Below the pieces are notes generated by a model. The model ran no database searches. It was not told the origin of the DNA and was given only the letters and a program-made list of their open reading frames with translations. This document shows positions 1 through 64,000 of a DNA stretch of 64,000 bases, piece by piece. Made by a program: the position numbers and the translations under genes. Source of the DNA: an uncultured bacterium (GTDB lineage: Bacteria; Krumholzibacteriota; Krumholzibacteriia; JACNKJ01); contig CAVOFT010000001.1 of the NCBI GenBank assembly GCA_963695095.1, positions 1,536,001 through 1,600,000 on the forward strand, in the 5' to 3' direction. Positions within the stretch are counted from its first letter, which is position 1, and the number at the start of each line of letters is the position of its first letter.

Positions 1-1588
1 TCTGCGCCGGCGCCTGGTGCTGCAGCCGGGCCAGCCCTTCGATCCCGAAGCCCCGTCCATGGATCATTTCCGGATCCTGCGCACGTTGCAGGAGGAGGGC
101 CATTTCGCCGCCCATGTGGAGCACACGATCCAGGTGCTGGAGAGTCCGGCCTACGCCCAGCGGGATTCGGTGGACCTCGAGTACCGGATCGATGTCGGGC
201 CGCCGGCGCGGCTGGCGGCCGTGGCGCTCGAGGGCCTCAGCCTGGACGATGAGCTGGCCTTGCGGGAACTCACGGTGAAGGTCGGCGAGCCGCTGCGGCT
301 GGATCAAATCGTGAAGAGCAAGCAGAACCTGCTCGACAGTGGCTACTTCCGCTCGATCGACTACCGCCTGGAGGCCATGGATCCGAGCGCCGGCCCCCGC
401 CTGCCCGCTGCGGAGGAGGAGCTGCGCCTGGTCTGGGTCTGCCGTGAACGCAAGATGGCCGCGCTGGAGACGGGTGTCGGGCTGGGCTCCATCGATGGTC
501 TGCGCCTGATCGGCGGCTGGAGCCACCGCAATCTCTTCGACCGGGGCCAGCGCGTCGCTCTGAAGGCGAACTTCGCCTTCAGCGAGAATCGCCGCGGACG
601 CTTCGGCCTGGGCTACGAGCACGAATCCCTCGACTGGCGCTTCCTGGACATCGTCCGTCTGCGCGCCCGGCTCGGCCTGCTTCTCTTCCGCGAGCTGGAC
701 TACGAGAGCGAGAGCGGCGCCTTCAGTCTCGAGACGCGGGCGCTGCGCCTGAGCGCCACCCGCCGGCTCGATGCGCACTCGGTGCTCAGCCTGCGCCAGC
801 AATTCGACTTCCTCTACCAGCGCCGCATCGCCGACCTGCCGCTGGAGCCGGTGCCGAGCTACAACACGCGCTCGCTGGGGCTGGTGCTCGATCGCGATAC
901 CCGCGATCACTTCTTCAGTCCGCAGCGGGGCGGCCACGCCTGGCTGAGCTACGAGCTGGCCGGTGGCCTGCAGGGCGGCGATCATCACTTCCAGCGCCTG
1001 CAGCTCAGCGTGGCCCGGCATCACCGCCTGCCGCGAGAGGCCGTCGGCGCCACGCGCCTCGTCCTGGGCGGCGTCTGGCCTTACGGCGAGAGCAGACGGG
1101 GCGGCCAGATCGGCGTGCCGGCCGACGGCGTGCCCTTCCAGGAGCGCTTCTACTGCGGCGGCGGCGCCACCGTGCGCGGCTACGACGAGAACAGCCTCGG
1201 TCCGCGGATCGATCCCACGGCCACGGATCTCTCGGCGGAAGTGCCGGGACAGAGCCTGCCCGACTTCGTCCTGGGCGGCCGCTACCTGCTCGTCGCCAAC
1301 CTGGAGTGGCGGGTGCCCTTGCCGCTCTTCGGGCGCCGTGAGCTGGGCGGCGTCCTCTTTCTCGACGGCGGCGGCACCTGGCTGGATCTCGGCGACATCG
1401 CCGGCAGTCGGGCCCTGCCCTGGCAGCCCGGCGATCGCAATGACACGCGGCGCGTGTTCTACGGACTCGGCGGCGGCCTGCGCTACCTGACGCCCCTGGC
1501 CGTGCTCCGTGTCGATTTCGGCCTGCCCCTGCAGAGCCTCGCCGATCGCGGCGGCCGCTGGCACTTCAGCCTGGGACACACCTTCTGA
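1..1588 (+). CDS. tamA: TamA/BamA-family Omp85 outer-membrane protein (5' end probably outside the window)
   Basis: POTRA-like segment (LLDSGYFRSI), barrel motif ERFYCGGGATVRGY, C-terminal beta-signal WHFSLGHTF; stop overlaps the start of a TamB-like gene (TGATG). Confidence 0.8.
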   Translation, partial: LRRRLVLQPGQPFDPEAPSMDHFRILRTLQEEGHFAAHVEHTIQVLESPAYAQRDSVDLEYRIDVGPPARLAAVALEGLSLDDELALRELTVKVGEPLRLDQIVKSKQNLLDSGYFRSIDYRLEAMDPSAGPRLPAAEEELRLVWVCRERKMAALETGVGLGSIDGLRLIGGWSHRNLFDRGQRVALKANFAFSENRRGRFGLGYEHESLDWRFLDIVRLRARLGLLLFRELDYESESGAFSLETRALRLSATRRLDAHSVLSLRQQFDFLYQRRIADLPLEPVPSYNTRSLGLVLDRDTRDHFFSPQRGGHAWLSYELAGGLQGGDHHFQRLQLSVARHHRLPREAVGATRLVLGGVWPYGESRRGGQIGVPADGVPFQERFYCGGGATVRGYDENSLGPRIDPTATDLSAEVPGQSLPDFVLGGRYLLVANLEWRVPLPLFGRRELGGVLFLDGGGTWLDLGDIAGSRALPWQPGDRNDTRRVFYGLGGGLRYLTPLAVLRVDFGLPLQSLADRGGRWHFSLGHTF

Positions 1589-4500
1589 TGGGCCGCCACC
1601 TGCGCCGCTCCTCGCTCGCCGCCCTGATCCTCTTCGCAGTGATCCTGGTGGCCCTGCTGCTCTACATCCAGCGCAACAACCCCTGGCTGGCCGAACGGGT
1701 CGCCAGCCTGGTCACGCGCAACCTGCTGGCGACGCGGGGCTACAGCCTGCACCTGGAGGGCATCGAGGGCCACTTGCCCGGCGAGATCGTCCTCCACGGC
1801 CTGCGCGTGAGCTACCTGGGCCCGGGGCACGTGCCCTTCGATCTGTTCACGGCCCGCCGCGCCGCGCTGAGCTTCTCGGTGGCCGGGCTCTTGCGGGGCG
1901 ATTTCCTGTCCGAGTCGCTGCGCGTCGAGGAGGCGGTCCTGCGCGCCTACAAGGTGCGCGCGACCGGCTGGGCCTATCCCGGCTTCGACTCGCCGCGCGG
2001 CGGGCGCAGCGAGGTCCAGGTGGCCCTCGACGAGGTGACGCTGGACCGCCTGCTCGTCCTGCGCGAGACGCCGGGCGGCGCCGATACGCTCATCCTCAAG
2101 GGGGCGGCCTGCCGCATCTATCGCACGGCGGAGGGCAGCAGCGTGGATCTCGCCTCGCTGCGCATCGAGCACAGGGACCGACCGCCGGTCGACCTGGCCG
2201 GCCTCTTCCTCCTGCGCGAGGGCGGACAGCTCGGCCTCGCCGGCGTGGATCTCGAGCTGCCCGAATCGCGGCTGAACGTCCGCGGCGAGCTGGGGCTGGC
2301 CGGCCGCATTTCCGCGGATCTCGCCATCACCGCCGCGCCCGCCCGTCTCGGCGAGCTGGCGACGGCCCTCGGCCAGACCCTGGACACCGATAGCCGACTC
2401 GAGGGCCACCTGCAGCTTGCCGGCCCCCTGGATAGCCTGCAGGTTGCCGGCCGGCTCAGCGGCACGCTCTTCGACTACCGGCTCGAGAACGTGGACTGCC
2501 GCGGCCTCTACACGGACGGGCGTCTGCACTTCGCCGCTCTCACCGGCCGCCTCAACGACAACCAGCTCGATGCGGCCGCCGTCTTCACCTTGCCCATCGG
2601 CGGGCGCGAGTTCGGCTGGAGCGCCGACGCCCGCCTCGCGCACCTGGACCTGGCCACCTTCTTCTCCGACAGCCTGTCCTCGGATTTCAGCGGCAATCTG
2701 AACGCCGTGGATCCGGGCAATGCCGCCCGCTTCCGTTTCGCCCTGGGGGCTGGGCGCCTGGACATCTATCCCTTCGGCGCCGCCACCGGCCGGCTCGCGG
2801 TTCGCGGCGACACCCTGATCCTGAGCGAAGTGGAGGTCAGCGATCGCGGCCTGGCAGTCACGCTTGCCGGTCGCATCCTGCCGGAGGAGGCGATGCTCGA
2901 TCTCGAGTTCGTTGCCGTGAGCGACTCGTCGCGCCTGGCCGGCACCTTCGCGGGCGACTCGACCCTGGGCGGGCACGTGGAGCTGGCCGGCCGCTTCGCC
3001 GGGCCCGCGCTGGCGCCGGCCATGGACCTCAGCGGCCGCTTCGCCCGCCTGCGCTACTTCGGCGCCCTGCTCGGTCGCGGCGAGTTCTCCCTGCGCAGCG
3101 ATGCCCTCAATCTCCAGCCCACGCGCATCCATGCCGAGGGCGATTCGCTGGAGCACCTGGGCCTCGCCTTTGCGCGCTACTACCTGGACGCCGAGCTGCT
3201 GGGCGACACCCTGCTTCTCCGCCACGCTTCGCTGGACGGCGCCGAGCTGGCGCTGGATCTCAGCGGGCGCCTGGCGATCGATCCCCGCGAGCCGCGCCTG
3301 CGCCTCGAACGCGCCTGGCTACGCTGGCTGGGGAAGGACTGGTTGAACGAGGGGCCCCTGGAACTCAGCCTCGGTGAGCGGCCCGCTCTGAGCTTGACGC
3401 GCTGGCGCAGTGGCGGCAGCAGCGCGGCCCTGCGCTGGAATCGGCGGGACCAGGGCCCCGACCGCCTCGAGCTGGTGGGCGTACCGCTGGCCCAGCTGGC
3501 GCCCTGGCTGCCGCCCGCTCTGGGCCTGGGCGGGCGCCTGAGCGGCGTGCTCGAGCGCGAGGGGCCGGCGGCCTTTTCATTCAGCGGCCGGCTCGAGCAG
3601 TTCGCGCTGAGCGGCGCGCCAGCGGGGCGCGCCGACTTCGCGCTGCGCTGGCAGGGCGACAGCCTGGCCGTGGACAGCCTGCGCTGGGAGCCCGCACCCG
3701 GTCAGCACCTGCGCCTGGCCGGCAAGCTGGGCGGCCTGCCCTCGGCGGCGGACGGCCCGGCGGCCCTGGCCACGCTGAAACCGGAGGCCCTCGTCGCCGC
3801 GCTGGCGCTCGAGGCCGGGGATTTCCCCCTGGAGCGTCTCAGCCGGCTCTGGCCCGCCAGCGCCGCACTCGCCGGCCGGCTGAGCGGGGGCTTCCGGATC
3901 GAGGGCCCCCTGGCGCAGCCGGCCATCGCCAGCGAGGCGCGTCTGGACAGCGCCCGGGTGGGAGACTTCGCCCTGGATGCCCTGTCCTGGACGGCCACGC
4001 TCGCCGCCGGCGAGCTCGAGGTCACTCGACTGAGCGTCGGGCGCCGGGGCAGCCGCGTGGAGGGCTGGCTGGGCCTGCCGCTGGACCTCGGTCTGGGGCG
4101 CAGGCCGGGCCCGCTGACCGAGGGCGAGCTCAGGGGCAGCCTGCACGTGGACATCGACGCGAGCGATCTCGTCGGCCTCAGCGAGCTCATCGCCGAGCTG
4201 GGGGGCCGCCTGGAGGGGGACCTCAGTCTGGCCGGCACGCCGGGGGCGCCGCGGCCCCAGGGCCGGCTGCGCCTGCGCGACGGCTCTCTGCGCCTGGCCG
4301 GGTGGGAAGAGCGCCTGAGCGCGATCGAGGCCGAGGCCGAGGTCCAGGGGGACACCCTGCGCGTGGTCTCCCTGCGGGCCAAGGAGAGCATCCAGTGGTC
4401 CCGCTACCCGGAGGGGCAGCTGACGGCCAGCGGGTGGCTGACCTGGCGCCAGCCCTTCCGCTACCTGGCCACGGCCCGGCTGTCTCGCTGCGCCTTCGGC

Positions 4501-5424
4501 ACGCTGCCCTTCTTCTCGGGCCTGATCAGCGGCGAGCTGACGATGAGCGCCTGGGAGGCCGAGGACGTGCCGCCGCATCCCTACCTGCGCGGCTCGCTCG
4601 ACGTGCACGAGGGGACCCTGAGCTACGAGTTCCAGGATGTCGTCGAAGCGCCCGGACCGACGGTGGCGCCCGTGCTCAGCTACGATCTCGCCGTGCGCGC
4701 TGAGCAGAAGCTGATGCTGGTGAACAAGGAGGCCGATCTCGAGCTCTCGGGCGAGCTGCGGCTCTCCAGCACGCCGGCCGGCCAGGACGCCAGCGGCGAG
4801 CTGCGTACGCTGCGCGGGAGCTACTTCGTCTTCGGCAATCGCTTCCACCTCGTGCAGGGAGAGCTGGACTTCAGCAGTGCCGCGGACATCAATCCGAAGA
4901 TCGATATCCTCGCCGAGGCCCGCCATCGCGACGACAAGATCCAGATCCACATCACCAACACCTTTGCCGAGCCCGAGATCGAGGTGACCAGCGAGCAGGG
5001 CTACAGCCGCGAGGACGTGCTGCGCATCCTGATGGGCCTGCCCGTGGGCGGCGAGGAAGGCAGCGGCACCGCGGGCACGGCCGTGGCCGGCCGCGTGGAG
5101 GCGGAGTTGCTCAATCGCTTCGAGCGCGTGGTCTCGGATGAGCTCTCCGGGTTGGTGGACTTCGGCCTGGAAAATCGCAATCTTGAGGGGAGCAGCGGCG
5201 ACATCGAGACGCGCTGGCGAATCGGGCGCTATCTGCCGGGCGGTTTCTACATCAGCTACAATCAGGGACTGAGCATGGACACGGATCGCGAGGTAGCCCT
5301 GGAATATCGCCTCTACAACAGGCTCTATCTCCGCTCCGAGGTGGTCAACCGAGGGCGCGGCTTCGCCGACGAAGGACTGGTCAACGAATACAATGTCGAC
5401 ATCCGCTTCCGCTACGAGTACTAG
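1588..5424 (+). CDS. tamB: TamB-family translocation/assembly module protein
   Basis: 1278 aa, N-terminal membrane anchor, repetitive beta-rich body, DUF490-like C-terminus (GSYFVFGNRFHLVQGELDF...NPKIDI...FRYEY); directly follows the Omp85 gene. Confidence 0.8.
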   Translation: MGRHLRRSSLAALILFAVILVALLLYIQRNNPWLAERVASLVTRNLLATRGYSLHLEGIEGHLPGEIVLHGLRVSYLGPGHVPFDLFTARRAALSFSVAGLLRGDFLSESLRVEEAVLRAYKVRATGWAYPGFDSPRGGRSEVQVALDEVTLDRLLVLRETPGGADTLILKGAACRIYRTAEGSSVDLASLRIEHRDRPPVDLAGLFLLREGGQLGLAGVDLELPESRLNVRGELGLAGRISADLAITAAPARLGELATALGQTLDTDSRLEGHLQLAGPLDSLQVAGRLSGTLFDYRLENVDCRGLYTDGRLHFAALTGRLNDNQLDAAAVFTLPIGGREFGWSADARLAHLDLATFFSDSLSSDFSGNLNAVDPGNAARFRFALGAGRLDIYPFGAATGRLAVRGDTLILSEVEVSDRGLAVTLAGRILPEEAMLDLEFVAVSDSSRLAGTFAGDSTLGGHVELAGRFAGPALAPAMDLSGRFARLRYFGALLGRGEFSLRSDALNLQPTRIHAEGDSLEHLGLAFARYYLDAELLGDTLLLRHASLDGAELALDLSGRLAIDPREPRLRLERAWLRWLGKDWLNEGPLELSLGERPALSLTRWRSGGSSAALRWNRRDQGPDRLELVGVPLAQLAPWLPPALGLGGRLSGVLEREGPAAFSFSGRLEQFALSGAPAGRADFALRWQGDSLAVDSLRWEPAPGQHLRLAGKLGGLPSAADGPAALATLKPEALVAALALEAGDFPLERLSRLWPASAALAGRLSGGFRIEGPLAQPAIASEARLDSARVGDFALDALSWTATLAAGELEVTRLSVGRRGSRVEGWLGLPLDLGLGRRPGPLTEGELRGSLHVDIDASDLVGLSELIAELGGRLEGDLSLAGTPGAPRPQGRLRLRDGSLRLAGWEERLSAIEAEAEVQGDTLRVVSLRAKESIQWSRYPEGQLTASGWLTWRQPFRYLATARLSRCAFGTLPFFSGLISGELTMSAWEAEDVPPHPYLRGSLDVHEGTLSYEFQDVVEAPGPTVAPVLSYDLAVRAEQKLMLVNKEADLELSGELRLSSTPAGQDASGELRTLRGSYFVFGNRFHLVQGELDFSSAADINPKIDILAEARHRDDKIQIHITNTFAEPEIEVTSEQGYSREDVLRILMGLPVGGEEGSGTAGTAVAGRVEAELLNRFERVVSDELSGLVDFGLENRNLEGSSGDIETRWRIGRYLPGGFYISYNQGLSMDTDREVALEYRLYNRLYLRSEVVNRGRGFADEGLVNEYNVDIRFRYEY

Positions 5425-5455
5425 CCCGCGGCGCGACGGTGCCAGGAGGTCCGGC

Positions 5456-8400
5456 GTGCCGATGAGCGCGATCCGTACGCGCTGGGCATGGGCGCTCCTG
5501 GTTGCCGTGCTGCTGGGGTCCGGTCCGGCCCAGGCCTATGTCTTCGGCAAGAACAAGGTGCACTACGACAGCTTCGCCTGGCAGGTCTACCACAGCCGCC
5601 ACTTCGACCTCTACTACTACCCCGAGGAGGCCGCGCTCGCCAGCCAGACCGTCCTGCTCGCCGAAGAGGCCTATGCCCGCCTCGCCCAGCGCCTGAACCA
5701 CCAGGTGCGCCAGCGCATCCCGCTCGTGCTCTACAGCTCGCATCCCTCTTTCCAGCAAACCAACGTCAGCCCCGAGTTGATCAGCGAATCGACGGGCGGC
5801 TTCACCGATGTCTACCGCAGCCGCGTCGTGCTGCCCTACACCGGCTCCGTGCCCGACTTCCGGCACGTGGTGGCTCACGAGCTGGTGCACGTCTTCATGC
5901 TCGACATGCTCTTCGGCGGCCGCGGTCCGGAGCACGTGGCCCGCAGCGTGGGGCAGTTCATGATGCCGCCGCTGTGGTTCATCGAGGGCATGGCCGAGTA
6001 CCTGTCGACGGGCTGGGACGCGAGCGCGCAGCTCTTTCTCGAGGACGCCGTGGTGAGCGACTACCTGGCGCCGCTGGACGGCTACGTCGGCGGCTTCCTC
6101 GTCTACAAGGAAGGCCAGGCGGCGATTGCCTATCTCACGGCGCGTTTCGGGGAGGGCATCTTGCCTGAGCTGCTCGGTGAGATGAGCGGCCGCGGCAATC
6201 TGGAGCGCGCCCTGGAGAAGCGCACCGGCATGGAGCTCGAGGATTTCAGCGAGGACTTCCTGCGCGAGACCAAGGCCGAGACCTGGCCGCGCCTGGCTGC
6301 CCGCGGCCGGCCGGGCGACCGTGCCTTCCGCTTGCTCGATCACGAGCAGGCGGGCCGCGCCTTCTTCGTCAATCCCCGCTTTTCGCCCGATGGCAGCCGG
6401 CTCGCCTACTTCGCCGACAATGACGGCGAGGTCAATCTCTACCTGGCCTCCAGTCTGGACGGCAAGGTGCTGCGCAAGCTGGTGACGGGGCATCGCTCGT
6501 CCCGCCTGGAGAGCCTGCATCCCTTCGACACCGGCGTCTCCTTCGATCCCAGCGGCGAGCGGCTGGTCTTCTCCGCCCTGGCGGGGGGCGCCGATGAACT
6601 CGTCATCGTGGCCGCCGCCGATGGCCGCGAGCTGGCGCGTCACCGGCCGGGCCTGGCGAGCCTGCGCGGCCCTGCCTGGTCGCCCGACGGGCGCTTCATC
6701 GCCGTGAGCGGCGTCGCCGGCGGCGTCACCGATCTCTACTTGCTCGATCTGACCAGCGGCCAGTGGCGACGCCTCACCCGGGATCTCGCCGATGAGCAGG
6801 ATCCGGCCTGGCTCGATGGCGGCACGCTGGTCTATGCCCGCCACCCCGAGCTCTTCCCGGGTCTGTTCGAACTCGACAGCACACCGGCGCCGGCGGCCCT
6901 CGACACGACCCTCTATGGCCGGCGGCCGGAGGTCTTCCAGCCCGGCGCCGGCTACGACCTCTGGCGCCTGGCCATCGGCGATGCCGGCGAGGCGGGCCCC
7001 CGCCGCCTGACGGCCACCGCCGGCGACGACCGCAATCCGCTGCCCCTGGCCTCCGGCAGCCTGCTCTTCACCAGCACCGTGGCCGGCCTGGAGGAACTCT
7101 GGCAGCTCGCGGAGGGGGATTCCCTGCCGCGCCGGGTCTATGCGCCGGCGGGCGGCGTCATCGGTCCCAGCTTGAGCGGAGACGGCGCGCGCTTGGCCTT
7201 CGCCTCGCTCGATGGGGGCGGCTACGATGTCTTCGTGCTCGAGGATCTGCCCGGCCTGCTCGCGCAGCCCACACCGGCGCCGCCGGCGGCTCCCGATACG
7301 CTCCGCTACCGGCCCTTCCCGGCCCTGCCCGACTCGAGCGAGTTCGCGGCGGGCCGGGCGCCGGCGCCGCCGGCGCCCGCGGACTCGCTGACGGGCCTGG
7401 GCGGCCCCTATCGCACGCGCTTTCTCGTCGATGCCATGGGCCGGCAGATCACCTACGACACCGTCTACGGCCTCTACGGCAGCAGCGTGATCACCTTCAA
7501 GGATGTGCTCGGCGATCAGGAGATCACGCTGCTGCTGGATGTGTTCGGCAACATCTCGGACTCCAATCTGATGGCCGCCTACGCGCGCCGCACGCGTCGG
7601 CTCAACTGGAGCGCCGGCGCCTACTCCTTCCTGAGCTACTACCAGACCCGCATCGGCAGCTTCGGCGAGTACTTCCCGAGCGATCGGCTGGCGCTCGAGT
7701 GGCGGCGCGGCGGCTTCTTCTCGGCGAGCTATCCCTTCAGCCTCTTCATGCGCCTGGACGCGGACCTCAACCTGCTCTATGCGCGGCGCGAGTACTACGA
7801 GGGCTTCGACCCCTGGGGGCGGCCCATCCCCCTCAGCGACACAACTCGCGATCCAATCGAGAAGCGGCTCCTGGCCCAGCCCAGCCTGTCCCTGGTCTAC
7901 GACGACGCCCTTTTCGACTACCTGGGCCCGGTCAAGGGCAGCCGCTGGGCGCTGAGCGCGGGCTACGCCCACGATCTCGGCCAGGGCGAGCCGGTGGCGC
8001 GCTGGGTGGGCTACGCCGACTGGCGGCGCTACTTTCTCGGTCCCGCCGGCCACAGCCTGGCCCTGCGCTTGAGCGGCCGGGGCAGCGAGGGCGTGGACCC
8101 GATCTACTTCTACCTCGGCGGCCCCTACGATCTGCGCGGCTACGACTATCTCGAGTTCGCGGGCACGCGCAGCGCGCTGGGGAGCCTGGAGTGGCGCTTC
8201 CCCTTCATCAACGCGATCTACCTGGGCGGGCCCCTGCCCTTCGCCTGGGGCGGCATCGGCGGCAGCGTCTTCGCCGATGTCGGCGGCGCCTGGACCGGCG
8301 ACGACTTCCGCGCCTTCGTGCCCGGGGACGCGCCGCGCCTGGCCGATCTGCGCGCGGACTTCGGCTATGGCTTCCGCATCAACCTGGGCGGCTTCCTGCT

Positions 8401-8482
8401 GCTCTGGGACATCGCCTGGCCCACGGATCTGAACCAGCTCGGCGCGCGGCGCAGCCACTTCTCGATCGGCGCTCAGTTCTAG
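5456..8482 (+). CDS. Zinc-peptidase (HExxH) + PD40/TolB-like propeller + Omp85 barrel fusion protein
   Basis: AGGAGG before GTG at 5456; signal peptide; HELVH...WFIEGMAEY gluzincin motif; repeats PRFSPDG and PAWSPDG; barrel motif FYLGGPYDLRGY; terminal HFSIGAQF. Confidence 0.8.
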   Translation: MPMSAIRTRWAWALLVAVLLGSGPAQAYVFGKNKVHYDSFAWQVYHSRHFDLYYYPEEAALASQTVLLAEEAYARLAQRLNHQVRQRIPLVLYSSHPSFQQTNVSPELISESTGGFTDVYRSRVVLPYTGSVPDFRHVVAHELVHVFMLDMLFGGRGPEHVARSVGQFMMPPLWFIEGMAEYLSTGWDASAQLFLEDAVVSDYLAPLDGYVGGFLVYKEGQAAIAYLTARFGEGILPELLGEMSGRGNLERALEKRTGMELEDFSEDFLRETKAETWPRLAARGRPGDRAFRLLDHEQAGRAFFVNPRFSPDGSRLAYFADNDGEVNLYLASSLDGKVLRKLVTGHRSSRLESLHPFDTGVSFDPSGERLVFSALAGGADELVIVAAADGRELARHRPGLASLRGPAWSPDGRFIAVSGVAGGVTDLYLLDLTSGQWRRLTRDLADEQDPAWLDGGTLVYARHPELFPGLFELDSTPAPAALDTTLYGRRPEVFQPGAGYDLWRLAIGDAGEAGPRRLTATAGDDRNPLPLASGSLLFTSTVAGLEELWQLAEGDSLPRRVYAPAGGVIGPSLSGDGARLAFASLDGGGYDVFVLEDLPGLLAQPTPAPPAAPDTLRYRPFPALPDSSEFAAGRAPAPPAPADSLTGLGGPYRTRFLVDAMGRQITYDTVYGLYGSSVITFKDVLGDQEITLLLDVFGNISDSNLMAAYARRTRRLNWSAGAYSFLSYYQTRIGSFGEYFPSDRLALEWRRGGFFSASYPFSLFMRLDADLNLLYARREYYEGFDPWGRPIPLSDTTRDPIEKRLLAQPSLSLVYDDALFDYLGPVKGSRWALSAGYAHDLGQGEPVARWVGYADWRRYFLGPAGHSLALRLSGRGSEGVDPIYFYLGGPYDLRGYDYLEFAGTRSALGSLEWRFPFINAIYLGGPLPFAWGGIGGSVFADVGGAWTGDDFRAFVPGDAPRLADLRADFGYGFRINLGGFLLLWDIAWPTDLNQLGARRSHFSIGAQF

Positions 8483-8573
8483 GGGGCGCGGGAAAAAGCC
8501 CTTCCCCGCGGCGGCGGCGATCCGTATTGTGGCGGCGATCCCCGTCGCCCGCAGCCCCTGCCCTGGAGTGCCC

Positions 8574-10973
8574 GTGGCCCCCCTCGTGCTCAATCCGCCC
8601 CAGGAGGCCGCCGTCGCCCACGGCGCCGGTCCCTGCCTGGTCATCGCCGGCGCCGGCAGCGGCAAGACCCGCGTGCTCACCGAGCGCATCGGCCGCCTCG
8701 TCGCGGCCGGCACGCCGCCCTGGCGCATTCTCGGCTTCACCTTCACGAACAAGGCCGCCGGCGAGATGCGCCGCCGGCTCGAGGCCAGCCTCGGCCCCGC
8801 CGCCGGGCGGCTCTGGCTGGGCACTTTCCACGCGACGGGCGTGCGCATCCTGCGCCGCGAGTGGGAGGCGCTCGGCCTCGCGCGCGACTTCGGCATCTAC
8901 GATGCGGAGGATCAGCTCAGCCTGCTCAAGAGCGTGATGAAGGCGCTGGCCCTGCCCGAGGGCGGCTTGACGCCACAGGCGGCCCGCGCGGCCATCGAGC
9001 AGTTCAAGAATCAGCTCCTGGGCCCGGAGGCAGCCGCCGCCCAGGCCCAGGGCTACCGCGACGGGCTCGCGGCCCGGGTCTACGCGGCCTATCAGAAGGG
9101 GCTCGCGCGCGCGCAGGCCCTGGATTTCACCGACCTCATCGCCCTGCCCGTGCGGCTCTTCGCCGAGTCCGCCGCGGCGCGCGCGCGCTGGGCGGACCGC
9201 TTCGACTACGTGCTCGTCGACGAATTCCAGGACACCAATCCCCTGCAGATGCACTTCATCGAGCATCTGGCCAGCAGCTGCGGCAATCTCTTCGTGGTGG
9301 GGGACGACGACCAGTCCATCTACGGCTGGCGGGGCGCCGACCTCGCGCACATCCTGGACTTCGAGCGCCGGCACCCGGGTGCCGTGCTGATCCGCCTGGA
9401 ACAGAATTACCGCTCGACGCGGCCGATCCTCGAGAGCGCCAACGCGGTCATCGCCCACAATCGCCAGCGCAAGGGCAAGTCGCTGTGGACGTCCCGCAGC
9501 GAGGGCCAGCCGGTGCGCGTGGTGACCCTGCTCGACGAGGAAGAGGAGGCCGAGACCGTCGCCCGCCGCATCCGCAGCCTGGCGGCTCTCGGCACGCCGC
9601 TCGGCGGCTTCGCGGTACTCTATCGCACGCATGCGCAGAGCCGCGCCCTGGAGGCGGCACTCGCGCGCTATCGCCTGCCCTATCAGATCGTGGGGGGCAC
9701 GCGCTTCTACGACCGCCGGGAGATTCGCGATCTGCTCGCCTACCTGAAGGTGGCCGCCAATCCCGCCGACACGGTGAGCTTCGATCGCATCCTCAACGTG
9801 CCGCCGCGCGGCATCGGCAAGACCACCGAGGCGCGCCTCGTCGAGCTGGGCAGGCGCCTGGGCCTCGCGCCCGGCCTGCTCGTCACGGCCTTTCCCGAGC
9901 ACCTGGAGGCGCTGCCGGAGACCGCCGGCCGCCGGCTGGCGGAGTTCGGCCGCCTGCTCCTGTCCCTCGCCCCGCAGCCCGAGCTGGATGCGGCTCCCGA
10001 GGTGCTGGCGCGCCTGCTCGAGCGCGTGCCCTATCTCGAGTTTCTTGCCGCCGGCGATCCCATCCAGGCCGAGACGCGGCGCGAGAACGTGGCCGAGTTG
10101 CTGAGCGCCGCGCAGGCCTTCTTCGAGGCCCGCCTCTCCGAGGCGAGCGCGGGCGAGGCCCGCCCCGCCGCGCCGGACGGGGAGCCGGAGGCGGAGCCGC
10201 GCAGCGGCCAGCCGGGCTCGCTGCGCGACTTCCTGGCCGAGGTGGCCCTCGTGGCCGACATCGACAGCCATCGCGAGGGCGGCGAGCTGGTCACGCTGAT
10301 GACCCTGCACAATGCCAAGGGCCTGGAGTTCGACACGGTGTTCGTCTGCGGCGTCGAGGAGCAACTGCTGCCCCACGCACTCAGCATCGGCCAGGGCGGC
10401 GACGACGAGGGCGACGTCGAGGAAGAGCGGCGGCTCTTCTACGTGGGCCTGACGCGCGCCGCCAATCGGCTCTGGGTGCTGCACGCCCTCAATCGGCGTC
10501 GCTTCGGCGATACCCTGTCCGCGGCACCCAGCCGTTTCCTCGCCGAGCTGCCCGCGGAGTGGGTAGAGCGCGAGGGCGAGGAATTGCTCGGGCGCGCCGG
10601 ACTGTCCGCGACCGGCCTGAGCGGCTGGGGCGCCTGGAGCGGCAGCGGCCGCGCCGCAGCGGGAGCGCGGCGGGAGCCCGAGCGCAGCGCCGTCCCCTGG
10701 CGGCGGGATCTGCAGCGCGCGCCCCGCATCGGCGCCGCCGGCCGCGACGCCTTCTCCCAGGAGCCGCCCGGCGAGGACTTCGCGGGCGAATTCGAGCAGG
10801 ACGAGGAGGCCGCCGCCCTGCGCGTGGGCCTGCGCGTCGTCCATCCGAGCCTGGGCCCGGGGATCGTGCACAAGCTGGAGGGCAGCGGCGAGGACCTGCG
10901 GGTCATCGTGCTCTTCGACAGCAAGGGCGCGCGCAAGCTGCTGGCGCGGGTGGCCGGCCTGCGTCCGCTGTGA
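8574..10973 (+). CDS. pcrA: UvrD/PcrA ATP-dependent DNA helicase (start approximate)
   Basis: AGAGSGKT, VDEFQDTN, VGDDDQSIYGWRGA, LEQNYRST, TLHNAKGLEF, EERRLFYVGLTRA and C-terminal Tudor-like domain. Confidence 0.95.
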   Translation: MAPLVLNPPQEAAVAHGAGPCLVIAGAGSGKTRVLTERIGRLVAAGTPPWRILGFTFTNKAAGEMRRRLEASLGPAAGRLWLGTFHATGVRILRREWEALGLARDFGIYDAEDQLSLLKSVMKALALPEGGLTPQAARAAIEQFKNQLLGPEAAAAQAQGYRDGLAARVYAAYQKGLARAQALDFTDLIALPVRLFAESAAARARWADRFDYVLVDEFQDTNPLQMHFIEHLASSCGNLFVVGDDDQSIYGWRGADLAHILDFERRHPGAVLIRLEQNYRSTRPILESANAVIAHNRQRKGKSLWTSRSEGQPVRVVTLLDEEEEAETVARRIRSLAALGTPLGGFAVLYRTHAQSRALEAALARYRLPYQIVGGTRFYDRREIRDLLAYLKVAANPADTVSFDRILNVPPRGIGKTTEARLVELGRRLGLAPGLLVTAFPEHLEALPETAGRRLAEFGRLLLSLAPQPELDAAPEVLARLLERVPYLEFLAAGDPIQAETRRENVAELLSAAQAFFEARLSEASAGEARPAAPDGEPEAEPRSGQPGSLRDFLAEVALVADIDSHREGGELVTLMTLHNAKGLEFDTVFVCGVEEQLLPHALSIGQGGDDEGDVEEERRLFYVGLTRAANRLWVLHALNRRRFGDTLSAAPSRFLAELPAEWVEREGEELLGRAGLSATGLSGWGAWSGSGRAAAGARREPERSAVPWRRDLQRAPRIGAAGRDAFSQEPPGEDFAGEFEQDEEAAALRVGLRVVHPSLGPGIVHKLEGSGEDLRVIVLFDSKGARKLLARVAGLRPL

Positions 10974-11003
10974 GCCCCGGCCGCGGGGCCTGACCGAAGC
11001 GAG

Positions 11004-11321
11004 GTGGCCGCTGTGAAGATCGACCGCGCCCTGCTGCTCCGCCTGGAAGCGCTCTCCCGCCTCGAGCTGGGCGAGGCCGAGCGCGAGGCCATGGCGGCCG
11101 ACCTGACGCGCATCCTCGACTACGCCGAGAGCCTGAGCCTCTCCGCTGCGGCCTCCGAGGAGCCCAGCGCGCCCTGCGCGGGCGCCCTGCGCGAGGATGT
11201 TCCCGGCCTATCCCTTGATCCTGCGGCCCTGCAGGCCCTGGCGCCCCTTTGGGCAGCCGGGCACTTCCTCGTGCCGCCGGTGCTTCCGGGGCCCGAGGCC
11301 GAGCCGGACGGCGACCGATGA
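11004..11321 (+). CDS. gatC: Asp/Glu-tRNA amidotransferase subunit C
   Basis: LSRLEL...ILDY...LRED...FLVP pattern; overlaps gatA start (ATGA). Confidence 0.85.
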
Positions 11322-12790
11322 TCGCCGCCCTGGATCTCGGCGCTGCGCTGGCGGGGCTCGCGGCCGGCGACTTCCGGCCGGGGGCGCTCCGGCAGGAGCT
11401 GAACGTGCGCATCGACCGCTTCGACGGGCGGCTCGGCTGCTACCTGCATCGCGCCGAGGAGCCCCCTGCCGCCGGGGCCGCCAGGGGCGGCGCGCTCGGC
11501 GGCCTGCCCTTCACGCTCAAGGACAACATGAACCTGAGGGGCACGCCGACCACCTGCGCCTCGCGCTTGCTCGCCGGCTACGTCTCGCCCTACGACTGCA
11601 GCGCCGCCGCTCGCCTCCGGGCGGCCGGCGGCGTCTATCTCGGCAAGACCAACATGGACGAGTTCGCGATGGGCTCCTCGGGCGAGCACTCCGCCCGCGG
11701 CCCGACGCGGAATCCCTGGGACCTCGCGCGCTGCCCCGGCGGCTCCAGCAGCGGCAGCGCGGCGGCCGTCGCCGCCGACCTCGCCCTGGTCGCCCTGGGC
11801 AGCGACACCGGGGGCAGCATCCGTCTGCCGGCGGCCTTCTGCGGCATCGTGGGCGTGAAGCCGAGCTACGGGCGGGTCAGCCGCTACGGCCTCGTGGCCT
11901 TCGCCAGCAGCCTGGACCAGATCGGTCCCCTGGCCAAGACGGTGGCGGACGCCGCGCTCGTCCTCGAGCTGATCATGGGCCACGATGCTCAGGACGCCAC
12001 CACCCTGCGCGCGCCGGTGCCGGCGCTCAGGCCCGAACTCACGCGCAGCCTGCGCGGCCTGCGCCTGGGTCTGCCGAGGGAGCTGGAGCAACTCGCGCTC
12101 GATCCGGCCGTGCGCGCGGCCTGGGAGGAGGCGGCCCAGGCCCTGGCCGCCGAGGGCGCGCGCTGCGTCCCGGTGGGCCTGCCCCATCTCGACCGCGCCG
12201 TGGCCGCCTATGCCGTCCTCGCCAACGCCGAGGCGGCGAGCAATCTCGCGCGCTTCGACGGCCTGCGCTACGGGCAGCGCGCCGAGGGCGCGACCCTGGC
12301 GGCCACGCTCACGCGCAGCCGCAGCGAGGGCTTCGGCCCCGAGGTCAAGCGGCGCATCCTGCTGGGCAACTTCGCCCTCGCCAGCGGCTACTACGAGGCC
12401 TACTACCTGCGCGCCCAGGCGCTGCGCCGGCGCCTCGCCGCCGACTTCACGGCGGCCTTCGCGGACTGCGATGCCATCCTCCTGCCCACGGCGGCCACGC
12501 CGGCCTTTCGCCTCGGCGAGAAGCTGGCCGATCCGCTGGCGATGTACCTCACGGATCTGCTCACCCTGCCCGCCAGCCTGGCGGGCCTGCCGGCGGCCAG
12601 CGTGCCCACGGCCGTGGCGGGCGGACTGCCGCTGGGCATGCAGCTCGTGACGCGCTACCTCGACGAAGCCACGCTGATCCGCGCCGCTGCCGGTCTGGAG
12701 CGCTGCTTCCCCTTCGGCGATCGCCGCCGGCGCGCCGTGGCGGCCGCGCTGGGCGCTCCCGCGGCCGCGAGCGAGGAGGGCGCGCCATGA
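11318..12790 (+). CDS. gatA: Asp/Glu-tRNA amidotransferase subunit A
   Basis: Amidase signature [48 protein letters not shown]. Confidence 0.95.
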
Positions 12791-14262
12791 GCGAGTCGCC
12801 GGCGGGCTGGGAAGTGGTGATCGGCCTGGAGGTGCACGCCCAGCTCAGGACGGCGAGCAAGATCTTCTGCGCCTGCGCGGCCAGCTTCGGCGGCGAGCCC
12901 AACAGCCGCTGCTGCCCGGTATGCCTGGGCCTGCCCGGCGCCCTGCCCGTGCTCAATCGACAGGCGGTGGCCCTTGCGCTGCGCGTGGCCCTGGCCACGG
13001 ATTGCCGCGTCGCGCCGATCAGCCTGTTCGCCCGCAAGCACTACTTCTATCCGGATCTGCCCAAGGGCTATCAGATCACCCAGTACGAGCAGCCGCTGGC
13101 CGAGGCCGGGCAGCTGGAGATCGCCCTCGCCGGCGAGCGGCGGCGCATCCGCATTCGCCGCATCCATCTCGAGGAGGATGCCGGCAAGAGCCTGCACGGC
13201 GGGGGCGGCAGCCGGGTCGATCTCAACCGCGCCGGTCAGCCCCTGGTCGAGATCGTCAGCGAGCCGGACATCGGCCGGCCCGAGGAGGCGCATGCCTACC
13301 TCACGCGCCTGCGCCAGCTGCTCGTCTACCTGGAGGTCTGCGACGGCAGCATGGAGGAGGGCAGTCTGCGCTGCGACGCGAACCTTTCGCTGCGCCGGCC
13401 GGGGGCGGCCCTCGGCGTCAAGACAGAGCTGAAGAATCTCAACTCCTTCCGCGGCGTGGAGGCGGCCCTGCACAGCGAGATCGCCCGCCAGGCGGCGCTG
13501 CTCGACGCCGGTGGCAGCGTGGAGCCCGAAACCCTGCTCTGGGATGCGGGGGCGCGCCGGGCGCGGCCCATGCGCGGCAAGGAGGAGACGGAGGACTATC
13601 GCTACCTGCCCGAGCCCGACCTGCCGCCCCTGGCCGTGGACGGCCCCTGGCTGGCGCAAGTCCGCGCCGCCCTGCCCGAGCTACCGGTCGCTCGCGCCGC
13701 GCGATTCCAGGAGGTGCTGGGCCTGCCCGCCTACGATGCCGAGCTGCTCACGGCCGAGCCCGACCTGGCCGCCTACTTCGAAGCCGTGGTGGCCGCGCTC
13801 GGCGACGCCAAGCTCGCCGCCAACTGGGTGATGGGGGAGGTCCTGCGCCGCTCAGAGCCCGGGGTGCCCCTGGCGGCCTTTCCGGTGAGCCCGGCGGCCC
13901 TGGCCGATCTGCTCGGCCGGGTGCGGGCCGACGAACTGAGCAACAGCGCGGCCAAGACGGTCTTCGAGCGCATGGCCGCCGAGGGGGGCGAGGCGGCCGC
14001 GTGGATCGAGCGCCTCGGCCTCCAGCGCCTGGACGACAGCGCCGCCCTCGCCCGGCAGGCGGAGGCCGTCATCGCGGCGAGCCCGCAGGAGCTGGCCCGC
14101 TACCGGGGCGGTGAGGCGAAGCTCTTCGGCTGGTTCGTGGGCCAGCTGATGGCGGCCAGCGCCGGCCGGGCGGATCCGCGCGAGGCGGCGCGCCTCCTGC
14201 GCGAGCGGCTGGACGCTCCCGGCGGCGGGGGGCCGGCGGCGCCCGGCGATCGGTCCCGCTAG
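12787..14262 (+). CDS. gatB: Asp/Glu-tRNA amidotransferase subunit B
   Basis: [51 protein letters not shown] at 12787 overlaps the gatA stop. Confidence 0.95.
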
Positions 14263-15041
14263 CGGTCCCGCCAGCGCGGGGGCCGTCTCTCGAGAAATGC
14301 TCGCTGGGCTTCGCGGAAGTCCTCGCTCTGCCAGGCGGCGTGGCGCAGGCCGGCGATGTCGGCCAGGAGGTCGGGCGCCAGGGCCTCGGCGGCCTCGAGC
14401 AGGCGCAGGCTGCGCCGGGTCCCGCGCAGGGCGCCGGGCGCGGCGGCGAGCAGGCTGGTCATCAGCTCGTCCGCCGCAGCGGCGAGACCTGCCGGCGCTG
14501 CGAGGCGGCAGAGAAAACCCGCGCGCAGGGCCCGTCGGGCCCCGATCGGCTCGCCGGTGAGCAGCAATTCACGGGCGAGGGGGGCGCCGAAGGCTGTCTG
14601 GAGGCGCCGCATCCCCGTCGGGCTGTAGATGAGGCCCAGGCGCAGCGCCGGCACCGCGAAGCGCGCCGTGGGCACGGCCAGGCGCAGATCCGCGCAGCAG
14701 AGCAGCTCGACGGCGCCGCCCCAGGCGTCGCCCTGGATGGCGGCCAGGATAGGCGCCGGGTAATCCCAGAGCGCGGCCATCACCTGCTCGAAGGGGGCGC
14801 CGGCCCGCACCGCCGGGTCGGCGTGGAAGATGGCCTCCGGAATCGCATCGATGGGGTAGCCCGTGCTGAAGTGCTTGCCCTCGGCGGCCAGGATGAAGGG
14901 CGGCGCGCCGTCGCGAGCGAGCTCGGCGATCGCGGCCAGCAGTTCGCCCAGCAAGGCTGTGTCGAGCAGATTGCGCGGCGGTGCAGCGAGGCTGAGCAGG
15001 GCGTGCTGCGCGCGGCGGTCGACCTTGAGGCTCTTGCTCAT
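14259..15041 (-). CDS. Crotonase-superfamily enzyme, methylmalonyl-CoA decarboxylase (ScpB)-like
   Basis: [33 protein letters not shown]; lacks the second catalytic Glu of hydratases. Confidence 0.75.
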
Positions 15042-15144
15042 GGCGGCAGACTAGGACGGCAGGGCTTCAGGGGCAAGTGCTGCAATTGAAGCAGGCCGCA
15101 AAGCCGCCGACCCCTGCGATTCCGGCCGCGGAGGCGGCGAGGCA

Positions 15145-15177
15145 CAAGAAAACGCGGGAGGCCAAAGCCTCCCGCGT
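15145..15177 (-). terminator. Intrinsic terminator of the dockerin-like gene
   Basis: 11-bp perfect stem ACGCGGGAGGC/GCCTCCCGCGT with a 4-nt loop, followed on the minus strand by TTTTCTT. Confidence 0.8.
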
Positions 15178-15240
15178 ACCTGCTACATGGGCAAGCTTGA
15201 TTGCCCGGTCTCGCCCTAGCGTGCTCACACGCCGTCGCGA

Positions 15241-15888
15241 CTAGGGGCAAACGCTGCTGTTGAAGTAGCTAGCGAAAATGCCGAAGTCCGCAACGGTGGT
15301 GGTGCCGTTCTCGTTGTAGTCGTGGCAAGGATCGCAGCCGGCCGTGCAGTTGAAATCGGAAGCAAACTTGCCGAAATCGGCCACGCTGCATGCCAGGTCG
15401 CCGTTGAGGTCGACGCTGTCGAAGGACACGCAAACGGGGTTGTTGCCGTTCAGCACGATGCCCAGAGCGTAGACATACAGGTCCGTATTATCGCAGTTCA
15501 CGCCATTGCCGGCATCGCCGTTGACGCCGCCGTAGATGGTGCCCGTGAACATGGTGTGACCCGCAACATCCGTGCCCGCATCGGCCTGGCTGCCCGCCGC
15601 CGCGCCACCGCAAGCGACGAGATTGCCGGGACGATCCAACCACAGATCCGTGGCCGCCAGGGTGGCGACGGCATCGCCGTTGATGTCCAGGACCGTGACA
15701 TGGATGGTGTAGTCGTTGGTGCCCTCGATCAGGGTCTCACCGCCGCCCGGGGCGATGGTGAAGCGGCCGCAGTTGTCCGCGGACGCCGTAGAATTGTTCG
15801 TATCCGGGATGCCAGCGCTTGCCCCCACCGCCAGGCCAAGAACGCACACGGCTGCCAGAGCAAGAGAGATGATATTCCTCATGGCCAT
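15241..15888 (-). CDS. Secreted Cys-rich protein with C-terminal dockerin-like Ca-binding repeats
   Basis: AGGAGG RBS, signal peptide, two loop-helix motifs DLNGDLACSVADFGKFASDF and DYNENGTTTVADFGIFASYF. Confidence 0.75.
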   Translation of the reverse strand: MAMRNIISLALAAVCVLGLAVGASAGIPDTNNSTASADNCGRFTIAPGGGETLIEGTNDYTIHVTVLDINGDAVATLAATDLWLDRPGNLVACGGAAAGSQADAGTDVAGHTMFTGTIYGGVNGDAGNGVNCDNTDLYVYALGIVLNGNNPVCVSFDSVDLNGDLACSVADFGKFASDFNCTAGCDPCHDYNENGTTTVADFGIFASYFNSSVCP

Positions 15889-16056
15889 TCGAAACCTCCT
15901 AAAAGGTAGACTAGGCCCCCGGTAAGGTTGTCACGCTCAGTGCAAGTCTTCCCGTAGGGCTCAACCGGTCAGCAGGGGCGCTATCCATGGCGGGAGCCAG
16001 TTTCGGCCCCCACCACCCATGAGCAGGATGAAGCACATGGGGCGAGAGACAGGGCT

Positions 16057-16086
16057 ATTATACTCCGAAGGCGGAAAAGCGGTCAA
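16057..16086 (-). promoter_or_regulatory. Sigma70-type promoter of the dockerin-like gene
   Basis: Minus strand TTGACC-N18-TATAAT, about 160 nt upstream of the start codon. Confidence 0.7.
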
Positions 16087-16144
16087 CGGGGAAACCTAGG
16101 GGATATCAAGGAGCTGAAAGACTTTCCCGCCCGGGGCAGGCGGC

Positions 16145-16480
16145 TCAGAGCTCCTCGGCGAGGCCCCAGAGGGACTCAACCGGCAAGGTGAAGGCGATCC
16201 CGGTCCCCCGACCCGCCAGGGGGCCGCAGATCCGCTGCAGCAGCGCCACTGCCTGTTCGGCCTTGCCCTGATCGGTCACCGAGAGCAGCAGGCGGTGCCG
16301 GCCGTCCCCACCGGGGAACAGGCCCCTCAGGCCGGCGAAGATGGGCACCTCCTGGGCCAGGTACTCGCCCATGCCCTGGGCGCTCAAGATCGTGGCGCCC
16401 TGGATGCCGAGCTCGAGAAAGCCCTCCAGGACTTCCTCCAGATTCTGGGCATCGCTGAGAACGATGGCGAGCAGGACCAC
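16145..16480 (-). CDS. P-II-like signal transduction protein
   Basis: GGGAG RBS before GTG at 16480; 111 aa; LGIQGATIL.AQGMG and GTGIAFTLPV match the GlnB-like fold pattern. Confidence 0.7.
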   Translation of the reverse strand: MVLLAIVLSDAQNLEEVLEGFLELGIQGATILSAQGMGEYLAQEVPIFAGLRGLFPGGDGRHRLLLSVTDQGKAEQAVALLQRICGPLAGRGTGIAFTLPVESLWGLAEEL

Positions 16481-16559
16481 GTCGACTCCCGGTGCTGGCG
16501 ACAGTGCGATGTTCCCGGCCGTCCCGCGCGAAGTCAAGCGCGAAGCGTTCGCCCCACGG

Positions 16560-16588
16560 TTGACAGCTCCCGGGGCGCTCCGTAGAGT
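16560..16588 (+). promoter_or_regulatory. Sigma70-type promoter of the ABC transporter operon
   Basis: TTGACA-N17-TAGAGT. Confidence 0.65.
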
Positions 16589-16644
16589 CCGACGCGCCGG
16601 CGCGGCCACGGCCGCAGGCGTCACCTCAGCCGAAGCCGTTACTG

Positions 16645-17634
16645 ATGGCCAGCGCACCCCCAATCGAGAGCCCCGAGCTCGCCCGGCGCCAGCGCCGCCG
16701 CCGCGATGGCGCCGGCGCCCTGCTCTACGTGGTCCCCGCCCTGGCCATCGTCCTCATCTTCCGCTTCGTTCCCATCGTCGCCGCCTTCGCCTTCAGCTTC
16801 TACGAGATCAAGATGGGGGCCCTCGTCGGCTTCGTCGGCCTCGGCCACTATGCGAAGCTCTTCCAGGATCCCAGCTTCTGGCACTCGCTGGCGACGACGC
16901 TCTGGTTCGTGCTCGGCACCGTGCCGCCTGCCATCTTCGGCTCGCTATTCTTCGCGCTGCTCCTGAATCGCAAGATCAAGGCCCTGGGCTTCTACCGCAC
17001 GCTCTACTTCATGCCGGTGGTGACGAGCATGGTGGCCGTGGCCGTGATCTGGAAGTGGATCCTCGAGCCCGAGCTGGGCATCCTCAACTTCCTGCTCGAG
17101 AAGCTGCACCTGGGCCGACCGGGCTGGCTGGGGGAAAGCCGCGGCGTCTTCCAGCTGCTCGTCGACCCGCAGAGCCGCTGGCTGCCCGGTTGGGCGGGGG
17201 GGCCGAGCCTGGCCCTGGTCAGCCTGGCCATCGTCAACACCTGGAAAGGGCTGGGCTACAACATCGTCATCTTTCTCGCCGGTCTGCAGAACATCCCCCA
17301 GCAGCAGTACGAGGCCGCCCGCATCGACGGCGCCGGCACCTGGCAGCTCTTCCGGCACGTCACCTGGCCCATCCTCAGCCCGACCACCTTCTACGTCTTC
17401 ATCATGAGCACCATCGTCAGCTTCCAGACCTTCAGCCTGGTCTACCTGATGACCTCCCCGCCGGGCGGTCCCGAGGACACGACGAAGGTGCTCGTCTACT
17501 ACCTCTTCGACAAGGGCTTCACGCCGCCGGCCAGCCTGGGCCGCGCGAGCGCGGTGGCCCTCGTGCTCTTCCTCATCATCCTCGGGCTCACGCTCGTCCA
17601 GCGCCGGCTGGCCGAGCGGCGGGTCCACTACTAG
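16645..17634 (+). CDS. Carbohydrate ABC transporter permease (UgpA/MalF-like)
   Basis: Multiple TM segments; EAA motif GLQNIPQQQYEAARIDGA. Confidence 0.92.
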   Translation: MASAPPIESPELARRQRRRRDGAGALLYVVPALAIVLIFRFVPIVAAFAFSFYEIKMGALVGFVGLGHYAKLFQDPSFWHSLATTLWFVLGTVPPAIFGSLFFALLLNRKIKALGFYRTLYFMPVVTSMVAVAVIWKWILEPELGILNFLLEKLHLGRPGWLGESRGVFQLLVDPQSRWLPGWAGGPSLALVSLAIVNTWKGLGYNIVIFLAGLQNIPQQQYEAARIDGAGTWQLFRHVTWPILSPTTFYVFIMSTIVSFQTFSLVYLMTSPPGGPEDTTKVLVYYLFDKGFTPPASLGRASAVALVLFLIILGLTLVQRRLAERRVHY

Positions 17635-17643
17635 GGGGCGGCG

Positions 17644-18518
17644 GTGGGCATTGGCACGCGGCTGGCGCGGCGCGGCGGGATCCATCTGCTGCTGATCGCC
17701 TTCGGCCTCAGCATGGTGCTGCCCTTCCTGTGGATGGTCTCCACCTCCCTGCGCTCGACGCTGGAAATCACCCGCGATCCGCATCGCTTCGTGCCCGAGG
17801 TGCTGGTGGGTGGCGAAGCGCCCGCGGCCGGTCCGCAGGGCTTCGCGCGCGTGGTCGCCAACTACGTGGAGGCCTGGCAGAGCGCGCCTTTCGGCCGCTA
17901 CTTCTTCAATACCGTGGCCGTGGCCCTCTCCTGCCTGGCCGGCGTCGTCGTCACCAGCGCGCTGGCCGCCTATGCCTTCGCGCGCCTGCGCTTCCGCGGC
18001 CGCGACGCGCTCTTCCTGCTGTTCCTGAGCATGATGATGGTGCCCGAGCCCGTCTACCTGGTGCCGAGCTTCATCATCATCGCTCGCCTGGGCTGGCTCG
18101 ACACCTATGCGCCCTCATCGTGCCCTGGACGGTGAACGTCTTCTCGATCTTCCTGCTCCGGCAGCACTTCAAGACGATCCCCCAGGACCTCTTCGACGCG
18201 GCCACCATCGACGGCGCCACCCGCTTCGGGGTGCTCTGGCGCATCGTGATGCCCCTGTCCAAGGCCGTGCTGGTGACGATCTCGCTCTTCACCATCATCG
18301 GCACCTGGAACTCCTTCCTCTGGCCCCTGGTGATGACCCACAGCCCCGAGATGCGCCCCCTGCAGATCGGGCTGGCCGCCTTCAGCCAGGAGGAGGGCGC
18401 CGAGTACGGCCTGATGATGGCCGCCACCACGCTCAGCGTCGTGCCGCTGCTCGTGCTCTACTTCTTCGCCCAGCGCCAGATCATCGCCAGCCTCGCCTCC
18501 AGCGGCCTGAAGGAGTAG
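17644..18518 (+). CDS. Carbohydrate ABC transporter permease (UgpE/MalG-like), apparent frameshift near 18110
   Basis: LAAYAFARLRFRGR...LGWLDTY in one frame continues as ALIVPW...IPQDLFDAATIDGA in another. Confidence 0.88.
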
Positions 18519-18520
18519 CG

Positions 18521-19807
18521 ATGCGCCGTCGCCCGCTCGCCCTCCTGGCCGGTCTCGCCCTCGCAGCGGGCCTGGGCGACTGCGGCGCGCGCCGCGACGA
18601 AAACGTGATCACCTTCTGGCACGCCATGGGCCGCTGGTCGCCGGCCCTGACGGCGATGATCGAGGACTACAACGCCCTCCATCCCGAGCTGCCCGTGCGC
18701 GCCTACGACATGAGCCGCTACCAGGCCCTCAGCCAGAAGATCATCGCGGCGGTGGCGGCCGGCCAGCCGCCCACGATCACCCAGGCCTACGAGGCCTGGA
18801 CCGCCGAGATGATCGCGGCGGGCATCATCGAGTGCCTCGAGCCCTATGCCGCGGGCGAACGGGGCGCGTCGCCGCTGACGGCGGCGGACCTCGCCGATTT
18901 CCGCCCCGTCTTTCTCGATGAATGCCGCTACGAGGGCCGGCTCTGGTCCTTCCCCTTCAACAAGAGCGTGCGCACGCTCTTCTACAACCGCGACCTCTTC
19001 GCGGCCGTGGGCCTGGATCCGGAGCGGCCGCCGGCGACCTGGGAGGAGTGGCGCGACGACAGCGCCCTGCTCACGGCGGATCTCGACGGCGACGGCCGCC
19101 CCGACCGCTGGGGCACCACTGCGCGCGCCTCGGTCACCATCTTCGGCAGCCTGCTGCTGGCCAACGGCGGCGACTTCTTCGCTCCCGACGGCAAACGCTG
19201 CACGATCGCCGAACCCGAGGGCGTCGAAGCCCTGGAGTTCATGGCCGAGCTGCTGGGCACCCGGCGCCTGGGTTACGCCACCTTCGACTACGCCTATCAG
19301 AACGAGTTCAAGGCCGGCCGCGTCGGCATCATGGAGGGCTCGAGCGTCTCGCTCTCCTTCTTGCGTGGCGCGATCGACTTTTCGCTCGGCGTGGCGCCTC
19401 TGCCGGGGCGCAAGCGGCAGGCCGCGCTCATCCAGGGTACGAACCTGGTGGTCTTCGCCAAGGCCAGCGAGGCACAGAAGCGCGGCGCCTGGCAGTTCAT
19501 CCGCTTCCTCACCGATACGGCGAATGCGACGCGCTGGTCCCTGGCCAGCGGTTACGCGCCCCTGCGCAAGAGCTGCCTCGAGCAGCCCGAGATGCAGGAG
19601 CTGCTGGCGGCGACGCCCGGGCTGGCGGCCACCTACGCCCAGCTCGACCACGCCTTCAACGAACCGCGCAACGCGGCCTGGTTCGCCGGGCGCAAGTACC
19701 TGGAGGAGGGAGCGATCCAGCAGGTGATGCGCGGCACCGCGAGCCCCGGCGACGCGCTGCGCCACACCGCGCGCAAGATCGACGCCGAGATCGCCGCCGA
19801 GTTCTGA
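18521..19807 (+). CDS. Carbohydrate ABC transporter substrate-binding protein (UgpB-like, probable lipoprotein)
   Basis: AGGAG RBS; ITFWHAM, PFNKSVRTLFYNRDLF, PPATWEE, SGYAP motifs. Confidence 0.9.
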   Translation: MRRRPLALLAGLALAAGLGDCGARRDENVITFWHAMGRWSPALTAMIEDYNALHPELPVRAYDMSRYQALSQKIIAAVAAGQPPTITQAYEAWTAEMIAAGIIECLEPYAAGERGASPLTAADLADFRPVFLDECRYEGRLWSFPFNKSVRTLFYNRDLFAAVGLDPERPPATWEEWRDDSALLTADLDGDGRPDRWGTTARASVTIFGSLLLANGGDFFAPDGKRCTIAEPEGVEALEFMAELLGTRRLGYATFDYAYQNEFKAGRVGIMEGSSVSLSFLRGAIDFSLGVAPLPGRKRQAALIQGTNLVVFAKASEAQKRGAWQFIRFLTDTANATRWSLASGYAPLRKSCLEQPEMQELLAATPGLAATYAQLDHAFNEPRNAAWFAGRKYLEEGAIQQVMRGTASPGDALRHTARKIDAEIAAEF

Positions 19808-19898
19808 GCCCCTGAGCCAGCTGTTTACAGACGGGCGCGCAGGCGCTACAAGAGGAGCTTCGAGCCGGCCCTGCGCCGGCCATGCCAAGGAGAGCAGA

Positions 19899-20273
19899 AT
19901 GAGCAAGCAGGAGTGGGATCGCCGCAGCTTCTTGAAGCAGCTGGGCCTCGCGGCCGGCTTCGGTCTCGGCGCGCAGGTCCTGGCGGGCTGCGGCGCCAAG
20001 CAGCAGGATCCCTGCAGCGACATCAGCGGGCTCAGTGCCCAGGATCGGCAGACCCGCATCACCTATGGCTACCGCAGCGAGACGCTCATCGAGGCGAAGC
20101 GCTGCGACAACTGCGCTTTCTGGGTAGCAGCGACCGCCGGACCCTGCGGCAGCTGCACCCTGGTCAAGGGGCCGATCGCGGCCGCCGGCTACTGCAACAG
20201 CTGGGCGGCGCCGGTGCCCGCGGGCGAAGCCGCGCCGGTGGACAGCAGCGCAGGGTCGGTGGAGCAGAGCTAG
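19899..20273 (+). CDS. High-potential iron-sulfur protein (HiPIP), Tat-exported lipoprotein
   Basis: Twin-arginine DRRSFLK, lipobox LAGC, HiPIP Cys pattern CDNCAFW...CTLVKGPIAAAGYCNSW. Confidence 0.85.
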   Translation: MSKQEWDRRSFLKQLGLAAGFGLGAQVLAGCGAKQQDPCSDISGLSAQDRQTRITYGYRSETLIEAKRCDNCAFWVAATAGPCGSCTLVKGPIAAAGYCNSWAAPVPAGEAAPVDSSAGSVEQS

Positions 20274-20283
20274 CGCGGAGTCG

Positions 20284-20308
20284 GGAACCCCCCGGCGGAC
20301 GCTGCGTT
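20284..20308 (+). promoter_or_regulatory. Possible ECF-sigma promoter upstream of the aminopeptidase
   Basis: GGAAC-N16-CGTT; the element GACGCTGCGT recurs 60 nt downstream. Confidence 0.4.
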
Positions 20309-20420
20309 CGACGGGACCTTGCCCATCTCCCTGCCGCGAAGGTCGACCCCGCGGACCGACGCTGCGTCTGGCGTCCAGCCGGCGCCATGACCGCAGCGGC
20401 GGCTTGCGCAAGGAGTAGCG

Positions 20421-21665
<1,245 letters not shown>

Positions 21666-21681
21666 AGCCGCGACGGAAAGG

Positions 21682-22701
21682 ATGACGATGACGCTACTTC
21701 GCGGCGGCCTGCCCGCCCTCCTGGCCCTGCTCTTGCCCGCCGTCGCCGCCGCGGCGCCGCGCCTGGCGCTGTCGGTGAGCAGCATCGACTTCGGCCGCAT
21801 GCCCCAGCACCAGCTCTTCACGCGCGAGGTCCTCATCAGCAATCGCGGCGACGCGGAGCTGTTCCTGAGCGAGGTCTACACCTCCTGCTCCTGCACCGAG
21901 CTGGTGCTGGCCGCCGAGCGCGTGCCGCCGGGCGGGCAGACCCGGCTCACCGTCAACTTCCACAGCCGCGACCTCTCGGGGGAGAACAACAAGACCATCG
22001 AGATCAGCTCGAACGACCCGGAACGGCCGCTGGTGGAGATCCCGGTGCTCGCCTTCGTGGCGGCGCCCATCCTCGTCGAGCCCGCCGATCGCAACCTCGA
22101 CTTCGGCAAGGTCCACCGCGGGGAGCTGCCGCGTCTGGAGGCGGCGATCCGCGTGGACGGCCGCCCCAGCCTGGGCCTCACCCTGGGCCCGGTCGATGCC
22201 AAGCGCTTCGAGGTCAAGCTGGAGCGCGGCGCCGGCGCCGATCGGCAGCGCCTCGTCGTCGGCCTCAAGGCGGACGCCATCGCGGGACCCTTTCGCCAGG
22301 TGCTGCGCCTGGCCACCGACGACCCGCGCATGCCCAGCCTGGACTTCACCCTGAGCGGCACGGTGCTGGGCGATCTCGAGACCGCGCCCGATCGCCTCAA
22401 CTTCCGCTACGTGACGCCGGGCCAGGCCCTGAGCAAGGAGATCCTCGTCAAGACCAAGTCGCCGGGCTTCGCCTTCCGCGTCACCGATGCCAAGGTCGAC
22501 CTGCCCGGCCTGGCCGTCCAGGTGCTCGCCGACGGTAGCGGCGGCGAGGCCAGGCTGCGCGTGACGGGCAAGGCCGTGGCGGCCGACGACTCGCTGGCCC
22601 TGGCCGGCCAGGGCCGCGTCAAGGGCGGCCTGCGCATCTTCACCAACCGGGCCGAGGAGCCTGAGCTGCTCGTGGACCTGCTCTACATCCTGCGCGAGTG
22701 A
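21682..22701 (+). CDS. Secreted DUF1573-like Ig-domain protein
   Basis: Signal peptide; IDFG...NRGDAEL...TSCSCT...PGG...SND pattern and repeated Ig-like units. Confidence 0.75.
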   Translation: MTMTLLRGGLPALLALLLPAVAAAAPRLALSVSSIDFGRMPQHQLFTREVLISNRGDAELFLSEVYTSCSCTELVLAAERVPPGGQTRLTVNFHSRDLSGENNKTIEISSNDPERPLVEIPVLAFVAAPILVEPADRNLDFGKVHRGELPRLEAAIRVDGRPSLGLTLGPVDAKRFEVKLERGAGADRQRLVVGLKADAIAGPFRQVLRLATDDPRMPSLDFTLSGTVLGDLETAPDRLNFRYVTPGQALSKEILVKTKSPGFAFRVTDAKVDLPGLAVQVLADGSGGEARLRVTGKAVAADDSLALAGQGRVKGGLRIFTNRAEEPELLVDLLYILRE

Positions 22702-22709
22702 GGGGAGCC

Positions 22710-23210
22710 ATGCGGCAAGGGGAAGTGGGGGGAGGCGACTGCCGTCGCCTGCTGGCCGAGGCGGGCCTCGTTCTGGCGATCGCCCTGGCGGCGGCGCTCG
22801 TCAGCTGGCTCTGGCGCACGCCGCGCCTGCCCCTGGCCGCCGAGCCGGCGGTCTACGAGTTCGAGCTGAAGCAGCCTCTCATCGCCGCGGCGACCGCGCT
22901 CGCGCACTACGAGGCGGGCAGTCACCTGTTCGTCGACACGCGCGCGGGGCTGGCCGCCGGAGCGGCCCGCATCCCCGGCGCCCTCAGCCTGCGCCCCGAG
23001 CAGTTCGCCGACGACCTGGCGGCCGTCATCGACTTCATGGCGCCCGAAGACCCGATCGTGCTCTACGGCGACCGCCTGCAGGCCACGGCGGCCGTGGCGG
23101 GACGGCTGGCCGAGCGCGGCTATCGCGAGCTCAGCCTGCTCGACGGCGGTCTGCCCGCCTGGACGGCGGCCGGCGGCCCGCTGAGCCGCAGCCGGGAGGA
23201 GGAGCGATGA
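22710..23210 (+). CDS. Membrane-anchored rhodanese-like domain protein
   Basis: LFVDTR, RIPGA, LDGGLPAW; active-site loop reads IVLYG (no Cys). Confidence 0.8.
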   Translation: MRQGEVGGGDCRRLLAEAGLVLAIALAAALVSWLWRTPRLPLAAEPAVYEFELKQPLIAAATALAHYEAGSHLFVDTRAGLAAGAARIPGALSLRPEQFADDLAAVIDFMAPEDPIVLYGDRLQATAAVAGRLAERGYRELSLLDGGLPAWTAAGGPLSRSREEER

Positions 23211-23641
23211 GCCCCCTCGCCCGCCTCAGCGCCCGACTGCCGGGCTGGTCGCTCTGGCTCCTGGCCCTGGCCGTGGCCGCCACCTTCGTTGTCGCTTCCC
23301 TGGACAAGATCGCCAACCCCGGTGACTTCGCGCAGTCGATCTACCGCTACCGGCTGCTGCCCCTGGCCCTGCTCCACCCCTTCGCGCTCGCGCTGCCCTG
23401 GCTCGAGCTGGTGGCGGGCCTGGCCGTCCTGCTGCCGCCGCTGCGCCGCGGCGCGGCCCTGCTCGCCGCCCTGATGAGCCTCATGTTCGTGGGCGCCTTG
23501 ACGCTGGCGCTCCTGCGCGGGCTGGACATCGCCTGCGGCTGCTTCAACGCGAGTGGCGGCCACGGCGTCGACCTCGGTCTCATCGGCCGCGACATCCTCC
23601 TCTTCCTCGCCTGCCTGCCCCTCATCGCCCGTCGGCGCTAG
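23207..23641 (+). CDS. MauE/DoxX-family membrane protein
   Basis: DKIANPGDF, LPWLELVAG, RGLDIACGCF, GRD motifs; ATGA overlap with the upstream gene. Confidence 0.88.
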   Translation: MSPLARLSARLPGWSLWLLALAVAATFVVASLDKIANPGDFAQSIYRYRLLPLALLHPFALALPWLELVAGLAVLLPPLRRGAALLAALMSLMFVGALTLALLRGLDIACGCFNASGGHGVDLGLIGRDILLFLACLPLIARRR

Positions 23642-23643
23642 CG

Positions 23644-23659
23644 CGGCACGGCCCTTGCC
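23644..23659 (+). promoter_or_regulatory. Sigma54-type -24/-12 promoter upstream of the lamin-tail gene
   Basis: CGGCACGGCCCTTGC, GG-N10-GC, near-consensus TGGCACG-N4-TTGC. Confidence 0.6.
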
Positions 23660-23706
23660 ATCGCCGGGACGCCCCCTCCTCCCCGCTCCACGCCGAGGAG
23701 GCACGC

Positions 23707-24360
23707 GTGCACGATTCCCGCAAGACGGCGCGGCTGGCTAGCTTGCTGGCGCCGCTGGTTCTGATTCTCTCCCTGCCGGTGGGCAGCTTCGCTCAGGTGC
23801 TGCTCAACGAGGTGCTCGCCGATCCGATCACCGATTGGTCCGGCGACGGCATCATCGACTTCAAGAACGACGAATGGATCGAGATCGCCAACGGGGGCGC
23901 CGCTCCCGTGGATCTGGCCGCCTACTGGCTCTCCGACTCGGGCGCGGACCCGGCGGTGCGCTATCGCTTCAGTGGCAGTCTGGCGCCGGGGGCGGCCCTG
24001 GCCGTCACGGGCGCCATGGCCGTGGCCTGGCAGGCGGAGACCGGAAACGGCAGCGCCGGCCTGAGTCTGAACAACTCGGGCGGCGAGGTGGCCCTCTATC
24101 GCGACGAGGGCGGCGAGGCCGTGCAGGTGGACCTGGTCGCCTACACCAGCTACCAGATGGACGACGATCGCAGCCTCGGCCGCTTTCCCAGCGGCACCGG
24201 GGAGTGGATCCTCTTCGACGGTCTCAACCTCTACCACGGCAACCAGGAGCCGGGCTCGACCGGCTGCCTGCCCACCCTCGGCCAGGCGAACGTCTGTGCG
24301 CAGGTGCCGGTGGGCGAGGCGTCCATCGGGCAGGTCAAGCAGCGCTACGGCGACAAGTAG
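23707..24360 (+). CDS. Secreted lamin-tail-domain protein with short C-terminal motif
   Basis: GAGGAGG RBS; signal peptide; LNEVLADP, DEWIEIAN, LNNSGGEV, SLGRFP; ends VPVGEASIGQVKQRYGDK. Confidence 0.82.
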   Translation: MHDSRKTARLASLLAPLVLILSLPVGSFAQVLLNEVLADPITDWSGDGIIDFKNDEWIEIANGGAAPVDLAAYWLSDSGADPAVRYRFSGSLAPGAALAVTGAMAVAWQAETGNGSAGLSLNNSGGEVALYRDEGGEAVQVDLVAYTSYQMDDDRSLGRFPSGTGEWILFDGLNLYHGNQEPGSTGCLPTLGQANVCAQVPVGEASIGQVKQRYGDK

Positions 24361-24458
24361 CGGAGCCGAGGCGGGAGGGCCGGGCGCGGGCCCGCCCTCC
24401 CGTCGCCGGTGGACCGCCTCCGGGGCCTGTGCTAGAGTCGCCGGCGGGAGGCGCCATC

Positions 24459-26168
24459 GTGACGAGTCGCCAGGTCTGCTGGGATCTCTTCCGCTGCCGG
24501 GACCGCAGCTGCCCCGTCTATGGCGATCACATCGTCGGCAGCCCGGCCCTGATGCGCGTGGACGAGGCCGAGGTGCTCGCCTGGCGCAGCGGGCAGCTCG
24601 GGCCCGTCGAGGCGCTGAGCTGCCAGTACTTCCGGCGCCTGCGCGAGCGGGGCCGGGGCCGCCGCTCCGTCGATCGCAACCTGGATCTGTTCCTGGAGCG
24701 CTCGCTCCGCCGCGCGGCCAGTTTCCAGCGGCGATTGGCCCTCTACGAGAGCGGCGGGGAGAGCGCCCACCTGGACGAGCTCAGCCTGCTCGGGCAGTTC
24801 AGCCAGCTCATTCCCAATCTCGGCTCCATTCGCGAGGTCTGCTTCGCCCTGCTCACGGTGGTGACGGCCGGCCAGGGCCTGGGCTTCAACCGCGCGATGA
24901 TGTTCTGGAAGGACCCGGAAGAGGAGCGCATCAAGGGCCACTGCGCCATCGGCCCGGGCGACGACAAGGAAGCCGACCGCATCTGGCGCGAGCTGGCCGA
25001 GCAAGAGCCCTGGCTGGACCTGCGCGAGCTGGTGCGCCGCGGCCTGGCCGGCACGCCGGAGGAGGCGCCGCTCGCGCGGCGCCTGCGGGGCCTCAGCCTC
25101 GCGGCGCAGGAGCCGGCGAGCCGTTTCAGCCGCGCGCTCTGGGAGTTGCAGGAGCTGCATGGGGAACAGCTCGAGCACGCGGCCGATCGCGGCCTCGTCG
25201 CCGCGCTGGATCTGCAGCACTTCGTCACCCTGCCCCTGGTGCGCGCCGAGCGCAGCCTGGGCTTCCTGCTCGTCGACAATCGCTACTCGGGCGTCAGCCT
25301 GGCGCCCGAGCGCATCGACGTGCTGCAGGTGTTGGTGCGCTTCGCCACGGGCATCCTCGAGAACCTGCTGCTGCGCGAGTCGCTGGAGCGCAGCCTGGCG
25401 CGCAGCCAGGCCAGCGCCGAGGTGCTGGCCGAGATCCGCCGCCGCATCAGCCGCGCCGAAAAGCTGGCGGCCAGCGGCGAGCTGTCGGCGGCGGTGGCTC
25501 ACGAGATCCGCAATCCGCTCACCGCCATCGGCGGCTTCAGCCGCCGCCTGCTCAGGAGCGCCAGCCTGGCGGCCGAGGACCGGCGAACGGTGCAGGTGAT
25601 CGCCGAGGAGGCCCTGCGCCTGGAGGAGACCCTGGGCCGCCTCCTGCACAGCGCGCAGCGGGAAGAGCTGCAGGTGCATCCGGTGGATCTCAACGCCCTC
25701 GTGCGCGACATCGAGAGCCTCCTGCGCGACCGCGTCGCCGAGGCCGGCATTCGCCTCCGCAGCGAGCTGGCGGCCGATCTGCCCCGGCTCACCCTGGACG
25801 AGCGGCGCATCAAGCAGGTGCTGCTGAACCTGGTGCAGAACGCCATCGAGGCCATCGAGGACAAGGGCGAGATCCGCCTGGAGACGGAGCGCGAGGACGA
25901 CTGGCTGCTCCTGCATGTCGTCGACAACGGCTGCGGCATGAGCGCCGAGCAGCAGAAGCGCATCTTCCGCGCCTTCTATTCCACGAAGGACGAGGGCACC
26001 GGCCTGGGACTCGCCCTTTCCCAGCGCTACGTGCGCCAGCACGGCGGCGAACTGACGGTGGAGAGCGCGCCCGGTGCCGGCACGCGCTTCTCGATCCGCC
26101 TGCCCCTGCGCGCGGGCGTGTCCGTTGCGGCGTCGCTGCTCCTCGAACGCGAGGAGTACCCGGGATGA
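24459..26168 (+). CDS. Cytoplasmic sensor histidine kinase (Cys-rich N-terminus, GAF, HisKA, HATPase)
   Basis: GGGAGG RBS before GTG; VAHEIRNPL, QVLLNLVQNA, DNGCGM, GTGLGL boxes. Confidence 0.9.
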   Translation: MTSRQVCWDLFRCRDRSCPVYGDHIVGSPALMRVDEAEVLAWRSGQLGPVEALSCQYFRRLRERGRGRRSVDRNLDLFLERSLRRAASFQRRLALYESGGESAHLDELSLLGQFSQLIPNLGSIREVCFALLTVVTAGQGLGFNRAMMFWKDPEEERIKGHCAIGPGDDKEADRIWRELAEQEPWLDLRELVRRGLAGTPEEAPLARRLRGLSLAAQEPASRFSRALWELQELHGEQLEHAADRGLVAALDLQHFVTLPLVRAERSLGFLLVDNRYSGVSLAPERIDVLQVLVRFATGILENLLLRESLERSLARSQASAEVLAEIRRRISRAEKLAASGELSAAVAHEIRNPLTAIGGFSRRLLRSASLAAEDRRTVQVIAEEALRLEETLGRLLHSAQREELQVHPVDLNALVRDIESLLRDRVAEAGIRLRSELAADLPRLTLDERRIKQVLLNLVQNAIEAIEDKGEIRLETEREDDWLLLHVVDNGCGMSAEQQKRIFRAFYSTKDEGTGLGLALSQRYVRQHGGELTVESAPGAGTRFSIRLPLRAGVSVAASLLLEREEYPG

Positions 26169-27149
26169 CCCCAGAGCTCGAGGCCCGCTGCGCCGCCGCT
26201 CGGGCGGGGGACCGCCGCGCACTGGCCCGCCTGATCTCGCTCGTCGAGGACGAGGCGCCCGCCGCCGCGGCGCTGAACGACTGGGCGCTGGCGGCCGGCG
26301 GGGGCGGCTACCGCATCGGCGTGACGGGGCCGCCGGGCGCGGGCAAGAGCAGCCTGCTGGACGGGCTCCTGCGCCGCTACCGCGCGCAGGGTCTGAAGCT
26401 CGCCGCCCTGGCCGTGGACCCCAGCAGCGCCTTCACGGGCGGCGCCCTGCTCGGCGACCGCATCCGCATGCACGAGGCGGCGCGGGACCCGGAGATCTTC
26501 ATCCGCAGCCTGGGCAGCCGCGGCTCGCTCGGCGGGCTGGCCCGCCAGACCGAGGCGGTGGCCGACCTGCTCGACGCCTGCGGCGCCGAGCGCATCTTCA
26601 TCGAGACGCTCGGCGTCGGCCAGAGCGAGCTGGACATCGTCGAGAACTGCTTCACGACGGTGGTGGTGCTCACCCCCGAGAGCGGCGACGGCATCCAGAC
26701 GATGAAGGCCGGCCTCATGGAGATCGGCGATCTCTTCGTGATCAACAAGGCCGACCGCGAGGGCGCCCCCGCCCTGGCCATGGAGCTGGAGGCCAGCCTG
26801 ATGCGCCGCGGGGAACCGTGGACGGGTTGGCGACCGCCCGTGCTCCAGTGCGTGGCGACGCAGGACCGCGGGCTCGACGAGCTGGTTGCCGCTATCGAGC
26901 AGCACTGCGACTTCCTCACCCGCGAGGGCCGCCTCGACGCTGCGCCGGCGCGCGCAGCTCGCCCGCCGCCTGCGCGCGGCCGTGGAGGCGCGCGTGAGCG
27001 CGGCGCTCTGGACGGCCGAGCGCGAGCGCGCGCTCGAGATGGGGGTCGCGCTCGTCATGGAGGGCCGCATCGGCTTCGCGGCGCAGGTGGCGGCGCTGAC
27101 GCCGGCCGACCTCGCGGCGCTCGCTGCGCCGCCAGACGGGCAGCCCTGA
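26165..27149 (+). CDS. meaB: Methylmalonyl-CoA mutase-associated GTPase MeaB/ArgK, apparent frameshift near 26940
   Basis: GVTGPPGAGKSS, AVDPSSAFTGGALLGDRIRM, ETLGVGQSE, INKAD; C-terminal helix continues in the 26886..27149 frame. Confidence 0.9.
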
Positions 27150-27222
27150 GCGCCGCTACGGGCGCGGGTCACGCAGCGTCATCTGATCCTCTCGCAGCCG
27201 CCACCGCCCCCGCGGGAGTCCC

Positions 27223-28881
27223 TTGCCCGCGTTCCCTGCCGGCCAGGTCCACCCTTTCGAGCCGGGGATCTATCGCCCCCGGCGGCCTGAGCAGAGCCTT
27301 CTGCATCGGCTGGTGCGCGAGCATCTGGAGACCTTCCTGGACCTGGCGCGGCGGGCCGACGCCGAGATCGATCCGGTTCCCGCCTTCGTCCAGCGCAGCT
27401 TTCGCAAGGTCCTCGAGTGCGGCGTCCTGGCGCACGGCTTCGCCCGTGTTCGCTGCGGCCGCTGCGGGCACGACTTTCTCGTGGCCTTCTCCTGCCGAAC
27501 GCGGGGTCTCTGCCCGAGCTGCGACACGCGCCGGATGGTCGAGACCGCGGCGGCCCTGATCGATCAGGTGCTGCCGCGCGTGCCGATTCGCCAGTGGGTG
27601 CTCTCCCTGCCCAAGCGGGTGCGCTGGTTTCTGCGCCACCGGCCCGAGACGCTGAGCCCGGTGCTCGGCATCTTCCTGCGGGCGGTCGAGACGGCGGTGC
27701 GCCAGGCCAGCCCAGAGGCGCCGGCCGGTGCCCGCTTCGGGGCGGTGGCCTTCGTCCATCACTTCGGCGCCGCGCTGAACGGCCACACCCACTTCCACTG
27801 CCTGATCACCGATGGCCTCTTCGCCGCGACACCCACAGGCGAGGCGGTCTTCTACGCGGCCGGGCCAGCGGATGTCGGCCGGGTGCAAGCGCAGGTGCGC
27901 CGGCGCGTGCTGCGCTGGCTGGCCCGCCACGGCTACCTGGAGCCGGAGGCCGTCGGCCACGATGCTCGCCTGGCGCCACAGCGGCGGCTTCTCGGTGGAC
28001 GCCTCGGTGCGCCTGGCGGCCTGGGATCGCCAGGGCCTGGAGCGCCTGGCGCGCTACTGCGCGCGGCCGAGCTTCAGCAGCGCGCGCCTGGATCGCCTGA
28101 ATGCCGAGACCGCTGGCCTACCGGCTCAGGAAGCCCCTCGCCGACGGGCGCACCTGCCTCTACCTCACGCCGCTGGAGCTGCTGGCGCGCCTGGCGGCGC
28201 TGATCCCGCCGCCCAGGCAGCATCGCACGCGCTACCACGGCGTGCTCGCTCCGCACGCGCGCCTGCGCTCGGCGGTGATCGCCACGGCGGGCCCGAGCGA
28301 GGCGCTGGCCTGCCAGCTGCGCACGGCCGCGGCGCGCATGGAGCTGGCGGGCGAAGCCGAGCCGCCGGCGCCGGAGCCGCCGCCAGTCCACGCGCACGGT
28401 GCGCTACGCCTGGGCGATGCTGCTGGCGCGCATCTACGAGGTGCTGCCCCTGGTCTGCCCGCGCTGCGGTGGCGCCATGCGGATCCTCGCCTTCGTGACG
28501 GAAGCGGCCGCGGTGCGGCGCATCCTCGAGCACGTGGGGGAGTCCGCGAGGCCCTCACCGCTGTCGCCCTCGCGGGCGCCGCCGTGGGCGGAGTTCGCAT
28601 GGGAGGGGGGAGGCGAGGACAGCGTCGACCAGCGGACGGCCTACACGCGACGAGCCCTGGTGACCGGCGCGCATCGCGCGCGGGGACGGAGTCTGCGCGC
28701 GGAGTGCCCGGCCGGGCGCAATTACCGGGGCCAGGGAAGTCGAGGGAAGCCTCCAGCTCAGGGCCACGCAGCCACTGACACCGCAGCGTGTCAGCGGCGC
28801 CCTCGAGGTGGCGCTCGCGTTGACAGGGGTGAGAGCCAAGCGCATGCTCGAAGCGGCTCGGAGAGGGCGAGCGGTCGATGA
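27223..28881 (+). pseudogene. IS91/ISCR-family transposase in four frames (shifts near 27955, 28110, 28395; true stop uncertain; may be intact in vivo)
   Basis: Zn-binding CGVLAHGFARVRCGRC...FSCRTRGLCPSC, HUH HTHFH, HSGGFSVDASV, LERLARYCARP, PPPRQHRTRYHGVLAP, WAMLLARIYEVLPLVCPRCGG. Confidence 0.88.
28820..28848 (+). promoter_or_regulatory. Outward-facing promoter candidate inside the IS right end
   Basis: TTGACA-N17-CATGCT, about 85 nt before the oriIS-like end. Confidence 0.45.
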
Positions 28882-28892
28882 AGGCGAGCCAT

Positions 28893-28935
28893 GGCCAGGC
28901 GCGCGGCCCCAAAGCGGCTTTGAAATGCCTATCCG
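28893..28935 (+). repeat. oriIS-like end, copy 1 of an imperfect 43-nt direct repeat
   Basis: GGCCAGGCGCGCGGCCCCAAAGCGGCTTTGAAATGCCTATCCG; 34/43 positions match copy 2 by hand alignment. Confidence 0.75.
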
Positions 28936-28971
28936 GGCGCTCGTGGTCGGCCCGCTGCATGCGCAACTGAG

Positions 28972-29184
28972 TTACGCTGGCACATCCACATAGGTCGAGT
29001 AGCTGCGCGGCGCGGGAACACGGCAGCCCTCCTCGCGCAGCCCCTCGAGATGAAACTCGATCGCCTCGCGCATCGCCTTCTCCACACCGCGACGGGTGGC
29101 ACCGGCGGCGACGCAGCCGGGGCGATCCGGCGAGTAGGCCGAGAACCCGCGCTCTGCCTTTTCGATGACGATCAGGAATCGCAT
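28972..29184 (-). CDS. hicB: HicB-family antitoxin (short form)
   Basis: FSAYSPDRPGCVAAGAT...EAIEFHLEGLREEG..VP.P. Confidence 0.9.
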   Translation of the reverse strand: MRFLIVIEKAERGFSAYSPDRPGCVAAGATRRGVEKAMREAIEFHLEGLREEGCRVPAPRSYSTYVDVPA

Positions 29185-29366
29185 CGTTTCAATCCCGCCT
29201 GCTTGAAGATGCTGCTCAGCGTCCCCGGCGCCAGGTCAGCGCCCGGCTTTCCCGCCACCGTGACCAGCCCTGGCTTGCGCGGGTGCCGGTACTGGCGATG
29301 GCTGCCGCGCTGGCGAAGAGCGCCAGCCATCCCGCTCAGGATCCTGATGACCTCGCGCACCTGCAT
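29172..29366 (-). CDS. hicA: HicA-family mRNA interferase toxin (two compensating indels likely near 29320-29335)
   Basis: QRGSHRQYRHP..PGLVTV.G....LAPGTL.SI.KQAGL; the usual ERDGWR segment sits in a neighbouring frame. Confidence 0.88.
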   Translation of the reverse strand: MQVREVIRILSGMAGALRQRGSHRQYRHPRKPGLVTVAGKPGADLAPGTLSSIFKQAGLKRCDS

Positions 29367-29437
29367 TGCGTCGCGCGGGCAAGCGACGCATGGGAGGTGC
29401 TACCTGAAATCGTAGGGCAGGGGAAACCGCCAGGCAA
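29367..29437 (-). promoter_or_regulatory. hicAB promoter and candidate operator
   Basis: Minus strand TTGCCT-N17-TACGAT (29437-29409); inverted repeat TGCGTCGC-N8-GCGACGCA (29367-29390) between promoter and ATG. Confidence 0.55.
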
Positions 29438-29551
29438 GGTACTGCGAACCCCATGCCCAGCCTGCCGCGTCATCGCTCCACGGGTCTCAACGGCCTTCGC
29501 AAAGGCATCCCGGGGATTGCGCAGCTCGGCGGTACGCTCCGCTCTGAGGGG

Positions 29552-29593
29552 GGCCTGGCGCGCGGCGCCGACCGGTATTGAGTTGCCTATCCG
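29552..29593 (+). repeat. oriIS-like end, copy 2
   Basis: GGCCTGGCGCGCGGCGCCGACCGGTATTGAGTTGCCTATCCG; same orientation as copy 1. Confidence 0.72.
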
Positions 29594-29796
29594 CACGAGC
29601 CGGCTCGCCTCGAGGCGGCGCAGCGCCGCGGACCCAGTGTACACGTGTACAATCCGCGCTTCCGGCCCGGCCCAAATCGAAGCGGCCGGGGGTCGTCCCG
29701 CAGCCGCCCGCGTTCCCAACCCTCCCCAGCTTTCCTGCCAGGCGGTCGCGACTGTGCTACAATTACCAGGAACCGTCGGGCAGGGGGAAGATCGCG

Positions 29797-31766
29797 ATGA
29801 AGCTCCGGCCGGCCATGCTCACGCTGCTGCTCTTCGCGTCCGCGGCCACCAGCGAGGCCCAGAACTGGCAGGCGGACGATGGGCTCTTCAACCCCAGCGG
29901 CATCCCCTCGCTGGCCTTCTCGCAGCCGCGCCTGGCGGATCTCGACGGCGATGGCGACTTCGATCTGATCCTCGGCAGCATCGACGACGCGCCGCTGTAC
30001 TTCGAGAACATCGGCACGGCCGCCAGCCCGGCCTTCGCGCCCGGCGGCGACATCCTCGCGCCCATCGATCCGCTGGACGCCGAGATGGCCGTCGCCGGCG
30101 ATCTCGACGGCGACGTCGACCTCGACCTCGTCACCGGCGGCTACCTGGGTCTGCAGCTCTTCGCCAACGTCGGCGATGTCGCACGCCCCGGCCTTCGCGC
30201 GCGTCGACGGCTTCTTCGCCGGCCTGCAAGCGGGCTCGATCCCCGTGCCGACCCTCGCCGATCTCGACGACGACGGCGATCTGGATCTACTGGTCGGGCT
30301 CAGCGAAAGCGGTCAGCTCAAGTACTATCCCAACCTGGGTTCGCCGACCGCCGCCGTCTTCACCGAGGCATCGGCCGCGACCTGGTTCGACGTGGGTCTG
30401 TACGCGTATCCGTGCTTCGCCGATCTCGACGGGGATCTCGATGTCGACCTGCTCTCCGGACGCGACGAGCACGGGTTCGTCTACTACCGGAACATCGGCG
30501 ACCCGGCGGCGTGGTCCTGGCAGAACGACGACGCGGTCTTCGCGGGCCTCGGCGGGGTGACGTACTGGAACTCGCCCTGCCTGGCCGACCTCACCGGCGA
30601 CGGCCGCCTCGATCTCGTGTACGGCACCGACGCCGGGCCCCTGCAGTACTACGTCAACACCGGCAGCCTTGCAGTGCCCGTCTGGACAGCCAACACGAGC
30701 CTGTTCGGCGGCGTGCTCGACGTCGGCGGGGCCAGCTCGCCGTTCTTCTACGACTTCGACGGCGACGGCGACCTGGACCTGGTCAGCGGCAGCCAGCTCG
30801 GCGACATCAAGTACTACGAGAACATCGGCACCGTCGCAGCGCCGGCCTGGCGTCGCCGACCACGCGTACTTTGCGAGCATCGATCACTCGATCTACTCGG
30901 CCATCACGCTCGGCGACGTCAACGACGACGGCCTCGCCGACGCCGTCGTCGGCGACCTGAACGGCCAGCTGTTCTTCCACCCCAACACCGGCAGCGGCTT
31001 CGGCTACGACGGCAGCGTCTTCGCGGGCGTCGACCTCGGCGACTGGTCGGTGCCGCGCTTCGTGGACATGGATGGCGACCTCGACCTCGACCTCGTGGCC
31101 GGCAACGAGGCGGGTCAGCTCAGCTACCTGGAGAACCAGGGGACCCTCGCCGCGCCGGTGTGGGTTGTCGTCCCCGGCTACTTCGGCGGCCTGGACGTGG
31201 GCAGCAACTGCTCGCCGACCCTCGGCGATTACGATCACGACGGCGACCAGGACCTGATCACGGGCAACCTCTCGCACGCGGTGCGCTACTTCGCGCACGA
31301 GGGCGCGAACTGGGTGGAGGACGCCAGCGTCGTCGCCGGGATCACCGCCGGCCAGAATGCCGCGCCGGCGCTCGCGGACCTCGACGGCGACGGCGACCTC
31401 GACCTGACGATCGGCAACTACGCCGGCACCTTCAACTACTACCGCAACCTGGGCCCGCCTACGGCCGTGCCGGATGCGGACGTGGTGGCGGCCAAGCTCG
31501 CGCTCGCCGCGTATCCCAACCCGTTCAATCCCTCCACGACGCTGCGCTTCCGACTGAGCACACCCACGACCGTCCTCCTCGCGATCTACGATCTGGCCGG
31601 CCGGCAAGTCCGCACCCTGGCGGTGGGCAAGCTGCCGGAGGGCGACCATGCGGTGAGGTGGGACGGCCGCGACGAGAACGGCGCGCTGCTGAGCTCGGGC
31701 GTCTACTTCGGGCGTCTTCGCGCCGGCAAGGACATGCGCACGGCGAAGCTCGTGTTCGTCAAGTAA
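29797..31766 (+). CDS. Secreted FG-GAP/VCBS repeat protein with FlgD-Ig (T9SS-like) C-terminal domain; apparent frameshifts near 30180 and 30850
   Basis: Signal peptide; about ten D-x-D-G-D-G-D-x-D-L repeats across three frames; YPNPFNPSTT...IYDLAGRQVRTL...WDGRD...SGVYF tail; extended -10 TGCTACAAT at 29755. Confidence 0.85.
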
Positions 31767-31838
31767 TCTCCTGCGCGCAGGCCGGGCTGTGTTGCAGGGC
31801 GAGCACCATGACCTCGGACAGGTCGCTATCTGCTTTCT

Positions 31839-31970
31839 GCTCAGGTCCGCCGCCGCGTGCTTGCCTGGCCGGTCCGGCACCACCACCTGGAGCCCGAGGC
31901 CGTGGCCGCCATGCTGGCCCGGCGGCAGCCCGACGGGGGGTTCCCCTTGCTGGATGCGGCATTGCGTTTG
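31839..31970 (+). pseudogene. Decayed internal fragment of a second IS91-family transposase
   Basis: Translates AQVRRRVLAWPVRHHHLEPEAVAAMLARRQPDGGFPLLDAALRL, matching 27889-28015 (AQVRRRVLRWLARHGYLEPEAV/ATMLAWRHSGGFSVDASVRL), about 29/44 identical by hand. Confidence 0.85.
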
Positions 31971-32102
31971 TACTTAACATTCGGGTCCGAAAGGTGGTAA
32001 TATAGCTCGACCTAATTAGGTGCGCCCAGTGCGTGGTTCGTCTCCAGGACCACCCACGCGAGGGGCAGCTACTGGCATCATGATCAATATGGGAGGTTGA
32101 GT

Positions 32103-32582
32103 ATGCGCATCGTTCTCGCGACTCTGCTGATTCTGATGACGGCCAGCGTCGCCATGGCCGACAAGGACCTCTATCGCTACTGCGAGCCCTGCGTGGGCGT
32201 CCAGGGGACGCTCTCCCCTACCGCTAGTTGGCAGGTCCAGTCCGGTTACTACGCCGGCGACGACAACATGGCCTTCTACTTCTGCGCCGTGGGCGGCGAG
32301 ACCTACACCTTCACGTTCTGCCAGGGCGGTGGGTCCGCGAGCTACGACACGGCCCTGTCCATCCAGGGCCCTGATGGCTGCGGCAGCTACCTCGCCTGCA
32401 ACGATGACTTCTGCAGCCTGCAGTCCGAGATCATCTGGGTCGCTCCGGCCGACGGCACCTACATCGTCGCCGTGGACGGCTACAGCACCTCTACGGGCAA
32501 CTTCGATCTGGCCTACATGGGCACGCCCTGCACGACCCCGACCAAGGAAGAGTCCTGGTCGGTGATCAAGAGCGCGTACTAG
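32103..32582 (+). CDS. Small secreted Cys-rich protein, PPC (pre-peptidase C-terminal)-like domain, with short C-terminal motif
   Basis: GGGAGG RBS; signal peptide; YDTALSI...ACNDD.C.LQS.I....GTY.V.VDGY; ends TPTKEESWSVIKSAY. Confidence 0.8.
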   Translation: MRIVLATLLILMTASVAMADKDLYRYCEPCVGVQGTLSPTASWQVQSGYYAGDDNMAFYFCAVGGETYTFTFCQGGGSASYDTALSIQGPDGCGSYLACNDDFCSLQSEIIWVAPADGTYIVAVDGYSTSTGNFDLAYMGTPCTTPTKEESWSVIKSAY

Positions 32583-32623
32583 TCGATCCAGACTCGAAGC
32601 TCGTAGAGTCTTCGGATGTGATG

Positions 32624-32657
32624 CGGAGGACGGGGTTTCCCGTCCTCCGTTCTCTTT
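32624..32657 (+). terminator. Intrinsic terminator
   Basis: 11-bp stem CGGAGGACGGG/CCCGTCCTCCG followed by TTCTCTTT. Confidence 0.8.
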
Positions 32658-32668
32658 GCATCCGGGGT

Positions 32669-33622
32669 TCAGGGCGTCGCGCCCGGAGCATCCTGCGCAC
32701 GGCGGTCGGCCACCATGCGGTCGAGGACCCGGAGATTGTTCGCGGCGTTGGGATTCCCGGGCCAGATCTTCAAGGACTCCCGGAAGTGTCCGGCGGCGTC
32801 CGCGAAGCGCTCCAGCTGGATGAGCGCCCAGCCCAGATGATTGTGGACGACGGCCACGCGGCGGTCGGTCGCCTGCGCGCGGCGCAGGATCTGCAGATCG
32901 AAGCGCTCCGCAGCCGCCGGCCCCCAGCCCTTGGCCAGCAGCGCATCGATCGCGTCCAGGCTCCCGCCTTCCTCCTGCAGTTGATCCCTGCGGCGCAGGA
33001 GCATCTCCCGATAGCTCCGCGAGGGAGCCAGCTCGGCGGCGAGGGCGGTCTCCAGCGCGGCCGCGGCTTCCCCGAAGCGCCCCTCCGCGATCAGCAGCTG
33101 GCCCAGTCCCAGATGGTAGGGGCCCGGGTTGCCCGTCTCGCAGGCGGCGGCCTGGCGCATGAGCGCGATGGCGCCCGCGCGGTCGCCCCGCTTCTCGGCG
33201 AGATCGGCGAGATGCTCGTAGGCGGGAGCGCGCGTGCGGTCGCTCCGCGCCGCGTCCAGGGCTTCGTTCAGGTAGGCCTGTCCCTGCAGGTCATTGCCCA
33301 GCTGGATCCAGGCGATGCCCAGGTTGAGCAGCGCTCCCGGCTCTCTGGGCATGATTTCCAGGGCCTTCTCGTACTGGGGGACGGCCAGGCGGAACCGCTC
33401 CTGGCGCATGGCGTCGTCGCCGTAGTGCTTGTAGTCCTGGAACTCCACCTTCGCGCCGCGGCTGGAGAGCGCCTTCAGCCAGGGAGGATTGATCACCGAG
33501 ATGATCGCGAAGAGCATCAGGAGGATCCAGACGCCCATCAGGACAAGGGTCACGACGCCGCGCAGGCGAGTCGGCCCGGCAGCGGGCGGCGGCAAGGCGC
33601 CCCCTCCGCCCTCACTCGCCAT
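32669..33622 (-). CDS. Membrane-anchored tetratricopeptide-repeat protein (start approximate)
   Basis: One TM helix then TPR motifs (YEKALEIMP, ALLNLG, HNHLG...AANNL). Confidence 0.8.
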   Translation of the reverse strand: MASEGGGGALPPPAAGPTRLRGVVTLVLMGVWILLMLFAIISVINPPWLKALSSRGAKVEFQDYKHYGDDAMRQERFRLAVPQYEKALEIMPREPGALLNLGIAWIQLGNDLQGQAYLNEALDAARSDRTRAPAYEHLADLAEKRGDRAGAIALMRQAAACETGNPGPYHLGLGQLLIAEGRFGEAAAALETALAAELAPSRSYREMLLRRRDQLQEEGGSLDAIDALLAKGWGPAAAERFDLQILRRAQATDRRVAVVHNHLGWALIQLERFADAAGHFRESLKIWPGNPNAANNLRVLDRMVADRRAQDAPGATP

Positions 33623-34868
33623 TGTGATAGACCAAAAGGACATGCTTGTCCTCCGCGATCATTCGGTTGTACGTGGGGACAGCCTGCGCATTGGGAAGGC
33701 GGATGATCTGCGTGCCCTCCCCCGTGCGCGGATTGTAGTCGAACTGGCTGATCCCCATTTCGGGGAAGCCCCGGCCGCCGCTGCCCGCGCCACCCGTGGC
33801 CACCAGGATGATGTCGCGACCCTGGCTCATCAGACGCTGGCGGTCCCGCGCCGCGAAGTACTCCTTCTTGTCGACCAACCGGAAGCTCCCGTTCGGGTGG
33901 ACCATCAGGTCGAAATGGACGACGGGCAGACCGCGGTAGAGGACGAGCCCCGGCCGGACCTCGCGCAGCGGCTCCCCGCGGAAGCGCAGAGCCAGGAAAG
34001 CCAAGGCCAGCAGCGCGGCCAGGCCGAGCGCGATCATCCCCCGGCGCCAGGCCTGGAACTGGCTGAGATGCACGATCAGGAAGAGCGGCACGAAGGCGCC
34101 GACGGTCCAGAGGATCACTTCACCGGCGTAGCGCACGTCGCTCTGGAGCGAGCCGAAGATCAGCATGAGCAGGGTGAACAGGACGATGAGCGGAAGCAGG
34201 GCAGCGGGCTCGCGGAGGTAATCGCCCGGACGCCGCTGGCGGATCGAGGGGCGCCGGGCCAGCAGGCTCCCGGGACCGCGCTCGCCGAGATTCAGCACGG
34301 TCATCCCGATGGCCGCGCCCCAGCCGTCCTTGGCGATGTCGCCCATGTCGAAGATGCGGCTGCTGATGAATTTCTGGAAAGCCTCGTCGAAGGTGGAGAA
34401 CAGGATGGCGGCGATGAAGGTGCTCAGGATGATCCGCGCGCGGCTCATGCCGCGCGCCGCGAAGTCGCGCCGCGCCATGTAGGCGAAGAGACCGTAGGCG
34501 AGGTAGTGCCAGTTCTGCTGCAGATCGTACCACTCGTGCATCAGGTAGTAGTCGGCGATGCGATGGGCCATGAGGATCATCAGCAGGGCGAGCGCGGCCA
34601 CGCTCAGGCCGCGGCGCGACAGGCGCCGCCTCAGGACCAGAAGCGCGGCGGCGAGCAGGACCAGGGCGAGCACCGGGACCAGGGGAATCTCCCGGCCGCC
34701 CAGCGCGAGCGGGTAGCGCGTGATCTCGCCGACGGCCTCCTGCAGGAAGCGCCGCAGGAGCACGAAAGGCGTGGCGACGAGCAGCAGGCTGTACATGACC
34801 AGCTGCAGGCCGGTCGAGTGGATGCTCCAGCGGCGGCCTCGTCCCGGCGATCGCTTGGTGGATCCCAT
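33612..34868 (-). CDS. VanZ-like membrane protein fused to a C-terminal Mth938/DUF498-like domain
   Basis: HYLAYGLF...[19 protein letters not shown] (VanZ pattern); IILVATG...[20 protein letters not shown] (Mth938-like pattern). Confidence 0.7.
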
Positions 34869-35037
34869 GGTTCCTCCATCCCTGGGACGGCCCCGGAAGC
34901 CCGATCAGACTAGCGGCCCCATGGGATTCTGGCAAGCCAAGGGAAGGGCATTCCCGCACCCACAATGCCATTCCCTTCCGCGGCCCCGATTTGGTATCGT
35001 CCCGCCGGGGCATGCCCCTTTGCCGGAGGGTAGGAGC

Positions 35038-35448
35038 ATGGACGAGCGCATCCGCGTGCTGGTGGCCAAGCCGGGCCTGGACGGGCACGACCGCGGCGCG
35101 CGCGTGATCGCCGCCGCCCTGGTCGAGGCCGGCATGGAGGTGATCTACACGGGCCTGCACCAGACGCCCGAGATGATCGCCGAGGCGGCCATCCAGGAGG
35201 ACGTGGACGTGGTGGGCCTGAGCATCCTCTCGGGCGCGCACATGAGCCTGATCCCCCGCGTGCGCGAGCGGCTGGTCGCGGCCGGGGCGGGGGACATCCT
35301 GATCACGGGCGGCGGCATCATTCCACCCGCTGACGCAGCGGCGCTCGCCGCGCAGGGCGTGGGCCAGCTCTTCGGCCCGGGGACGGACACGAGCGAGGTG
35401 GTGGACTACATTCGCGCGGAGGTCACCCGGCGGCGCGCCGGGGCCTGA
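35038..35448 (+). CDS. Methylmalonyl-CoA mutase cobalamin-binding (small) subunit
   Basis: [11 protein letters not shown] (DxHxxG), [20 protein letters not shown]. Confidence 0.93.
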
Positions 35449-35467
35449 TCCGCGCGCGGGAGGCGGG

Positions 35468-35493
35468 GGAAACCCCGGCAACAGAGCCTCGTA
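35468..35493 (+). promoter_or_regulatory. Possible ECF-sigma promoter upstream of hbd
   Basis: GGAAAC-N16-CGTA. Confidence 0.45.
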
Positions 35494-35515
35494 GGGGGGG
35501 CTTTCCGGAGGCGAG

Positions 35516-36367
35516 ATGAACGAGAACAGCGTGCTGGTGGTGGGCGCGGGCACCATGGGCAATGGCATCGCCCAGGTCTTCGCGGCTTCCGGCTTCGAGG
35601 TCACCCTGGTCGATGTGAGCGAGGAGCTGCTGAAGCGCGGCCTCGCCAATGTCGACAAGAGCCTGGATCGCCTGGTCAAGAAAGAGGCGATCAGCGCCGG
35701 CGACAAGAAGGCCATCCTGGGCCGCATCGCCACGGCCACCGCGGTGCCTGCCAAGTCGGAGGCCTTTCTCGCCATCGAGGCGGCCACCGAGCAGCTCGAG
35801 ATCAAGCACAGGATCTTCGCCGGCCTGGCCAAGGCCCACGGCGAAGGCGCCATCCTGGCCACGAACACCTCCAGCATCTCGATCTGCACGCTGGCGGGGC
35901 CGCTGCCGCATCGCGAGCGCGTCGTCGGCATGCACTTCATGAACCCGGTGCCGATGATGAAGCTGGTGGAGATCATCCGCGGCCTGGACACCAGCGACGC
36001 GGTGATGGCGCGCACGGTGTCCCTGGCCGAGAAGCTGGGCAAGACGCCGGTGGTGGTGAACGACTACCCGGGCTTCGTCGCCAATCGCATCCTGATGCCG
36101 ATGATCAACGAGGCCGTCTACACCTTGCAGGAAGGCGTGGCCGAGCGCGACGCCATCGACACGATCATGAAGCTGGGCATGGCCCATCCCATGGGCCCGC
36201 TGCAGCTCGCCGACCTCATCGGCCTGGACGTCTGCCTCTCCATCATGGAGGTGCTGCACCGGGACCTGGGCGACAGCAAGTACCGCCCCTGCCCGCTGCT
36301 GCGCAAGATGGTCGACGCCGGGCGGCTGGGCCGCAAGAGCGGTCGCGGCTTCTACGACTACGCCTGA
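35516..36367 (+). CDS. hbd: 3-hydroxybutyryl-CoA dehydrogenase
   Basis: [45 protein letters not shown]. Confidence 0.93.
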
Positions 36368-36385
36368 GCGAAGGGAGAGCGCCTC

Positions 36386-36928
36386 ATGCGCGCACGCCGC
36401 CTGATTCCGCTGCTGCTGCTTCTCACCCTGCCCGCGGCGGCCCTCGCCGAGGGCTACGCGCCCAACCCCGTCTCCCGCGAGCGCGCGCTGCTCAGGAGCG
36501 CGCTGCTGCCTGGGCTCGGCCAGATCGAGCAGGGCCGCACGGGGCGCGGCGCTCTCTGGGCGGGCGGCGCGACCGCGCTGGTCGCCGGCACCTTCTTCGC
36601 GCACATGGAATACCACAGCGCGGCCAAGGACCTGGGCAACGCCGAGGAGAGCTACCGGCGCGCCCTGGCTGAAGACGACGGCGACGCGGCCTATGCCTCA
36701 TTCGTCGACATCGAGCGCCTGGCGCCCATCGCCGACGATCGCTACACGCTCAGGCGCAATATCGAAATCGGCCTCGCCGTCTGGTGGGCCGGCAGCCTGG
36801 TGGACACCTGGCTCTTCGCCGGGCCCAAGACCTCGGCGGCCGCGGGCGACGGGGCCGCCTTGCCCGGCCACCTGACGCCGGTGCTCGCCCACGGCGCGGC
36901 GGGCCTGGCCTGGACCATCGCTTTCTAG
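36386..36928 (+). CDS. Exported DUF5683-like envelope protein
   Basis: Signal peptide; ALLRSALLPGLGQ motif; terminal aromatic residue (WTIAF). Confidence 0.6.
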   Translation: MRARRLIPLLLLLTLPAAALAEGYAPNPVSRERALLRSALLPGLGQIEQGRTGRGALWAGGATALVAGTFFAHMEYHSAAKDLGNAEESYRRALAEDDGDAAYASFVDIERLAPIADDRYTLRRNIEIGLAVWWAGSLVDTWLFAGPKTSAAAGDGAALPGHLTPVLAHGAAGLAWTIAF

Positions 36929-36943
36929 CACGGGGGAGATCTC

Positions 36944-37378
36944 ATGTCGCCACGGATGCTCTTGCTTGCGCTGGCCTTCACGGCCTCGCTCCTCGCCCTC
37001 GGCTCCTGCAGCAAGGAGCACGAGGAACTGCTGGCCGACTTCCCGCTGCCGGTCATCACCAGCGCCCAGCGCGTGGGCACGGAGAGCGTCCAGCTGGAAT
37101 GGAGGGTGGCCGACGCGGCCGGCGTGGACGAGTACCGACTCTACGTCGGCCTCTACGCCAATCTCGGCTTCACCGAGCTGGACGTGGATTCGCTCTACAC
37201 CGCGACGGCGGCGACGAGCTATCTCTACGAGGATCCCGGCCTCGCCTACATCGACGAGGATCTCTGCGCGGAGATCGGCCTCTGCGACACGCTCTACACC
37301 TACGCCTACTTCCGCGTCAGCGCCGTGCGCGCGGGTGCGGAGGGCCTGCGCGGCCCGCGCGCCTTCGTGGCTCCCTAG
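36944..37378 (+). CDS. Hypothetical lipoprotein, FN3-like fold
   Basis: Lipobox LGSC; VQLEW...YRLY...YFRVSAV pattern. Confidence 0.65.
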   Translation: MSPRMLLLALAFTASLLALGSCSKEHEELLADFPLPVITSAQRVGTESVQLEWRVADAAGVDEYRLYVGLYANLGFTELDVDSLYTATAATSYLYEDPGLAYIDEDLCAEIGLCDTLYTYAYFRVSAVRAGAEGLRGPRAFVAP

Positions 37379-37557
37379 CTTCGCCCTGGAACGCATCTTG
37401 ATCTATGGCCTCCCGTCGCCGATGCGGCGGGAGTTCCGTTTGCAAGTGCGCTTGGCGCCGCCCTTTGGCGGCGCGGCGCGCCGCCGCTCGGCGGGCGCCC
37501 GGCGAGAAAACAGCCGACTGGATGCTTCCCGTCCGGCGCCTGCCTGGGAGAAGAGCC

Positions 37558-38769
37558 ATGACTCGATCGTCACGCCGCCATGATGGGCTCACGCTCACCC
37601 TGCTGATCCTCGTGCTGATGGCCGCCCGCATCGCTCGCGCCCAGGGCGGCGGGGCCGAGGGCGAGTGGATCGACCTGGAGCCGCTGCGGGAAGCGCGGAC
37701 CGCCACGCCGGCGACCGCAGCCCCGGCCGCGACGGCCCCGGCCGGCAAGGCGAAGGCCCCCGCAGTGGCCGCGCCCGCCGCCACGCCGGAGCCTGCCGCC
37801 GTCAAGCCGGCCGCCGACCGGCCGCCCGTCGAGCTGCCCCGCCGCTTCATCTGGAAGGGGGCGCCCACGGAGCTGGGTCGCGTGGGCTACGTCTATCTCG
37901 GCGACTACTACTACGTCGAGGAGCGCGATCCGGCCAAGGCCGAGCTCTGCTACGAGTACGCGCTGAAGCCCTGGCCCGAGTGCGGGCCCATCCAGACACG
38001 CCTGGAGCTGCTCAGCCTCTTCACGGGCGACTGGCTGCGCGCCGCCGCCTCCATGCAGGTGGGCTTCGACCAGAGCGCCCCGCCGCCGGTCCTGCAGGAC
38101 TACGGGCTGACGCGGGAGAGCCCGCTGCTCTCCAATGATGAGGAGGACGTGCCGGCCGTGCCGGCCATCCTCTTTCGCCAGGCCCTGGGCCAGGCGCGGC
38201 AGCTCGAGCTGGCGCCCGAGGACGAGCCCGCCCGCAGCTTCCTCGTCGGCCGCCTGCTGGCCTTCCTCGGCGAGCGCGAGGAGGCGATTCGCGTGCTGGG
38301 GCCCGTGGCCCTGGCCGGCGACGAGGAGGCCGGCCCCTGGAACTTCCAGGCGGCCAGCCAGCGCGCCGCGCTCTACCTGGCCAACTGGCAACCCGAGCTG
38401 GCCTACATGAACCTGCTGCGCGCGAGGGATCTCGTCGGCGAACACCCCCTGCTCATGCAGCGCATCGCCGCTCTCGAGGAGGAGATGGCCCTCGCGGCCC
38501 TGCCCGGGGCGGGGACGCAGGCCCAGGCCATCGTGCGCATTCTCGGCCGACAGGGGCAGGGCCGCTGGATCCTGAGCCCGCCCGGCGAGGCCTTCGCCGG
38601 CCGGGTGGAGGTGGCGGCCGTGGGCGGCGAGGCGCCCGCGGGCTTCAAGCCCCACCTGCTCTACCGCGGCCGCGACTACTGGCTGATGACGGCGCCGCTG
38701 GGCAGCGGCGCGCCGAACTGGGAAGCCGGCACCAAGGTGACCCTGATCGGCAGCCGCCGCGAGGGCTAG
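37558..38769 (+). CDS. Hypothetical exported protein, Ala/Pro linker and TPR-like helices
   Basis: Signal-like N-terminus, coding-like codon usage, stop overlaps the mce stop. Confidence 0.6.
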   Translation: MTRSSRRHDGLTLTLLILVLMAARIARAQGGGAEGEWIDLEPLREARTATPATAAPAATAPAGKAKAPAVAAPAATPEPAAVKPAADRPPVELPRRFIWKGAPTELGRVGYVYLGDYYYVEERDPAKAELCYEYALKPWPECGPIQTRLELLSLFTGDWLRAAASMQVGFDQSAPPPVLQDYGLTRESPLLSNDEEDVPAVPAILFRQALGQARQLELAPEDEPARSFLVGRLLAFLGEREEAIRVLGPVALAGDEEAGPWNFQAASQRAALYLANWQPELAYMNLLRARDLVGEHPLLMQRIAALEEEMALAALPGAGTQAQAIVRILGRQGQGRWILSPPGEAFAGRVEVAAVGGEAPAGFKPHLLYRGRDYWLMTAPLGSGAPNWEAGTKVTLIGSRREG

Positions 38770-39206
38770 CGCGCCTGGGGGTACTCGACCAGCTCCAGCA
38801 GCACCCCGTGCGTATCGCGGGGGTGCAGGAAGCAGATCTTCAGTCCGCCGGCGCCCCGGCTGGGCGGTCCCAGGGGGCGGATGCCGTGGCTGGCCAGGGT
38901 CTTGAGGGCCCCGGCGAGATCCGCGACCTCGAAGGCCATCTGCTGCAGGCCCTCGCCGCGCTTGTCGAGGAAGCGCGCGATGGGGCTCTCCTCGCCCAGC
39001 GGCGCGAGCAGCTCGAGGCGGCAGTTGCCGGCATCGAGCATGATCAGCTCCACGCCCTGCTCGGGCAGCCGCTCCCTGGCCAGCTCCTTGAAGCCGAGAA
39101 TGTCCACGTAGCGGATGCGCGCGGCCTCGAGGTCCTCGACGGCCAGGCCCAGGTGATCCAGGCGGCGGAAGACCCCCGCCGGGAGCTGCTCGCTGTAGCG
39201 CTTCAT
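38766..39206 (-). CDS. mce: Methylmalonyl-CoA epimerase
   Basis: DHLGLAV, ELLAP...SPIARFLDKRGEGL, FLHP..THGVLLELVE; follows the mutase gene. Confidence 0.9.
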   Translation of the reverse strand: MKRYSEQLPAGVFRRLDHLGLAVEDLEAARIRYVDILGFKELARERLPEQGVELIMLDAGNCRLELLAPLGEESPIARFLDKRGEGLQQMAFEVADLAGALKTLASHGIRPLGPPSRGAGGLKICFLHPRDTHGVLLELVEYPQAR

Positions 39207-39213
39207 CGCGGTC

Positions 39214-40880
<1,667 letters not shown>

Positions 40881-40884
<4 letters not shown>

Positions 40885-41414
40885 GGTCCCTCCTGGATCA
40901 CCCGCGCGAGGACGGCGCCCGTCTCCACGAGCTGGCCCTCGCTGACGAGCAGCTCCTGCACCAGTCCGTCCTGCTCGCTGGCCAGTTCGTTCTGCATCTT
41001 CATCGCCTCGAGGATGACCAGTCCCTGCCCGCGGGCGACGCGCTCGCCGACCTCGGCCAGGGCGCGCAGGACGATGCCCGGCATCGGCGCGCGCAGCTCG
41101 AAGACGCCGGTCGGCCGCGCGGCGGCCGTGATCTGCTCGGCGACGGCCTCCAGCTCATCGCGCACGCCGAGCTCGATCTGCTCGCCGATGGCGCCGATGA
41201 CGAGCCGGCCGGTCTGCCAGTCCGCGGCGACGAGGTCGACGAGATAGGAGTGATCGCCGACGATGAGCGAGTAGAGCTCGTCCTTCTCGAGCACGATCTG
41301 CTCCACTAGATGCTCCGCCCCGTCTACTGCTATGGCCCAGCGCCCGCCGCGCGGCTCGACGCTGACCACCTTGACGACCCCGCCGACGCGCACATGGTAA
41401 CGAGTGGCGCTCAT
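40881..41414 (-). CDS. Biotin carboxyl carrier protein
   Basis: APMPG...LEAMKMQNE; start overlaps the biotin carboxylase stop. Confidence 0.9.
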
Positions 41415-42934
41415 GCGTGGCTCCTGCGCGCGATGGCTTCGCGGCGCCCGACCTGCCGCCAGCGGCTGGGCTGGCAATCGCGGGCCGCGGCCTCGTCGAA
41501 GTTCAGGCGGCGGGCGTGCTGATGGTAGGCGAGCACGGCGGCGAGCACGGCCACCGCCGGCACGCGCGGGTCCTCGGCGATCTCGTCCGCCTTGAAATGC
41601 TCGTCGATGAAGTGCGTGTCGCAGTCGCCGGCGGCGAAAGCGGGCTGGCGCAGCAGCCACTGGTGGAAGGGGATGTTCGTCTTGATCCCCGCGATGACGA
41701 ATTCCTGGAAGGCCTGCCGGGCGCGGGCGATCGTGTCCGCGCGGTCTTCGCCCTGGATGACCAGCTTGCTGAGCAGGGGGTCGTAGTAGACGGGCACCTC
41801 GTACTTCTCGTAGATGCCGCTGTCGTGGCGCACGCCGGGCCCGGCCGGCTCGCGCAGGCACAGGATCTTGCCCGTCGAGGGCAGGAAGCCGTGCTCGGGG
41901 TCCTCGGCGTAGATGCGAAACTCCATCGCCCAGCCGCGGCGGGTCACCTGCTCCTGCGTGAGGGGCAGGGGCTCGCCCGCCGCCACCATGAACTGCAACT
42001 TGACCAGGTCGAGGCCCGTCACCAGCTCGGTCACCGGGTGCTCCACCTGCAGGCGCGTGTTCATCTCGAGGAAGTAGAAGCTGCGCGCCGCATCGACGAT
42101 GAACTCCACCGTGCCCGCGCCTTGGTAGTCCACGGCGCGGGCGGCCTGCACGGCCATGGCGCCCATCGCCTCGCGCATCTCGGGCGTGACGAAGGGACTG
42201 GGGCTCTCCTCGACCACCTTCTGGTGCCGCCGCTGGATGGAGCACTCGCGCTCGCCGAGGTGGATGCAGCCGCCGTGGGCGTCGGCCATCACCTGGATCT
42301 CGATGTGCCGCGGCCGCTCGATGTACTTCTCGACGAAGACGGCCTCGTCGGCGAAGGCCTTGCCGGCCTCCTCGCGCGTCGCGCGCAGGGCGGCGGCCAG
42401 CTGCGCCGGATCGCGGACCACGCGCATGCCCTTGCCGCCGCCGCCGGCCGCGGCCTTGAGCATGACGGGATAGCCGATCGCGGCGGCCAGGCGGGCGGCC
42501 TCATCCGGCTCCGCCACCGCGCCCTCGCTGCCTGGGATCACGCGCACGCCGGCGGCGATCATGAGGGCGCGCGCCCGGAGCTTGTTGCCCATGGCGGCCA
42601 TCGCGGCGGCGGGCGGACCGACGAAGGCCAGGCCGGCCGCGGCCAGCGCCTCGGCGAAGGCTGGGTTCTCCGAGAGGAAGCCGTAGCCGGGGTGCACGGC
42701 GTCGGCGCCCGCGCGGCGGGCGGCATCGACGATCTTGTCGATGCGCAGGTAGCTTTCTGCCGACGTGACGCCGCCCAGGGGCAGCGCCTGGTCGGCGAAG
42801 AAGACGTGGGGCGCCTGGCGGTCGGGATCGCTGTAGACGGCCACCGTCTCGATGCCGAGCTTCCTCGCCGTGCGCATCACGCGCAGGGCGATCTCGCCGC
42901 GGTTCGCCACCAGGACCTTGTGTAGGGGGGGCAT
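41411..42934 (-). CDS. accC: Biotin carboxylase subunit of acetyl/propionyl-CoA carboxylase
   Basis: ANRGEIALR, HPGYGFLSEN, GGGGKGMR, ECSIQRRHQK, EMNTRLQVEHPVTE. Confidence 0.93.
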   Translation of the reverse strand: MPPLHKVLVANRGEIALRVMRTARKLGIETVAVYSDPDRQAPHVFFADQALPLGGVTSAESYLRIDKIVDAARRAGADAVHPGYGFLSENPAFAEALAAAGLAFVGPPAAAMAAMGNKLRARALMIAAGVRVIPGSEGAVAEPDEAARLAAAIGYPVMLKAAAGGGGKGMRVVRDPAQLAAALRATREEAGKAFADEAVFVEKYIERPRHIEIQVMADAHGGCIHLGERECSIQRRHQKVVEESPSPFVTPEMREAMGAMAVQAARAVDYQGAGTVEFIVDAARSFYFLEMNTRLQVEHPVTELVTGLDLVKLQFMVAAGEPLPLTQEQVTRRGWAMEFRIYAEDPEHGFLPSTGKILCLREPAGPGVRHDSGIYEKYEVPVYYDPLLSKLVIQGEDRADTIARARQAFQEFVIAGIKTNIPFHQWLLRQPAFAAGDCDTHFIDEHFKADEIAEDPRVPAVAVLAAVLAYHQHARRLNFDEAAARDCQPSRWRQVGRREAIARRSHA

Positions 42935-42947
42935 CGGGGCTCCCGGG

Positions 42948-44498
42948 CTAGAGGGGAAGGTTGCCGTGCTTCTTGGGCGGCAGCTGCTGGTGCTTGCCGG
43001 CCAGGCTCTGCAGGCCGGCGATCAGCTTCTGCCGCGTCTCGCGGGGCAGGATGACGTCGTCGATGAAGCCCGCCTCCGCGGCGAGATAGGGGTGCGCGAA
43101 TTGCTCGTTGTAGCGCTGGATCAGCTCGGCCCGGCGCGCGACCGGATCTGCCGCCTCGGCCAGCTCCTTGCGGTAGAGGATGTTCACGGCGCCCTCGGCG
43201 CCCATCACGGCGAGCTCGGCCGTCGGCCAGGCGTAGTTGAGGTCGGCGCGGATGTGCTTGGAGCTCATGACGTCGTAGGCGCCGCCGTAGGCCTTGCGGA
43301 TCACTACCGTCAGCTTGGGCACGGTGGCCTCGCAGTAGGCGTAGAGCAGCTTGGCCCCGTGCTTGATGATGCCGCCGAATTCCTGGTCGGTGCCGGGCAG
43401 GAAGCCGGGCACGTCCTCGAAGGTGACGAGCGGAATGTTGAAGGCGTCGCAGAAGCGCACGAAGCGCGCGGCCTTGAGGCTGGCCGCGATGTCCAGCGCG
43501 CCGGCCATCGTCTTGGACTGGTTGGCCACCACGCCCACGCTCTGGCCGCCCAGCCGCGCGAAGCCGACCACGATGTTGCGCGCGTAGTCCTTCTGCACCT
43601 GGAAGAAGCTCCCCCTGTCCATCACGCGCTCGATGACTTCCACCACGTCGAAGGTGCGCTTGGGATCCGAGGGGATGATCGTGTCCAGGGCCTCGTCCTG
43701 GCGGTCGAAGGGATCGTCGGTCTCCACGCGCGGCGGGTCGTCGAGGTTGTTCGAGGGCAGGTAGCTGAGTAGCTTCTTGACCTGCAGCAGGGCGTCCTGG
43801 TCGCTGGTCGCCGAGAAGTGGGCCACGCCGCTCTTGGCATTGTGCGTGCCGGCGCCGCCCAGCTCCTCGAAGCTGACCTCCTCGCCCGTGACCATCTTGA
43901 TCACGTTCGGGCCGGTCACGAACATGTGGCTGGTGCCCTCGACCATGAGGATGAAGTCCGTGATCGCCGGGCTGTAGACGGCCCCGCCCGCGCAGGGACC
44001 CATGATCACGCTGATCTGGGGGATGACGCCGCTGGCCAGCGTGTTGCGCAGGAAGATGTCCGCGTAGCCGCCCAGCGAGTAGACCCCCTCCTGGATGCGC
44101 GCGCCGCCCGAGTCGTTGAGGCCGATCACCGGGGCGCCGCCCTGCAGGGCGAGATCCATCAGGCGGCAGATCTTGGCCGCGTTGGCCTCGCTCATCGTGC
44201 CTCCGAAGACCGTGAAATCCTGCGCGAAGGCGTAGACGAGCCGGCCCGCCACGCGCCCGAAGCCGGCCACGACGCCGTCGCCCACGGGCTTGTTGTCGGC
44301 GATCCCGGGATCCGCCGAGCGGTGGGTGACGAAGACGCCCAGCTCCTGGAAGCTGCCCTTGTCGAAGAGCAGGTGGATCCGCTCGTGGGCGGTCAGGCGG
44401 CCGGAGGCGTGGAGCTTGTCGATGCGCTCCTGGCCGCCGCCCAGGCGCGCCGCGGCGCGCTTGGCTTCCAGGCGGCGGAAGACGTCGTCGTGGGCCAT
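42948..44498 (-). CDS. pccB: Propionyl-CoA carboxylase beta (carboxyltransferase) subunit
   Basis: [46 protein letters not shown]. Confidence 0.93.
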
Positions 44499-44546
44499 CG
44501 AAGTCCTTGGGAAAGGGTAAGATGCGCCTCTCAGCGCACAGGGCGC

Positions 44547-44575
44547 AGTCTAGCGAGCGCGGCGGGCAGCGTCAA
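44547..44575 (-). promoter_or_regulatory. Sigma70-type promoter of the pccB-accC-BCCP-mutase-mce operon
   Basis: Minus strand TTGACG-N17-TAGACT. Confidence 0.65.
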
Positions 44576-44651
44576 GACAGGCTCCGGGCTGGAATTCCCG
44601 GCGGCGCCGGGCTATCCTCCCGGCCTCGAACCCCAGCCAGGGAGCCCCGCC

Positions 44652-46148
44652 ATGCGCCGATTCGCCGCCCTCTTCGCCACCCTGCTCGCTTTTGCCGCTC
44701 TGCCCGCCGACGCCCTCGCCGAGGAGGCCTGGACCGCCGAGAGCTTCAAGGCCGAGTTCGGCAAGACCTTCGCCATCGCCGATGCCCTCGCGCTCTGCAG
44801 GCAGGCGACCGCGGCCAGCGAGGATCCCGCCCTCCAGCGGCTGATCCTCGAGCGCTGGAAGGGCGTGGACCCTGCAGATGCCGAGGCCTACTACGCCGCG
44901 CGGCAGGGCGAGCAGCCCCGGTCGGCCCTGGCCGCCGTGCTGCGCGGCCAGGCGAGCCAGGAGCCCCTGGACGCCCTCACCTGGGCCCGCCACGCGCTCG
45001 CGCTCGAGCCGGCCAACCTCGGCGCCTACGAGCTGCTCACGGGCGTCTATCAGCGCGAGCTCTTTCGGGCCTCCGCGCCCAAGGCGGGCATCGCCGAGGC
45101 CTTCAGCCAGGACAAGGAGGCCTTCGCCCGTTACCTGACCCTCAGCGGCGAGACCCCCGAGGCACAGGCGGCGATGGCGAACTTTCTCCTCCACACGGGC
45201 GATGCCGATGGCGCCCTGGCCCTCCACGAGCGGGCGCGGGCGGCCGGCGCCCGCTGGGCGACGGACATGGAAGCCGCGCGCATCCAGATCTACCGCGGCC
45301 GCTACGAGGAGGCCAAGGCGCAGCTGACGGCGGCCATCGACGCCCTGGTCGCCGCGGGCCGCGTGGGTCCCGGCGATCGCGCCCAGTACGTCGACTACTA
45401 CTGGGCCAATGGCCTGCGCGAGGCGAAGGTCTACGCGATCCTGCTCGCCGAGCAGCGGGCGCAGGCGACGCCCGGCGGCGAAGGACTGGCGGGGCGGCTC
45501 TACGACATCGCCTGCCTGGAGGCCCTGCTCGGCCACCGCGAGGCGGCCTTCGCCGCGCTCCGCGAGGCGGCAGCGGCGGGCTACGCCGACGGCGGACACC
45601 TGGCGGAGGATCCCGATCTCGTCGCCCTGCACGAGGCGCCGGCCTGGGCCGAGATCGAGGCGGCGGTGGAGGCCAATCACGCCGCCGGTCGCGCGGCGCT
45701 GAAGGCCGAGGTGATGGCCACGATGATCGATCGCGAGGCGCCCGCCTGGACCCTGCGCACGCTGGCGGGCGACAGCCTCAGCCTGGCGGACCTGCGCGGC
45801 CAGGTGCTCATTCTCGACTTCTGGGCCACCTGGTGCGGGCCCTGCCGCATGGCCATGCCCGTGCTCGACCAGTGGATCGAGACCGAGAAACCGGAGGGGG
45901 TGCGCGTCTTCTCGGTGAACGTCTGGGAGCAGACGCCGGCGGGGGCGGCGGCCTACCTGGCGCGCAACGGCTACGCGATGGAGCTGCTCTACGGCGACGA
46001 CGCGCTGGCCAAGGCCTACGGCGTCGACGGCATTCCCTACATCTGCGCCATCGATCGGGCAGGCAAGATCCGCTTCGAGGAAAAGGGCTACTCGCCCGAG
46101 CTGGGCGGCAAGATCGCGCTCTGGGCTGCGGCTCTTGTCAGGGAGTAG
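44652..46148 (+). CDS. Exported TPR protein with C-terminal TlpA-family thiol-disulfide reductase domain
   Basis: Signal peptide; YDIAC...EDPDL TPR-end motif; LDFWATWCGPC. Confidence 0.85.
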   Translation: MRRFAALFATLLAFAALPADALAEEAWTAESFKAEFGKTFAIADALALCRQATAASEDPALQRLILERWKGVDPADAEAYYAARQGEQPRSALAAVLRGQASQEPLDALTWARHALALEPANLGAYELLTGVYQRELFRASAPKAGIAEAFSQDKEAFARYLTLSGETPEAQAAMANFLLHTGDADGALALHERARAAGARWATDMEAARIQIYRGRYEEAKAQLTAAIDALVAAGRVGPGDRAQYVDYYWANGLREAKVYAILLAEQRAQATPGGEGLAGRLYDIACLEALLGHREAAFAALREAAAAGYADGGHLAEDPDLVALHEAPAWAEIEAAVEANHAAGRAALKAEVMATMIDREAPAWTLRTLAGDSLSLADLRGQVLILDFWATWCGPCRMAMPVLDQWIETEKPEGVRVFSVNVWEQTPAGAAAYLARNGYAMELLYGDDALAKAYGVDGIPYICAIDRAGKIRFEEKGYSPELGGKIALWAAALVRE

Positions 46149-46191
46149 GCGCCGGCCTTCAGCGGGCCGCCTGCCAGGCCGCGGGCGCCCG

Positions 46192-47152
46192 TCAGGGCGC
46201 GACGCACCAGGGTAGCGCGTCCAGGTCCACGTTGCCGCCGCTGAGCACGAGACCGACGCGCCGGCCGCGGAAGCGTGCGGGGGCGCCGAGCACCGCGGCC
46301 AGGGGCACCGCGCCGGAAGGCTCCACGACGATCTTCAGGCGCTCCCAGATCAGGCGCATGGCCGCCACGATCTCTTCCTCGCTCACCGTGATGATTCCGC
46401 CGAGCAGCCTTCTTAAGATGGGGAAATTCCGCTCGCCGAGGGCCGTGCGCAGACCGTCGGCGCAGGTGCGCGGGTCGAGCTGCGGCAGGCGCTCGCCGGC
46501 GAGCAGCGAGCGAAAGGCGTCGTCAGCGCCCGCGGGCTCGGCGCCGAGGATCTCCGCGCGCGGCGCGAGGGCTGCCGTGGCGATTGCGCAGCCCGCGGAG
46601 AGGCCGCCGCCGCCGACGGGGATCACGATCGCCTGCAGGTCCGGCGCCTCCTGCCAGAGCTCGAGAGCCGCGGTGCCCTGGCCGGCGATGATCGCGTAGT
46701 CGTCGTAGGGGTGGATGAAGCGGGCGCCGGTCTCGGCCTGGACGCGCGCGGCCGTCTCCTCGCGCGCGGCGAGCGTGGGGGCGCAGATCGTGATCTCGCC
46801 GCCGTAGGCGCGCACGGCGGCCTGCTTCACGGCGGGGGCGTTCTCGGGCATGACGATGTGCGCTGCCACGCCCCGCTCCCGCGCGGCCAGCGCCAGCGCC
46901 GCCGCGAAGTTGCCCGAGGAGTGGGTGAGGACGCCGCCGGCGGCCTCGCGGTCCGAGAGCGAGAGCACTGCGTTCATGGCGCCGCGGATCTTGAAAGAAC
47001 CCGTGCGCTGGAAGTTCTCGCACTTGAAGGCGAGGGCGCTGCCCGTGAGGGCATCCAGCCCCGCGCTGAGCAGCACCGGCGTGCGGTGGATGCGCCCGGC
47101 GAGCCGCGCCGCGGCGGCCTCGATGCTGGCTGAGCGTGGGTTCGTCCTGCAT
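46192..47152 (-). CDS. PLP-dependent serine racemase/threonine dehydratase-family enzyme; apparent frameshift near 47128
   Basis: KCENFQRTGSFKIRGA, HSSGN, PVGGGGL, VEPSGA, SGGNVD; N-terminus MQDEPTL lies in another frame. Confidence 0.88.
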
Positions 47153-47248
47153 GGCGCTCCTTCCGATCCGCCCCCCGGGGCGGCTGCCAGCATAGCGCGA
47201 CGGCGCGGCTTGTCACGCGGCAAGTGCCGCACGGGGCGAGCGCCCGCC

Positions 47249-47277
47249 TTGACCGCGCGCGGCGCCTCGCCTAGACT
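47249..47277 (+). promoter_or_regulatory. Sigma70-type promoter of the enoyl-CoA hydratase
   Basis: TTGACC-N17-TAGACT. Confidence 0.6.
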
Positions 47278-47331
47278 GGCCGCGCCCCCTCGACATCGCG
47301 CCACGGTTCCCCACACGCTGCGAGGAGCGCC

Positions 47332-48123
47332 ATGCCCTTCGAGAATCTCTCCCTGCGCCACGAGGGCGCCCTGAGCTGGCTGACGATCGAGCGCCCCCAG
47401 GCCCTGAACGCCTTGAACGCCGCCCTGCTGGCCGAACTCGACGCGGCCCTCGACGAGATCCAGGCCTGCGCCCTCGCGGGCACGACGCGCGTGCTGGCGA
47501 TCACCGGCGCCGGCGAGAAGGCCTTCGTGGCCGGCGCCGACATCAGCGAGATCGCCCCCTTGCGGGGCCTCGCCGGCCAGGCCTTCGCGCGCCGCGGCCA
47601 GGCCCTGTTCGACCGCATCGAGAACCTGCCGATTCCCGTGGTCGCCGCCATCAACGGCTATGCGCTCGGCGGCGGCTGCGAGCTGGCCCTGGCCTGCCAC
47701 CTGCGCGTGGCGGCCGAGACGGCGGCCCTCGGCCTGCCGGAGGTCACGCTCGGCGTGATCCCGGGCTATGGCGGCACGCAGCGTTTGGCCCGGCAGCTCG
47801 GCATGGGCCGGGCCCTGGACCTCATCCTCACCGGACGCATGGTGAAGGCCCCCGAGGCCCTCGAGCTGGGCCTCGTCAACCGCGTGGTGCCGGCGGCGGA
47901 GCTGGCGGCTGCCGTGACGGCCCTGGCCGGCAAGCTGATGGCCGTGGGCCCCCTGGCCCAGCGGGCGGCCCTGGAGGCCGTCAGGGGCGGGCTGCAGAGC
48001 AGCCAGGCCGAGGGTCTGCGCCTGGAGGCCCAGCTCTTCGGCCTGCTCTGCGGCACGGGAGACATGCTGGAGGGCACGGCGGCCTTCCTCGAGAAGCGCA
48101 AGGCGGATTTCAAGGGCAAGTAA
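47332..48123 (+). CDS. crt: Enoyl-CoA hydratase (crotonase)
   Basis: AFVAGADI, NGYALGGGCELA, LPEVTLGVIPGYGGTQRL (both catalytic Glu present). Confidence 0.9.
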   Translation: MPFENLSLRHEGALSWLTIERPQALNALNAALLAELDAALDEIQACALAGTTRVLAITGAGEKAFVAGADISEIAPLRGLAGQAFARRGQALFDRIENLPIPVVAAINGYALGGGCELALACHLRVAAETAALGLPEVTLGVIPGYGGTQRLARQLGMGRALDLILTGRMVKAPEALELGLVNRVVPAAELAAAVTALAGKLMAVGPLAQRAALEAVRGGLQSSQAEGLRLEAQLFGLLCGTGDMLEGTAAFLEKRKADFKGK

Positions 48124-48238
48124 TGCCCTGCCAGGGGCTTGCGCGCGCCTTACGGCTTGACCGGAGGGCCTCCGGGGCCTTTACTATCGGTTCCGCGGCG
48201 GGCCTGGCAGCGCCGGCTGCCGCGGCGCTGCCGCCGGC

Positions 48239-48320
48239 GCGAGAGTGGCGGAATTGGCAGACGCGCGGGATTTAGGTTCCCGTGAGGAAACTCGTGGGGG
48301 TTCAAGTCCCCCCTCTCGCA
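48239..48320 (+). tRNA. tRNA-Leu (anticodon TAG)
   Basis: Acceptor GCGAGAG/CTCTCGC, anticodon arm CGGGA-TTTAGGT-TCCCG, long variable arm, T arm GGGGG-TTCAAGT-CCCCC; CCA not encoded. Confidence 0.95.
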
Positions 48321-48393
48321 CCCGAGCCCGGGCCGCCCGGCGGCCCCGCGTCCCCCGGGCCTCCGCAGCGGCGGCCCCACCTTAAGGAGCAGC

Positions 48394-49779
48394 ATGAGCA
48401 GCCAGCAGGCCGCCTCCGGCCCCAGCCCGGCGCCGCCCGAGCCCGAGCACAAAGAGCACAACCACGCTCCCCTGGTGGCCATCGCCTCGGTGGAAGTGGA
48501 GGAGACCAAGTCCTGGCAGCGGGTCGTCTCGGTGAAGCTGCCGGCGGCCGAGTGGCAGGCCGCGCGCGCCCACGTGCTCACCGGCGTGCGCCGCAAGGCC
48601 CAGGTGCCGGGCTTCCGCAAGGGCAAGGTGCCGCCGGCCATGGTGGAGAGCCTCTACGCCCGCGAGATCGTCATGGACGCCCTGGACTGGCTGCTGCCCC
48701 GCGCCTGGCACCAGGCCCTGCACGAGGTCACGCTGAACACCGTGAGCGAGCCCGACTACAGCGACATCGACCTGGGCGAGGAGAGCGGCGAGTTCAGCTT
48801 CAAGGCCACCGTCGAGGTGAGGCCCGAGGTGAAGATCGAGGGCTATCGCGGTCAATCCGTTACCGCTTACGAGGAAGAGGTGCCGGCCGACGGCGTCGAG
48901 CGCACGCTCGCCCAGCTCCAGGAGGCGCGGGCCGAGTTCGGCGCCGTGGAGCGGGCCGCCGCCGAGGGCGATCGTGTCACCGTGGACTTCCGCCAGGTGG
49001 ACGAGGGCGGCCTCGCCGTGCTCGGTACGGAGGTCAAGGACCACGTCTTCGAGCTGGGCAGCCCCTACGTGCTCGAGGCCTTCTCGACCGGTGTTCGGGG
49101 CATGGCGCCCGCGGAGGAACGGCGCTTTCCCGTCACCTATCCGGCCGACTACGACCAGGAATCCCTGGCCGGACAGACCCGGAACTTCCAGGTGACCCTC
49201 AAGGGCGTGGAGGCCAAGAGCCTGCCGGCCCTTGACGACGGCTTCGCAAGTGAAGTCGGTAAGTTCGAATCTTTGCAGCAGTTGCGCGATCAGGTGGGGG
49301 CCAACATCGAGGCCGAGATCCGCGATCGCAACCGGGGTCGCCTGGAGGCGGCCCTGGTCCGGGGCTTGCTCGAGAAGAATCCGTTCGAGTTGCCGCCCTC
49401 GATGGTGGCCAGCTACGTCGCCCACCTGATCAGCGATCAGGAGCGGCGCGGCGGGCGGGCCCTGGCCCAGGATGAGCGGCAGCAGGCGGTGGAGGGCCTG
49501 GCGCCCGGCGCCGAGCTGGCCATCAAGCGCTGGTTCATCCTCGACGCGGTGGCGAAGCAGGAGGCCCTGGCGGTGAGCGAGGCCGATTACGAGGGCCACC
49601 TGGACGCCCTGGCCGCGGCCGAGGGGCGGCCGGCCGCCGAGATCAGGAAGAGTGTCGAGCGGGCGGGCGCCGCCGGGCGCCTGCGCGAGGATCTGCTCCA
49701 CCGGAAGGTCTTTGCCTTCCTGGCCGAGCAGGCCCAGATTCAGCGGGCGCCGATTCCGCGCCCCGAGGCGGAGGCCTAG
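48394..49779 (+). CDS. tig: Trigger factor
   Basis: [10 protein letters not shown] signature, FKBP domain; position before clpP. Confidence 0.93.
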
Positions 49780-49820
49780 GGCCTCCACGAGCGCAGCCAA
49801 GTTCCAGAAAGGAAGGATCC

Positions 49821-50432
49821 ATGGGCTACATCCCGGTTCCGATGGTGATCGAGCAGTCCGGTCGCGGCGAGCGTGCCTACGACATTTACAGCCGCCTGCT
49901 CAAGGACCGCATCATCTTCATCGGCTCGCCGATCGACGACCACCTGGCGAACCTGGTCATCGCCCAGCTCCTGTTCCTCGACGCCGAGGACCCGGAGCGG
50001 GACATCAACATGTACATCAACTCGCCCGGGGGCAGCGTTTCGGCCGGGATGGCCATCTACGACACCATGCAGTACATCAAGGCCGACGCGGCGACGATCT
50101 GCATGGGCCTGGCCGCCAGCATGGGGGCCTTCCTGCTCGCGGCCGGCGCGGCGGGCAAGCGCAGCGCGCTGCCCCACGGCCGCATCATGATCCACCAGCC
50201 CAGCGGCGGGACCCAGGGCCAGGCCAGCAATATCGAGATCTACACGCGGGAAATTCTGAAGACGCGGGACGAGATCAATGCCCTCTTCGCCCGCCACACC
50301 GGCCAGCCGGTGGAGCGCATCGCCAAGGACAGCGACCGCGATTATTTCATGTCTGCCGTCGAGGCCAGGGATTACGGCATCGTCGACCGCGTGATCGAGA
50401 AGCAGGCCGGCGCGGAGCGCCAGAAGGACTAA
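49821..50432 (+). CDS. clpP: ATP-dependent Clp protease proteolytic subunit
   Basis: [30 protein letters not shown]. Confidence 0.97.
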
Positions 50433-50535
50433 GCTTCGGCTTGGCGACGCCGGGCCGATGGACTATCTTTAGGGTTCCCAGGTGCGGGCAGGCGAGTCCG
50501 AGGCTCTCGGCGTCCCCGCATCGGAAGGCACGGCG

Positions 50536-51762
50536 ATGATCAAGTGCTCCTTCTGCGGCCGCGGCCAGGACGAGGTGACCAAGCTGGTCAGCGGCCCCAA
50601 CGTCTACATCTGCAACGAGTGCATCAAGCTCTGTAACGACATCCTCGAAGAGGAGATGGTGCGCCCGGCCATCTTCGAGGATGGCGAATTCCCCAAGCCG
50701 ACCGAGATTCGCGAGCAGCTCGACGACTACGTGATCGGCCAGGAGCGCGCCAAGATGACGCTGTCCGTGGCCGTCTACAACCACTACAAGCGGATCCATC
50801 ACCTGCGCGAAGCCGAGGAAGTCGAGCTCGACAAGAGCAATATCCTCCTGCTCGGGCCGACGGGCACGGGCAAGACCCTGCTCGCGCAGACCCTGGCGCA
50901 CCTGCTGAAGGTGCCCTTCGCCATCGTCGACGCGACGACGCTCACCGAGGCCGGCTACGTGGGCGAGGACGTGGAGAACATCCTCGTCCGCCTGCTGCAG
51001 GCCGCCGACTACAACGTCAGCTCCGCCGAGCGGGGCATCGTCTACATCGACGAGATCGACAAGATCGCTCGCAAGAGCGACAACCCCTCGATCACGCGCG
51101 ACGTTTCGGGCGAGGGCGTGCAGCAGGCCCTGCTCAAGATCCTCGAGGGCACGGTGGCCAACGTGCCGCCGCAGGGCGGCCGCAAGCATCCGCAGCAGAA
51201 GTACATCGAGGTGAACACGCGCAACATCCTGTTCATCTGCGGCGGCGCCTTCGACGGCCTGCACCAGGTGATCGCCAGTCGCGTCGGCAACAAGACGCTC
51301 GGTTTCGGCGCCGAGGTGCGCAGCAAGCAGGAGCGTGACCAGGAAGACCTCTTCCTCAAGGTGCTGCCGCAGGACCTCCTGCGCTTCGGCCTCATCCCCG
51401 AGCTGGTGGGCCGCCTGCCCGTGGTGGCGCCCCTGCACGGGCTCGACGAGGCGGCGCTGGTGGACATCCTCGTCAAGCCGAAGAACGCCCTGGTCAAGCA
51501 GTACCGCAAGCTCTTCGAGATGGAGGACATCCAGCTCGAGTTCGATCCGGGCGCCATCCGCGCCGTGGCCAGGCTGGCCCTCAAGCGCGCCACCGGCGCC
51601 CGCGGGCTGCGCTCGATCATGGAAGAGACCATGCTCGATCTCATGTACGAGCTGCCCAGCCGGCCCGGCGTGCAGCGCGTCGTCATCGCCGAGGACAGCG
51701 TCACCGAGGGCAAGGCGCCGAAGATCTTCTTCGGCGACGAACGCCAGATCCGGGAAGCCTAG
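50536..51762 (+). CDS. clpX: Clp protease ATP-binding subunit ClpX
   Basis: CSFCG...CNEC zinc finger, [27 protein letters not shown] loop. Confidence 0.97.
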
Positions 51763-51830
51763 CCGCTCGCCGGCAGGCCGGTGCCGGGGTGCCCGTCGGG
51801 CGCTCCGGCCTTCGCGCGAAAAGAGGCCCC

Positions 51831-54290
<2,460 letters not shown>

Positions 54291-54297
54291 GGCATTC

Positions 54298-54915
54298 GTG
54301 GGCCGCTTCGAGCAGCTGATCTACGAGACCAGCGCCCTCAGCCTGGGCGCCTGTCCGGGCGAGCCGTGGCCGGAGGTGGCCGTCTCCGGGCGCTCCAACG
54401 TGGGCAAGAGCAGCCTGCTCAACAAGCTCGCCGCTCAGAAGGCGCTGGCGCGCGTCAGCCAGCGGCCCGGCAAGACCCAGGCCCTGAACTTCTTCCGCCT
54501 GGGCGAGAGCCGCGCGCGCCTGGTCGATCTGCCCGGCTACGGCTATGCCGAAGTGCCGCGTGCGGTGCAGGACAAGTGGCGCCGCTTCATGAACGACTAC
54601 CTGGAAGGGCGCGCCCAGCTCGCGGGGCTCGTGCAGCTCGTCGACTGCCGCCACGAGCCGACCGCGCTGGATCGCCAGATGATCGACTGGCTGGCGGCCG
54701 GCGCGCGGCCCTTCCTGATCGTGCTCACCAAGGCGGACAAGCTGCCCCGCGGCCAGCGCCAGCAGGCTCTGGCTCGCGTGCGCGAGACCCTGGGGCTGGG
54801 GCCTGCGCAGCCCGTCCAGCTCTTCTCGGCGACGGACGGCACGGGGCGAGCGGAGCTGATCGCCTGGATCGACGGCCAGCTCGCGGCCTGGCGACCGGCG
54901 CCGGCGACAGGGTAG
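54298..54915 (+). CDS. engB: Ribosome biogenesis GTPase YihA/YsxC
   Basis: [25 protein letters not shown]. Confidence 0.95.
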
Positions 54916-54917
54916 CG

Positions 54918-54946
54918 TTGACAGGGCGGCAGGGGGCGTCTATCGT
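54918..54946 (+). promoter_or_regulatory. Sigma70-type promoter of purA
   Basis: TTGACA-N17-TATCGT. Confidence 0.65.
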
Positions 54947-55000
54947 GGATCGGCTCGAAGCTCGGCCCTGCGGTCGGGCTCCGCAATGACGAGGAGAGCC

Positions 55001-56306
55001 ATGAGCGGCAAGCAGGGCAGCGCCACCGTGGTCATCGGCGGGCAGTGGGGCGACGAGGGCAAGGGCAAGCTCGTCGATGCCCTGGCCGCCCGGCACGATG
55101 TCGTCGTCCGCTACCAGGGCGGCGCCAACGCCGGCCACACGATCCGGGCCGATGGGCAGGAGTACATCTTCCACCTGATTCCCTCGGGCATCCTCATCGA
55201 GGGCAAGGACTGCGTGCTCGGGCCGGGCCTGGTGGTGGACCCGGTCACCCTGGCCGACGAGATCAAGGCCCTCAAGAAGCGCGGCATCTCGGTGGACGGC
55301 CGGCTCTTCCTGTCCGACGCCGCCCACCTGATCCTGCCCTACCATCGGCTCATCGATCGCCTCCAGGAGGAGGCGAAGAAGGGCCGCTCGATCGGCACCA
55401 CGGGCCGCGGCATCGGGCCCGCCTATGCCGACAAGGTCTCGCGCACGGGCCTGCGGGCGGAGATCTTCCGCCTGGAGCCTGAGCGCTTCAAGCGCCTGAT
55501 CATCGAGCGCACGATCGAGCAGAATCGGCGGATCGACGCGCTCTACCACGGCGAGCCGGTGAGCCCCAACGAGGCGGCCGAGAAGCTGCTGGCGGTGAAG
55601 GCCGTCATCGAGCCCCTGCTCGTGGACGCGGTGGACTTCCTGCACGAGGCCCTCGGCGCGGGCAAGCGCCTGCTGCTCGAAGGCGCGCAGGGCACGCTGC
55701 TGGACATCGATCACGGCACCTACCCCTACGTCACGAGCAGCAATCCCAGCATCGGCGGCGCGATCAGCGGCAGCGGCGTGCCGCCGTGCTGGATCGGCGA
55801 CGTGGTGGGGATCTTCAAGGCCTACTGCACGCGGGTGGGCAACGGGCCCTTCCCGAGCGAGCTCACCGACGCCTCGCGGCGAGCTGCTGCGCCAGCGCGG
55901 CGCCGAGTTCGGCGCCACCACCGGCCGGCCGCGCCGCTGCGGCTGGTTCGACATGCCGGCGGCGCGCTACGCGGTGGCGGTGAACGGCATCAGCGTGCTC
56001 GCGATCACGAAGTTCGACATCCTGAGCGGCCTGGAGGAGATCGGCGTCTGCACGAGCTACACCGTGGACGGGGAGCCGCTCGCGCGCTTCCCGCGCGATG
56101 CGGCCACGCTCGATCGCGCGAAGCCCGTGGTGGAGATGCTGCCCGGCTGGCAGGAGGACATCAGCGAAGCCCGCCACCTGGAGGATCTCCCGGCGGCCGC
56201 GCGGGGCTACATCGACTACCTCGCCGAGCAGCTCGGCCTGCCGGTCGGCCTGCTCGGCGTCGGCCCGGATCGAAAACAGATCCTGGACCTGGGCGCCGGC
56301 AGCTAG
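55001..56306 (+). CDS. purA: Adenylosuccinate synthetase; apparent frameshift near 55877
   Basis: QWGDEGKGK, GGANAGHT, IGTTGRGIGPAY, EGAQG, then EFGATTGRPRRCGW in the next frame. Confidence 0.95.
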
Positions 56307-56307
56307 C

Positions 56308-56336
56308 TTGACGCTGGTCGTGGCCGCGCCTAGAGT
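56308..56336 (+). promoter_or_regulatory. Sigma70-type promoter of tRNA-Lys
   Basis: TTGACG-N17-TAGAGT just upstream of the tRNA. Confidence 0.65.
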
Positions 56337-56347
56337 TTCCCCATTGC

Positions 56348-56420
56348 GAGCCGCTAGCTCAGTCGGTAGAGCACTTGACTTTTAATCAAGTGGTGCCGGG
56401 TTCGATCCCCGGGCGGCTCA
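56348..56420 (+). tRNA. tRNA-Lys (anticodon TTT)
   Basis: Acceptor GAGCCGC/GCGGCTC, anticodon arm CTTGA-CTTTTAA-TCAAG, T loop TTCGATC; CCA not encoded. Confidence 0.96.
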
Positions 56421-56554
56421 CTGGATCTTGAGTGCATGCCAAGGGCTTGCTGGCCAGCGGTCGAGCCGGATGCGTTATACTCCCAGGGAGCGGGAGAAGC
56501 GGCCCTGCTAGGTGTCGCTCGCGCCAGCGAAGAACAGTCCGGGAGGATGCGGTG

Positions 56555-58573
56555 ATGAAGACGGCGCTTGTCGGCGCGCTCATGCTCATTCTGAGCAGCC
56601 AGGCAGCGAAGGCGGCGACCATCCATGTCCCCGCCGATCAACCGAACATCCAGGCCGGCATCGATGCCGCTGCCGGCGGCGACACCGTGCTCGTCGCCGA
56701 CGGCATCTACAGCGGCCCCGGCAATCGCGAGATCGACTTCCGCGGGCAGCCGATCACGCTGCGCTCGGTAGGGGGCGACCCCGAGCTCTGCATCATCGAT
56801 TGCGCCGCCGCCGAGCCCTACACCGGCGTCTACTTCCACTCCGGCGAGGACAGCACCTCCGTCCTCGAGGGGTTCACGATCCAGAACGGCGTGGCGACTC
56901 ACGCTACGGATTGGCCCGGCGCGTATGCCGGTGGGGGAATCTTCTGCAACCTCGCGCGACCCCTCCTGCAGAACCTCATCCTGCGGGCGAACAGCGCACC
57001 CTACCCTGGCACCGGCGCGGGGCTCGCGATCGACGGCTTCAGCTTCAGCGCCGGTCCGATCGTCCGCGACTGCCGCATCATCGAGAACGACGACGGCGGC
57101 GTCTTCGTCTACGGCTCCGCGCGCTTCGAGCGCTGCCTGATCTCGCAGAACGCGGGCAGGTGCCTTGACCTGTACTGGAGCAACGCCCGCTTCCTCGACT
57201 GCGACGTGAGCGGCAATGAGATCCACCTCTTCGGGACGGGCCTCGGCATCGAGCTTCGCGGGTGCACGATCGTCGCCGCGATGGACGGCCACCACGGCGC
57301 TCGCATCAGCTTCTACGATTGCGAGCTGTCCGGCCACCGGCTCTATTCCTTCGAGAACTATCTCGAGTTCCACGACTGCACGATTCGCGATTGCCCCGAC
57401 GGCGCGCTCGTGGTCGAAGAGGGCTTTGGGCTGACGATCGCGGGCTGCCTCTTCGCCAACAACAGCGGCGCCAGCGGCGGGGCCATCCAGCTGGGCGGGC
57501 CGAGCACCGCGCTGATCACGGCCACGCGCTTCGAGAACAACTCCGTGCTCGGTAGCGGCGGCGCGCTCCATCTCCTCCAGGCTGCATTCGCCGTGCTCGT
57601 CGACTGCGAGTTCCTCGGGAATACGGCGGGCGGCGGCGACGGGGGCGGCGCCATTGCCTCCAGCTCATCGGATGGGCTGTCCCTGACGGGCTGCACCCTG
57701 GCCGGCAACAGCGCGCTGTCGGGGTCTTCCGGCGGCGCGATCGCCGTCGCCGACTGGGACGGCAACGACATCCTCATCAACGACTGCCTGCTGGTCGGCA
57801 ACTACAGCGAAGGCAGCGGCGGCGCGCTGTACCTGGCCGGCGAGCCTGGCACCTCGAGCCGGCTCTTCCTGGCAGGCACGACCGTCGCCGGCAATCGTGC
57901 GCTGGGTGCCGGCGGCGGCATCGCCTGCTTCCCCAAGGTCCCGCTGACCACCGGGGAATTCGACGACAGCATCCTCTGGGGCAACTGCGCGGGGATTGCC
58001 GGCGATCAGCTCTACCTGAACAACCCGGCGATCGCCGTCGATTTCGTCTGCAGCGCCGTGGACTCCGCCGGCGTCATCGGCGGCGCGGTCAGCTTCGATC
58101 CCGGCACCACCTTCCTAGATCCTCGCTTCTGCGCCCCGCTATCCTGTGCCGAGGCTCCCTTCGTCGAGTCCGCGGGCTTTGCCCTCGAGGAGGGGTCGCT
58201 CTGCTTGCCCGCGAACAACGACTGCGCGGTGCAGATGGGAGCGCTGGGCCTCGGCTGTTCGTTGACGGCCGTGGCCGATCAACCGGCGGCCCCATTCCCT
58301 CTGCTTGCTCAGAATCACCCGAATCCCTTCAACGCCCGCACGAGCCTGAGCTTCAGCTTGCCGCAAGCGGGTCCGGTGGGGCTCAGGATCTACGATCCGG
58401 CGGGGCGCGAGCGCGCCGCGCTGCTGACAGGGATCTGGCTCGGCACCGGCACGCACCGCCTGGATTGGGACGGCCGCGACGCCCAGGGCCGGCCCCTGCC
58501 TTCAGGTGCCTATCTCTGCCGCTTGGAGGCTGCCGGTGGGGCGGACACCCGGAAGCTGATCCTGCTCAAGTAA
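56555..58573 (+). CDS. Secreted right-handed beta-helix (GGAI/FxxN repeat) protein with FlgD-Ig (T9SS-like) C-terminal domain
   Basis: GGGAGG RBS; signal peptide; TIHVPADQPNIQAGIDAA..GDTVLVADGIY; F.NN...GGAI repeats; QNHPNPFN...IYD..GR...WDGRD...SGAY tail. Confidence 0.85.
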   Translation: MKTALVGALMLILSSQAAKAATIHVPADQPNIQAGIDAAAGGDTVLVADGIYSGPGNREIDFRGQPITLRSVGGDPELCIIDCAAAEPYTGVYFHSGEDSTSVLEGFTIQNGVATHATDWPGAYAGGGIFCNLARPLLQNLILRANSAPYPGTGAGLAIDGFSFSAGPIVRDCRIIENDDGGVFVYGSARFERCLISQNAGRCLDLYWSNARFLDCDVSGNEIHLFGTGLGIELRGCTIVAAMDGHHGARISFYDCELSGHRLYSFENYLEFHDCTIRDCPDGALVVEEGFGLTIAGCLFANNSGASGGAIQLGGPSTALITATRFENNSVLGSGGALHLLQAAFAVLVDCEFLGNTAGGGDGGGAIASSSSDGLSLTGCTLAGNSALSGSSGGAIAVADWDGNDILINDCLLVGNYSEGSGGALYLAGEPGTSSRLFLAGTTVAGNRALGAGGGIACFPKVPLTTGEFDDSILWGNCAGIAGDQLYLNNPAIAVDFVCSAVDSAGVIGGAVSFDPGTTFLDPRFCAPLSCAEAPFVESAGFALEEGSLCLPANNDCAVQMGALGLGCSLTAVADQPAAPFPLLAQNHPNPFNARTSLSFSLPQAGPVGLRIYDPAGRERAALLTGIWLGTGTHRLDWDGRDAQGRPLPSGAYLCRLEAAGGADTRKLILLK

Positions 58574-58731
58574 TCCCTGGAAGCGCGCAACCCCATATCC
58601 AGCGCGAGTTTCCGCCCTGCAATACAATCAAACCGCGAAACTGGTTGACGAAGTTCCCATTCTCCCTTTCCATGCATCCCCAGGATGCGCGCCGCCGGGC
58701 TTTTCCTCGGTCCGACGGCGTGCCGCGCCCT

Positions 58732-58747
58732 CGGAACACGAGTTGCT
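58732..58747 (+). promoter_or_regulatory. Possible sigma54-type promoter
   Basis: CGGAACACGAGTTGCT, GG-N10-GC. Confidence 0.45.
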
Positions 58748-58865
58748 TATCTGCAGCCGGGCGGCGGCAAATCTTGCCTGTTGCAGGAAGAACCTGCCTT
58801 GATTGAGCGTCCGGCGCCCCACGCAACGTTGCGTTTCACAACTTGCTGCAACCTACGAGGCGCGT

Positions 58866-61635
58866 GTGCACAAAATCCTATCGGCAATCCTGATCCTCTG
58901 CGCTCTCCCCGTGGCTACTACCAGCTGCGGCAAGGACAACAAGACTACCACCGGTCCCATCCCCGAGGATCCCGCGCCCTGCGTGATCGCGGTGACGGGT
59001 CCCGTCGGCGGTGAAACCTGGATCGAAGGCCAGCTGCAGACGATCACCTGGACGATCAGCGACTGCGGCACCAAGGTCTCCCTCGAGCTGTGGCGCGAGG
59101 ACGCACTGGTGGCCACGATCGCCGATAGTTCCGACAACGACGGCAGCTATACCTGGGCGGCCGCCCAGGTCGACAGCCAGGCCACCGGCTACCGGATCCG
59201 CATCGCCGATCTGGAGAGCGGCAACGCCGACAACAGCGACAACGCCTTCACGATCGAGAGGCCCGAGGACCCCGCCCCCTGCGTGGTGGCGGTGACCAGC
59301 CCCAACGGCGGCGAGACCTGGGTGGCGGGCGCCGAGTACCCGATCACGTGGACCGTCAGCGAGTGCGGGGCCGATGTCGCCATCGAGCTGTGGCGGGACG
59401 GTTCGCGCGTGGCCGTGCTCGCCGACCGCACCGACAACGACGGCAGCTACGAGTGGACGGCAATGCAGGCGGCGAACCAGGCCGCTGGCTACAAGGTCCG
59501 CGTCATCGACCTGGAGAGCAACAACGCGGACGAGAGCGACACCGTGCTCACGATCTCGCCGCCGGAGGACCCGGCCCCCTGCGTGCTCACCGTGACCGCT
59601 CCCAACGGCGGTGAGACCTGGGTGGCAGGCTCGGAGCACGCGTTCACCTGGACTCTGAGCGACTGCGGAGCCAAGGTCGCACTCGAGCTGTGGCGGGATG
59701 GCGCCCCGGTGGCCACGATTTCCGATAGCACCGCCAACGACGGCAGCTTCACCTGGACCGTCGCCCAGGTGGGCGGACATGTCCGCGGGCTACAAGGTGC
59801 GCGTCATCGACCTGGAGAGCGAGAGCACCGACGAGAGCAACGACGTGTTCACGATCGATCCGGCCGAGGACCCCACCCCCTGCGTGCTCACCGTCACCGG
59901 CCCCAACGGCGGCGAGACCTGGGTCGAGGGCCTGAGCTACCCGATCACCTGGACCGCCAGCGATTGCGGCGCCGAGGTCATGATCGAGCTGCTGCGGGAC
60001 GGCTCGCCGGCGGCCGTCATCGCCACCAGCACCGCGAACGACGGCAGCTACTCCTGGACCGCCGCGCAGGCGGACGGCGAACTGGCGGGCTACAGCATCC
60101 GCATCACCGACCTCGAGAGCGCCAGCGCGGATGCGAGCAACGGCACCTTCTCGATCGGCGACGCGCCGCCCAACCCCGACAACTACTTCTGCGTCTCGAC
60201 GACCGGCACCAAGACCTCCGGGATCAGCACCACGGATATCGCGAACTTCGGCTGGGCGAACTCCGATTGCTACCATTCCATCGGCGCGGCCATCAACGCC
60301 ATGTCCCCCGGCGACCAGGTCTGGATCAACGATGGCACCTACTATGAGGACATCTCCCTGCACTCGAGTGAGTCCGGCAGCGCCAACAACTACACCATCA
60401 TCCGCGCCCGCAACGCCGGCAAGGTCGCGCTGGAAGGCGACAACTTCGCGATGATCGATTTGCGCGCCGCCTCCTACATCGAAATCGACGGGCTGCGCAT
60501 CCTACGCACGGGCGCGGCGGCCATCTACGTCCACGAAGCGTCCCATCACTTCAAGATCCTGCGCACGGGCTGGAACCAGCGCGCGGGCCTCATCAGCGAC
60601 GACAGCCATCACGGGCTCATGGAGGATTGCTACGCCTGGGGCGGACCGCATCGCTACGCCTTCCAGGTGAATCAGGGCGCCAATCACATCGTTTTCCGGC
60701 GCTGTCGTCGTGCGCTGGGACTTCTCCAACGTCTCGGAGCCACTGGCCTGCTTCGCCTCCTATACCTGCGACAACATCTACTTCCAGAACTGCATCACCG
60801 TCGACGGCACGGACAACAAGGGTGTCGATCACACCTACGACGGCCTCAAGAGCTTCTTCACGCCCAACGGCTCGCACGGATTGCCATTACGTCGGGCTGC
60901 ATCAGCCTGAACATGGACGGCGCGGCGGGCTGGTGGCTGGAGGGGCCGACCGCCGAGGGCAGTCTCACGGACTGCGTCGCCTGGGATCACCGGACGAACG
61001 CGGGCGACGCCACCGACACCTACAAGCCCTACACCTTCTCCTCGACGGCGGACTACGGCGGCTGGCTCCTGAACCGCTGCACCTTCGGCATCAACGACCT
61101 CGGCTCTCGGCCGGTCAGCTTTGATCAATCCAACGCCGAGTCCATGGTGAACAGCATTATCTACGGCATGACGCTGAACGAGGGCCAGTACGCTGTTTCC
61201 GCCAACTTGGATGAGCACGACTACAACTGCTACTGGGGTAACACCGGCGGGCGCAATCAGGCCAGCCGCAGTCGGTCCGCACTCGCTCGTGGCCATCAAC
61301 CCGATCACGGACGGCCTGAGTTCGCTGGTCGAGATCGAGCCCGGCAGCACGCTCTGGAACGTCCGGCGACGAACGGCGGCCGCATCGGCGCTCATGATCG
61401 TGAACAAGATCGGCGTCAGCGGCACTCTCTACGGCGAGCCGGGCTGGGACCAGGACACGGGCGAGAGCCTCTGGCCCTTTCCCTACGAGGATCAGATCCG
61501 CGAGGATTGTCGGCGGATTCTGCGATGTCAGCGGGCGCGGCCTACTCGGGCAGCCCGGCCATGAACGGCGCGCGCGGCTTCTGCGCCCCCGGGCAGAGCC
61601 TGACGAACCACATCCTGAACTACCTCGATCGCTAG
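58866..61635 (+). CDS. Large lipoprotein: four tandem Ig-like (Kre9/KNH-type) repeats plus beta-helix domain; several apparent frameshifts (about 59780, 60705, 60880, 61265-61520)
   Basis: Lipobox TTSC; repeats V.VT.PNGGETW..G....ITW...NDGSY.W; then pectate-lyase-like beta-helix start PGDQVWINDGTY...IIRARNAGKV. Confidence 0.78.
58962..60160 (+). repeat. Four intragenic tandem repeats with a 300-nt period
   Basis: [PA]EDP[AT]PCV codons begin at about 58962, 59262, 59562 and 59863. Confidence 0.9.
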
Positions 61636-61791
61636 GGGGCGATGCCGGGGTCGCGCGCAAGCTAGACGGCGCGCGGCCCCGGCACCCGCCCTCCCCAGGA
61701 GGCCCAGCCAGCGCCTCCCTTTCTCCCCGTCCCTCACGAGTCCAGCCTTCGCCGCCGGTGCGGCGGGGGCTGAAATGCGCCGACATGGGCA

Positions 61792-61821
61792 TTGACAGAG
61801 TAGTTGTCATTTGTGTAAACT
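61792..61821 (+). promoter_or_regulatory. Sigma70-type promoter with an overlapping palindrome
   Basis: TTGACA-N18-TAAACT; TGACA-N7-TGTCA (61793-61809) covers the -35 box. Confidence 0.6.
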
Positions 61822-61987
61822 AGGGCTGTGGATGCCCGGCCATTATTCGATTAGGAATGAGGCCGACTCGCTGGACAGCTCGACGGACTTGGCGTCCCCA
61901 GGCTGAGACTCGATTCCGGCTGCTGGCGCCGGTTCAAACTGGCCGGACATTCCAGCAATCGGTGACAGGCCTAGCACGAGGTGAGTC

Positions 61988-62530
61988 ATGCGCAAATTGC
62001 TAGTTATTGCTCTCGCGGCGGCGATGTGCAGCTTCGCCGTTTCGGCGTCCGCCCAGCTGATCGACCAGAATCAGCCCAGCGGCGTCACCTACATGGCCGG
62101 CTTCTCCCAGGGGGATCTGGCCCAGTCGTTCATGCAGACGAATGCCAACATCTCGGGCGCCGGGATCCTGCTGCAGAGTGGGATCGGCACGTCGGATACG
62201 GTCACGATCTCGCTGTGGAACCTGCTGCCGAACCAGGCCGGCGCCGTGATGCTCGCCTCGGCGAGCGCCACGGGCACGGCGGGGCAGTGGGTCGACGTCT
62301 TCTGGGGCCTCGTTCCCATCGCGCCGGCGACGACTTACTACCTGGTCTTCACGGGCAACACGACGCTGGGCATCGCGGGCGACACCAGCAACCCCTACGC
62401 CTTCGGGCAGGTGTACGCCAACCCGGGCTACCAGTCCTGGCCGACCTTCGACTACGCTTTCCGCACCTACTACAACGATGTGACGGCGACCGCGCCCAAC
62501 AGCCTCTCTTCGATCAAGGCGCTCTACTAG
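61988..62530 (+). CDS. Small secreted beta-sandwich protein with short C-terminal motif
   Basis: GAGGTG RBS; signal peptide ending ASA; LAQSF...WVDV.W...YYLVF...DYAFRTY; ends TATAPNSLSSIKALY. Confidence 0.8.
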   Translation: MRKLLVIALAAAMCSFAVSASAQLIDQNQPSGVTYMAGFSQGDLAQSFMQTNANISGAGILLQSGIGTSDTVTISLWNLLPNQAGAVMLASASATGTAGQWVDVFWGLVPIAPATTYYLVFTGNTTLGIAGDTSNPYAFGQVYANPGYQSWPTFDYAFRTYYNDVTATAPNSLSSIKALY

Positions 62531-62567
62531 GCCGCGGATCGCTCTGCAATCCGAGGCATTCCCATTC

Positions 62568-62602
62568 GGACCCGGGGCCCCTGCCCGGGTCCTTCGCATT
62601 TT
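62568..62602 (+). terminator. Probable intrinsic terminator
   Basis: 9-bp stem GGACCCGGG/CCCGGGTCC followed by TTCGCATTTT. Confidence 0.6.
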
Positions 62603-62733
62603 CCTTGCTTGCAGTCGCCCTGCCCTCATAATCCGGCCATCGCTGTGCGGAGCCTCCGGGGCGGAGCGCCGCTACGCGGCAGGGGGTCCGATGATGCGAT
62701 CGCTTCTTCCGACGGTCCCTGGGTCTCGCGCTG

Positions 62734-63321
62734 ATGGCGGCCCTCCTCATCGCCCTCAGCGCCGCGCCCGGCCAGGCGCGCATCGTCCGCGGCCACGACC
62801 ACGACGGCGGCTTCTTCCTGCGCCTGTCGGGCGGCCTGGGCGGCGCCGATAGCGGCCCCGAGATCCCGGGCGAGGATCCCCAGCTCTCGGGCGCCAGCGG
62901 CGACGTCAACCTCGCCATCGGCGGTGTCGTCTCGCCGGGCCTGGCCCTGCACGGCACGCTCTGGGGCTGGAGCATCAGTGAGCCCACGGTGGAGTGGGCC
63001 GACGAGGAGGGCTGGTTCCCCGGGGATCTCAGTTTGAGCGCCATCGGCGGCGGCGTGACCTACTACTTCATGCCGGCCAACCTCTACCTCTCCGGTTCCC
63101 TGGGCTTCGCCACGCTCAGCCTCGATGTCGGCCATACGCAGCTGGGGGAGAGCGACACCGGCCTCGCCATGGACTTCACCGTGGGCAAGGAGTGGTGGGT
63201 GGGCGCCCGCTGGGGCCTGGGCGTGGCCGGCGCCTTCGGCTACCACAGCGTGCCCGGGGATGCGGACGAGGACTGGTCGGGCAAGAGCGTCGCCCTGCGC
63301 TTCTCGGCGACGCTGAACTAG
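62734..63321 (+). CDS. Small outer-membrane beta-barrel protein (true start may be 62691 with a +1 error)
   Basis: Alternating beta strands (HDGGFFLRLSGGLG, GVTYYFMPANLYLSGSLG, VGKEWWV, ALRFSATLN). Confidence 0.7.
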   Translation: MAALLIALSAAPGQARIVRGHDHDGGFFLRLSGGLGGADSGPEIPGEDPQLSGASGDVNLAIGGVVSPGLALHGTLWGWSISEPTVEWADEEGWFPGDLSLSAIGGGVTYYFMPANLYLSGSLGFATLSLDVGHTQLGESDTGLAMDFTVGKEWWVGARWGLGVAGAFGYHSVPGDADEDWSGKSVALRFSATLN

Positions 63322-63408
63322 GGCCGGAGCGCCAGGCCCCCTGCGGTGGATTGACGCAGCGCTCGCCGCCGCATGCGATCCCAGCACTTCCAGCGCTATC
63401 CCCGCGCC

Positions 63409-63424
63409 TGGCCCGCAGCTTGCG
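63409..63424 (+). promoter_or_regulatory. Sigma54-type promoter candidate
   Basis: TGGCCCGCAGCTTGC, GG-N10-GC. Confidence 0.5.
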
Positions 63425-63557
63425 CTTCCTGGCCGAGGGCCAGGAAAGGCCCGCTCTGGCGAGGGATGGCGTTTCGAGTCGCCGCTCCCCGATGGATCCC
63501 GGGATCGACCCCTCGCGGTCGCCAGCTCCTGCCGAGGAGCCCAGCAGGGGGTCGCCG

Positions 63558-64000
63558 ATGAAACGCATTACCCTGGTCGCAATCACCCTGGCCGCCCTGG
63601 TGCCGGCCCTGGTCGGCTGCCAGTTCCTCTTCACTCCGGACAGCGAGGAGGCAAGCCCCAGCTCCGCGCGTCGTCGAGATGCCCGCGGCGGCGCCGCTGC
63701 CCGCCGCCGGCGCCCTCGAGGCCGCCCTGCTGCGCTTCCATGTTCGCCAGGCGAGCAACCAGTGGCTCTACCTGCACCGCGTCACGGCGCCCTGGACCGA
63801 GCAGAGCGTCACCTGGAACAACTTCGGCGCGGCCTACGACCCCTCGCCCATCGATTCCGTGCTCGTCGACGCGGCGGGCTGGTTCGAATTGCCGCTGACC
63901 GAACGGGTGCTCGCCTGGGGCACGGGCGCCGAGAGCTACCATGGCTTGCTGCTGCGCCACGGCGCGCTGGCCACGCCGCGCAGCGTCATCGACAGCCGCG
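63558..64000 (+). CDS. Lipoprotein with DNRLRE/CBM96-like domain (partial, frameshift near 63658; absent from the ORF track)
   Basis: MKRITLVAITLAALVPALVGC lipobox; next frame reads ALLRFHV...LHRVTAPWTEQSVTWNN...YHGLLL; runs off the window. Confidence 0.72.
   Translation, partial: MKRITLVAITLAALVPALVGCQFLFTPDSEEASPSSARRRDARGGAAARRRRPRGRPAALPCSPGEQPVALPAPRHGALDRAERHLEQLRRGLRPLAHRFRARRRGGLVRIAADRTGARLGHGRRELPWLAAAPRRAGHAAQRHRQP

What the first reader, a model, noticed from the sequence alone, without database searches (positions are those of the whole stretch)
32535..32582. Candidate new protein-sorting signal: C-terminal [VT][PA][VT]xxxS[WIL][GS]x[IV]KxxY
Seen: three unlinked proteins with Sec signal peptides and unrelated bodies end in TPTKEESWSVIKSAY (32535-32579), TATAPNSLSSIKALY (62483-62527) and VPVGEASIGQVKQRY-GDK (24304-24348). 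The spacing is identical and S, K and Y are invariant. The tail looks like a short amphipathic helix with no TM segment or basic cluster, so it differs from LPXTG, PEP-CTERM and GlyGly-CTERM. It sits where other proteins here carry an FlgD-Ig domain and begins with a similar T-A-V-like triplet. Inference: a minimal export, anchoring or cleavage tag with a dedicated and unidentified receptor or protease. I recall similar tails in related candidate phyla but know of no described mechanism.
Basis: partly seen in the sequence, partly recalled or inferred. Interest (0 to 1): 0.82.

Follow-up and report, generated by a model that had tools for sequence, protein, structure and literature searches.

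The report
Short C-terminal protein-sorting tag, undescribed
About 65 unrelated exported proteins of this uncultured bacterium end in the same 15-residue tail, which sits where larger proteins carry the type IX secretion domain, so it looks like an undescribed address label whose reader is still unknown.

Summary
The three window proteins end as described. Genome-wide, 65 ORFs (61 called genes, 38 sequence-unrelated bodies) end in T-[TA]-[AG]-V-x3-[ST]-[WF]-[GS]-x-[IV]-K-[SA]-L-Y-stop. A tail profile scores 60 times within 3 residues of a stop and twice elsewhere in 5.9 million six-frame residues.

Tail proteins are small (median 224 aa), have Sec-type N-termini and never also carry the T9SS type A C-terminal domain (CTD). 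Paralogues and 150 database relatives show tail and CTD interchanged at the same junction: small single-domain forms carry the tail, giant forms the CTD.

The tail is found in nearly every genome sampled in this phylum (Krumholzibacteria-type), in 34 of 41 genomes of the Eisenbacteria phylum and in 12 of 12 of a third phylum, usually as LYR-stop. All 12 tail-bearing genomes tested have the T9SS translocon SprA, but so do four tail-poor genomes.

No Pfam or NCBIfam model and no paper found describes it.

Best reading: a linear sorting tag working beside or through the T9SS. Its function and reader are untested.

This scan noted the same tag before on another genome (e1-3107520).

The parts
32097..32582 (+). 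Gene A: 161-aa exported protein. Signal peptide, then a PPC/PliG-like beta-sandwich (residues ~30-143), then the tail.
   Evidence: ORF. AF2 gives a confident body and a disordered tail. Fold hits are PliG and pre-peptidase C-terminal domains. Twelve of 15 homologues keep the tail.
32535..32579 (+). Tail of A (TPTKEESWSVIKSAY, then stop)
   Evidence: Tail profile 29.6 bits.
61988..62530 (+). Gene B: 180-aa exported protein with no known family; tail at 62483-62527 (TATAPNSLSSIKALY, then stop)
   Evidence: No Pfam or NCBIfam family. Tail profile 26.6 bits.
23707..24360 (+). Gene C: 217-aa exported lamin-tail-domain protein. Degenerate tail core at 24304-24348, then GDK and stop.
   Evidence: Tail profile 18.2 bits. 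Orthologues carry canonical tails.
31503..31724 (+). Comparator in the window: T9SS type A / FlgD-Ig-like C-terminal domain of the FG-GAP repeat protein that ends at 31766. It is preceded by the same P-T-A-V junction.
   Evidence: ORF 30669..31766. Matched by the CTD part of the PorU model at C1:1567503-1567724. Junction profile.

Best explanation
The tail is a modular, linear C-terminal sorting tag.

Anatomy (shown):
- The folded body often ends in a Cys.
- A flexible linker follows that starts T-[TA]-[AG]-V. The same linker precedes the T9SS type A CTD in this genome.
- Then comes a 9-residue core, [ST]-[WF]-[GS]-x-[IV]-K-[SA]-L-Y, which may form a two-turn amphipathic helix.
- 0-3 residues follow the core: none in this family, usually Arg in other lineages.

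How it is proposed to work (inferred):
1. Sec export brings the protein into the periplasm.
2. The exposed tail is read in trans by an envelope component.
3. That component most likely belongs to or feeds the type IX secretion pathway, and the small protein is passed across or onto the outer membrane. The tail would do for small single-domain proteins what the 80-residue CTD does for large ones.

The invariant Lys a few residues from the C-terminus parallels the near-invariant, functionally important Lys of CTD motif E. Whether the tail is cleaved off, and by what, is unknown.
For: Modularity and position:
- 65 tails sit on 38 BLAST-unrelated bodies.
- The profile scores 60 times within 3 aa of a stop and 2 times elsewhere.
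- In a world-wide scan with no stop in the pattern, 74 of 80 loci have a stop 0-3 codons after the Tyr.

Exported proteins:
- 35 of 43 tail genes have a signal peptide against 1093 of 2962 genes overall, Fisher p 2e-9.
- 57 of 61 have one when all start codons are tried.
- A Cys lies 5-14 residues upstream in 26 of 61.

Read in trans:
- AF2 leaves the tail detached from two different bodies. It is disordered in A and a low-confidence helix at 184-190 in the other.
- In a 75-sequence family with 28% mean column identity, the tail Lys is one of only two invariant columns.

Same slot as the CTD:
- 0 of 61 tail genes carry a CTD.
- The junction triplet occurs in 39 of 61 tails and 43 of 83 CTDs, against 2.6% of control windows.
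- Beta-helix paralogues align up to that junction and then carry either the tail or the CTD.
- Of the 150 best representatives of one body family, 109 carry the tail (median 191 aa) and 17 the CTD (median 1294 aa).

T9SS context:
- The genome has PorU, PorV, SprA and about 87-105 CTD proteins.
- SprA is present in all 12 tail-bearing genomes tested.

Precedent in the literature:
- The conserved Lys near the CTD C-terminus is functionally important and contacts PorV (PMC10994853, section 7).
- The last 13 residues are needed, and the last 22 residues of HBP35 suffice for GFP secretion (PMC10202324, passages).
- Removing two C-terminal residues of RgpB blocks export (PMC11285876, passages).
Against: - No experiment bears on it.
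- Solved T9SS complexes bind a folded CTD through a large, mostly hydrophobic surface, and the conserved CTD motifs mainly specify the fold (PMC10994853, section 7). A 15-residue peptide cannot copy that.
- Counted from the C-terminus, the tail Lys is one position off from the CTD Lys.
- Four genomes of the Eisenbacteria phylum have SprA and 8-9 PorV-family genes but 0-1 tails. T9SS is therefore not sufficient, and no extra PorV paralogue tracks the tail by count.
- All tail lineages are T9SS lineages anyway, so the co-occurrence is weak evidence.
- Some bodies are of kinds usually periplasmic: a cupredoxin, a TolB-like propeller, a PliG-like fold.
- Two secretins exist, so a type II route is not excluded.
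- No machinery gene recurs next to tail genes.
Confidence: 0.45

Rival explanations
1. An independent sorting or processing system. The tail is read by its own receptor or protease, unrelated to T9SS, and the shared junction only marks the end of the folded passenger.
For: Tail-poor genomes keep SprA and a full count of PorV-family genes. The core motif has no counterpart in type A, B or C CTDs as described in PMC10202324 (passages). The motif is conserved across at least three phyla, which suggests one conserved reader.
Against: No candidate gene was found beside tail genes. Every tail-bearing genome tested has T9SS. Tail and CTD swap at the same junction within protein families.
Confidence: 0.2
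2. A docking or retention peptide. The short amphipathic helix (W/F, I/V, L, Y on one face, plus Lys) holds the protein on a membrane leaflet, on peptidoglycan or on a surface scaffold, much as a miniature dockerin would. It would not drive transport.
For: A helix is predicted at 184-190 with a free linker. W, K and Y are typical membrane-interface residues (general knowledge, recalled). One tail family has a cohesin-like fold, and giant CTD proteins hold 3-4 copies of that module. Some bodies are of periplasmic kinds. The residues after Tyr vary, so a free carboxylate is not what is read.
Against: S/T, K and Y are almost invariant across dozens of unrelated proteins and three phyla. That is more than generic membrane binding needs. 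The cohesin-like family was not found in a tail-rich Eisenbacteria genome, so it cannot be the general receptor. This reading does not explain why the tail excludes the CTD and takes its place.
Confidence: 0.2
3. A C-terminal degron or maturation signal for a periplasmic tail-specific (S41/PDZ-type) protease, used for quality control or activation.
For: The tail is exposed, unstructured and ends in hydrophobic residues. C-terminal recognition by PDZ proteases is established in other bacteria (recalled, not tested here).
Against: The distance from the core to the carboxyl end varies from 0 to 6 residues. It is not clear why about 2% of the proteome, across unrelated families, would keep a shared degron. 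No protease gene is linked to tail genes.
Confidence: 0.08
4. No function: a remnant of truncated CTDs or a by-product of a nucleotide repeat.
For: The tail starts with the same linker as the CTD.
Against: Codons differ freely between copies while the residues are kept (matched DNA). The stop position is fixed. The invariant residues S and K differ from the CTD consensus at the aligned positions. Conservation spans phyla and exceeds that of the bodies.
Confidence: 0.02

Closest known systems
T9SS type A C-terminal domain (TIGR04183 / PF18962, FlgD-Ig-like)
   Same: Both sit at the extreme C-terminus of Sec-exported proteins and follow the same T-[TA]-[AG]-V junction. Both have a conserved Lys a few residues from the end and a hydrophobic-hydrophobic-(basic) finish. 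Both are restricted to T9SS lineages. They are interchangeable within protein families.
   Different: The tail has 15 residues against about 80. It has no beta-sandwich, no NPFNP or GxY motifs and no HMM match. It is found on small proteins only. It is nearly absent in four genomes that have SprA.
Minimal 22-residue C-terminal signal of P. gingivalis HBP35, as cited in PMC10202324 (passages)
   Same: A short C-terminal stretch containing the conserved Lys was reported to be enough for T9SS-dependent secretion of a reporter.
   Different: That stretch is the last strands of a real CTD and an experimental truncation. The tail here is a natural, separately conserved motif with a different sequence.
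Tripartite sorting signals: LPXTG/sortase, PEP-CTERM/exosortase, GlyGly-CTERM/rhombosortase (names recalled)
   Same: A C-terminal tag shared by many unrelated exported proteins of one genome. Some bodies weakly match 'choice-of-anchor' and DVUA0089 families, whose members carry such signals elsewhere.
   Different: The tail has no transmembrane helix and no basic cluster, so a membrane-embedded transpeptidase of those kinds is not expected.
Dockerin-cohesin docking of cellulosomes
   Same: Many different secreted proteins carry one common C-terminal tag. One tail family and several giant CTD proteins contain cohesin-like modules.
   Different: A dockerin is a folded calcium-binding module of about 70 residues. 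The fold match is modest (TM 0.5-0.67). The cohesin-like family was not found in a tail-rich Eisenbacteria genome.
C-terminal amphipathic-helix membrane anchors (PBP5 type, MinD membrane-targeting sequence; recalled)
   Same: A short terminal amphipathic helix with aromatic and Lys residues.
   Different: Those anchors are poorly conserved in sequence and are not shared by dozens of unrelated proteins. The tail core here is nearly invariant.

Membership tests
T9SS type A CTD (TIGR04183/PF18962) | C-terminal Ig-like beta-sandwich of about 70-100 residues with motifs A-E | tested here: not met
   The tail has 15 residues. No Pfam or NCBIfam hit in 37+3 proteins. AF2 gives disorder or a 7-residue helix.
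T9SS type A CTD (TIGR04183/PF18962) | N-terminal Sec signal peptide on the cargo | tested here: met
   35 of 43 against 1093 of 2962. 57 of 61 when all starts are tried. The test is a crude heuristic of my own.
T9SS type A CTD (TIGR04183/PF18962) | Conserved, functionally important Lys close to the C-terminus (motif E) | tested here: inconclusive
   The tail Lys is invariant in the 42 tails behind the profile and in the 49-sequence alignment A2, but lies one position nearer the end than the CTD Lys (K/R in 82 of 87).
T9SS type A CTD (TIGR04183/PF18962) | Occurs only with T9SS core genes | tested here: met
   SprA is over its cut-off in all 12 tail-bearing genomes tested. PorU and PorV are present in G000. 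GldM was not found, but that control also rang nowhere.
T9SS type A CTD (TIGR04183/PF18962) | T9SS-dependent export and removal by PorU | not testable with these tools
   Needs genetics or proteomics.
PEP-CTERM / GlyGly-CTERM / LPXTG type signals | Motif followed by a hydrophobic transmembrane segment and a basic cluster | tested here: not met
   Only 0-3 residues follow the core and there is no hydrophobic stretch.
Outer-membrane-protein beta-signal | Terminal aromatic residue with alternating hydrophobic residues at the end of a beta-barrel | tested here: not met
   The bodies are small soluble beta-sandwich, beta-helix or propeller domains. Hydrophobic residues are spaced i, i+3, i+6/7. Most lineages end in Arg.
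PDZ / tail-specific-protease ligand | Recognition of the free C-terminal carboxylate at a fixed distance | tested here: inconclusive
   The distance from the core to the end varies from 0 to 6 residues between lineages and families, which argues against it. Binding was not tested.

The most novel reading that the evidence does not exclude
A fourth kind of type IX secretion signal, or a wholly separate sorting route. A natural 15-residue linear tag would be enough to send small folded proteins across or onto the outer membrane in several uncultured FCB phyla. Its reader would be a conserved factor that is missing from the four tail-poor Eisenbacteria genomes.
Probability: 0.35. Interest if true: 0.85.

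Novelty: new variant of a known kind. Interest (0 to 1): 0.72.

Why it matters
About 2% of the predicted proteins of this genome carry the tag, as do tens of proteins per genome across at least three uncultured phyla. It therefore marks a large, unannotated share of their exported proteomes.

A 15-residue signal would be the smallest known address label for post-Sec sorting in diderm bacteria. It would show that T9SS lineages use more than folded CTDs. It would also give annotators a simple rule for flagging exported or surface proteins in Krumholzibacteria, Eisenbacteria and their allies.

The tail-poor genomes found here make the search for the reading machinery a concrete comparative task.

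Tried and rejected
- **Gene neighbourhood.** Tail genes are not next to CTD genes more often than chance (4 observed, 3.5 expected) and cluster only with each other. No non-CTD family recurs within 3 genes of the 51 tail loci. CTD-family genes lie near 20 loci; my own rough expectation is about 11.
- **Profiling inside the own phylum.** This failed. The genera with zero pattern hits (g9, g16, g20) turned out to carry variant tails with 2-3 extra residues.
- **PorV-family copy number.** It does not separate tail-poor genomes (8-9 copies) from a tail-rich Eisenbacteria genome (8 copies).
- **Cohesin-like family as general receptor.** Rejected: not found in any of 5 Eisenbacteria genomes, including the tail-rich one.
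- **Complex prediction of PorV (residues 37-338) with the C-terminal 42 residues of protein A.** It returned 'no answer'. This is evidence neither for nor against binding.
- **ESM Atlas search with the tail part.** No usable hit.
- **GldM model.** No match in G000, but it rang in no control genome either, so this is uninformative.
- **Scan of the phylum of G207.** It was the same phylum as G000 and added nothing.
- **Literature.** Searches for the motif letters, for Eisenbacteria, Latescibacteria or Krumholzibacteria with secretion terms, and for T9SS in FCB phyla found no description of the tail.

Full report
**What is in the window.**
- A is 32097..32582(+), 161 aa.
- B is 61988..62530(+), 180 aa.
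- C is 23707..24360(+), 217 aa, a lamin-tail-domain protein.

Each begins with a signal-peptide-like N-terminus. None matches an NCBIfam model at E<=1. Pfam matches only the LTD body of C.

**Genome-wide check.** The window lies in a 3.64-Mb, 70% GC genome of 2 contigs.
- In all six-frame ORFs of 50 aa or more (34,410 ORFs, 5.9 million residues), the core regex hits 44 times within 6 residues of a stop and 8 times elsewhere.
- A 21-residue profile built from 42 tails finds 65 ORFs ending in the tail, 61 of them in my 2962 called genes.
- At 14 bits or more it scores 60 times within 3 residues of a stop and 2 times elsewhere.

The consensus is T-[TA/P]-[AG/V]-x-x-x-[ST]-[WF]-[GS]-x-[IV]-K-[SA]-L-Y-stop. 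In the 42 tails used for the profile, Ser and Lys are invariant and Tyr is present in 40.

**Who carries it.**
- With the last 22 residues removed, the 61 proteins fall into 38 BLAST-unrelated clusters. The largest cluster, 12 members, is a right-handed beta-helix family.
- Of 37 cluster representatives, 27 have no Pfam family at E<=0.01. The others are Beta_helix/Chlam_PMP, PD40 propeller, PPC, LTD, MAM-like, DUF7901, Laminin_G_3 and a plastocyanin-type cupredoxin.
- No NCBIfam model covers the tail in 34 of them. Some bodies weakly match 'choice-of-anchor' families, and one passes the DVUA0089 family cut-off.
- By a crude signal-peptide test, 35 of 43 tail genes are positive against 1093 of 2962 genes overall (Fisher p 2e-9).
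- When every start codon of the ORF is tried, 57 of 61 are positive, against a lenient background of 1577 of 2962. Most of the misses are mis-called or broken starts.
- A Cys lies 5-14 residues before the core in 26 of 61, which fits disulfide-closed exported domains.
- Tail proteins are small, with a median of 224 aa and a maximum of 460 aa.

**Relation to the T9SS C-terminal domain.**
- The genome has the PorU sortase next to PorV, the SprA translocon and 7-11 PorV/PorQ-family barrels.
- It has about 87 (strict regex) to 105 proteins ending in a type A / FlgD-Ig-like CTD, with a median length of 591 aa.
- No tail gene has a CTD: 0 of 61.
- The CTDs are preceded by the same T-[AGP]-[VTA] triplet. 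It starts 16-20 residues before NPFNP in 43 of 83, against 2.6% of control windows. It occurs in 39 of 61 tails.
- Beta-helix paralogues align up to the '...GC-x-[LV]-T-[AG]-[AV]-E' junction and then continue either as a tail or as a CTD.
- In the whole 1.84-billion-protein library, the 150 best representatives of one tail family (a cohesin-like body) split as follows. There are 109 with the tail (median 191 aa) and 17 with a CTD (median 1294 aa, multi-domain). The other 24 are fragments plus about 8 degenerate tails.

Tail and CTD therefore occupy the same slot, and protein size predicts which is used.

**Structure.**
- AF2 folds both tested bodies with confidence and leaves the tail free.
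- In A the tail is disordered, with pLDDT below 50.
- With a 75-sequence alignment, the other tail forms a helix over W184-L190 at pLDDT of about 62-66, after a coil linker.
- In that alignment, which has 28% mean column identity, the only invariant columns are one body Phe and the tail Lys.

This is what a peptide read in trans would look like.

**Distribution.**
- A pattern requiring Tyr-stop matches 5-54 times per genome in all 12 genomes of the own family. The reversed-pattern control gives 0-1.
- With one extra codon before the stop, it matches 187 of 201 genomes sampled from the phylum, typically 5-50 times, mostly as LYR-stop.
- Three genera with no pattern hits still have the tail, with 2-3 trailing residues.
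- Database names place the lineage in Candidatus Krumholzibacteriia.
Most are from Eisenbacteria and Krumholzibacteriota MAGs. In 74 of 80 a stop follows within 0-3 codons, and in 62 after exactly one residue.
- The tail occurs in 12 of 12 genomes of a third, small phylum.
- It occurs in 34 of 41 genomes sampled from the Eisenbacteria phylum. One of these is unpublished; without it the figure is 33 of 40.
- MAGs labelled Methylomirabilota and Verrucomicrobiia have 16 and 20 hits. They also have SprA, so those labels are doubtful.

**T9SS association.** SprA is present in all 12 tail-bearing genomes tested. It is also present in four genomes of the Eisenbacteria phylum that have only 0-1 weak tail matches. 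Those four have as many PorV-family genes (8-9) as a tail-rich relative (8). T9SS may be necessary, but it is not sufficient. The co-occurrence is weak evidence because all these lineages carry T9SS.

**Literature.**
- I read section 7 of PMC10994853. CTDs are bound by PorV loops and the SprA cavity through a large, plastic, hydrophobic surface. The one conserved contact is an almost invariant, functionally important Lys near the C-terminus.
- I read passages of PMC10202324. The last 13 residues and the motif E lysines are required. The last 22 residues of HBP35 suffice to secrete GFP. Types A, B and C are all domains of about 100 residues.
- I read passages of PMC11285876. Removing two C-terminal residues of RgpB blocks export, and a Lys is conserved in strand beta-7.
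- I read the abstract of PMC12618676. Type A signals use the PorV shuttle and type B signals use PorP/SprF shuttles.
- For PMC4804311 I saw only the start of the abstract in a search listing.
- Five searches found no description of this tail.

**Reading.**
- *Shown:* a modular, selected, strictly C-terminal tag on unrelated exported proteins, exclusive with the CTD and positionally equivalent to it, conserved across phyla, and not in Pfam or NCBIfam.
- *Inferred:* it is an address label read after Sec export, most likely in connection with the T9SS, acting as a minimal alternative to the CTD for small cargo.
- *Rivals:* an independent system, a docking or retention helix, or a protease signal. 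I could not exclude these.
No linked gene was found. PorV copy number does not track the tail. The cohesin-like family is not general.

This scan reported the same tag earlier on an Eisenbacteria-type genome (note e1-3107520). I re-derived the tag independently here and add four things: the junction shared with the CTD, the size rule, the lineage-specific endings, and a set of tail-poor genomes for profiling.

Noticed in passing
window 29578-31766 (+): The FG-GAP/VCBS-repeat protein that ends in a T9SS CTD is spread over three overlapping reading frames (ORFs 29578..30960, 30176..32005, 30669..31766). That suggests two frameshifts: a pseudogene or assembly indels.
   Followed up: no
G000 family f1 versus the rest of the phylum: The ending of the tail is lineage-specific. 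It is LY-stop in the own family and LYR-stop in most others. Genera g9, g16 and g20 have 2-3 extra residues (for example LYKE, MYTE, LFGGR).
   Followed up: partly
G355, G358, G359, G360 (Eisenbacteria phylum): These four genomes have SprA and 8-9 PorV-family genes but only 0-1 weak tail matches. They form a natural contrast set for finding the machinery. Their completeness is unknown.
   Followed up: partly
G000:C1:2529256-2531368 and relatives: One tail family has a cohesin-like fold (TM to cohesins 0.5-0.67). Giant CTD proteins of 730-1750 aa hold 2-4 copies of the same module, which is a scaffoldin-like layout.
   Followed up: partly
G000:C1:2391353-2402049: A PorV-like barrel (C1:2395474-2396406) lies beside two 137-aa ORFs that look by eye like ExbD/TolR. 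Large exported proteins are also in the locus. This was not annotated with any tool.
   Followed up: no
G000:C1:295872-299374: A possible operon: a 1980-aa exported protein, a PorV-like barrel, a 256-aa ORF and a 260-aa tail protein. It is the only tail gene seen right beside a PorV-family gene.
   Followed up: no
G000:C1:2927730-2928404 and 1069292-1069702: One tail protein has a lipoprotein-type signal peptide (…LLAGC), so it may be held at both ends. Another is a plastocyanin-type cupredoxin, a kind usually found in the periplasm.
   Followed up: no
L109/G202 and L123/G205: MAG records labelled Methylomirabilota and Verrucomicrobiia share near-identical tail proteins. They have 16 and 20 tails, and both have SprA. 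Their taxonomic labels look wrong.
   Followed up: partly
window 63679-63999 (+), ORF open at the window end: An exported protein fragment whose sequence reminds me of a DNRLRE-type domain. This is recalled and was not tested.
   Followed up: no
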